NCBI GenBank assembly: GCA_020137815.1
Contig: CM035354.1
Span: forward strand, 7,750,001-7,814,000
DNA length: 64,000 nucleotides
From: Hormiphora californensis
Lineage: Eukaryota > Animalia > Ctenophora
Direction of reading: 5' to 3'
Below the pieces are notes generated by a model. That model did no database searches. It had not been told where the DNA came from and saw nothing but the letters and a program-made list of their open reading frames with translations. Of the stretch, positions 1 to 64,000 are shown piece by piece (the stretch's first letter is position 1; the number at the start of each line of letters is the position of its first letter). The position numbers were made by a program, and so were the translations under genes.

Positions 1-1098
1 CCCGAGACAAGGGTCAATAGGGAATCAGCATGCGAGATGGGTGTTTGAAATAGGGCTCTGTTTTCTATACTAACCCAGATTTGTTGGGGAAGAGTGGTGC
101 AACTAGGACACTAAGAAAGGTCGCCTCCAGAAGCAGGATATCCCATTGGAACCACATGAACGTTCTACCAACCTGGGAGAGGGAGGGTTAGAGTTTGTGG
201 CTCACAAACTTGTTTGAGAGTTAGGGGTTAGGTACATGTTTGTGTGTGAAAGGAAGGGGACGCAAACTTGTGTGAGAGAGGTAGAGGTCTGCTAATCTGA
301 GCATTGTGAAATCTATTGGTCAAGATCTATCAAAAGAGAGTGCTACCTGGTAGACACTGAAATACAGTCCACCAAGAAGAGCGTATGCAGGGCTAACTCG
401 CATAGCGGGGAAGGCAGTCAATAACCCAGCTACCACAATCCCTAGTACACATACCATCTCTGAAGTGGGTATAGTGGGTGTTATATTGATAGATTGAAGT
501 TTCTTTAGAGACAGGTGCCACAAGGGTCCCTCTAATCGGTAACAATAACAAGGTTCTTCCTTCTCTCGCATCCATGTAGAAGGTCAAACAACTTTACGTC
601 ATGACTCATACAATGGGTGTACCAGGTACACACTACACAGTGTGCCATACTGTACTCACCTGCAGTTGCCTGTAAGGGTGTATCCAGAACCTGTGCTATC
701 GTCTTCACACTAAAGCCCCGGGGGGAGGCCTGGTGAGCGGGCATTACTCCACCAATACCATACAACCCTGCAAATAGTAGAGGGAGTCAGTTTAGTATTG
801 TACAACCACCGGACCATTTTCACTTTTCAGTGTAATCTAGTTTGTACAATGATCCTCGCAAGTCTTGTGACATGAAGTTCAATAATCAATCGACAAAATA
901 AGAGGAAGACACGTTACCTGGCCACTGAGTGTAGAGTGAGGCGAATGCAGCGAGGTGGCATAGAGCCATCAGACAGAGGAACCAGTTCTTAACCCTACTG
1001 CTGCTGGGACATGATGGTGGGGGTTCTACCCTTCGTGTCAGGTCACCCTTTTTAGTCTTCTGAGTCTCTTGAGTCTCATCCATAACTTTGACACCCAT
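1..1098 (-). CDS. LMF2: Lipase maturation factor 2-like, 5' exons (gene continues beyond window start)
   Basis: Spliced exons read [10 protein letters not shown]|[11 protein letters not shown] ... LYFSVYQ|[26 protein letters not shown], matching the LMF signature (FASLYxQxPGLYG; FQWDxLLLE). GT/AG boundaries are present. Confidence 0.85.
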
Positions 1099-1435
1099 CC
1101 GCTAGAGAATGGGTGAGGGGTGTTAATTAGAAATGTTTGTGCTAAGATTCAGACTTGATAGTATAGCTGTTAAAATTAATCTCAAATGTACTACTGGAAT
1201 CATAACAAAAAATATTTATTAGTCACACACATACTCACACACATACTCACACTCACACTCACAACCCTTAGAAAACTGAACTATCTTTGAAAGTCTCTGT
1301 GAAGGGACACTGTCAAAGAGAGCCAATATAAAACAGGTACACACAAACACTAGTGAGATGGAAATGATAAACCCTCAAAACCCTTGTTGTGCAAGGGATT
1401 GTCCCACCCTCAACAATACTACAAAACCTATGTTA

Positions 1436-3004
1436 CTAGTAAAGGTTGGTTGGATGCCGAATTGTCACTAAAAACTCGCTAAATGTCGTTATAACGTCAT
1501 GGAGATCAAATGTCTGTAGATTTGTTCTCCACAGTATCTCCTCAGATGTCCTGCCTGTATTGGCATGGGGGAGGACCTTAGCAAAGTTAGTCAGTACAGT
1601 GGCAGGGACGTCCTTCATCTTCAAGGCACGGTTCTGGGAGGGAGACAGATAGTGTTCAAAGTGCTTGTTCTTGATTTCATCCGATATTGGGACCCCTCTA
1701 GTTAGGCTCGGGTAACTGATCTTCCTGTCCTGTTGAGATTGACACATCTCCTGGACAGCACCAGGAGCAGCCGCACACGTGTCATGGGCAGGCTTTATAT
1801 AGACATGGGCAAACAGTTGGACTAGCAACCGTCGTCTTAGCAACCATATAACAATGAGTCGGTAACTGTCAATAGTTTCACGGTCACTAAAACAATCTAA
1901 TATGTCACTGAGGATAGTCCGCTGGGAGAACTTAGCCAGCTCGATGTAGAAATCAAACTTTTTGAATTCCTCCTGAAAGGACCGTGCCATTTCCGGGTAT
2001 TCTGTAACACTGACATGATGTGATACCATGTATTCATTGGTCGTTACAATGGGGAAGATGATGATAGCTTTCCGCCACTGTACCAGTGCAACCACTATCC
2101 TACAGACCTCCTGGAAGTCAATATCTATACTCAGGGCGATGTCTTTCAGGCTTCTGAAGTAGGGTTTGGGAAGGTCAAGGAGCATTATCAAGGAGGGACA
2201 ACTATCACAGTTTAGAGACTCCTTGATGTCTTTAGGGGACTCCAGAAGTACAAATGTTTCAAATGGAGCCACCGCTGTTCTTGTGGCTGTGCTGACCGTG
2301 TCAGGACCGGTCTGGAGAAAGAAACTGAAGTTGATGGTGTTGTTGATCAGGATCTTAGCAGAGCGGTGGGTCTTGATGTCATCATATACACTTTTCAACA
2401 CTATCGCCAGGTCGATCTGGCACCCTACCATCCTATCAAATGGGCAGTGCTCTGTTATAACTTGTTTAGAATCATCCACTTTCAGGACATCAATATTCTC
2501 CTGCCCAGGGATGTCCTCCTCGCTGTATATCTGGTCAATAACTTTGAGGTTCTCTGTCAGGTAACTACACGTCCTCTCTTCATAGGAGAGTGCCACTGAC
2601 ATCCTGGTAGATAGGGCCAGGAGGGACTCCACAATGGATCTGGGTATATTCCTCTCTACGACAAACACTACGTTATACTTGTAGGTGCTCTCCGTCCCTG
2701 CCATGAAGGGGTATCCAATAAAGAGCAGTGAATCAACTGATACAACCATCTTCCTGCCGCATGCATCACTAGATTTAGGGATCAGAAGGCCCTGGAGAGA
2801 TGAGTCACGGAGGTCATCCAGCAGGTCTTTACTGGTCTGTATCTTGGGTGGGGGCTGGTTACCTCGGGGGAATATACCAGCAGAGATGGTCCTGTCTTCA
2901 TTCCTGTTGTCCACATCGTGTGGGTATCTGAAGTATACCTTGGGTCCCTTCATTGCGTTAACTACAAAGATAACGGAGAGGAATCTGTCCAATTCTGCTG
3001 ACAT
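1436..3004 (-). CDS. NPRL3: GATOR1 subunit NPRL3-like, single exon, 522 aa
   Basis: N-terminal IFVV..KGPKVYFRYP longin motif, ALSYEERTCSYL, LVQWRKAIIIFPI and WLLRRRLLVQL, all resembling NPRL3. Confidence 0.85.
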   Translation of the reverse strand: MSAELDRFLSVIFVVNAMKGPKVYFRYPHDVDNRNEDRTISAGIFPRGNQPPPKIQTSKDLLDDLRDSSLQGLLIPKSSDACGRKMVVSVDSLLFIGYPFMAGTESTYKYNVVFVVERNIPRSIVESLLALSTRMSVALSYEERTCSYLTENLKVIDQIYSEEDIPGQENIDVLKVDDSKQVITEHCPFDRMVGCQIDLAIVLKSVYDDIKTHRSAKILINNTINFSFFLQTGPDTVSTATRTAVAPFETFVLLESPKDIKESLNCDSCPSLIMLLDLPKPYFRSLKDIALSIDIDFQEVCRIVVALVQWRKAIIIFPIVTTNEYMVSHHVSVTEYPEMARSFQEEFKKFDFYIELAKFSQRTILSDILDCFSDRETIDSYRLIVIWLLRRRLLVQLFAHVYIKPAHDTCAAAPGAVQEMCQSQQDRKISYPSLTRGVPISDEIKNKHFEHYLSPSQNRALKMKDVPATVLTNFAKVLPHANTGRTSEEILWRTNLQTFDLHDVITTFSEFLVTIRHPTNLY

Positions 3005-3247
3005 GATGATGGTATCTAGAGGCTGACCGTGGTGATGGAGAGAGTTAGATGCAGGTGTTGGTGTTGGGAAGAGGGATAATTCTGGAGTTGATCTACATCC
3101 TATGGAGAGGGATAGGGGTTAACAGTTTAACTTGGATTACAGGGTGATGGCACCGAACTTCGATTACCAAAACGTTAATAAAACACCAAGTAGTTTATGG
3201 AAATGGGGTATCAATTAAAAGCAATAAAGTACAAAAATATTAAAATT

Positions 3248-6200
3248 CTAAACCCCTTTTCTTTCACCAAGAACAGCTAATCTAAACTTTACTAAATCCA
3301 ACCGACACAAGGCGACCTCTACCGCTGTATCACGTTCCTTTTGAGATGGCTCCTTGACCATCTCGCCCAATACCGACACACTCATCTCGCCCTGGCCTTG
3401 AGAGGGTGGCGGAGGGGAGCTCTTTGGAGCCCTTAGTTCCATCTCCTTTAGTTGTACCAGACCTTCTACTGTTTTAACAAACCCTGCAGAGGTATCAGAG
3501 GGAAGGAGGTAGAGAAGGGAGAGGGTTGCTAACAGTTTACTGCTTGCCTCCAACACATCAAAAGGCTCTTCACTCAGGATAAAAGATAAGATTCGTTTTG
3601 ATACCGCCCGATCTAGCACACTCTTTTGTTTGGTTATCACACCCCTAAACTGATCAATGAAAAACCCAGAAATATCGGGGGATGAATCAGATATGAATCG
3701 TTCACACATTTTCAGGAGGGTGGATGTTTTCAGTTTACTAAGAATCACCCGTGCAGTCCTAACTCCCTGTTGTCTGACCGCCTCACTGGGATTACTGACC
3801 CCCATCTCCAGAATCCGTCTAACAACATCCTCCAGATCAGTCTCAGAGGTGTTAGGAGGGGAGTCAGAGGAGGGTAGGGAGGTTAGAGTTTTGGAGAAGT
3901 GGTGGACAACATCTAGGGCTTGGTGGGAGGACTCCTCGTGAGCTGGGTGGTTAGAAAAGAAAGAGAGTAGCCAGGGGAGGGTAGTTTTAAAGAGATAGGA
4001 TGGACTATAAACTAGGGGCATATGGTCCGGGATGGAGTTAACCACTATAACAGAAACAACATCATCATCTCCATTATCTGATGTGAAACAGTTCCTCAGC
4101 ACACTCGCCAAGTCAAGTTGAAACTTGGGAAGAATGCCCATAACAGCAGGTGACAATTTAGGTTCTGTTTGCCGGATAATATACCGCAATACCTCCCTGA
4201 ATTCTTCAACACACGAACTTTTCAAATCAAACGTCCGTAAACACTCCATTAGAGAGTTGTGAACAGGGTCCAATACAACTTTATCTTGGCACTGGGAACA
4301 TATCTCACTCTCCCGTAGTACCCGGGGTAGGGTCTCAGCGAGCCAGGCACTGTTGTATGGTAGGGTGAGGTCGAACAGAGGGAGGAGGATGGGGAGTGAG
4401 AACAGACAGCAGGGTGAGAGTGAGAGTTGTTCACAGCACACCAATACTATCTCCTTGTTGGGACAGGACTCTCTGATAGTAGCTATTATTGGCGTGTGGT
4501 AGACAGGATCAAAGGTGGGGTGGAGCTTTCTCAGTACTGGTATCAAGTCCATTGTAAGATCGTTTAGAGTGCTGCCGGTATTTTTCTTTACAAATATTCC
4601 CAACTCTGTCAGATCCATACATGACTCTGAAAAAAGAGATGTGTTATTATATGGGATTTATGACCTGAACGTGGATTTAACCCTCCTAATCTCTAAGAAA
4701 TATTCCCACCTTAACACCCCTAATCTCTAAGAAACATTCCCACCTTAACCCCCCTAATCTCTAAGAAACATTCCCACCTTAACCACCCTAATCTCTAAGA
4801 AACATTCCCATTTGACCCACCTTATCTCTAAGAAACATTCCCATTTTGACCCACCTTATCTCTAAGAAACTTTTCCATTTTGACCCACCTTATCTCTAAG
4901 AAACATTCCCATTTTGACCCACCTTATCTCTAAGAAACTTTTCCATTTTGACCCACCTTATCTCTTAGAAACTTTTCCATTTTAACCCACCTTATCTCTA
5001 AGAAACATTCCCATTTTGACCCACCTTATCTCTAAGAAACTTTTCCATTTTGACCCACCTTATCTCTAAGAAACATTCCCATTTTGACCCACCTTATCTC
5101 TAAGAAACTTTTCCATTTTGACCCACCTTATCTCTAAGAAACATTCCCATTTTGACCCACCTTATCTCTAAGAAACATTCCCATTTTGACCCACCTTATC
5201 TCTAAGAAACTTTTCCATTTTAACCCACCTTATCTCTAAGAAACTTTTCCATTTTAACCCTCCTTATCTCTAAGAAACTTTTCCATTTTAACCCACCTTA
5301 TCTCTAAGAAACTTTTCCATTTTAACCCGCGTTATCTCTAAGAAACATTCCCATTTTGACCCACCTGATCTCTAAGAAACTTTTCCATTTTGACCCACCT
5401 TATCTCTAAGAAACTTTTCCATTTTGACCCACCTTATCTCTAAGAAACATTCCCATTTTGACCCACCTTATCTCTAAGAAACTTTTCCATTTTGACCCAA
5501 CTTATCTCTAAGAAACATTCCCATTTTAACCCACCTTATCTCTAAGAAAATTTTCCATTTTGACCCACCTTATCTCTAAGAAACATTCCAATTTTGACCC
5601 ACCTTATCTCTAAGAAACTTTTCCATTTTAACCCACCTTATCTCTAAGAAACTTTTCCATTTTATCCCACCTTATCTCTAAGAAACATTCCCATTTTGAC
5701 CCACCTTATCTCTAAGAAACATTCCCATTTTAACCCACCTTATCTCTAAGAAACTTTTCCATTTTGACCCACCTTATCTCTAAGAAACATTCCCATTTTG
5801 ACCCACCTTATCTCTAAGAAACATTCCCATTTTAACCCACCTTATCTCTAAGAAACATTCCCATTTTGACCCACCTTATCATATCTCTAAGAAACATTCA
5901 CATTTTGACCCACCTTATCTCTAAGAAATATTCCCATTTTAACCCACCTTATCTCTAAGAAACATTCCCATTTTAACCCACCTTATCTCTAAGAAACTTT
6001 TCCATTTTAACCCACCTTATCTCTAAGAAACATTCCCATTTTAACCCACCTTATCTCTAAGAAACTTTTCCATTTTAACCCACCTTATCTCTAAGAAACT
6101 TTTCCATTTTGACCCACCTTATCTCTAAGAAACTTTTCCATTTTAACCCACCTTATCTCTAAGAAACTTTTCCATTTTAACTCACCTTATCTCTAAGAAA

Positions 6201-8217
6201 CTTTTCCATTTTGACCCACCTTATTTCTAAGAAACTTTTCCATTTTAACCCACCTTATCTCTAAGAAACTTTTCCATTTTAACCCACCTTATCTCTAAGA
6301 AACTTTTCCATTTGACCCACCTTATCTCTAAGAAACTTTTCCATTTTAACCCACCTTATCTCTAAGAAACTTTTCCATTTTAACCCACCTTATCTCTAAG
6401 AAACTTTTCCATTTTAACTCACCTTATCTCTAAGAAACTTTTCCATTTTGACCCACCTTATTTCTAAGAAACTTTTCCATTTTAACCCACCTTATCTCTA
6501 AGAAACTTTTCCATTTTAACCCACCTTATCTCTAAGAAACTTTTCCATTTGACCCACCTTATCTCTAAGAAACTTTTCCATTTTAACCCACCTTATCTCT
6601 AAGAAACTTTTCCATTTTAACCCACCTTATCTCTAAGAAACTTTTCCATTTTAACCCACCTTATCTCTAAGAAACTTTTCCATTTTACCCACCTTATCTC
6701 TAAGAAACTTTTCCATTTTAACCCACCTTATCTCTAAGAAACTTTTCCATTTTAACCCACCTTATCTCTAAGAAACTTTTCCATTTTAACCCACCTTATC
6801 TCTAAGAAACTTTTCCATTTTGACCCACCTTATTTCTAAGAAACTTTTCCATTTTAACCCACCTTATCTCTAAGAAACTTTTCCATTTTGACCCACCTTA
6901 TTTCTAAGAAACTTTTCCATTTTAACCCACCTTATATCTAAGAAACTTTTCCATTTTAACCCACCTTATCTCTAAGAAACTTTTCCATTTTAACCCATCT
7001 TATCTCTAAGAAACTTTTCCATTTTAACCCACCTTATCTCTAAGAAACTTTTCCATTTTGACCCACCTTATTTCTAAGAAACTTTTCCATTTTAACCCAC
7101 CTTATCTCTAAGAAACTTTTCCATTTTGACCCACCTTATTTCTAAGAAACTTTTCCATTTTAACCCACCTTATATCTAAGAAACTTTTCCATTTTAACCC
7201 ACCTTATCTCTAAGAAACATTCCCATTTTGACCCACCTTATCTCTAAGAAACTTTTCCATTTTAACCCACCTTATCTCTAAGAAACTTTTCCATTTTAAC
7301 CCACCTTATCTCTAAGAAACTTTTCCATTTTAACCCACCTTATCTCTAAGAAACTTTTCCATTTTAACTCACCTTATCTCTAAGAAACTTTTCCATTTTA
7401 ACCCACCTTATCTCTAAGAAACTTTTCCATTTTAACCCAACTTATCTCTAAGAAACTTCTCCATTTTAACCCACCTTATCTCTAAGAAACTTTTCCATTT
7501 TGACCCACCTTATCTCTAAGAAACATTCCCATTTTGACCTACCATACAGTGCTGCTTGTAGTGGGAATACGGTGTCTGAATAATACGGTATTTGACCATT
7601 ACGGTTTCTGAAATACATATGTATTTGAAATACATATATATTTCGGTGTCACGTGTTGTCAACCTGGCGCTCTGATTGGTCTCGTATTACCGTTTTTCAC
7701 TGATACCGTGTTGAACTGATACTGTATTCTCACTACAAGCACCCATGTTATCTCTAAGAAACATTCCCATTTTGACCCACCTTATCTCTAAGAAACTTTT
7801 CCATTTTGACCCAACTTATCTCTAAGAAACATTCCCATTTTAACTCACCTTATCTCTAAGAAACTTTTCCATTTTAACCCACCTTATCTCTAAGAAACTT
7901 TTCCATTTTAACCCAACTTATCTCTAAGAAACTTCTCCATTTTAACCCACCTTATCTCTAAGAAACTTTTCCGTTTTAACCCACCTTATCTCTTAGAAAC
8001 TGTACCAAACCCCTGCCCCGTCATATCAATCCCAGTAAATCGAGACCGTGATAATGATATTGGTTACGAAGTTACCCCTTGCCAGCGCGCGCGAAGGTCG
8101 CCTGGCGACCTCTTTAGAGGGGTTATTTCGTAACCAACCTAGCTTGAGAAGAGGTAGGTCTGTGTTGATATCTGTAGATATGATATCAGTAGGCTCTTCC
8201 TCTGCTGCAGAAGCCAT
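3248..8217 (-). CDS. GLMN: Glomulin-like; exon 1 8217-8139, exon 2 4626-3248
   Basis: C-terminal motifs (NPSEAVRQQG..IL; SGFFIDQFR; DVLEASSKLLATLSLL; ALCRLDLVKFRL) resemble glomulin/ALF4. Exon 1 MASAAEEEPT...LKL ends in phase 1 at a GTTGGT donor and joins the ttttttcag acceptor in frame (G|AG TCA TGT ATG). Confidence 0.75.
4670..7998. repeat. 34-bp tandem satellite (about 90 copies), consensus ACCCACCTTATCTCTAAGAAACTTTTCCATTTTA, inside glomulin intron 1
   Basis: Directly visible. Variants are ACATTCCC/ACTTTTCC and TTTTGA/TTTTAA. There are no unique spacers. Confidence 0.97.
7545..7747. mobile_element. About 200-bp MITE-like insertion interrupting the satellite
   Basis: Imperfect inverted ends GCTTGTAGTGGGAATACGGT / ACTGTATTCTCACTACAAGC. 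No clear TSD. Confidence 0.6.
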
Positions 8218-8338
8218 GATCCAGATCACTATGGGTTGAGGTTAGTAGCTTTTGGATGTCAATAGAAACGAAGGAATCAACGAATCCAACAATCAAACAT
8301 CTAAAAACAAAAATTGATTTTAAAAGACACACACAAGA

Positions 8339-9380
8339 TTACTCTTTTTTGGCCATAACAATTTGGAAGGTAATCTTCCCGTCCCTCACAAACTCCTCCC
8401 TTGCTTTGAAGAACATTGGGTCAGGTCCCTCCAGTTTGAACTCGGTTACCTTGCCCTTCTTAGCGATATTGCACTTGATACAGTGTGAATCTAGATCCTC
8501 CCCACCACTATATACCAGTCCATTCCTCCTCAGTGCCGCCTCCATCTCCTCCCTAGACAGGACTGTGTTCATGGAGTTGAGCCGCATGAACTCCGCTACT
8601 TCCTCTAGAGGGACCTTCCTCAGGAAGTCAGTGGTAACCAGGACACCAGAACCAGGTTCCAGAACCCCGCTCACTTCTTTTAACACATCATCTATTCGGT
8701 GGTGAGCATAGAATATGGAGGTTTGCATGACAACATGGGTGAATGGAGCGAGGGATTTGACTGCCTCAGGGATCTCATAATATGATCCACAGTGAAACTC
8801 TGCCCTAATATCTGGATACCTCTCCTTATAGGAGGCTAGGTATTGATTGGCCCTCTCTACATGCCCATCAGCCAGATCGACCCCCACAACTGTAGCACCT
8901 GTAGTGGCCGCTATATCAAGTGCAGGGGCTCCCTTCCCACACCCTAGATCCAGTACCTTAGAGGTGGCAGTGATGGAAGAGATCTCGGCTAACCGGGCCG
9001 TCATGTTCCTAGCACTCTCCCCAACCGTCTCTGTGCCGGTGCGGTAGTAGCCGATTGTGATGTAGCCTGTATCATCAAACATGATGTCCATAGCATCTGT
9101 AGTACAAAGAGGGGGTTGGAAATGAAACTACACAGACTATCTTATCTATCTGCTGTCTTATCTATCTGCTGTCTTATCTATCTGGGCTGACAACACCATA
9201 CAACCCGCATCCTACCCAACACAAAGTACCAATTCCATTCTCTAACCCCCCCCCCCCTCAATTTACCCTATTTTGTCCGGTAGCAACCCAAACTAACTTA
9301 CTAGTGAACTTACTACTTCCGGCTCGCATGTTCCATTTCGTTCTCAAAGCATCCAAACGTTCCTGGTCAGTAGTTGCCAT
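8339..9380 (-). CDS. Class I SAM-dependent methyltransferase, copy 1 (sarcosine/dimethylglycine- or tocopherol-MT-like); exons 9380-9302 and 9096-8339
   Basis: Motif I VLDLGCGKG and VVGVDL. Exon 1 MATTDQERLDALRTKWN... joins in phase 1. Confidence 0.8.
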
Positions 9381-9921
9381 GGTTTCTGAAATTAATTGAT
9401 TTCAACAGAATGAAAATATTTCAGTTCCAGAGAGTTATAGAATTGCTGTATCGTTAATTTTGTATCAACAACTTACCAAGATGCAGGGTGATGTTCAGGA
9501 CTTTATCAGATGATCAAGCAGTCATTGCTGTACAAATAATTCAATGGGGTTAAGGTATCTAATATCATATAAGTTATTTCAGGGCGAGGAGCTATGTTTA
9601 TGAGACTTAGCACAAGGAGGAGGATGTTAGTGCCTCGCCCTACAAAGAATTTGGAGACTTGGGAAATTAAAACGACAACACATAAAGAAATCTGAAACTA
9701 ATAAAATGGTATTTACAAAATACTATCATACAATACAACTAAAAAGGAGTACAAATAAACTCTTAAAAAACTAAAACTTGAATTTACAAACTTAAAATAG
9801 CATACGTTTAATATCTCCATTACCATACAAATACAACAAAATTTACACACTATTTACACACTAAATAAAATCAGTCACCGAGCTGACTACCTATCGATAC
9901 GATAAATACCCAGAGTGAACC

Positions 9922-10916
9922 TCAAATCTCTGCCGGTGCATCTTTCCTTGCCATTACAATCTGAAAGGACACCTTCCCATCGCGAACAGAGTCAGCCCTA
10001 ACCCTAAAGAACTGAGGGTTAGACCCCTCTATCTTCAGCTCCTCAACTTTATTCATCTTGGCGGTGTTGCACTTTATGTAGTGGGTATCAAGGTTCTCTC
10101 CCCCACAATATACCATCCCATTTCGTTTCAAAGCAGCCTCCATCTCCCCCTTGCTGAGGACTGTCTTCATGTTCATGAACTGTAGCAAGTCAGTCACATC
10201 CTCTAAAGGTGCTATTCGTTGGAAATCAGTGGTAACCAGGACACCAGAACCAAGTTCCAGAACCCCGCTTACTTCTTTTAATATCTCATCGATACGATGG
10301 TGTCCATAGAATATGGAGGTTTGCATGACAACATGGGTGAATGGAGCGAGGGATTTGACTGCCTCAGGGATCTCATAATACGATCCACAGTGAAACTCTG
10401 CCCTAATATCTGGATACCTCTCCTTATAAGAGGCAAGATATTGATTATTTGCTTGTTTAATAAGCCCTTCAGATAGATCCACCCCGACCACGGTGGATCC
10501 AGTAGTAGCAGCTATGTCAAGGGTAGGAGCCCCCGTACCACACCCTAGATCCAGTACTTTGGAGGAGCTTGTAATGTTCGAGATCTCTACTAACCGGGCC
10601 GTCATGTTCCTAGCGCTCTCCCCAACTGTCTCAGATCCGGTACGGTAGTAACCAGATGTCATGTAGCCTGTATCATCAAACATCGCCTTCATAGCATCTG
10701 CAGAACATGAGATTTGTATTGGAACTGAATTGTAAGTTATCACTCCATTATTCTAGTCAAAGAGTACCTCAACATTGTCCTACTTGACCCTATTTCCCCG
10801 CACCCCGGAGGGTTAGAACATAATAACCCCAACTAACCGGTGAATGTGGAACTCTCTGCTCTTCCGTTCCACTTAGTTTTCAGTTCCTTAACATGATCTT
10901 CATCATTCGTAGCCAT
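9922..10916 (-). CDS. Class I SAM-dependent methyltransferase, copy 2 (tandem paralog; an alternative in-frame ATG lies at 10937)
   Basis: VLDLGCGTG. Same intron position as copy 1. Exon 1 is MATNDEDHVKELKTKWN... Confidence 0.8.
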
Positions 10917-11115
10917 GGCAACCAATTCAGTCTTCATCAATCTTCAAATCTGTGAGCATTTAAAATTGGGTAAAATTAGGGTAAAATTGCTGCTAAATTT
11001 AACACGTTACTTAATTTAACTTTCAGTTTCAACACCTTAACGCTATAAAATTCAGATCATGGTAAATTTGACAGATGTTTGTGATCCTTAGCCTAAATTT
11101 CAGATAGAAATTGAG

Positions 11116-11192
<77 letters not shown>

Positions 11193-11250
11193 TACTGTAG
11201 AAGAAATCGATAGAGGTCTCGATAGCAGTCGCTGCACCTGGTGTCTTGCA

Positions 11251-11337
11251 TTATATATTGTAGCGTCAACATTTATTAGAGGAGGCAGTTATACTATAAC
11301 TGCCTCCTCTAATAAATGTTGACGCTACAATATATAA
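11251..11337. repeat. Perfect palindrome, 43-bp arms with a 1-nt loop
   Basis: TTATATATTGTAGCGTCAACATTTATTAGAGGAGGCAGTTATA-C-exact reverse complement. Confidence 0.95.
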
Positions 11338-11895
11338 CTTATAGGAACAGGATACAAAGTATGATTTCTCTCTCTCGAGTGTCACCCTCCACTGATCTCA
11401 GGGGCACAAAGGTCCGGCAATATCGCCCAGGCACTCTGTAGATAGATAGGGGCACAAAGGAGTTCTTGGTAGCTGGTGATGGGGCCCGGGAGAGGGGGCA
11501 CTCTAGCAGCTGTATGCAAGCTCAATCTCAGTCACCAATGTCAGGCGGCTTTTTACGTTCATTACAAGTTCCTTCTTTTCTGTCAGAGTAGTACAGCTGT
11601 CATACAGCTGTTAGAGTATTTTGTTTTGATGTTCCAGAGAGGGATGGGGGAGGGGTTTCAGTGGTATTTGTTTCAGATCTGGTGCATTAGTTATCGATCC
11701 CTCTCTCTATCGCTTCTGACACTAACTCTGTTCCCTTTTCTCCGTTTCGCACATTTTTCTGAGATTCGTTTAACCATGAGACGGGGACATGTGAGCCAGG
11801 TGGATAAACGATGAGACCATCTAGGTTCTATATATCTTTCTCTCACTCTCCTCTCTCCCCCTAACTCTCTTTTGTTCGACGTTCTCTTCCCCTAA

Positions 11896-12020
<125 letters not shown>

Positions 12021-12119
12021 ATTTCTTTAACTTTTCCCATTCTTTGTTCTGAGGGAGCTAATGACAGACCACGTAACCTGAACTACAAGTTTCATTAATA
12101 TTTGACGCGTTCAATAGCC

Positions 12120-15100
12120 ATGATACTAGTCCTTGTTTTGGTACTGCAGTTTTGTCATGGTAGCTATCAGTCAGACACTGTTCCTGATGGAAATACAGGT
12201 GAGAGCTGGTATTCACCAGGTTTAGTTGAACTCCCATTCTCCGATGGGAAACACTATTTAATGGTGCCACTATTTTCAGGAGATCTAGAGGTGGTGTCCT
12301 TGGATGGGTTTCTGAAGCTCCGATCCAAGTCCGACCCTGATTTAATCTGGTGTTGGGGTACTAACACCACCTATACAGTCAATGTTGAGCAATATTGTCT
12401 AAGGCAAGAGTATTCCCAGCCGTGTCCTGAGGACCCAAAGTTTTACCAGGGATGTGGCTCCAATAATGACTCCAAATGTCCTAGCCCCTACGATCTATCC
12501 AAACCAGAGCGGACTCTCTGTGGACTGAACGTGTGCCATTACAGATCCGCCACTAGCGGTAACTACTTCACTATCAGCGGTAAAACAGTTGAATGGTATT
12601 TTGATTGCAATGGTAAAGTTAACTGCCTGAATAGTGATGGTGCTGATGAGAAATGGTGCGATACCACTGATGATCCTTACGTCTGTTACACCGGTAAACG
12701 TATTAACAGGAACCGCACCTGTGATGGGGTTATTGACTGTAACCCTGAGATGGCAGACGATGAACAGGGATGTGAACACCCTTATGGTAAGGATTGCACT
12801 ATGAATGGGCACCCAAAGTGGCAGATCCCCAGGTATGTGTGTCTGGAAAGGAATGTAAACACTTTCAAATGTGACAATGACACCCACATGGATGATTGTG
12901 AGTGGGTGGGAGGGTGCTGGAGTACCATGTCGTTCTACAACACTGATGAGGAACCACGCTGGCAGAACCTATCCGCTAGACAGATGTGCACACCACGTGA
13001 TGATCCACTGTTCCGAGGGTGTGTTGATGGTAGGGATCAGATCAACTGTACCTCAGGAGCGGTCCTGACATGCCCCATAGGAGGACACCCCAGTACTCTG
13101 ACAGATCTAGCACTCTGTACGAGGTGGCCCATTTGTGAGGTAGGTCCACAAGATGGGGGCACACCCCTGGATGAGCAGTGTGTGTGGGATGTAGAGGTAG
13201 GGTGCAACACACACAAACATGTTATGTGTGACGGGAAGGAGGACTGCCCCTTTGGTGGGGATGAAACTGCTGACATTTGTAGGTTCACCCTCAACACCAC
13301 CTGTGTGAGGCGGGTTGGTGATCTGGGTGGTATAGCGACACCCATCCCATCTGCTTGGCTGTGTGATGGGGTGACGGACTGTCAGAATGGAGCTGACGAG
13401 AACAGGACCCTGTGGAGGGAGTGTGGGAGTCAGAGGAGCAAGATCCGGTGTGTCCCTAAGAGTGAGAAGTGTAGGGAGATGTTCAGGTGTGGCCTAGACA
13501 ACTATCTTGACATGGAGTACCTGTGCGATGGGATATCCAACTGTGAAAGGGAGGGTCAGGTGTGTTCAGCTGCACAACAACTAGCAGTGAACCCCTTCAA
13601 ACCCATCACATATGGAACCTCCCGATACCTCCTGACATGTGTACCTGGGTTCAACCCACCCTTTTCCCAGAGATGTGCTCCTGAAGTGGCTGACTTCCTA
13701 GCCCCTGCATTTGGTATTGATCAGGTGACCATGATCCTGCCTAACAGTATAACCACCCTGAAGTCTCTGGGGATGGCGGATTGTAGGACCAGCTATGGGG
13801 AGCTTTACGTGTACCTAGCGTGCATGGGTAAATGCCCTGGTATCCCGTGTCCAGTCCGGAAGATCGAGACTGCTGATTGCACGAACTACTTTGACAAGAT
13901 ATACACTCTCTCAAAGGACAAGGATAGTCTGACCTTAGTAACACCCAACAGAGACAGTCCAACAGGGTTCTCTCATCGCCAGTTGTTCCCCTGCTCTAAT
14001 GGGATCTGTATCCCCTACTCAGAGGTGTGTAATCTGGCTGACGACTGTGGAGATGGCAGTGATGAGGATAGCTGTTCAAACCATTTCAAATGTGGTTCTG
14101 GAGAGTTCATCAGGCTGGGGCAGCGGTGTGATGGGGTACTGGACTGTAAAGATAGGTCAGATGAGTGCAATGGGAGCTGTACACAGAGTATTATTGATGG
14201 GATGGGCCTGGTAGTGGCATCTTGGATTATTGGAGTTACAGCCACCTTTCTGAATCTAGTTGTCATGGTTAAACAAGGGAGGGCGGTGTACAAGGCCAGG
14301 ACCTCTGTAGCCCTTATCAACTCTGTTTTTGTAGGGTTCATCTCTATGGGTGACTTCATGGTTGGTCTCTATCTCTTCTTGTTGAGCGTGTACAATGCAA
14401 CCAAGGGTTCCCAGTACTGTGAGGTCAGGTTTGAATGGTTAACTGGTTCTACTTGCTCCTTTCTGGGGGTTCTTAGTACACTGGGATCCCTTCTCTCTCT
14501 CTACTCAATGACAGTCCTGAGTATTATTCGAGCGTACAACCTGACTCGTCTCTCCCTACCATCCACACCATCATCCTCAGAGCGACTCAGGATCCTTGCT
14601 CTCTGTCTCCTCCTCCCACTATGTGCCCTCTTTGTGGCGTGTTTCCCTCTCCTCAACGAGCTAGAAGAGTACTTTATTAACGGACTCTACTACGGAGCTG
14701 ATAACCCCTTGTTTGTGGGGGCTCCCACACGACCCCAGCACAGATCTATCCTGTCAGGGTACTACAACCGTCGTATCACAACTGGAAACTGGGCCAGAAT
14801 CAGGTTCCTCGTCCGGAGCATGTTCTCCCAGGATCACGGGGGTATTTCTGGGAATAAACTGGGTTTCTATGGCAACGCAGGATGCTGCTTGTTCAAGTAT
14901 TTTGTCCACCAGGACGACCCTCAGAAGGTATTCTCCTGGGTTATCCTGATTACCAACTCTATTTGTCTCCTGGTTGTCCTGGTTTCATATTGTGTTGTCA
15001 CGGTGGTTGCTAGGCATGTTGGGGCAGGTACTAACTCAGGCAGCAACAGTGCCAAGTTACAGAGAAAGATTAGCATCATCATAGCAACTGATTTCACCTG

Positions 15101-15416
15101 TTGGACACCCTTTGCAATCATTGCCACTTTAAACTTTCTGGAAGTATTCGATGCCACCGACCTCTACGGACTGTTCTCTATTATTGTCCTGCCAATTAAC
15201 TCAATGATAAACCCACTGTTGTACGATAGGATAATATCCAAGGCAATCAAGACAATCGTCAGGAAATCTGGTCAGAAAATAGTTGAGATTTCCCTGAAGA
15301 ACTTTAGTCACGTTGAGCCACCTCAGGAGGGAGAGGAGGGCCAGGGAGATTCGAGTCCCCGTCCAACCCGGCCTGGTATACCGAGAATGAAAACTGTGTC
15401 GTCACTTGTATTGTAA
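12120..15416 (+). CDS. Intronless rhodopsin-class GPCR with signal peptide and multiple LDLa repeats (GRL101-like, no LRR seen)
   Basis: Signal peptide MILVLVLVLQFCHG. Repeated CDGxxDC..xxDE motifs. 7TM region with GDFMVGLY, TDFTCWTP and LPINSMINPLLY. Confidence 0.9.
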   Translation: MILVLVLVLQFCHGSYQSDTVPDGNTGESWYSPGLVELPFSDGKHYLMVPLFSGDLEVVSLDGFLKLRSKSDPDLIWCWGTNTTYTVNVEQYCLRQEYSQPCPEDPKFYQGCGSNNDSKCPSPYDLSKPERTLCGLNVCHYRSATSGNYFTISGKTVEWYFDCNGKVNCLNSDGADEKWCDTTDDPYVCYTGKRINRNRTCDGVIDCNPEMADDEQGCEHPYGKDCTMNGHPKWQIPRYVCLERNVNTFKCDNDTHMDDCEWVGGCWSTMSFYNTDEEPRWQNLSARQMCTPRDDPLFRGCVDGRDQINCTSGAVLTCPIGGHPSTLTDLALCTRWPICEVGPQDGGTPLDEQCVWDVEVGCNTHKHVMCDGKEDCPFGGDETADICRFTLNTTCVRRVGDLGGIATPIPSAWLCDGVTDCQNGADENRTLWRECGSQRSKIRCVPKSEKCREMFRCGLDNYLDMEYLCDGISNCEREGQVCSAAQQLAVNPFKPITYGTSRYLLTCVPGFNPPFSQRCAPEVADFLAPAFGIDQVTMILPNSITTLKSLGMADCRTSYGELYVYLACMGKCPGIPCPVRKIETADCTNYFDKIYTLSKDKDSLTLVTPNRDSPTGFSHRQLFPCSNGICIPYSEVCNLADDCGDGSDEDSCSNHFKCGSGEFIRLGQRCDGVLDCKDRSDECNGSCTQSIIDGMGLVVASWIIGVTATFLNLVVMVKQGRAVYKARTSVALINSVFVGFISMGDFMVGLYLFLLSVYNATKGSQYCEVRFEWLTGSTCSFLGVLSTLGSLLSLYSMTVLSIIRAYNLTRLSLPSTPSSSERLRILALCLLLPLCALFVACFPLLNELEEYFINGLYYGADNPLFVGAPTRPQHRSILSGYYNRRITTGNWARIRFLVRSMFSQDHGGISGNKLGFYGNAGCCLFKYFVHQDDPQKVFSWVILITNSICLLVVLVSYCVVTVVARHVGAGTNSGSNSAKLQRKISIIIATDFTCWTPFAIIATLNFLEVFDATDLYGLFSIIVLPINSMINPLLYDRIISKAIKTIVRKSGQKIVEISLKNFSHVEPPQEGEEGQGDSSPRPTRPGIPRMKTVSSLVL

Positions 15417-15782
15417 TTATTCCATATATGGTCATGGGAGAAGGATTAGCGAAGTAAGAGAGAGGCGAGCCTAGTGTGGTGATTGTGATTGAGTATCATG
15501 GTTTTAACTTTTATCCAATGCAATTTGACCCAGTTGTTTTTCTGATTTTAAAACGTTTGCGTACTTGGTTTAGGGAGGCAGCAATAAGTTTTTGGTATTC
15601 TCAACTACCCCTTGGGCCTTGGAGTAGTACCTATAGTAAATTTAGTTTCCTGGCTGCTCCAGTGTATAATAGGCATGTACTTTCAATACAATACGTCAAT
15701 ACCATCTGCATGTTCAGTGTATTTCTGAATTCTTGGCAACTTCGGGAGACATGGCTGGATTAGGAAATAATGAAAGAAAAGA

Positions 15783-15874
<92 letters not shown>

Positions 15875-16420
15875 GGAGAGAGGGAATATGAGAGAGAGAA
15901 TGAAAGCTAGGAAAGTGAGGCTGCAATTACTGAGCCGGAAACTCCGCTCTTTCTCCCTAAGGCCATGCTCTTCTCAACTAATCCTCTCTCTCCTTGTCTC
16001 TCTTTCCATCCTTCTATCTTAGTGAGTACACTACTCGTTTATTCCATGTGGTCTCAATGATAATCGAACAATCAAACTTGTATATCGTTTAATCTTTCAT
16101 TTCCATATACCCTCACTTTTCAAGATTCTTTTTTTACACAGATCATGTAGAATTGATGCCATGCAGGATGGAACAGGTGAAATAGTTTCCTGACCCCCCT
16201 GCCCCCCCCCCATCTTGTACGTGGTACTGCCACACCACACTGTGGGCAGTGTACGTGGTATACCTAGTGCCTACCCATAGCTGTATCACCTGATTTATTT
16301 CTTGTGAAGGAGTTGTTTTAGAGATAAGCTCCAGCTTAAGTTACAACTCAGTTTGCCAAGCAGTTACATGCAAGTTGCAGAACAGTTATTTTCAATTAAA
16401 CACCACGATTTAGGAGGGTC

Positions 16421-19235
16421 ATGGCACTGCCTCGTATATTGGCCTTGTTAGTAGTCCAGTTGTGTGGTGCTAGTTTAGCTTTGAAACCAGTGGTCCTAGT
16501 TCCTGGTGCCCTTGCTAGTCAGATAGAGGTAAGAACACTACAGAACCTGCCCAGCACCCTCGGATAACATCTCTTTCAGACCCAACTACAGATTCCTCAA
16601 CTCACTAGGCCTCACTCAAATCTCCCACTTCAGACCAACCCACACCTCACCTCATACCACTAATACTTGTCAGGCCAAGCTGAACAAGAAGACCTCACCT
16701 CACTGGTACTGCTCTAAGAAAAGTGACTGGTTCACCTTGTGGCTTAGTATCGAGTACATTCTGGGGCCTGCCTTGAACTGTTGGGCTGACAACTTTAAAC
16801 TAGAATTTGAGGATGGCACCTTCAGGAACACTCATGGTATGTGTAAATCACTTGATTGAGGGGGGGGGGGGGGCACTTGAGTTACCATGTAGGCTATGGA
16901 GAAGGGAACTGATGGCTTAGTGAAGGTTGACTTCTTCATATGTCATATGATTGCGGAAGAAAGAGATGAATGCTATCAAACACATTGCTATAACAGGTGT
17001 CCAGACGCGTGTCCCTGGTTTCGGTGAATCACGAACTCTCGACTACTCCGACAACCATGGACTCCTATCCTACTACAAGCCCCTAGTGGACGCCCTGTTA
17101 AAGGTGGATGGGGCAGTAGAGGATGTTACAGTTAGAAGTGCTCCATTTGATTATCGGTACAGCGCCCCCTCGGATGTCAATACCAAGTTTCAGAACAGGT
17201 ACTGAATGGGGCAGATAATTGGGGGAACTTGAAATGTTACTCACTGACAAATACTGTCAGAGCATTGGCGGAGCGCGCGAGAACTGTGGTCAGAGCATTG
17301 GCCTGACAAGACAAATAGGAGATTGAGAGAAACAGTGGTAAATGTGTCTGAATACAGATAACTAATTGATTGTCAGGTTAAAAGGACTGATTGAGGAAAC
17401 AGTTCAGAAGAATGGAGGGAAGAAGGTCGTGCTGATATCTCACAGTTTAGGTGGTCCGACCACCTCTACCTTCCTTCACTCCATGACACAGGAATGGAGG
17501 GATTCTAACATTGATAGTTGGATTAGTATATCTGGGGTGTTTGGAGGGGCACTCAAGGTACTGATGATGATGACTGTATAGATCTTTCATTGTACTGCTG
17601 GTTCATTAAACCAGAGCTTAGACCCAGACTGCTGATTAAAATGAGGCTGCTACATCATGGGTAATCCGATCCTTCCTACTGCAGGTTGTAAAAGCGATGG
17701 TAAGCCATGGAGTAATGGACCAGCTACCCAACATCATATCTGATAGATTTGTACACCGGCGTGTGGCCCGGACCATCCAGGGAAACTATTTCATGCTACC
17801 CATCAGACCCGTATATACTGGGTCTGATGTGCTGGTCCGGACCCCTAATAGAAACTACACAGTAGACAATATGGAGCAGATGTTTGTTGACATGGGAGTT
17901 ACTAAGGGTAAGTGCTCCTTCATAAAACACGACATTGCTCCTTTATAAAGACTAGTAAACCCGTTCGCCCTACGGGCGAATTTCGGGGAAATGGTATTGG
18001 TAGCTGGAATAGGGAACACTGACATCATCAGTCTAACTAATGACATGCACTATCCCATCTTAAGTAACGGTACCTTAGAAGGAGCTCAGGCGGGATCGCT
18101 GCGAGTTTCTGGTTTCAGAACGTCAAATGATGATCCGGCGATCAAAGTTATAAAAGAACTTACTATTTCGTCTGCTTGCAGTATTCATCTGCCTTAATCT
18201 CTGAGATTGATCATCGGTTCTGTTTAACCTCTAACGTCTTGTTCGTTCTCTCTGCACTTCTTTTGGTGATGCTGCATTTGAACCCCTCAGTGTATGGAAA
18301 AGTAGAGAATATCGGTGAGATCTTGCGTGAATAACTCCAATTGTCGCTGTCGTATATCAAGAGTTGTTGAAGAGAGCATATAATTAGCTGGAACAGTGAA
18401 ACAGACTAAAGCAAGATCAAATGCACGTGCACGTGCAGTATAACAGTAGCAACCATGCCATTGGCAACGGCTCCGACTCCTGGCCCCACTCCAATAGTAC
18501 TCCACAGTTCACCTCTAGGCTCTAAACCTGCACGTGCTAAATGCCATATAAGGTAAAAAACGTTACACTGGATTTCCCTATTTGCTTTAATAATAGTATG
18601 ATACTTTCTAACAGGGCCGGAGATGCTGGGAACTGTGAGCAACTCAAGTTATGTTGGTGATCCAGGAGTACCAGTACACTGTTTCAACGGCAAAGACATC
18701 AAAACAACATCATCCTATTAGTGAGTTAAAATGATGACAGGCATCTGGCATCACATGAGAGAGGGTATCATAAATAATTACGAGACTCAGTGATAGAAAA
18801 TTTCTATTAGAAATTCAGAGCAGTCCGACTGGGATGTCATTACTCAATGTTTCAGTTACACCAAACAGAAGGATTTCCCTGATGAGATACCAGCTGATGT
18901 GTGGGGAGATGGAGATGGGACTGTGCCTGACCGATCTTTAAAGGTAACAACTCTAACCGTATCATCTTCTATCTCAATACAAACCAGTACACTCTTTTTC
19001 AGTACCTACATCTGAACTTCTCAGTACATGGCTCTCTATATTTCCCTCTCAGGTATGTCACGGATGGAAAAGTACTCGTTCGGTACAGGAGTATTCAGGA
19101 GAGAAGCTGGGAGAACATGGCAAGATATTGGACAACCCTGATTTCATTCAGCATATTGTGGACATAGTGAATGATGTAAAGACGACATGTAATGACAAGT
19201 GTGCATCTGTAGATAACCGGACTTTTGATTTGTAG
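16421..19235 (+). CDS. PLA2G15: Group XV phospholipase A2 / LCAT-like, about 8 exons
   Basis: KPVVLVPGALASQIE|AKLNK..HWYCSKKSDWFTLWL, VRSAPFDYRY, nucleophile SHSLG, GDGDGTVP and a C-terminal EH. Confidence 0.85.
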
Positions 19236-19722
19236 GAACATTGGAGTGAATAATGTTATGGAGAGAGATCTGTTTTGTATTTTTGTACTTACAGAAAGTT
19301 CCTGGTCTCAATGTGTTGCTCCTTCTCCTCCTCCTCCAATCCTCCCGGACATAAACCGCTATTAAAAAGTAGAGTGGTTATAAGATGGCTAAATAATTGA
19401 GTCACACGCATTATGTGTAGTGTACCCGGGAACTGAAAACAGGGGTTGAATAAAAGATAAAATATGACACAAATAAAAAGGTTGCCGATTCTTGTTATGA
19501 TCAAGATCAAGGCAGGCTGATTGTAATTTATTCCCTTTTCTTACCACTCAGTAGACCAAAATAATCACGTTCTTTCTCTCACGATGATCGATAATCGAGT
19601 AAAATGCAAGCAAAATATAATGCAATGGTCCCAAAACCGTGATCTGTCATAATTTCAGCTTAACATCTCAAAATTCGGCCACCTAAAAGTGTTATTACCA
19701 CAGTCATCTGTCTTGTGTACTC

Positions 19723-22549
19723 TCAATCGCTATCTTCCTCTATAACGGTCGGTTTCTTCTTCTGTTTCTTGCTCCCTCCTCCCCTGTCCGAATCATCTGA
19801 ATCTCCACTCGTTGCCACGGCTTCCTCCTCTTCATCGTCGCTAAGCAACGGTTCCTCCTCCTCCTCTTCTTCCTCCTCTTCCTCTTCACTGCTGTATACC
19901 TCAGAAACCTTCTTCTTCTTGGCTTTAGTCTTCTTCTTCTTGGCGGCAGCAGCCCGTCCCTTACCACCCTTCTTGTAAGAGTTCTTAATGGCCGCCAGAG
20001 ATTCCCCGTCATCCACATCGGGCTCCAAATAACGTGTGGATATCCTCTTTCCCAGCTGCTTCTCCTTCATCTTCTTCTGCATGTTCTCTCTCCTTCTCGC
20101 CGCTGCTATCTTCTCCTCCTCTTTCTTGCACAACTCCTCTCTCTTGCTCTCTGGGTTCTTACCAACCGCCGGCAGGGTCTTTGCCTTAGCGCTCTTGTTC
20201 ACTCTGTCAGATATCCTCATAGTTAGCTTCCTGTGCGTGTACGAGTCTGTAGAGTGGATCCTCAGAATGGTCTTGTTGTGGAACTGAGCCTGACCCTGGA
20301 TACCCGCACCATGTTTCACATAAAGATGGTTGTTAGCGCCCTCCATGGGGGCTTGCAGCATGTCAAACTCCTCCCTTCCCACAAACAGACTGGTACTACC
20401 ATCACTCCACTTCACCACTCTACTATTACTTTGTTTCTTCAGATTACCCTGGTCATCTAGTGCATACCTCCACCTGATCGTGTTTTCCACCCTCAACTTC
20501 ATCCGGGACCTCCCCTCCGCATCTGTCACCTCATTGTCATCCTCTATCTCATCCTCAAATGTGTCAGCGTCAAATGGGCGGGTATCAATAGAAAGGAAGT
20601 TGGGTAGTTTCATGAGGTTTAGATTCTCTCCCAGATCAATGTTAACCATGGGCATCTCAACTGGTAACTCACTCTCCTCCTCTCTGTCCTCATCGCTCTC
20701 TCCATCAGACCTTACTGTGGGAGGAGGGGCTGCAGAACTGCTGGTTGGTTGAGCGGGGGAGGCCTCATCAGGACTATCAAACAATCCTCCACTGGTGCTA
20801 ACTGGGGCTACTGCAGGTTTAGGTTTCTCATCTTCTGAAGAGGACACATCAGAACCGAAGATGTCCTTGGTGGTTGAGTCTTGTGTCTGGAGGAGAGAGG
20901 AGGGTTTCGGGGGAGCTGCATCACTGTTCTCGTCTTCCGTGTCGCTTCCAAACAAATCCTGAGCTGTGGACTTGATGGCTGGTTTCTCGTCATCATCATC
21001 GTCGTCTTCCCTGGAGGGGGAGAATGTTGTTAGTAGTCTTCTCTGGAGAGGGGGGGGGGACATACATTTCAGTAGGAGGGTATTAATAAAGTATGGAGTA
21101 TGAAACTTGTTAGGGTATTAGAAAGGCGGCTTGTTAGGGGAGCGGTGTTTAGGTCCACCAAACGCATAGAAGTCGCTATCGATTATCATTTGTTCAAGCA
21201 AACAAACCCATACCACTAGCGTGTCAAGTGTCTGACAAAGAAGCAGTCGAGCTTGACTAAGTGCAGACAGGGGTACTTAGACTGCCTACCATCAAATACA
21301 GTAACCATCACTCTAAACAAATGCTGCAAGAAATAACACCTATTACAGCTTTTATAGTCAGGTAGGTCCTCGTCGACAATGACATCCCATAATAGCCTTG
21401 CAATGTACCGTCTAAAAAGGGGCACCCAGTACAAGCAATAACAACAAGGGTTTGTCGCGTGATTGTTATTACCGGCTATGTCTTGTTAAGTTCTATTATT
21501 ATCGACGCATAGGTAATTGAATGAAAAGCATATCTATTATCTATTAGGTATGCTTTGCATTCAAATGACGGACCTAAATACACCGAACAAACGACAACTC
21601 GACATGTCGTACACCACAATTGGCAATTAGATACAGAACTACAGAATGGAGTGTATGTGTGTGCAGGGGGGGGTGTAAACGTACTTGAAAAAGTTATCTG
21701 GATTCTCAATGGCAGGTTTGGTGATGGGCCCATCGTCTGTTTCATTGTCACTGCCAAACAGGTTCTTGTTCAGCTGCGTTATATCTGCAGGAAGTAGAAA
21801 TGATAACATGCAGGAGCAGTATGGTATGTGCGTGTGGCCAATATGACGGATAACCACTGTGTAATGGTACTGCACGAAGTACACAGTTTATTTAAAATAT
21901 AACTTCCTTAGAATTGCTCCATCTTTCCTCTCGAGAGCTCTCTCGCTCCCCCTCTCTATCTCTCCCTCTATCTCTCTGCCCCCTCTGTCTCTCTACCTCT
22001 CCCTCCCCCTCCTCTCATCCTCACCTGTAGTTTCCTCCTCTCCACTACTACTTGGTAATCGACCTCTATCTCGTGCCAACTCTTCATCCGAATCGAACTC
22101 TGGTGGTTTCATCGGTTTCAACAAATCCTCCTGTGACTGGTGTGCTGACAGTTAGTGCCGCGCAACTTTATACAGTGAGAGTACTGCGCGCGCTCCAAAT
22201 AACATGGCCTGCTGCAGAAAGTGCAGGGACAAACCGCGGAGAATGCCAACACTTTTTACGAAGACGGAGTAAAGGAAAGTAAAGTAAAGTGTAAATAAAA
22301 GTAAAGCTTCATTTGATTAATCCAAGGTCAGGGATATTTCATGTTAGAAATAACATGTAAACGGACAGATAGGAACAAATGTTACAAACGGACACCCTTT
22401 CCCGCCCTTACCGGTTTTCTTTGTTTCCCAATTCCTCCTTCCTCAGTTCCACTCATTTCATCCTCAATATCTGATATCTGCTCTGCCTGGGGTCTGTACT
22501 CCTCTTCATCTTCATCTTCCAGGTCACCAAACAAATCCGAGAGAGACAT
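19723..22549 (-). CDS. LEO1: PAF1 complex subunit LEO1, multi-exon
   Basis: Acidic DLFG repeats, KLPNFLSIDTRPFD, LRVENTIRWR, SNSRVVKWSDGS, HSTDSYTHRKLT. Confidence 0.92.
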
Positions 22550-22711
22550 GACGCTACAGAGAGGAGTGAAGGGAGCAGATAGTAAATATGATTGTGAGAG
22601 GCCGTATGAAGACACGGGTATATGAAAATCTTAGATCAGTAAAAGTGAATAAGTTACACAAAACATAACAGAAGTTTTGACAGTCTCTATTCCAGTTTAT
22701 TCTTCTCTCAC

Positions 22712-23356
22712 TCAATACTTTTTCTCCTCATTGTACGTCATATACCGTTTATCTCTGGCCGCTGGACTAAACATCCAGGTTGATACCTCGGGGGGCAACA
22801 AATCCTCGTTAACAACTCGTCCAAATGAATCTCTGGGTCCATGGTCTGCGTTCCACATGTATACATTTGTCGGTAACTTGACCTTTTTAGGGCACGGACA
22901 CTGGCCCCGAACATCACAAATACACTCAACATTCTCCCCTCCCCAGGATCTCTCCCCCTTCATCTTCCGCTCCAACTCCAGCTCATTCGCCCCGGCTATT
23001 TCCATGAATTGGGACACGAGAGTGGTGATCGGTTTAGCTGAGTCCCGATTAATACATCCCGGAATTAGGACGGGGTCACGGTGCTCAAACACAACTCTGA
23101 TTGAAGGAGTTGCAAATCGTGGTGTTGTCTTGAAGATTTGTATTTCCGGGTTCCGATAAACAAGGTGGGGAGAGTACTCGTTCCAGAAGTACCGAGTTGT
23201 TTCGCTTGTGGTCTGGGTCTCTGAAAAGATAACATCAACTGCTGCAACACGTTCATGTAGAACCATGGCCCGTTTACGGAGGAAATGTTCCAGTTCTCGC
23301 CGGTAGGGGTAGGTCCCCGCCGGTTCTACTATCTGCCGTACCTTGTGCAGCACCAT
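22712..23356 (-). CDS. MRPS25: Mitochondrial ribosomal protein S25
   Basis: YPYRR.LE, LVYRNPEIQI and the C-terminal ECICDVRGQCPCP motif typical of mS25. Confidence 0.85.
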   Translation of the reverse strand: MVLHKVRQIVEPAGTYPYRRELEHFLRKRAMVLHERVAAVDVIFSETQTTSETTRYFWNEYSPHLVYRNPEIQIFKTTPRFATPSIRVVFEHRDPVLIPGCINRDSAKPITTLVSQFMEIAGANELELERKMKGERSWGGENVECICDVRGQCPCPKKVKLPTNVYMWNADHGPRDSFGRVVNEDLLPPEVSTWMFSPAARDKRYMTYNEEKKY

Positions 23357-23497
23357 AGCTAGGAATATAATGGAGGTTTAGTTTGTTAGTTGACAGACAG
23401 TGAAGAAGAAAACAAGAATATTGTAGAAAGTAGATCATTAGCAAACAGTAAATTATAACAAACTTAAAAAACTTCGAATTCATGTCAACTGTAAAAG

Positions 23498-24133
23498 TTA
23501 TTGCGATGCAGCAGACATGTTACCCATTTGATTGAGAACCTTTTCAACAGCTACAACAAACCCAGGGAAATCAGGGTCCGCCAGACACAAAGTCAACATT
23601 GTCCGTATCTGGTCGGTAGGGAGGTGGGTTTTAGTATACAGCTCCCCTAGACACTCCCTCACATCCCTCCCCTCCATCACACGAGCCATCTCCGGGATTG
23701 AGTTAGGGCCACTACTGACTGATGTTGAGGGTTGTTGGCTGGCAAAATCAGCAAACGCCTCCTTGGTGTACTCTTTTTCAAATCTCATGTAAGCGCCAAG
23801 TAGACACGCACACTCGATAGCTTGTTTCTCTGCGGTTAACCCCTCTCCGGGCAAGAATTTGAACCGAATTTTCCTGACTTTATCGTCTAGTGGTGACTTC
23901 ATCATGATCAAAATGGCAGCTCCTTTCCGAACCCCCTTCATCCAACTGTAGGTCTCCCAAAATGTGAATGATTCCAGGATTTTAGTGGAACCTTGAGTGA
24001 TAAGGAGTTTGTGATCGTTCAATACTGACAGGGTGATGGGTTCTACTGGTGTCCCTGTGATGTGATCCCATCTACCTGATAGGAGAAACGCATAACGTTC
24101 CAACTGCCATGAGCGTGTGGTGGCGAGTGACAT
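23498..24133 (-). CDS. REC114: Meiotic recombination protein REC114-like
   Basis: N-terminal WQLERYA, ILESF, RKIRFKF, and C-terminal LCLADPDFPGFVVAVEKVL. Confidence 0.82.
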   Translation of the reverse strand: MSLATTRSWQLERYAFLLSGRWDHITGTPVEPITLSVLNDHKLLITQGSTKILESFTFWETYSWMKGVRKGAAILIMMKSPLDDKVRKIRFKFLPGEGLTAEKQAIECACLLGAYMRFEKEYTKEAFADFASQQPSTSVSSGPNSIPEMARVMEGRDVRECLGELYTKTHLPTDQIRTMLTLCLADPDFPGFVVAVEKVLNQMGNMSAASQ

Positions 24134-24205
24134 GACCTGCTTAGAAGGGGGGGGGGGTGGATTGAAGATATTAAGGAGTATTCAAGTTTTAAAACTACTA
24201 AAATA

Positions 24206-24793
24206 TTAATATGGACCTAAGCCTAGCTGTTGTGCCATAACGGATATTGCTTTGGACCGTAAACTCTCAACACCATACTTCACAGTCCTATCGGTGTAAA
24301 GAAGTTCAGAGATAGTCTCAGTGAGGAGCTGCTCATTGGAAACCAGCCCAAAACGACGTGTTATAAGATGTCCACTGTTTAGATCCTCTATCTTCATCTC
24401 ACCGAGAGGAAAGAGGCACCATCCCCCAACACCGAACAATAGGTTGAGGTAGCGGGAATAAGTAGATGCGTGAATGAACTTTGAGCCTGTTTCTGTGGTG
24501 ATGATATCTAACGGATCGATCCACAAGGGTGAGGTTGGTGGGGGAGCGGTAGATTTCTCTGTGGCGAACACAGTTGTCGATCCGAGGAGAGTTGTATTGG
24601 AGAAAATGGAGGATTTACTAGGAAGTGAACTCACTGCTTTCACTGTTTCATCAACAACCTGAACAGGCTTCCCAGGGTTCCGATGAGGGCATTTGTGTGC
24701 CTCCTCGAATCGTTTTCGGATGGTTTTTGGTAGCGGTGATACGAGGGAGGAGTTGGGGAGCACTACTCGACCAGCTGATACTGTAATTATCAT
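24206..24793 (-). CDS. MGM101: MGM101-like (Rad52-type mitochondrial genome maintenance) protein, divergent
   Basis: YSRYLNLLFGVGGWCLFP ... LITRRFGL ... ESLRSKAISVMAQQLGLG parallels Mgm101 YRRILNKAFGxGGWGLVP ... LVTREYGL ... EGCKSNALMRCCKDLG. The N-terminus is rich in basic and hydroxylated residues. Confidence 0.7.
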   Translation of the reverse strand: MIITVSAGRVVLPNSSLVSPLPKTIRKRFEEAHKCPHRNPGKPVQVVDETVKAVSSLPSKSSIFSNTTLLGSTTVFATEKSTAPPPTSPLWIDPLDIITTETGSKFIHASTYSRYLNLLFGVGGWCLFPLGEMKIEDLNSGHLITRRFGLVSNEQLLTETISELLYTDRTVKYGVESLRSKAISVMAQQLGLGPY

Positions 24794-24905
24794 CTTCCTA
24801 AACACGGAAAATTGTTACAGAATCTATTTAGATTTTAGATGTGTCGAAATATTACAAAGCGGGAAAGAGTATTGATGAATTCGAGGCCAGCGACCAAGAC
24901 CCAAG

Positions 24906-25477
24906 CAGGGACGGCGCTCGTGGGTGTCCGGGTGTCCGCGGACACCCAGACCGAAAAGACTGAAAGAGAAAAGAAGAAAAATGGAAAAAAACATCGGTGA
25001 AAACTGCGAAATTTTGGATTTGCGCGCAGCCGGGTGTCCGGAGCTCTGTCGGACACCCAGGTGCACTGCGCGCACCTGTAACGCACGGCAGAGCATAAAG
25101 AGAGTTCTTCCGCGCGCCACAGTGCATTTTGACGTGACCAGGGTGTCCGGTTCACCCAGAAAGTTGGGTGCGCGCGGATGAGTTTTTTCTTGTGAACAGA
25201 AAACTTTCATCTTTTTTTCCATTTTTCACAAAAGGAGTTCAGAAATGCTTAAAATCGTTTAAAAACGCCAAAATGTCAGAAATTTTCGGGGGGCTTCGCC
25301 CCCTCAACCCCCACCGGGGCTTGCAGCCCCTGGACCCTGCCTGCGGGGGCTCTGCCCCCTACACCCCCACCGGGGCTGCGCCCCTGGACCCTGGACCCAC
25401 ACCCCCTGACCGAGGCTACCGCCCCTGGCCCCGGACACCCAGGGACTTGCTGGGCCGAAGGCCCAGCGCCGTCCCTG
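24906..25477. mobile_element. hAT-type MITE
   Basis: TIR CAGGGACGGCGCT/AGCGCCGTCCCTG. 8-bp TSD GACCCAAG at 24898-24905 and 25478-25485. Confidence 0.88.
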
Positions 25478-26908
25478 GACCCAAGACCCAAAATTCGAAT
25501 TTCCACCCTCACACTTTACAACTTAACTTTCGAGAAGCTTAAATGTTAGTTAATAGACACGATAGACTGTTCCTTAAACCCTGTTTAAGTGAACTGCACC
25601 TTCAAAAATCAACAAATGGTGCAAAAAAGGAAAACGTTAAAATCTGGGTGCCTTTCATTGCTAACAATTCGTAGTTTTGGCGCGCGCGACGGGTTAGGGC
25701 TATAAGGAACCATAATAAAGTTCAAGAGCCTCCAAGAGCACCCAAGAGCACCCAAGAGCACATCAGATCAAAGAGGGCACCAGGATCAGGAGACCACCAC
25801 ACTCAGAAGAAGCCACTTCTGAGAGAGCTCCCTATCCAGAAGATACCGCGCGCGGGGGATACCACGCGCAAGAGAGACCACGCGCAAGAGAGACCACGGG
25901 TGTTTTATAACCATCAAAACTTTACCTATGATATTCCTTTCGCGCGTTACGTAACACACCGCTTTTTGCACATGTTGCGGTTTTCAAATTGGTCAATAGC
26001 CAAGTCAGGGCTAATGCTATCAACATTACGGCTAAGGCAACACACTTTTGGAGTACTTCAAACTAGCAGAGATATTTTTCCGTTTAACTGTTCATTAATT
26101 TAGACCAAAAGTGTGTGATAGGGAAAACGCGTTATTTTTTTGTTCCATTCAATTAAATAACACAAGTAAAATCACTTGAAAATAAATCACCACTTGTAAA
26201 TGAAATTCTGTCTACACTCTACTGTGCAAATGTTTAAATGTTAATGTGTCACTTGACTGTTCATGTTATTAATTAAACAGCGGGAAATATATTATGTAGG
26301 TATAGGTTTTGTATTGGAGTTAAGATCACAATTACACTGAAAAATACTCTAGTTGAATTAGGTAATGGTATATAGTTTATAATGTTTATAAACATCTGCA
26401 GTAACACCCGGGTAGAAATAAACGTTCCATTATCTAAAATCTGTAATCCAAAAGTCCATAATCTTAGGGCAACAGTCTCGGTCAGCGGGTAAGGTTCCAA
26501 ACTGTTTTCCCAACACCTGAGAAAGAACATATTAGTTAACACTGGAAAAGGCTTATAGTGCAGTTACATATTAGCTTTCTTGGAAATGGTTAGTGTGGTA
26601 ATGTGGTATAATGCAATATCCTATAATCCCCCAAACTATGATAGAAAGGTGATCTCTCCCACAAAATGATACCACATAATATGGGAAAACAATGTGATTC
26701 TTGATTTTGTTCCCTTGTATTAAGGTGTTGCCCGATTATGATGCCATTAAAATGGTAAATCCGTACCAAGAAAATTGCGGCACGCTGAGATTGGATATAT
26801 CCGAATTCCTACTTGCTTTCTTTGGATTTGTTTGTTCTAATTTTGCTCATAACGAGTCAATAGTAATAACGATTCAATATTAATATAGAGTAAATACCTA
26901 GTATTACC

Positions 26909-28882
26909 TCAGAGTGATTCAAATCGTTCAGTTAGTTCGCGATTGAACACTCCCCACATATTCGTCAGTTGGGCACAGACGAACCCTATTTTGGATATGT
27001 GGTTCTTTATACCGTGACCAACGGTATTCTTCAATACCCTGTATCGCTTCAAGTAACCTATGGTCCTTTCTACGTGGACCCTATAACGACTGATCCCCAT
27101 GCTTTCTGTGGCCTGGGCCCTATCAAATTGGGGTCTTCCTCCCCAGAGACCAGTAGGCATGATAAGGTTAACACCTAAAAATAGAAAAAAATGTTAACCT
27201 CAATCATTATTTTGAGACATCCCCTCGTATATCTCCAACTGGTTAATTTTCTCAGTGGTACTGGTCAGGGTTAAAGAAACTGGCGGTGATGGATGGTACG
27301 GTGGAAGGGCCTAGGAATCGACGGACTGGGCACAGTAACACACTATACGTAGGGTCCCTTTACGGAGGTGTGCTGCTGATATTTCTACTTGACGAGGAGG
27401 CTATGCCCAACTGAACGAACTTGACAATTTGCACCCAACAAAACCTAAAACTGTTACTTTCTGCCTCAAAAATCGAAACAAGAATATCTACATTTAATGT
27501 TTCATACTGCTATGTCCAGACTAAACCAAACTCAAGACTCTCTCAAAGGCATAATGTTACCTAGTTCCAGACTCAGAAGCTGACAAGACAAAAAGCTTGC
27601 GTGAGAGTGCCCCAATACAGACCACAAACAGTTAGAATATCAGAGAAATTTTGTTTGATTTTGGTGTAATTTTGAGCGTGATAGTTTAGCTATACTATCT
27701 TTCATACAGACCACAGACTTTATGACAGGTTGCAACACCGTTCTGTCGTGCGGCAGAGTTTGGTACGCTATAACCTAGAGCCACACACACACACACACAC
27801 ACACACTGCTATGTCTCCCTGCAAACCAAATTCGGGGCTGAAAATTGAAATTGCCTTTTACATATTTATATTACTCAAGCATTATTATAAAGAACAAATC
27901 ATTACGTAGTACATTGTGCGCCGCAATGTGGACCACAATTATGTGTACCACACATTTCCTGAAAACGTTTCAATGAAGATAGAAGTAATGAAGTGATAAA
28001 TTTTGTGAAGATGCAGTTGGTTGCAGTGTGTATGTGTGCTTCTAATTGGTCCTTGCAATTAAAACGGGTGTATCTATCATGGTGGTCATGCTACACACAG
28101 TCAGTTTATCCGTTGAAGATTTCTAAACTTCTTTTTCCATTCGCCCGAATGGGTAAAAATCCTGGCATTATAAATAAATTTTACCTGAAGGAAGTAAGTC
28201 TGTGATCAGAAATCCTCGGTCAACCATTATCTGATCCCCTTCATTGAACTGCCTCAGGAGATGTGATGAAACAACAATAGCTCGGTCGGATGAACTGCCT
28301 GGGTACGCGTCGCTCATGAAAACAATGGATCCACATGGAGCAACTCCAACGAGAAACTTAACACTGTGGAACCCTGTGGGGATTGTGGAGGGGTCATTGC
28401 GGTCGGGAACATAAGGGGCGATTCAAAACGGACGTCCAGGGATAGGAGTAGCCAATTTCGGGCACCTCTGGAAAGAGGAGGGAGGGGGTTGATGGAGTTC
28501 GGACTGTCCCAGGTTTTGAAGAAAAATTTTACTGGTAAACCAATATTGGTTAACTTAAGTTACATGTGGACGAAATTCGGATAGGGAGGAGGGTGGGGGT
28601 CTGGGAAATTCGAACAGGCTTGGACAGAGGGGAGGGAGGGGGTAAAAACGACCAAAAATCATGGACGTCCTTTTTGAGAAGTTACCTTTGTAGTCAGAAT
28701 AAAAGATTCTGCGATCTGCTGGGTTTGAAGGTGGCTCCACCTGCACCTGAAAATAATGATATACAGTCGGACCCCGATTTACCGGGCCCCGATTTACCGG
28801 AACCCCGATTTACCGGGAGGAAAAACTTCCCCCGAGAGAGGAAAGTAACGGTATTTGACCCCGAGAGAGTGATAGCGAGAGG

Positions 28883-28922
<40 letters not shown>

Positions 28923-30801
28923 TAAAAAGGGGTCTGCCAGTGCCAAAAGACCAGGAATTGAAAATCACAGCTAATAGGTACTACTAACAATTACCTCAGT
29001 ACAATCCAAAATTATCCGAACATTTGGATAATCAGCGTAAAATCTGGGTGGCGATGTCTCTTGCGCCCTTCTCAATGATGGTACTTGATTACTGCTGATG
29101 GCCCAGAGTTTGTTATGCATCACATCCATCCATGTTTTCCAAATGCTTGTTACTATACTCTCTGAAACCTGTAAAAACAACAGTTGTTTTTTAATTTACT
29201 CTGATTTACCGGACGAAACCCTCTCCACCGAGAATCCCGGTAAATTATAAATGCACGCAGCAATTTTCGAATTGGAGAATAAAACTTACGTGGAACTCGG
29301 CTGCTAACATGCTATCTGAACAGCCCGCCTTAAACTTTTTCAGGGTAATAAAAAGTTGTGTCGATGTATCTAAGAGAGTGGAGGATAAGGATCGATATAT
29401 CGCTGTCAACATGGTATCACCCGGTGATTGAAGAAACTCCAGCAATAAGTAAAACACTGCTTTATTAGGCAGGCCCGTCTGAGATCTGATCTGAAATTGA
29501 AACGTTGTAAAAAAATAAAATTAAAATAATTCTACCCCATGTTTACCTGAGAGTGAACATTTTAGTCGACACGTCTTTATGGACAGATCAGGTTGTAAAT
29601 TCAGGTTGGTGCCTATACGCATTGCTGCTTTCACCCTAAATTACCCTATGGCCTACCATCTGAATTCTGACCACATCTTACTATTTGGATCACATGTCAA
29701 CCACATTCTTGTCACCCAAAATATATATAATATAAACATATATATAAATATCACTGCGCTGGCAAGCGCAAAGGTGACCATATATGTATACATGATATGG
29801 GGGCAAAGGTGTCAGGGTGGGTTATCAAAAGGCCCTTACTTGAGGCGCACCCAATGGGTGCGCTAGTCTCTATTATAATTTGGAGATGTCGCGTCGAAGT
29901 GGCCGTTCGTTCAGCGGTATTATAGCGACAGACTGCTCCTTCATAAAACACTTTATATGACGAAAGCTGTAAAGCTGTCATTCACACCTTTGGAACTTCC
30001 GGTGGAAGTTTTTAATATTTTCGAATGACTTTTAACATGCCAGTCCCCATAGTTACCAATTCAGTTGCCATGGCAACCGTGTTATTGACGTTGAAAGGGG
30101 CGAAAAGAACCATCTGGCGAAGCCGGGTGGGTTATCGAAAAGCCCTTACTTGAGGCGCACCCAATGGGTTAGTTTTTGGCATAATACTGTGTGATTTTAA
30201 ATGACTGAGACTGCTCTATCTCAAATTGTGTAAAAACTACGGCATCTTTCGACTTGAAATTTTGGGACACGATAAAACATAATTTCTCATTTATTCTCCC
30301 AGATTTTCAGAAAATTTCCTTGTTCCTGAATGAACTTATTGCCATAAAACCTCCTCCAACTTTACACAGTCATATCTCTGGAGTCTAATGAGATAGAGAG
30401 TTCAGATTTTTAGGAGAGACAGATAAGACGATTTTGAATGTTTTGTCTGCTTTACGATTTGATAACTTGTACCGTCTGTTCACAGGAACTGTTTAAAGTG
30501 ATGTAACACGCCCTAATTAGGCCAAATTTAGGTCATTTTACCCCTCAAAGATCACATGTCCAGCTGCTTCTAGTGGGCTAATGAGGCCTCTTACACGAAT
30601 TCGTCACGTGTTACTGCAAGGATACCGATCTCCTTTTTCACCTTGACCAATACAAGCAGACATGATCATGGTGTCTGGAAGTGTTAACAAACTGTAGAAA
30701 ACCAGACAGCTGCTGCTCTCTACTTCAATCACTTTCTCGTTATAAGGTCACGTGACTGGAATTGGGATCTCGACATCAGACATGATCACAGCGGGAAGAG
30801 A

Positions 30802-30888
<87 letters not shown>

Positions 30889-32119
30889 CTTTGTAGACAT
30901 TGTGATCATGTCTGATGTCGAGATCCCAATTCCAGTCACGTGACCTTATAACGAGAAAGTGATTGAAGTAGAGAGCAGCATCTGTCTGGTTTTCTAAAGC
31001 TTGTTACCACTTCCAGACACCATGATCATGTCTGCTTGGTCAAGGTGAAAAAGGAGAGCGGTATCTTTGCAGTAACACGTGACGAATTCGTGTAAGAGGC
31101 CTCATTAGCCCACTAGAAGCAGCTGGACATGTGATCTTTGAGGGGTAAAATGACCTAAATTTGGCCTAATTAGGGCGTGTTACATCACTTTAAACAGTTC
31201 CTGTGAACAGACGGTACAAGTTATCAAATCGTAAAGCAGACAAAACATTCAAAATCGTCTTATCTGTCTCTCCTAAAAATCTGAACTCTCTATCTCATTA
31301 GACTCCAGAGATATGACTGTGTAAAGTTGGAGGAGGTTTTATGGCAATAAGTTCATTCAGGAACAAGGAAATTTTCTGAAAATCTGGGAGAATAAATGAG
31401 AAATTATGTTTTATCGTGTCCCAAAATTTCAAGTCGAAAGATGCCGTAGTTTTTACACAATTTGAGATAGAGCAGTCTCAGTCATTTAAAATCACACAGT
31501 ATCTCTATTATAATTTGGAGATGTTGCGTCGAAGTCGTTCGTTCAGCGGTATCTTAGCGAAAGGCTGCTCCTTCATAAAACATTTCATATGACCAAAGCT
31601 GTAAAGCTTATCAAATCAAAAAGCCCTTACTTCATGAGGCGCACCCAATGGGTGCGCTAGTATATACATATAAATATATTGCACCCTTCTAACTTACGTT
31701 TTCATCTGACGTTGAATCCGTAATCGCTGATCTAGGGATGTTTCTCCAATTTCTCAATGCCTCGACATGTGTTTTGCATAGTCTTAGCAAGTCAAAGTGT
31801 TTCATATCACCCTTATACATGTCTTGGCATACCCGCAACAGACTGAAACGGTTTTGGTGAAAAAACATTGAATCCGTTTAGTTACTGTGTATGCAGTAGT
31901 AGACAGTAGTAGACACATAGCGTTGAGTGTAAACACCATGTATCAATACATGTGTTAGTACCTGAATAGAAGACTGGATATGGGCTCATGCTGTTCCACT
32001 TGCTGCCATTGCCTTCCGTATTTGGACAGTATTCTTCTGCCATCACTCACCGCTTTAGACGGGATTCTAAATATCCCCGGATTGCTGCAACCCGGTATGG
32101 GACATCTTTTGCCGACCAT
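26909..32119 (-). CDS. THAP-like + HTH + DDE_Tnp_4 (Harbinger/ISL2EU) transposase, 7 exons
   Basis: MVGKRCPIPGC...LCKTH (THAP-like); DEN|IRSQTGLP; QLFITLKK..LAAEFH|VSES; catalytic IILDCTE, MVDRGF and RVHVERTIG; FYSDYKG. All junctions are GT-AG and in frame by manual reading. Confidence 0.88.
27517..27804 (+). mobile_element. SINE-like or truncated non-LTR 3' end with (CA)n tail, in a transposase intron
   Basis: 11-bp TSD ACTGCTATGTC (27506-27516, 27805-27815). A near-identical copy lies at 41988-42302. Confidence 0.8.
29751..31660 (+). mobile_element. Compound non-autonomous Helitron-like element with repeated 3' ends (related inverted piece at about 32161-32345)
   Basis: 5' A|TCACTGCGCTGGCAAG. 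Hairpin GCGCACCCA-A-TGGGTGCGC ending in CTAG|T at 29863-29866 and 31657-31660, with a degenerate end near 30170. Confidence 0.6.
30187..31499. mobile_element. Foldback element: about 600-bp near-identical inverted arms around a (GA)n loop
   Basis: 30187-30790 is the reverse complement of 30901-31499 with few differences. TA flanks both ends. Confidence 0.9.
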
Positions 32120-32928
32120 TATACCTACTAAAGGATGGGCAAGTGTAATACAAGGATGGGCTAGTGAAAAACCCATTGGGTGCGCCTCAAGAAATAGCTT
32201 TTTGATAACCCACCCGGCTTCGCCGCATGGTTCTTTTCCCCCCTTTCAACGTCAATAACACGGTTGCCATGGCAACATGGCAACTCTGAGTTGCCAACTC
32301 AATTGGCAACTATGGGGACTGAGTTGTCAAATACATTCAAAAATATTAACAAACTTTCATGGGTAATAATGGAAGAACCAATACAAATCATCACAATACA
32401 ATCCGCCACAATTGTGAGTTTGACAACCAAGCGGCATTGCATGGAGATAGCTATAGAAATTGAGGCAAGAAAGGAGATAGTCGATAAAGAAAGAGAGATA
32501 ATTTTAGAGTTCGATCATTTGTTGTATGCTAGATCCTATGAGGTGTCGAGATCTGATCGTATCTATCTCTTTTGAGCGGCTTTGTGAATTGTGTATTGAT
32601 AGGTCTCCGGGATTCCTACTGCAGTTGGGAATCGAGAGCCGCCCCTTCCTCCTCTCGCACTGAAATGAGAAAGTAATGGTATTGCTCACTAATACATGAA
32701 GGATACTGCACTAAGCATTAGTCCAGATATTACGGATACTCCATACAGCAGGATGATTAAGACCGCAGCCAGATTTAATTTTAGCCTGCTCCGGAATATT
32801 ACGATTATTCGAGACCCTCATGGGGCCCGAGGCCTAGTAATGCACCTAATCTTTGCCCAATTCTAAACGCAAGTTCATCATCTAGTTTCTCATCCTTCAC
32901 CATAATCCCATCATTACATCCCCTATAC

Positions 32929-34158
32929 TCAGTACTCACGAATCTCGAATATTAACGGAATTGCAGAAGACTTGTAAAAGGTGTCGAGTAGTCGTAATGA
33001 GGCGGCAAATGTGGGATCTTTCCGTACCGGGATGCGGATACGTGGGGGTTTCTCAGACCAAATGTAGAAAACTGCTTCCTCTACCCCTAAAATTAAAGTG
33101 TGGGGGTTATCGGAATATTAGTGAAATCGCTGCGCTTCGAAGGAGCTTTATAGGAGCTGCACTGCTTGAATCGGAACACAGTTAAATATTTTAGCAGGCT
33201 GTAGAATGGCCCCTTCCATCTGTTTGTATAATTCAATTTCGTATCTGCCCAGTGCAAGACAATCAGTAGCAAGCACTACAGAAAGTGAATTTGGTTCTGT
33301 TAGTACTGGTTGAATTGGGAGTTATGCTACATCTTCTCTCACCGACCTAAGCAATAGATTTGCCCCTGTATCTGAAACCAATAGCTATCAGTTCGATCCA
33401 TCTCGACTGTGGTTGCGTTTGCACATAAACCCTTCAACCCTGTCACTTTAACCATACGATCACTCCCAATTCCAGCTCGTGATCTTCGGAACCTCTCGAG
33501 TTCTTCAAGTGCAGATTTGCCCTGCATGGTGTACGGGCACTTGATTTCGAGAACTCTGCCGTCGGGAAGTAGTCCGTCCGGCGAGGCTGCTATGCATGGG
33601 TAGTCCTGGTGGATGTGAAGACCAGTCTCTTCAACCTGAAAACAATATTTTTGGCATTATGTTGTAATACAACGCTGAGTTTTCCTGTCTAGTTAAGCTG
33701 TGAAGAAAACATATCATGGCATAGAAAGTGGACCACACAAACAGTTCAGAACAAATATCTTTAATTTAGTAGCATAACAATGTGTGCCACACATTTTCTG
33801 AAAATGTGCTAATACATTGATTTATGAAGAAGCAGCGGTTGTTTCGGTTTGATCAAATTATTAAACTATGACCCCTAGATTATAGTGATAACTCACTGTC
33901 ACATTATACTGCTCTTCATAGTCTCGCCTCGCAACTGGCTCATGTGTTTTACCCCACTGTATCGAAGTTATCCGTCTTAGATCTCGCTGGTCTACAAGAA
34001 GCCGCTTTACATCTGCTTTCAGTGACAAACCTAGGAAGAGTATGAAATTTTAATGGATCAGTCCATATTTTATGCTTTAAATGATGGCTCAAAATGCTCT
34101 AAATTACAAAAATAACTAACCGAGATCGACAGGTCTAGGTAGATTCTTTTACTTAGTT

Positions 34159-34195
<37 letters not shown>

Positions 34196-34198
34196 AGA

Positions 34199-34252
<54 letters not shown>

Positions 34253-36393
34253 TCGAGTTTATACTATGTGGGAGTGACTCTACTTCTTATACTACTGTAA
34301 GCAAACAATGTAATAAATCAGATCTAAATTTTAGAGTTCTCTCTGAAAACAGAAACCTAAATGTAATTACGTGGTGCATATGGTGCGTTCTCCGCCAGTC
34401 CAATCAAGTCCTTGAAGCGGCTGGAGGTAAATCTAAACCTCCTTAGGCTGCAAAACAGCACATTGTCAAACTGCCCGGTGGTAGCCACACTGATTTCATT
34501 TATATCTTGCTGTGTGATGGTCCATCGCGATATTTTAACCTCCACTTCTTCTGCAGAGTCGGCTGTAATAATTTGTATTACCTAGCCAACCTTTTCATCG
34601 AGATATATATCAATGCGCTGGCAAGCACAAAGGTGGCCCCATCCCCTCCCCCCGGAAAAGTGGGCCCGCTTGCCGACAGCGTATACAGATATAAACATTT
34701 CGAATTTTTAGCCCATGGCACTTTTCAACCCCTACTAACTCCGGAACCAGATAAGCTAGGAAGCTGAAATTTGGCACTAAGAAGCTTCACATAGACCTCT
34801 ACTGACGTTAAAAATTTGAAGTGCCTAGCTCGTTCCGGTCGCAAGTTATGACACCACCCCCAAAACAGAAAATTCAGTGTGGGGATAAGGAGATATAGAC
34901 GCTTCACTGTGTAGACCGAACCATACTAGCATAGAGACTTGAACTAAGTTTTATCTGTTAGGGAATCGTTTGGCGCACAATAACATATGTACAAGTTTGA
35001 TTGTTTGATTGTTAGCATGATACTAACCGAGGTTGTAAACACGTTTTAAGTTGAGATGGTTCCACTGAGTACCTGGTACCAATGTTGAGGGAGTCGCCAT
35101 TGTGAAAAGTTTTAATCCATTAGCAGGTAAAACTTCATTTAACTTTGAAACAAACTGCACCTGTCCAACTTCCCAGTTTGGTACCTTCACTTGCCCGTGT
35201 ATATCAACAAATTGCCTTAAAAAATTAGATATCTTTAAATATATGATATTGACGATCTTATCTATTATTCCGTGGAATAAACCACATTTTTATAGCTGAA
35301 GACGTGATACACAGTGATCTCGAAAGCTTCTGTCAATTCATTTGATTTAGTACCATTATACATATCGTTGTCTACATTAAACTAACGGTAAGTGTAGAGC
35401 GAATAGATCTTTTTTGTTCTGATCCCAGTTTTTCTGCGTCTGTTCTTCAACTGTCAACAGCTGTACATCTTGGCCAGGATTCAGGACTGGTCTTCTAAAG
35501 TTATGCGACACTGAAATGATATAAACAAGTAAGTATTGGAACACGAGCTATATGGAGATATAAAAAACATAAATAATGCAGGTTTCTCTAACCGCCAGGA
35601 CATCTATAGGGCTTTATGGACTGAAACCTACATACATGTATTATGAAATAGCGTCCAAAATACCAAAGCTGTATCTACAGCCCAAACTTAATTTTAAAAG
35701 TTATTAATTAATGATATCGAATAACGAACCATCTGTCCGTGAAACTTGATTAGCTCCATGTAAAAGGGTGGCAGCCTTATGCCAGCACTGAACCGTTGCA
35801 AGTCGGCATGAGCAGTATGCTGAAGATATTCCGAGGTTTCCGTTAAACGTGATCTGAGGAAAGATTTTTAGACAATGAATTAATTACATAGTCATATATA
35901 GTCATTGAAAAATGTTATTTTCTCAACTGAACCCCAGCTCAGCTCAGTGTGCCCAGTGCCCACTGCCCACACGACTATCTCAATATTTCTCTCCAATCGT
36001 TTGTAGAGGAAACCATTGTAAACCCCTACCTCAACATTGTGAAGTGTCGTATTAGAATGAGAGCTCAGTACTGTAGCCGTCAGCCGTTTTGTTGAAGGGT
36101 TATACGAACAAACTTGAACATGTCCAGCCAAGTACAGCTGAAATGGTTAGATAAAAGCCCAGGGGGATGAGGAATGATGATTCAGTAATGCGGGGCAAGA
36201 GAAGTGGGAATGGGGGGGGGGGGGCGGGGGTCGGGGTTGAAGGGAGTCAGTAGGGGGTGAGAGGAGTTAAATTTGGTCATTTGCCTAGGCTCTCTAGTAC
36301 TATAAGAAAAGCTAAAATTACCGATTGTCCTTTATTGAAAGAGTAATCATATCCTTGGAAGTAGTTGGAAATCTGGGATATCCGGATGAGCAT
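32929..36393 (-). CDS. SWIM zinc finger + YqaJ (lambda-exonuclease-like) nuclease, multi-exon; ISL2EU second gene
   Basis: YFQG..FNKGQS|LYLAGHVQ; AYCSC...CWHKAATL (SWIM); TTGQFDN..RRFRFTSSRF; IQWGKTHEP; IAASPDG..VLEIKCPY; YWFQIQGQ; FYIW..VRKD. The central exons near 35100-35500 were not fully resolved. Confidence 0.85.
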
Positions 36394-36607
36394 CGTCCTA
36401 AATACTAATGAAACAGAAAGAGTGATATATTTCTCTGCAAAAAGGGTTAGAACTAGGAAATGACATATATAATATACTATACCAAAAAACAAAGGAAATT
36501 TGTTAGGAACACCCGTCGCCTTTTGTCGATACTTGACGCTGCGGGAAATACACCCATTTAATCTGAGCTACTTATTATAGGTATAGTTGTGTACACGCAC
36601 ACACACA

Positions 36608-36694
<87 letters not shown>

Positions 36695-37674
36695 ACACAC
36701 TCGTCCTCGCGTCTTGGTCTGACGAAGGGTGCATTTCCCGCAGCGTCAAGTATCGACAAACGGCCACGGGTGTTCCAAACAAATTTCCTTTGTTTTTTGG
36801 TCTAGTTTCTCAGGATTTTTGTATACAGGTATCATAAATATGCAAATTACAGCTAAACTTAAACCAGTTTATACCGATATTCGTAAAATTTTACATAAAT
36901 TATGCATAATTAATGACTTTCCATATCAAATCAAGATTTTATATAGCCTATTACACGTAGAATATTCGATTTATGGGAGGTCTTCCCCAGGACAAAAAGC
37001 TCTAAATCCAGCCGTTTTCGCTCTATATGTTTTGCAAAAATGTGGTGCGTATGTTTGGGACCCCCCTCGTAACTTTTGAACGGAACGATCGATCGCGATC
37101 CACTTGAAATTTTGAACACTAATAGATATTAGGCATTAGCTTTACATACAAAATTTCAGCTTCCTAGCTTGTTGGGAACATGGTTTAATAGGCGCTCAAA
37201 AAGGGCGAAAGTTGCATCCGTATGGTATACTGCACTAGCCCCGAATCGGGCGAAATTAAATTTTCCTTGCCTGAGTTTTTCCTTTCAGATTTGATCTTAT
37301 AATGTTCTAGGATGACCTTAGAATGGGTGGGATGGTTTTTTCATTGCTGGGGGCTTTGTCCCCAGACCCCCTTTAGGCCACGGGGCACTTGCCAGTGCAG
37401 TGATACATATTGTATTTGAAAACTAACTTAATTGGTAGAGATAATTAAATGTCCACCGCTACCTGCTACACAACTGCTCATGCTCCTTCATAAACTCTCC
37501 CTTTCTAAAAATAGATCATTTGTAACCAGGAAAAATACAAAATATTTGTATAACCGGATATAATTCTTCGTTATCGTAACATCTAAACACAATTCTTTAC
37601 GGCAATTGTATAGAAGATAGGCTGAGGTGCAATACACGATGAAGTGCAAGTAGGCTAACAAATGGTCCTATTTG

Positions 37675-39156
37675 CTATAGAAGATATTCTTCTAACTTCC
37701 GTTTGATACAGCGGCACCCATTCCGTTTCAAGCATCTTTGGCATCTCGGCATTTTCTGAAAAAATTGTTTTGTTTAAACCCTTTTTACATCTTACTACAG
37801 TCGGACCCCGATTTAGTGGCATCCTCGGGGGAAAAAATCCTGCCACTAAATCGGGGTGCCACTAAATCGGGTTCAAATAATGTTAATTTTCGTATATCGG
37901 GGGAATAAAATCCTGCCACTAAATCGGGGGCCACATGATCACATTGGAGGATCTGATCCCCTCACCCATGGATCGGATCACATTATTGGGATCTGATCTC
38001 ACATCACGACTGCCCCTGTCATGGTCACTTAGAGGTAGAGAGATTAGAGAGCACGGCCACAGTCAATGAAGTTTTTTCTAGATTTGCGATCGATACGATC
38101 GCCCCAGTTTCTAGTTTCAACGGGTGCTCTACTTCAACGGACTTTCTAGTTCACAAAAATCTAATACTTACCCATCTTCCTTTATTAAAGTTAAATTCAA
38201 TGAGGGAAATTCCCAATTCACGCTCAAGGTCACACTTGTTGAAGTATTTCCGCTGGGTCCGCGTGCTAAAACGTGATTGAAGATGAGCTAACGGCTAACG
38301 CCTAACAAATCTTAATTAAAAGATAGGAATGAGTGGCATGGTAGTGAGGATTGTGATGACCTATCCACACGTGCAAATAGAGGGGGGGTTGCAAAGGTGG
38401 TGCCCTGGGTGGCTGGGGGGGGGTGTTTGTCGCGTGTCCCTGTGTGTGTTTTGGGGCCGCCATGATCGCCAAAGCTATTCTACCTACGTACCCCATTTAT
38501 TCTCTACACAGCTACAATTCTACGGATCTTTATCACCTGATTATACATGTTATTCAGCGGGATTTCCCTTGATCTGTATCACCAGCACTCTACCACTACC
38601 AACCTCCATATTCTTTACTCCGACATGGAGAGACTAAGAGTGAGAGGGGGAGAGATACATAGAGACGGGTGGGGGCCTGTTGTAGGACTTCAATGGGCTT
38701 TCCAGTCTTAATTAAAAGATGCAAATGAGTGGCGTGGTGGTGATGACCATCCTAGCACGGTTGCCAAGGAGGTTTCATAGCCCCCTACGCAGCGGGTGAT
38801 TGAAGGCTGCACATGCGGGTTGGTGCAGCAGGTGGGAGGGCCGAGGGGTGCTCCTAGGTGAGGGGAGTGTGGGGATTCGGGTCAACGGGTACTCTACTTC
38901 AACGGGCTTTCTAGTGGCATTATATGAATTGTACACTGTACCGCAGTCGAACCCATATTTTCACTCCTATAAGCATTATCAATGATATACTACCAATTAC
39001 TTAATATATATATATCTTACAATCACGTCAATTACTATCCCTTACTTACTTTAAATACAAGGTTCTCCTGATAACTTTATATCTTCCATTTCTGGTATAA
39101 CGTAGAAAGTTCTGCTTTTTCCAGTTAGGCCCCAATTCCTATAATAGTAAGGAATA

Positions 39157-39216
<60 letters not shown>

Positions 39217-39444
39217 GAGATAGAGAGATAGAGATAGAGAGAGAGAGAAAGAGGGAGAAAGAGAGAGAAAGAAAGAGAGATCCCATCCTTCTAGGGCGGG
39301 TTCAGATCGTGATGTGATCCGATCCCCAAAAGTGTCACCAATGGAATAGTATAGGATGTTAGATTGGATTCTCATTAGCAAAAATATACTCACCGGCGAG
39401 GCAACAGGTGGTGTCATGGTCAGCCATGGATCCCAAAATGACAT
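37675..39444 (-). CDS. 104-aa MBD-like (methyl-CpG-binding domain) protein with Cys-rich tail; exons 39444-39394, 39138-39050, 38265-38172, 37755-37675
   Basis: Manual splicing (GTGAGT, GTAAGT and GTAAGT donors; phases 0, 2, 0) gives MSFWDPWLTMTPPVASPELGPNWKKQNFLRYTRNGRYKVIRRTLYLNTRTQRKYFNKCDLERELGISLIEFNFNKGRWKMPRCQRCLKRNGCRCIKRKLEEYLL. This follows the MBD pattern PxLGPxWK...R...Y...K.EL.R.LG...FDF..G. Confidence 0.72.
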
Positions 39445-40032
39445 TTTCCTTACTACGAAAGAAATTGTTAGATAAACAAGATTATCAGAACTTTTAATTG
39501 GAAAGGGTGATGGTAGTTTAAACGGGTGATTACCGATCGGGGAGAAAAACGAAAGAAATGAAAAGAAACTGAATTCTATAATAAGAAAACGTTGGCTGTT
39601 GGCAATAATAAAACATTTGCAATTACTTAATTTAACATTTATAAAGCACAATCACTTTATATAGCCGAGCGAATATAAATTCTATTCGGTCACCCGGTTA
39701 CCGAATAGACGTTATGGTTATAATATCATTTACTGAGCACCTAAAATGATATATTATATGTAAACAAAGGAACCTTTTATAACAATGGTTCAAATCAGTC
39801 TCCAACTCTCAAGTTGTTAACAATTAATCAGTTATTCAACATGAACATTATCTGAAATATATGAAGCGATCGCTTACTACTCGAGTATTAAAATATACCT
39901 ATAATGGATTCTCTCGCTCTTGGCTGCAATTAATAGTTTTCTGCGTCTACAATAAAATTAAATTAATTCTGTCTGATTAATAAATCTGTTGAAAATAATT
40001 TAAAAAACAACCCTTTCAAACATGTTAAAATT

Positions 40033-40815
40033 GGCAAATATCGATTTGCGGGAGACGTAGTATAGACGTAGTAGCGACGTATTATAGACGTAGTATAGAC
40101 GTATCATAGACGTATTATAGAAGTATTACCGACAGACGTACTCAAGACGTACTAAAGATGTAGTCAGACGTAGAATAGACGTAGAATAGACGTAGTATAG
40201 ACGCCTTAGCGACGACAAAAACGTATTATAGACGCACTATAGACATAGTAAAGACGTAGTAAAGACAAATCAGACGTACTATAAACGTACTTATAGACGT
40301 TACGTCTCAACAAAAACCTTATTGCCCGAGATCTTGCAAGACGCACTATCGGCAATTAAAGACGTATCAAAGACGCCTTCAGAAATGTTGACACATCCCA
40401 AGGAAACTTTTTGAAAATTCGTTTATAATATGTCTCACCAAATTCTTTTGCTTCGTTCGTCTATGATGCGTGCGAAAAGTGTCTATAAACTTCCTGAGAA
40501 TATCCCAAAGTTTGTAAATTGGTCTATAGTGCGTCTCGGGCAATGAGGCTTTTGTTAAGACGTAACGTCTATAAGTACGTCTATAGTACGTTTGATACGT
40601 CTTTGCAACGTCTACAGTGCGTCTATATAGAGTACGTCTATAACACGTTTTTTGTCATCGCTAAGGCGTCTATACTACGTCTGACTACGTCTTGAGTACG
40701 TCTGTCGTCTGTCGGTTATACGTCTGTCGGTAATACGTCTACAATACTTCTATAATACGTTTATAATACGTCGCTACTACGTCTATACTACGTCTCCCTC
40801 AAATGGGTATTTGCC
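40033..40815. mobile_element. Mutator-like (MULE/foldback) MITE with internal AGACGTA repeats
   Basis: Long imperfect TIRs beginning GGCAAATA. 9-bp TSD GTTAAAATT at 40024-40032 and 40816-40824. Confidence 0.85.
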
Positions 40816-40884
40816 GTTAAAATTTATAGAAATAAATTAAAACTTTCATTATCTGTGATTTATCATTATTAGCTGAGCAGCAGA

Positions 40885-47920
<7,036 letters not shown>

Positions 47921-48267
47921 GCCTAATAATTATATAATATTATAACATCACTGCGCTGGCAAGCACAAAGATGACCATTCCTTCGCCCAACAACTCCATA
48001 CACGCCCAATGGCTCGTACTTGTAATGTCGCACTCGCCCTGACAAACCGAAGCCGGGGTCTCTGACAGTATAGTAAACCGTACTATATAGGACTTGAAAA
48101 AATCGATATTGAAAAATCAGGGGGTGGCGGCCAACATCGGCCTGATATTAATTAGTATAGACACTTAATTTAATATTGAAAAAATATTTTGCGGGGGAGA
48201 GCACTCCCGTAAGCAATCTTTGATGCTGAGAGCTCTCAGTTGTTACAGAAATAAATGCTATCACAGA

Positions 48268-48770
48268 ATTCAAATTCAAATTCAAATTCAAATAAACTGC
48301 ACACAATTCAAACTACCAGCATGCAGTGAAGGGTTGAGAATTGACAACTGTTTTATAGTTTTAATTAAGAACAATTCTGATATAGATTTATACTCTGGGT
48401 GCCACCTGTTATAGTGGAATGTCTACATTCGATGGTGGAGCCCGGGACGTGCGGTTTTATTTATTGATATATTTCTGCCTCTCTGAACTCATTAAGGACC
48501 GTCACATAGCCACGCACCAGTGGTCTGTCATGGAAGTGTTTCTCAACGATTGTTCCATAACCGCGGTGCCCTGAAGCCGAAGGAGTTATACAGTTGGCCT
48601 GCTCGTTTGGCTTCTGCCCAGTAAGGATATTTCTGGATTTTCGACTGTACTCCCAACCGACCTGTCTTGAACTCCATTTCATCACAATTGGGGACAAGCC
48701 CCTGATAGATCTTCCAAACGTGGATTAACTCATACCTTTGGCGTCTCCTCTGAAGGGACATGAGGTCAAG
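48268..48770 (-). mobile_element. 3' fragment of a CR1-group LINE
   Basis: LMSLQRRRQRYELIHVWKIYQGLVPN...NSFGFRAPRLWN. Short (ATTTGA)n tail near 48270-48292. Confidence 0.7.
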
Positions 48771-50167
48771 CGAAGAATTCGGAGGTTGGTAGTGGTAGAG
48801 CGCTGGTGATAAACATCAAGGGAAATCCCGCTGAATAACATAGAATTAGGTGACAAAGAGCCGTAGAATTGTAGTTGTGTAGAGAATCAACGGGTGGGAT
48901 GGTAGAAAGGCTTTGGTAATCATGGCGGCCCCAGCAGTAGATCCCAAAACACCACAGGAACAACAGTACAACACAGGAACACGCAACAAACAACCAATAA
49001 CATGCACGTGCAGTATCCCCCTCCCATACCCTCCCAAGCTACCTCCTTGGCAACCCCCCACCGTGGGATACTCCATACTCATCTTCATCACGACGTTCAT
49101 TTGTACTTTATAATAGAGACTAGAAAGCCCATTGAAGTCCTACAACAGCCCCCCCACCCGTCTCTATGCACCCCCCTCTCACTCTTCGTCTCTCCATGTC
49201 GGGGTAAAGAATAGGGGGTTTGGTATAGTGGTAGAGCGTTGGTGATAAACATCGAGGGAAATCCCGCTGAATAACATGTAGAATCAGGTGGTAAAGATCC
49301 GTAGAATTGTAGTTTTGTAGAGAATCAATGGGGTACGTAGGTAGAAAGGTCACCATCATCATCACGCCACGCATTTGTACTTTATAATATAGATTGTCAG
49401 AATGCATTTTCCATTTCATTCTTCTTCCGCGAAAGCCACGGATAGAGATGGTGACACTTCTGACCATCGAGAAGCTTCAGCGGAGCAGTCACCAATCCCC
49501 ATGACTGTTTCCTGGTTTGCTTGCCTTCGGGGCGCTATTACGATCTGGGTGGTTGGTGGCCTGTTTACAGGTGCGCCCAGCCAAAGCAAAGCATTTGTAC
49601 TAAAATGGCTCTATAACCGCCAAAGTTTGGCGGCCAAACCACTCACCGTTTTGGCTAATCCAAAGTTAATCTGGTAAGATTTGTCACAGCCTAATTCTAA
49701 TCCAAACCCCAACCCTTACTCTGACCCTACATTCGCCCTAACCCTAAAAACCGTGAGTGCTGATACTCCAACCACCCAGATTTTAACGCTGGCCTTCAGT
49801 TCCGCAATGTGTTTTATTGAAAAATTCAAAAAAAATAATAGAATTTTTTAATGGGGCGCGCAAATACAACGCCGCGCTGGTCTCTTCTGCGCGTGGTGTC
49901 CCATGCGCGTGGTATCTTCTGGGTGGGGAGCTCTCTTTGATGTGGTGCGCTCTAGGAGTGGTGTCTTCTGGAGGTGGTGCGCTCTTGAATGCGGTATCTT
50001 CTGAATGTGGTACGCTCTTGGATGTGATACGCTCTTGAATGTGGTGCGCTCTCAGGCGTGGTCTCTCTTCGATGTAGTGCGCTCTTGGGTGCTCTTGGAG
50101 GCTCTTGAACTTTATTATGGTTCCTTATCCGTTAGGGTCTGGTTAGGGTTTGGTTTGGGGTTATCGG

Positions 50168-50439
50168 CAGGGGCGGTGCGCGGCGTTCATTCACGAAAAA
50201 AATTTTGGGTCCAGCGCTGCAGAAAATGTAACACGCGAGATGGGTCCGGACCCAGCGCTGCCGCATAATTTTTTCTTGCGCGCATTCGCATTTTCAATTG
50301 AAAATCGGTCCGTTTTTTCACTTTTTTTGGTTGTTTTTGCCGATATTTTCACTTTTTAGCAAGTTTTCTCATTTTCTTCTCCTCTCTCGTCCAAAAAGTG
50401 GGTCCTGGACCCACTGGACTCAGCCTTGCTTCGCCCCTG
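50168..50439. mobile_element. hAT-type MITE
   Basis: Ends CAGGGGCG/CGCCCCTG. 8-bp TSD GTTATCGG at 50160-50167 and 50440-50447. Confidence 0.85.
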
Positions 50440-51294
50440 GTTATCGGTTAGGGCTATCGATTCTCTAACAGATACCGTTTAGTTTACTCAAATTGGCCAT
50501 GTGGTTGCGTGGCTATAGCCGTTTGAAAAAAGTCGGTCTAAGTGTACTCTTTTGGTAGCGCGCACCTGTAAACAGGCTGCAAGGCACCCAGATTATAATC
50601 GCGCCCTGCAAAAAATTTAAAAAACTAATTTAAAAATTCCTTAAAAACGAGTTCAAAATTTTTACACTTTTAGATATTTATTAACGGTCGCGCGGCTTTT
50701 TTCAATAATGCGCGGATTTTATTTGCGCGCACCATCAAAGCTCTGGCAAGGCTTCTATATTTAATTCTGAGATGCTCAATTACTTACAGTAATATCCTCC
50801 TCCTCTCAACGCAACTTTATAGTAGAGCTTCGACAACAAAGTCAGTTGCGGTGAGAGGAGGTCCGACTTGGACAATTCCCGATCACATTTCGTATGCCCA
50901 AGCCATTTCAACGAATAGAAAGAAAACGAGAAAATTTGTAAGTGGTAGAAATGTCAAAATGGAATGACTAAGAAGAACGGTTTCAGTAAGGAAACAAACA
51001 GTTATTTAACTTCAAATAAATCACATCAATAGTACGCATTGGGTCAGACCCGGGTCAGAAAACATATTTCTCTAGCCAAGTTTGTTTAGCTCACTATAGA
51101 TACGGGTACAAGTAGTCCGTTAAAACAGTGTCACCGCACTGGCACAACTCCACAAATAAAGACACAAAGTTCTACCCCCTGGAGGGGTCCATCTAGTCTT
51201 CAGGTGCAACATTGACGATATGTTTATGCAACTTGGGAATATTACTTGTTCCACATTGAGACCTCACTTTGCCTCATACAGGGTAAGGGGTGTC

Positions 51295-52282
51295 TCAGTC
51301 GGGATCTGAGCACCGCCCTTGGAAGAGAATTAGGTTGTTGCACTTGTCGTATAGAATGAAAATGAAGGGCCGGTCGAATGTTACTTTCTGTGGGTCGGCG
51401 TGTTCCCTTTTTATGCTCGTAATACTTCCTGCTGCTGCTTCCGTCCCTGACTCAGTCACCGAGATCTGGAGAGGGGGTGTCATTAGGTCATTCCAAAAGT
51501 GTAACATAGATAAACGGATATATATTATTGAGTTCAATTACACGTGGCCACCCTTCAATTCAACTGAGATTCTGAGAGAATTGAAGAAGTAGGGTTGGTA
51601 ATGAAATTACTCCTCTGCGCAACCTCATGTATTAGGGGCGACTTCGTAAACAAAAGTAGGGTCGGGTACCCACTAGACAATGAGAGATACCCTTGTCTAG
51701 TGCCGTGCTAGGTCCCAACCATGCCCCCTATTATCCGGTTCATACTTCCCAGTTCCCACTGACTAGAGGGTGTGATCTTTCCCGCTTTATTTGGCCAGAA
51801 CTTCAATGCGTTGTAAAACCGCGTACCCGCCTTGTTATAATGTTCTAACCCTCCTTTACATTTGTAAAGGGAGGAGCTCGCGAAAAGAGGGTCGAGCTAG
51901 ACAATACCCGCCCTCCCTCAATATAGGAGGTAAAAACAACAAATCTAACCTTGGCACTGTGAACTAGCCCATCCGCCTTGATTGCATATCCATTATTTTC
52001 AAATACCATGTCACTCAGGTCAGCCTGGCGGTTTCCTGCCTCAAACAAATCACGAACACCCATCGCTGCAAGTGCCTTCGATATTTCTGACTGAAGGGGG
52101 GGGGTGGAGTTAGTAGTGTCTCTCACAGACTGGGCCCAGAAACACCCAAACGTGACACGTGCGCCTCGTAACCATTGCAGCATTACACCAAAATATATTG
52201 TTTTCTTTTCATATAATGTGTCTCTATCAAACTGTCTCTTTCCCCCTCCTCTCACTCTCTCCCTCTCTCTTCTCTTTCTCTC

Positions 52283-52342
<60 letters not shown>

Positions 52343-55300
52343 CTCTCTCTCCCTCTCTCTCAGCCTCTCTCTCACTGGTATTCAAGTGAGAGGTAGGCTT
52401 CCCGAAATGAATCAAACAATTGCGGAACTGAGACAGGTATTTTGACGAAGCAGACAGCATCAAAATTCCAGCCCTGACGAGGCAATTCTGAATTGTTCCA
52501 TTGGTCTAAATCGCTCTAGGTTCCCTGGTCCCCTCAAATAACACTGAATAACACTGAGAGTAACCCCATTACCTGGCATCAAACCCCATTATATGTGTAC
52601 CTGGTATGAAATGGTAAACTTGGGTATGGTCAGTTCCATTGGTTTCTTAGTCATGTGCCACCGGAGTATTTCACGTAGAGTCCAGTTATCGATAACATCC
52701 TCAATGAACTGCAGTGACAGGTGACCCGATTCTGAGGAAACAAGATGGGTACACCAACAACAACAACTGTTTCAGGTTTGGAGTATTACATGCAATGTAT
52801 AGAGAAATCTAGAAAGGAAGTCTAGAGGACTCTAGATCTATTTGATGTGGTGGTCAGAGTGCTAAGGAGCAACGAATAAAGTGGTAAAGTAGGAGCCAGG
52901 AGAGGTAAAGTGTACCTGCTTTGAAGAGGTGCAATTGCAATGGAGGCGGGGAAGTGGGGGAGGGAGGGGGTAAAGTGTACCTGCTTTGAAGAGGTACAGT
53001 GCGAACTGGTCGTCCGTGTATGGTAGCTCTACTATCCTAATGTCAGCACCATAAAACTGGAAATCAGATAGAAGGGCAGAACGGAGCTCTGTCTCGACCT
53101 TGAACCCCTTCACCAGCTTCTTCCTCCTTCGGAAAAAAGGGAGAGGGTGAGAGAAAACACTAATTTATGAGTTAGGATTCAGGAAAATAGTGCTCTAATT
53201 CCCTTTCCTAACTCGCTATACACCACAACTACTACTACGTACCAGTACCCGCTGGAGAAGTAGAAGCTTTTCAGACTCTCAGCTGGTACCTCAAAGTTCC
53301 AGGACCCATTAAAGTAAACAGTATTAACTAGGATTAAATCTGACAGGGCTGTCTCCTGGAGGACGTTATCCAGCATCCCATTGGTGTTTTCCCGTAGGAA
53401 GCTTCCAATGGTCTTCCAGGCCTTGATGGGATCCCGGAATGACAGGCCCCGAGATGTTAGGTTGTAGAAGGAGGTAGCACGGAGTAGGAAGTCTTCTCTT
53501 GCTGTTACCCGCTCTACATCATAGAACATTCTGGAGGGGGAGACACGTGTTAGATACATGATCTTGTGATCACATGCCCAGTTGATCGATGCAGTAAACG
53601 CGGGGGGGGGGGGGGGCACGCGTTAATAAAGTGTTTAGTAGTGTTTAGTAAACAGAGAGGGAGGGGAGTAGTTGACTCAATAGTTAGACCGCTTAACACG
53701 TGAGGCAACACAGGAAATAGTTGGGGAACCTTGGTATTTGTAAGAGCTCTGGATAAATCTGTCTCTCTCTCTCTCCCCTTTCTGAGTTTCTCTCTCTCTC
53801 CCCTTTCTCAGTTTTTCTCTCTCTCACTTTCTCTCTCTATCTCTCCCTCTCTCTCTCTCTCTATCAATATCACTCTCTCAAATTTACCACTCAACATATT
53901 TCAGTAAAGTACGTGTTACAGTGTGCAGGTCTTCGCTTCATGCTTCAATCAGAGTTTTACATAGCGCTGACTTGCACGCCATGATCAGTCTAACCAAATC
54001 CGTCTCTTTTCTCTCACCATCTTTATACCCCTCCCCCTCTGGCCTTAATTGCTACGTATATATCATGGCTATTATAAGCGACCTACACGACCTGAAGTTC
54101 GGAACTTGAACTTGCATAATGCGGCTGAGCGGCTTTCAAATAAAAGAAATGCTAAATAACGGGGGGAGGCTAAATAACTGAAAAATAAATACCTACACTG
54201 TACCACGCTCTCATTTCCTAATCGGACTACCACGGTCTTTATGGCACCTCCTTACGAGTATAACAGGTATTCTCCCTCGTGTTATTAGAATTAACTAACG
54301 CACCCATAGTTTGATGTAAATTAATCTATTAGGGTGTTCACTGTTCTACAAAACTCTTTTGCAAACAAAATTTATGTTTAAAAGTTTAACACTATGTGGG
54401 TAGTAAATCAGTTATCCCATATCCCCACCTAACTCACGCAATGGCTGTTCTAAGGGAGATCCCGTCATATTTGTCAAGAGCACATCTCATCATGAAGTGG
54501 TCCTCATCCGTTCGAAAGTAGAGCGGGAAATGAAGGGCAGAGCGGATCTGGTGCCTAGTTCGGGCACGCGATCCCAGAGACAGCAGCATGAGGATATTCA
54601 TCACACTGCGGGGAGATATTGTGTGAGAACTGGGAGAGAGTGCTCTCTTCCCCTCACTCTAGTTTAAAAAATTTTACAATGCAATTTTATCATGCCTTAT
54701 TACGTTGTAATAATGTCACAGATTCTTACACTTTTAGACCTCGCACTCTCGTGCACTAAAGTACAAGAATCTGCCTCGACCTGAGCTGTGGTCTCGGATC
54801 ATTATTGTTGCACTTATATCATTCGACCTTCGGTCTCGTGATATAAGTTTTCAGGTACAACTTATATAGGCATAATATAGTACTGCATTATATCCGGCAG
54901 GGATACTTCGGGGCACTTAACGGGAAGTCCTTACGATATGAGTTTTCTTGAAAAGACAGGAATAGAACTCGAATAATACCAGGGGGCTAGACGAGGAACT
55001 AGACAATATGATTGAATACTAGGGTAAATATATTATTAGCGGGATTCTCTAGCAAGACCAGGAAATATCCATCACCTACAACATTGTACCTAAAAGGGTG
55101 CTACAAAACTCTCACCTAAATGGAGATACGACAATATTTTCGTCCCCATCACTCAGTTGTCTAATGAGATCAAATGCAAAGGAGTGAGAATCAAGAGCCA
55201 AACCACATTTCTCATTCCCATGTTCCGTTGGGCCGGCATGACAACATTTGTTACAAATATCTTTCCCAAAATCTTTTCTCACCACATCGTTATCTGAAAC

Positions 55301-55679
55301 CACACTTGGTAAGAGAGGGGTAAGGGATAGGGAGAGAGAGATAGGGAGGGAGAGAGGGCTAATGCTTTGACCGCAGAGCAATGAGCATTGGCCTCAGGCA
55401 TGACAGAGTATAATAGAGAACGATGGTCTTTCAAGTTAAGAATATACTAACAGACATGACTAATGACACAGACAGACTTTTCACGAATTTCGATCGTTCC
55501 ACATATTATTCAATAGAATGAAAGATATCAGATATCATATTAGCTGTAGTAGGATAAAGAAACATTGGGTTAGAATGATTTAACTGAAACATACTTTTTT
55601 CCAGGGAGTCCGAGATAAAATCGAAGAAGGGTGTGACTGATTGAGGTAGTAGAATACCAACCAACAATAACAATACCAT
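51295..55679 (-). CDS. Secreted serpin, about 8 exons
   Basis: Signal peptide MVLLLLVGILLPQSVT; FAFDL..ENIVVSPF|S; LILVNTVYFNGSW; IVELPY; IPKF; hinge ESGTEAAAG; FDRPFIFIL..ILFQGR..DP. Confidence 0.9.
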
Positions 55680-55887
55680 GCCCACTAAAAACTCGACTTG
55701 TTCAGTCTCACACAACTTAATATGAACTAGGAGAAGTGAGGGGGTGTTTCAATGAGGGGAGGGGGTGATGGTCATGAGGAATGTGTCAGCAGTCATACAA
55801 GTATTCCCAATGACCCCTGCAGAGAAGAAGAGGTTTCTCTAACATATTACTGAGTTAGACCAAGTATGCGTGCACTCTCTCTTTCTT

Positions 55888-55995
<108 letters not shown>

Positions 55996-56590
55996 CTTCT
56001 TGCTGGATATATGGGGGTGCATTTAGTCTCGCAATCCACGTGGGGGCAGGTTGTACAAACTACAAGAGTTATAGCTGTTAATAGACGATGATGAAATCTG
56101 GTATGAAGCTGGAATTGTAATAAATATAATATCCAAAAATAAGTCTAGTTATTGTCTAGTGATGTTCCAGGGATACCTTGTACAAGTCGACTTAAGTCTA
56201 TTGCCTAGTGATGTTCCAGGAAAGTATGAATATTTAATATTCTAGGAAATGATCCGCATTCTCAGTCAAGTTCTATAGGAGTTTCGAATGAAGCAGTTGG
56301 TATTTCATTTATTAGTTCGGGCATTAGTTATTAGTGTTAGTAGTTGGCAGAGAACTGTCATCGGTAAACGATCGGGATTTTGACCGGGACTTATTCAAAC
56401 TTTCACCCCATTTCCAAGCAAAATTAGAGGAACAATTTAACGTGAATGTTACAAAGTAAGGTCTACATTACTGCAATTCTACAACAAATGCAGTTATACA
56501 AGAGGTGAGATAGTTCTGCAGAAGTTGAGATGCTTAGCGAAATGAACTTCATCGGATAAAATCTAGACAAGGTATCAGGGACAAACGTCA

Positions 56591-56667
<77 letters not shown>

Positions 56668-56987
56668 ACTCTCTCTATATTGCCTTCTCATTCTCTTTTT
56701 CTCGCCCTAAAACAAGTCGAAACTCATAATTGTAACACGACGCCTATCACAATCATGGAAACTGCATATTTCATGCACCCAAGGATATTGGTATTATCAG
56801 AACCCAGCCCCCTTACAGGAGGGAGAGAGGGATAGAGATCGAGGGAGGGGTAGGGAGAAGGGGAGTCAAAAGAAACAGACAGAGTCAGACTAACAAGGGA
56901 TCCTTTGGGAAGAGATGCGTAAATAATAACTGGCATTAAGAGAAAGATTCTAATGCCACTCCTTACAATAGCTAGAAACATCGAATT

Positions 56988-57066
<79 letters not shown>

Positions 57067-57152
57067 GAGAGAGAGGGTACGGCTTCTCACTTCTTCACCG
57101 CTAGAAACTTGCTCACGAGGGTCATTGTCAAAGGGAACGATAATCGACAAAC

Positions 57153-57200
<48 letters not shown>

Positions 57201-58143
57201 ACGATAATCGACAAAAAAAGAGAGACAGAGTGAGAAAGGAAAGTCCAGAAGTAATATATTTCCAGGTCAAGTATGCAGCATGCAGCCTAGCTGCACTAGC
57301 AGTAGCACACGATACAATGGAATGTGTGGAGCGGCTCGTCAAATGCACTATCGTCTCCACTGCTGACAGACACACACAGGTCCTGTCTCTCACAAGAATC
57401 ATATTCACCCGACACACACATACCTCATTCTCCCCAGATCTATCTCTGTCGAGTGATCGCGTAATACTGGACCGAGTCTTCCTGCTGTAATCTTCCTGTA
57501 GGGGGAGGGAAGGTAGTGATGAATTATGAAGCATAACGTAATACTAATAGACAATAGTGCCAGCCTCTCTTTGATTTGGGAATTGAATCAGAGGTCTGGC
57601 AGTGGGAGAACAAAATTACAACTTTTATTTTGAGACAGTAGCCGGGTCGAGCGAAAAGGGGGGAATATAGCACCTAAATTTATCATTTTAATAAATGTTC
57701 ATGTGCATGACCCATGCTGTCGCTGATACCAAGACAGGTGACAGCACGAAGCCACCAGTCATCACTCCGACTCGGTCAGACCGCGGGACATGTCGACAGA
57801 GTATCTGGGTGCGCGTGAGTGCGCGCGGGTTATATACCTACTGTGTCACGGCGTCCTCCGTTTGTGTGAGCTGGAAAGTGTGCCAATGGCGCCACGGCCT
57901 GTCATTCCACAATCAGCTGTAGGTTTTGTGTTCATACTGTCTCCTAAAGAGAAGAACTGTTTAAGTCTACAGCTGAAATGGGTATTTGGGTTAAAGGCTA
58001 AAGATCCTATTTGGATGGTACCCAGAGGAGAAGAGAAAAGGAAACAAATATGGGAATAGTTAGATAAATTAATTTACAAAACACTAACACACAGTACCTT
58101 CAAAAATATACTTATCAAAAGGGTCACAATTGGGTTAAACACT

Positions 58144-59435
58144 TCAAGATTCAAAGCAGAATGGGACGGGATCAGAGGATCGTGCCAGGCACATAACCTT
58201 GAACCGTGCCCCCATTTGATCGGTACTACACAGGAAATCAACTGCATGAATGACAGCATCCCTCTTTTCCTCTGGAACACTACTATACATCTGTTTAAAC
58301 CTCTCCCCAATACCCATGAGGGTCAGAAAGTCACCCTGAGGTACAGGCCCATATGCAGTAATGTTCTCCCCCACTGATTGGGACAAGTCCCTAAAGTTAA
58401 CATCTGCAGTCAGGTCACACAACCCCAGATCTTCTAATGGGTTAACCTGCTGGTGATCTCTGAATGCCCTGAATGTTAACTCTGATGTTAACTCATTCTC
58501 TCCGTAGTCAATGATCAGAGCCGCTCCCCCACTCTCAGATATTCTCTCACACAGAGTCTGTATGATACGCTGGGACATGGGCGAGTATTCGAACTGGGTA
58601 CCTGCTGCAGCACCTAACAAGTCCTCCCTGTGGTCCAGGGCTATAGCCTTACCAGTCCTGTAGGTAGTGTAATGTAACACATCCTGATCTGGATCACAAT
58701 CCACCATGATCTCTACCCACCCTTTATCAGCTGTCTTCTGGAACTGGTGGACAGGGAGGGCATCAAAGAACTCATTCATTATGTAGATGGATGGAACTGA
58801 CCTGGGTATATGATCTAGAAGAGAATACCACCTGAATTTACATTTGTGTATCCCAGTCCTAGCGAGATATTTCTCTTTCTCAAATATATCAGTAGGCGTT
58901 ACACGGGTCTCTCCCTCCCCACACAATAACTTCTCCTGCTCCCTCACAAACTGTTCAGAGATTTCAACTAGATTAGCAGTTAACTTGGGCTGCCGGCCCA
59001 AAAACGCAGGCCCAATAATCCCCACTGTTTCTATCAGGTCCCTCATGAGGGTTCCCCGACCTGGTCCTAGCTCAGTAAACTGTATGTCTGTTGTGTATTT
59101 GGCCTGTTGCCAATGGAGAAGGGACCACGCGGCGAGAATCTCACCAAAGACAGGCGTCAACTCGGGAGCTGTTATAAAATCACCCTTGTGACCAATCCTG
59201 GCTGCCTGAAGGGGGTCAGTACTGGTAATATATGGAAAAGAAGAAGGGTATCAATCATATTGTTCGGACTACTGCTTGAGTATCTACAAAAGGTCGAGGG
59301 AGAGAGAGAGAGATGAGAGACGAGAGAGACGACGAGAAGAGGGAGGAGAGACGAGAGAGAGATGAGAGAGAGAGGAGAGAGACGAGAGAGAGAGAGAGAG
59401 AGAGGATGAGGAGAGAGATGCAGAGAGAGAGGGAG

Positions 59436-59506
<71 letters not shown>

Positions 59507-59642
59507 CAATGTGTAGTATGAAAGTGTACCTGTGGATAATATCCCTCGGGTTGGTTCCGCTATTACTTCTTGCATCAAGCTCAGCTACACTAACTGGACC
59601 CGTCAACCGAATTCGCCTACAGAAATGCGCCAACATCGACAT
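58144..59642 (-). CDS. NDUFAF7: Mitochondrial protein arginine methyltransferase NDUFAF7 (exon 1 has apparent indels)
   Basis: GDFITAPELTPVFGE, ELGPGRGTLMRD, NEFFDALPVHQF, LIIDYG, DLTADVNF, QMGARFK. Confidence 0.9.
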
Positions 59643-60403
59643 AGCTCGACTGTTAAAATAAAGAACTGTGTGAAAAATATTGAAATATGTACGTTATACT
59701 ACACATACGGGTAGTATTGCTGAAGTTTGTATGGAAAAGTATCCACCATTCCCCAAAATACTAAAATCATAATATTTGCAGCCTAAAAGCTGTTACGAGA
59801 CTTGGTGGGGTGTGTGAAACATAGGCAAACCATCTTAAATACCGTATGTGTGGTGTACTGCATTTTATTACTGCTCTCCTTTTAGCTTACATATATTCTG
59901 AGGTGTGTAGCTTTTCCTTAAAGTTCTATACTACTGCATACTACATTATATGGGCTTTATTTATCCATGTCTCAACTCTCTCCCACTCTCTCTCCTTTTC
60001 TTACCCTCAAAGGGACAGGTATAGAAAAATTGCAACCTATAGTATATTGAGGGGTTGGTAAATAAAAGTCTATGTAATAAAACGCCTGCTATGTATTAAG
60101 CATAAGCCGAATTGAAGCGGTGGCGCAAAGGCAGACTACGTGCTATTTTAGGGGTGTTGGGAACTGGGAAATCTTCTGAAGAGATGACCATGTAGCCCAG
60201 CTAGGATCAGAGAGATCGGGTTTTGGTTGATAGCGAAGTTGTTTCTAAGTCTACACTATCTTGTGCATGAGGATGGAGGAAAACAGCTGCCTAGCTCGAC
60301 CTTCTTTTTGCGAGCTCCGGTTTGAACAAAACAATAAAACAGTTGGTTCACGTAGAAAAGAATAAGTTACTCAAAGTTACAACTCTCTGTTACAAAGTGT
60401 CTC

Positions 60404-60984
60404 TCAGTTACATTCCTCATCTGACAGCCCCTTAAAGTGGTTTTTAGCTATATTCACGTTGAAGGGTAGTGACTGAGGTCTCAGCTCTATGTACCGTTTT
60501 TCCTCAACCGGCGTTTGGTAGTATGTTATCACGTCTTCAATTGTCTGTTGGGAAGAGTGTGTTTAGTAATTGTAGTGTGATATGGCCTATTGGTATTCTA
60601 GCGATATTTTATGTTTGGTTCTCTTACCTGCAGATAGACAAGCTGAGAACTGGGAATATCTCTCCCAAGACCATTGATACATGAGTCCAGGACTTTAAAT
60701 TTAGTTGATAAATCAGGGAACTTAGCACTTTTCCAGCCCTCTTCGCACGCATCAAGGTGTTCAACAGCTAATGGTTTCAGTACATTTTCCACCCTCTCAA
60801 TATCAGGCAGGGAACTCTCGAACCTGTAACATAGTAAAGGGTGAGCCGAGTTTACTGAAGCTTAAATCACTTCGTTATATCTACCCAGTACCCACCATTG
60901 ATTAGTGTGGTCCTGGATCACGCGTGAGAGATGTCTTACTCCAATCGCTCGGCGGAGGCACGTTCGTCCGACCGTTGACAACAT
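60404..60984 (-). CDS. MRPL50: Mitochondrial ribosomal protein L50, 3 exons
   Basis: Presequence MLSTVGRTCLRRAIGVRHLS; DLSTKFKVL...LGRDIPSSQL..LQ|TIEDVITYYQTPV...LPFNV. Confidence 0.7.
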
Positions 60985-61538
60985 TTGTATTGCTAAAGGA
61001 GCATTAATTGGTTTTATAAAGGAGCAATGTGATTGTTTTTGTTACGGTGGGTGGTGGCTGATGGACAATTTAGTGCCCGTGTCGGGTAAATTGGATTTGG
61101 AGAGGGTCAAACTGCCGAAGCCTGGAATGTTTTGGGTAAGAAAATACGAGAAGGGAAGAAAGAGACTGAGGGAGACTGAGAAAGAGAGACCGAGGGAGAA
61201 AGAGAGAGAGAGAGAGTGAGAGTGAGAGAGAAAGAGAGAGAGAGAAAGAGAGAGAGTGAGAGTGAGAGAGAGAAAGAGAGAGAGAGATAGACCAAGCATG
61301 TGTGACTCATACAATCTACATGTCGTTGTCTTGATACAAATCAAGAAATACCAGTTTGGCAGCAAAAAATAACAAATAATAATATTAAAAAACCCTATGA
61401 CGTGTATGATGCAAATTTCATTGTACTTCGCTAAAAATGGATGGCCTTATAATATCTTTAGCTGTGGTGCCTATAACATCCCCCAATAAAACATTGTCTC
61501 CACACTCCATCTGGTGGAAGAATGGAAGATCACGTGTT

Positions 61539-62890
61539 CTAATTCTCATCAATTCGATCCGTCATAACAGCACAGCCGTGGTGTTTAAAATACTGCTTCT
61601 CAATGGGGTCGTTAACAGTCCAAACTAACACAGGTAACGGTTTAACATCCCTAATATAACTCTCACTAACATCATCTTTCCTAGATTCCAGCATATCAAC
61701 CCGTAACCAAGGTACCAGGAAGTAGTAGGCAAGGAAGTCGTATACTCGGTCGAGTGTGAACATTAGTAGTTGTGCTGGGTAGGATCTGTAGCCAGCCAAC
61801 AGGGCCATATTCTGTAAAGAAGGGGTTCTGGGTTAGGGGTGATAATATTCAGATATTTCACAAAACTAGAAATGATACAGAGACAGTGGTTCCTGTTTCA
61901 GAGTTTCCTGTAGTCTGCATTCTGTTTCACCAAATTTATGAGTAATCAAATGTAAACTATAGAATCTAACTATAAGACAAACAGCTCTAACCTGAGCGTG
62001 ATCGTGACGGCGGGTAAACCCAATGACAACATCTGGGTGTTCCTTTCTAACTGTGTACAAGACGTCAGGGAAGAAGGAGATAACAGCAAAGTTTCTATAC
62101 TCCGGGAACCGGTCCATCAGAGATTTTAGAGCAGCAGAGAACTACGGGGGGAGAAAGGGGGTTAGAGAAATCTCGGGGGGTTGGGGTATTCTACTTGTTT
62201 AGCGAAGCGGCCTCCTTTCACGTCAAGCAGTAGGGCAACATCGTGATCAATAGCAAACTGGACAGTCTCATCGAGTGTAGGAACACCACAGTGACCCCTG
62301 AAATAGGAAAATTATTATACGTCTACTTTCAAACCAAGGCATGGGAGTGGTTAAAACATTGGAGCGATGTTATCAAAATCATCATAATATTGTTCCACTT
62401 ACGCTTCCGGGAAGTTCTTGTTTGCATTTAGTTGTTGGATCTCAGCCAGGGATTTATCAGCTGCATACCCGGTACCATTAGTTGTCCTATCTAACGTCTC
62501 GTCATGAAGGACTACATGGGGAGAGACATTGAGAGGGAAATGTAATGTGTTTCTCATTTGATTTTGAATGAAAAAACTCATAAACAAATAGTTTGGCTGT
62601 GGGTTTGTTTCTGATTATGTCACATCCCTACCTATTGGTACATTGTCTGCAGTCAGTTGAATATCTATCTCTATCACCTTCACTCCCCTCTCCACTGCCT
62701 TCCTAAAGGTCCACATAGTATTCTCTGGACCATCTAGTGAACCTCCCCTGTGGGCTATCTCTCGGGCAAACAGCCGCTCCAGTAGTGCGGGAAGGTTGGA
62801 GGGTCTCGGGGTGGAGTTGAGACGGAGTGAGATACCGGTAAAGAGTGCCACGAATATGGCAGTGAAGGCATTGAGAAGGAGGGAAAACAT
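61539..62890 (-). CDS. GDE1: Glycerophosphodiester phosphodiesterase GDE1-like, about 5 exons
   Basis: IAHRGGSLDGPENT, IEIDIQLTAD, HDETLDRTTNG, LLLDVK, ISFFP, WTVND, VMTD. Confidence 0.85.
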
Positions 62891-63357
62891 GCTGTTCCCT
62901 ACTGCTGCAGTGAGATGGTGAGTTGTTTGTAACCAGGGTAGTAACGAAATAACCTCTTCAGAGAGTTTGGAAGGAGTAACTTGGAAAACCAGGGTAGTGG
63001 GGAGGAAAATTGAAACATCTTGTTTTCTATAACAATGTCAATAAATACTACAAACATTACACATCAAAGTATTTTGTATACTGTGATCATCTAGAACTGT
63101 CGATAACAGAGACATATATGTAGCAACACCCAAAAATATCAAAACTTAGGAAAGAAAATAGAGAGATCATGGTTAAAAATCGAAAACAAATATAGACACA
63201 AAATGATCTGTTACACTTGAGTCTCTAAAACACACAGATAACTCAGTTCCACTTTCCCAAATAATACCAACCTAATATCACCAACTAGGCTCCCGAAAAA
63301 CTGTGCCTCAGTCCCAATTATTCCCAATTATTCCCAATTATTCCCAATTATTCCCAA

Positions 63358-64000
63358 TTATTCCCGGTGTTGTTTGTCGAATCGGCGGTAGACCAGGATC
63401 CGAGCATACACGGCAATGATACAATATGTCAGGAGGTAGAATAGTAGGAGGAGGACGAGGGATACTAGAGACACCGCACACAACTGCCAAACTAGCTGAT
63501 GTTCTACCTGAAAGAGAGAGGGGGTATTGTAGCTTTTCAGAGGTATGGGTCCTCCCCCGGCCTCAGACATAATAAACCACCATGTATAGGGTGATGTTAT
63601 ATGGGGGGAATGTAATTGGAGGGGGTTGGGGTGGTTTTAGAAGGTCCAATATTATCACCCATTATGTGTTGAACAATGGACACACACAGTACACGTGCAT
63701 TATTCAGCAGCACTTACTAAGTGGCCCTAGAGAGAGCTGGGGACTACTATCATGGTAAACACTAGTGTATTGTTGAGAGAGTCATGATAATACTTGTCTC
63801 ATATAAGACCGTCCTCTTCGCACCGGGCCGAAGTACAGTCAGTGTCTGACAAAATAATACCTGATGTGAAGGGGGACAGTGTTCCCGGTCTACCCCCGAC
63901 AGGTCCACCACATAGTGCATCTCAACACCAGTCCGACCCCTCACCTCTAGAACCACACGTGGTGATTCCTTATCCCACATTAGTGTCAGTGCTCCTGGAA
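63358..64000 (-). CDS. 3' exons of a membrane-anchored protein, possibly PhoD-type phosphatase
   Basis: |GALTLMWDKESPRVVLEVRGRTG resembles the PhoD C-terminal strand motif (FG.I.IDWD..P...LEVRD..G), followed by a TM helix. Only the end of the gene is visible. Confidence 0.4.

Follow-up and report, generated by a model that had tools for sequence, protein, structure and literature searches.

ISL2EU elements, which belong to the PHIS group, combine a transposase carrying DDE_Tnp_4 and HTH domains with a YqaJ gene, inverted ends and AT flanks, as laid out in the accessible portions of two descriptions (PMC4482050, PMC4122938). The same portions give them mostly two ORFs, an average length of about 4.8 kb and an A-AT-T target, and a GG start of the ends as usual, not invariant (PMC4482050).

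Capture of a methyl-CpG binding domain (MBD) by a transposon is already published for Copia retrotransposons. In CopiaMBD of centipede and spiders, an LTR retrotransposon has the domain fused within its Pol ORF, copies number in the hundreds, the DNA-binding residues are kept and methylated DNA is bound (PMC6673714, accessible part). A survey of transposon-fused chromatin domains cites MBD capture, in the portion of its text available to us, only to CopiaMBD and a methyltransferase paper (bioRxiv 10.1101/2021.11.30.470311). MBDs contact CpG with two arginines and owe their methyl selectivity to a tyrosine, and the C-terminal coiled coil of MBD2/3 serves to recruit NuRD (PMC5240623, in the sections available).

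Here we describe an ISL2EU-type element with a small MBD-like gene. A four-gene ISL2EU lineage of this kind is not described in the literature searched: no publication was found on ISL2EU with an MBD or methyl-CpG binding domain (Repbase and subscription journals lie outside this search), and a wider search of the DNA-transposon literature gave 'MBD domain' in none of the matches listed. Our leading reading, at a rough probability of 0.4, is that a captured MBD was repurposed as an accessory of the element and would bind its subterminal repeats, through the remaining arginine and a basic tail, independently of methylation.

Ends and genes of the ISL2EU-type element

Within the window (the whole 64,000-nucleotide stretch that we analysed), the element covers 24.4 kb (25704-50126) and contains four predicted intron-rich genes in the same orientation (Table 1). 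The first-pass annotation had described the MBD-like gene as a small stand-alone gene encoded by a transposon, and it does lie inside this ISL2EU-type element, between the inverted ends.

Table 1. Genes, ends and associated repeats of the element, with positions in the window
Feature	Position	Strand	Details
Transposase gene	26909..32119	-	7 predicted exons, 397 aa, no internal stop
SWIM-YqaJ exonuclease gene (ISL2EU second ORF)	32929..36393	-	9 predicted exons, 462 aa, no internal stop
MBD-like gene, exon 4	37675..37755	-	81 nt, basic CxxC-x5-CxC tail, stop
MBD-like gene, exon 3	38172..38265	-	94 nt, C-terminal half of domain, donor GTAAGT, phase 0
MBD-like gene, exon 2	39050..39138	-	89 nt, N-terminal half of MBD-like domain, donor GTAAGT, phase 2
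MBD-like gene, exon 1	39394..39444	-	51 nt, ATG, 17 codons, donor GTGAGT, phase 0
Zinc-finger gene	40885..47920	-	4 predicted exons, 325 aa; absent from first-pass annotation
Left terminal inverted repeat	25704..25749	+	46 bp, CpG-free; AT outside at 25702-25703
Right terminal inverted repeat	50081..50126	-	Perfect complement of left; AT outside at 50127-50128
Left subterminal repeats	25750..25910		Short motifs common to right end, one with CGCG
Right subterminal repeats	49860..50080		17/33/50-bp periods
Left end of small host repeat interrupted by element	25641..25654	+	14-bp inverted end; partner at 50581-50594
Nested CpG-rich hairpin repeat	40033..40815		o/e about 2, own inverted ends, 9-bp direct flank, MULE-like

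The termini form a perfect 48-bp inverted pair (25702-25749 and 50081-50128) whose core occurs nowhere else in the window. Because AT is palindromic, the outer AT is indistinguishable from two further bases of the repeat; flank alignments give 63 when it is included and 62 when it is not. When joined, the outer flanks make up one host repeat: an uninterrupted copy can be aligned with them through the junction at a score of 62-63, compared with 39 and 34 for either flank alone. Three short motifs are common to both ends and scarce elsewhere, the ends accounting for 10 of 15, 4 of 4 and 3 of 3 of their occurrences in the window. Unlike the GG start and A-AT-T target of ISL2EU, the ends begin with AA and the flanking bases are T and C.

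These departures from the usual form (in the accessible part of PMC4482050), and no second element copy having been found, would fit a 25702/50128 pair that is a short repeat occurring twice, the MBD-like gene being a host gene beside a transposon. We consider this highly improbable: the flanks reconstitute a single host repeat, composition places the gene with the element, and it has an element-type gene on each side.

Other boundaries were considered. Alternative GG-starting, AT-flanked ends in 24800-26950 and 39445-51000 were rejected, as was TAA/TTA as a Harbinger-type duplication, the sequence differing between the two sides. The hairpin at 40033-40815 has direct flanks of its own, which exclude it as an end of the element and mark it as a separate insertion.

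The transposase has a CxxxxC N-terminus and, as in ISL2EU, an HTH and a D-D-E triad. Pfam matched DDE_Tnp_4 (E 1e-14 and 8e-11) and, weakly, HTH_Tnp_4; despite the CxxxxC start, a Pfam scan of two transposase exons gave no match to THAP, the N-terminal domain expected in ISL2EU. The second gene encodes the YqaJ exonuclease that accompanies the transposase in ISL2EU, with Pfam matches to YqaJ (E 3e-6 and 2e-4) and SWIM (E 0.014). Its exon model is supported by BLASTP to relatives, and use of another donor would give 447 aa. A full HMMER search yielded 322 YqaJ hits, and a word-index search with the YqaJ exon 0 of 297. Pfam found no match in 25900-26900, and no fifth gene is placed there.

The zinc-finger and MBD-like genes sit upstream of the transposase and SWIM-YqaJ genes. 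The exons of the former (47920-47803, 47592-47474, 41749-41624 and 41499-40885) agree in phase over a 5.7-kb intron, and the predicted protein has four C2H2/C2HC-type fingers, after which the coding sequence runs through a 15-bp minisatellite. On single exons, zf-C2H2 scored E 0.003-0.09, under the Pfam gathering scores.

Nested insertions are numerous in the element, and all are intronic or intergenic according to the gene models. Foldback repeats with GA microsatellite centres lie in element introns and spacers (29815-32359 and 36476-36806), the arms at 30184-31502 being 467 bp long and perfect. The second intron of the zinc-finger gene holds a plus-strand LINE (about 42000-47460) with an SGNH/GDSL-like first ORF and an intact endonuclease-RT frame of 1212 aa, bounded on both sides by long CA arrays. 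Its 5' 290 bp recur within a transposase intron (27515-27806) as a 96% copy that ends in a short CA run. A minus-strand frame at about 48260-48740 looks, by eye, like the 3' tail of a further LINE reverse transcriptase and closes with a hexamer repeat.

Among the host genes (1436-24793 and 58144-59247) many are single long ORFs; the element genes are all four intron-rich. The single-ORF host genes include NPRL3, a REC114-like gene, MGM101, an LDLa-repeat GPCR-like ORF and two tandem methyltransferase-like ORFs. A strongly C-skewed tandem array occupies 4634 to about 7900, its 34-bp unit repeated about 88 times or more.

Exon model and MBD likeness of the small gene

The first-pass annotation had proposed four short exons with compatible phases and strong donors encoding 104 aa, and this arrangement is present on the minus strand at 39444-37675. 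The predicted joined frame has 104 codons and a stop, phases 0/2/0 and AG acceptors. Apart from its three donors, no GT(A/G)AGT hexamer occurs on the minus strand in 37400-39800, compared with 53 such hexamers on both strands of the whole window, and no other ATG-to-stop chain with three such donors exists in the window. The residue blocks and the CxxC...CxC tail quoted in that annotation are likewise found in the joined frame.

How much weight the splice pattern can bear was gauged with resampled windows. At least one comparable chain appeared in 20 of 60 of them (this null is richer in donors, 82 versus 53), so the pattern by itself is not much above chance and wants further support. Some comes from coverage: exons 3 and 4 each lie on a single contig (run X1) identical to the window, whereas divergent repeat contigs account for 23 of 30 bins, mainly intronic, at a depth of at least 6,800, which is not a copy number. 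No coverage of the exons appeared in one presumed RNA run or in run X7, and neither run enters the evidence. Exon 2 and part of intron 2 (38877-39148) are found on a contig of a second organism (run X5) with 2 letter differences and 4 gaps, and the sole exon-2 difference listed changes the amino acid at Thr32.

The 315-nt coding sequence has a dinucleotide score of +6.25, on the side of the element class. The classifier was positive in 8 of 8 element chunks and 6 of 34 host chunks, and a single one of the 34 host chunks reached 6.25; its host genes are all intronless, a possible confounder.

A chance chain or a dead, unexpressed relic would account for the chains seen in one third of resampled windows, for the altered Thr32, and for the lack of any protein relative among the matches listed in exon-containing protein searches. 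It is nonetheless quite unlikely, given that the same chain is the best MBD join in the window, that its composition is element-like, that its exons avoid the high-depth repeats and that it occupies the space between two further intact element genes in the same orientation.

A different use of the exons can also be drawn. The phase-0 donor of exon 3 is in frame with acceptors at 36372 and 36137, and by skipping exon 4 it could join exons 1-3 to the SWIM-YqaJ gene, giving an MBD-SWIM-exonuclease fusion. We regard such a fusion as very unlikely: exon 4, which lies in low-copy sequence, offers a strong acceptor and a stop, an ATG at 36393 belongs to the YqaJ gene itself, and YqaJ relatives do not carry the domain (none of 150 reaches a score with the MBD profile, the best E being 0.17, and PF01429 was found in 0 of 34 scanned with Pfam).

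As references for the domain, real MBD2/3 sequences were fetched, two of which were confirmed as PF01429. A profile of 14 MBD2/3 sequences scored the joined frame at 4.1 bits, with 23 of 5000 shuffles as good, and a profile of 42 sequences gave 9.7 bits, aligned over positions 5-65 of its 67, with 0 of 5000 shuffles as good. Both scores came from our own MBD2/3 profiles, the gathering score of Pfam PF01429 being 21 bits, and 9.7 bits corresponds to an E of about 0.9 when scaled to Pfam's 24,736 models. The larger profile consists of 28 of 120 listed hits (at least 45 profile positions each) and 14 loci. Since two exon rows formed part of the query behind these hits, a small bias favouring the match is possible; conversely, profile scores are biased against the protein because the seeds were chosen with a central motif that it lacks.

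The alignment is colinear over a domain of about 65 residues: protein residues 17-78 are aligned, the hydrophobic core is kept and two splice junctions are crossed. With the 42-sequence profile, the true exon join ranks first of 8543 possible joins (10.3 bits, E 0.21), compared with 4.8 bits for the top-scoring join without exon 3, and exon 3 outscores all other six-frame pieces of the window, 2711 in total, on the MBD2/3 profile (E 0.77). hhalign gave P 1.1e-4 and a probability of 57%, and in pairwise scoring 17 of 42 MBD2/3 domains beat the top of 577 decoys. Intron 2 is in phase 2 and lies one codon away from a common MBD2/3 intron; of 83 database fragments with the motif, 46 are interrupted at the Ser following the two tyrosines, the pattern expected from a phase-2 intron at that place.

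A profile broadened with 24 viral MBDs scored 4.5 bits (23 of 5000 shuffles as good, rank 2 of 8543) and one of viral MBDs alone -1.1 bits. On a 12-sequence profile, known divergent members score far above the joined frame (BAZ2A 23.8 bits, plant MBD5/6 34-41). From these scores the resemblance is weak, and specific to MBDs of the animal MBD2/3 type. A strict MBD2/3 motif had no match in viral contigs; a looser one gave 46 loci, of which 45 were translated and 24 retained for the profile, and nearly all 46 represent one MBD family that keeps both arginines.

Searches with parts of the protein were less favourable. Pfam scans of the separate exon pieces gave no MBD-like match, exon 4 having no significant family match, and a PDB sequence search with the same pieces returned nothing MBD-like. 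The exon-3 stretch had no usable match in the ESM Atlas, and in a protein search (84-2000 residues) 0 of 5 candidates scored. An MBD alignment including exons 2 and 3 found, among the 120 of 168 hits listed, none resembling the MBD-like protein as judged by identity to the first MBD row, which was at least 51% in all of those listed. A model of a 47-residue fragment (pTM 0.43) predicts a helix over the expected residues, and fold comparison of the exon-3 fragment model gave no match. The MBD match of the first-pass annotation thus stands in that it beats shuffles, and is tempered by its weakness and by exon pieces that match nothing MBD-like in Pfam or PDB or, for the exon-3 stretch, in the Atlas.

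The alternative, a real element gene whose small basic product has another fold and resembles an MBD by chance, would explain these blanks, the dependence of the scores on the profile (4.1, 9.7, 4.5 and -1.1 bits) and the identity of only 8 of 21 invariant MBD2/3 columns (counted by eye). It fits poorly with a colinear match over most of the domain across two junctions and a kept hydrophobic core, with the first rank among 8543 joins, and with the position and phase of intron 2; the seed motif that the protein lacks also biases the scores downward. We consider chance likeness rather unlikely, and descent from an MBD2/3-type domain probable on the predicted sequence.

Lost residues and proposed role

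In the profile alignment, exon 2 supplies Trp23, the first Arg at position 30, Thr43 in place of Asp and Tyr45, and exon 3 Phe55 in place of the second Arg, the helix and the F-x-F-x-x-G tail. The substitutions of the Asp and of the second Arg suspected at first pass are thereby borne out. Of the two arginine fingers of an MBD2-type reader, Arg30 is present. Tyr45 aligns with the methyl-sensing Tyr, which is Phe in human MBD3, with a possible register shift of one residue. The protein is basic (pI 10.3, 24 Lys+Arg) and stops 26 residues past the end of the domain.

The same annotation had called the protein a reader and a NuRD decoy. 'Reader' is unsupported because both arginines contact CpG and the second is Phe; 'NuRD decoy' is unsupported because the coiled coil is needed for NuRD recruitment and the window has no MBD2/3 tail. 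A profile of that tail, which covers the region after the MBD in part, had no match among the 2711 six-frame pieces (best E 6.7), and the protein has neither the disordered region nor the GATAD2-binding coiled coil of a NuRD subunit. A methyl-CpG reader or NuRD decoy is, on these predicted features, less likely than a DNA-binding accessory of the element. Anti-silencing and a steering of integration are conceivable roles.

That annotation also had the protein shield 'CpG-rich ends'. The 46-bp inverted ends contain 0 CpG, and CpG o/e is 0.62 and 0.86 in the terminal 200-270 bp; blocks of about 70 bp, 140-260 bp inside the ends, are CG-rich (o/e 1.54 and 1.05). In host coding sequence CpG o/e is 0.32-0.84 (8 of 10 below 0.6), compared with 0.68-0.80 in the element genes. 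GpC is depleted in host genes as well (0.53-0.72), so host methylation is weakly indicated.

These numbers bear on whether the protein still detects CpG methylation or acts as a competitor of host MBD2/3, and thereby protects the element from silencing or steers its insertion. The contrast between host and element genes is compatible with methylation sparing the element, the first Arg and the methyl-sensing Tyr are retained, and CopiaMBD (PMC6673714) and VANC (bioRxiv 10.1101/2024.04.02.587720) offer precedents in the parts of these sources available. Yet the second Arg and the Asp are lost, the coiled-coil tail is missing and the inverted ends are CpG-free, and with GpC also depleted the CpG contrast may reflect base composition or element age. 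Methyl sensing or competition therefore appears unlikely. We are similarly doubtful of a related idea, a genomic piece of the host MBD2/3 gene taken up with its intron and retooled to occupy CG-containing repeats and so to exclude host methylation or MBD2/3, which would make it an animal counterpart of the plant protein VANC.

With two mark-reading residues missing, the protein is a more probable binder of the element's DNA than a sensor of methylation. In our preferred reading, that of a captured and repurposed MBD, the gene would be a third stand-alone gene of the element, likely captured from a host MBD2/3-type gene. Capture may have been from genomic DNA, with one intron retained. The captured protein would have lost its methyl-reading residues and kept a small sheet-plus-helix fold, and the one remaining arginine and the basic tail would hold a CG-containing subterminal motif, so that the element's subterminal repeats would be bound regardless of methylation. 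As for this target, we infer purely that the subterminal repeats may be what is bound, and the zinc-finger protein or the transposase could own the shared subterminal motifs. The accessory role might consist of end recognition or of control of the element's own promoters.

If this reading is true, MBD-like and zinc-finger genes beside an intact transposase and exonuclease would widen the known coding capacity of ISL2EU, and the 104-residue protein would be a test case for the redirection of a captured methylation reader.

Comparison with known systems

The element has the transposase, YqaJ gene and inverted ends in common with ISL2EU, as well as AT flanks that may be the 2-bp duplication of the group. 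It differs from described members in its 24.4 kb with nested insertions and in its four tandem intron-rich genes.

With animal MBD2/3 (PF01429; PDB 2ky8, 6c1a, 6cc8; PMC5240623, as far as the accessible parts go), the MBD-like protein shares domain length, block order and core hydrophobics, as well as the first Arg, the Tyr, the C-terminal F-x-F-x-x-G and an intron near the same codon and phase. In contrast, the second Arg, the Asp, the Ser and the P-x-G turn are replaced, and a Cys-rich basic tail takes the place of the disordered region and coiled coil. Judged on its sequence, the gene would work like an accessory gene of the element and falls outside both the methyl-CpG readers and the NuRD subunits.

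The closest case, CopiaMBD, is likewise a transposable element with an MBD, there with affinity to the MBD1/2/3 and MBD4/MeCP2 clades (PMC6673714, in the part available). Here the domain is encoded by a separate intron-containing gene of a cut-and-paste element instead of within Pol, and the second Arg and the Asp are lost.

Extra non-catalytic genes are known from other DNA transposons. VANC of VANDAL elements is one, suggested to be a repurposed host chromatin domain, its domain being unrelated to the MBD (bioRxiv 10.1101/2024.04.02.587720, accessible portion). The Myb/SANT protein of Harbinger elements, domesticated as HDP2, is another, again with unrelated domains (PMC5339849, accessible portion). 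For Harbinger/HDP2 and VANC, binding and anti-silencing roles were tested; any such role of the MBD-like gene is putative. Among these systems, the accessory role that we propose resembles that of the Myb/SANT partner in Harbinger elements.
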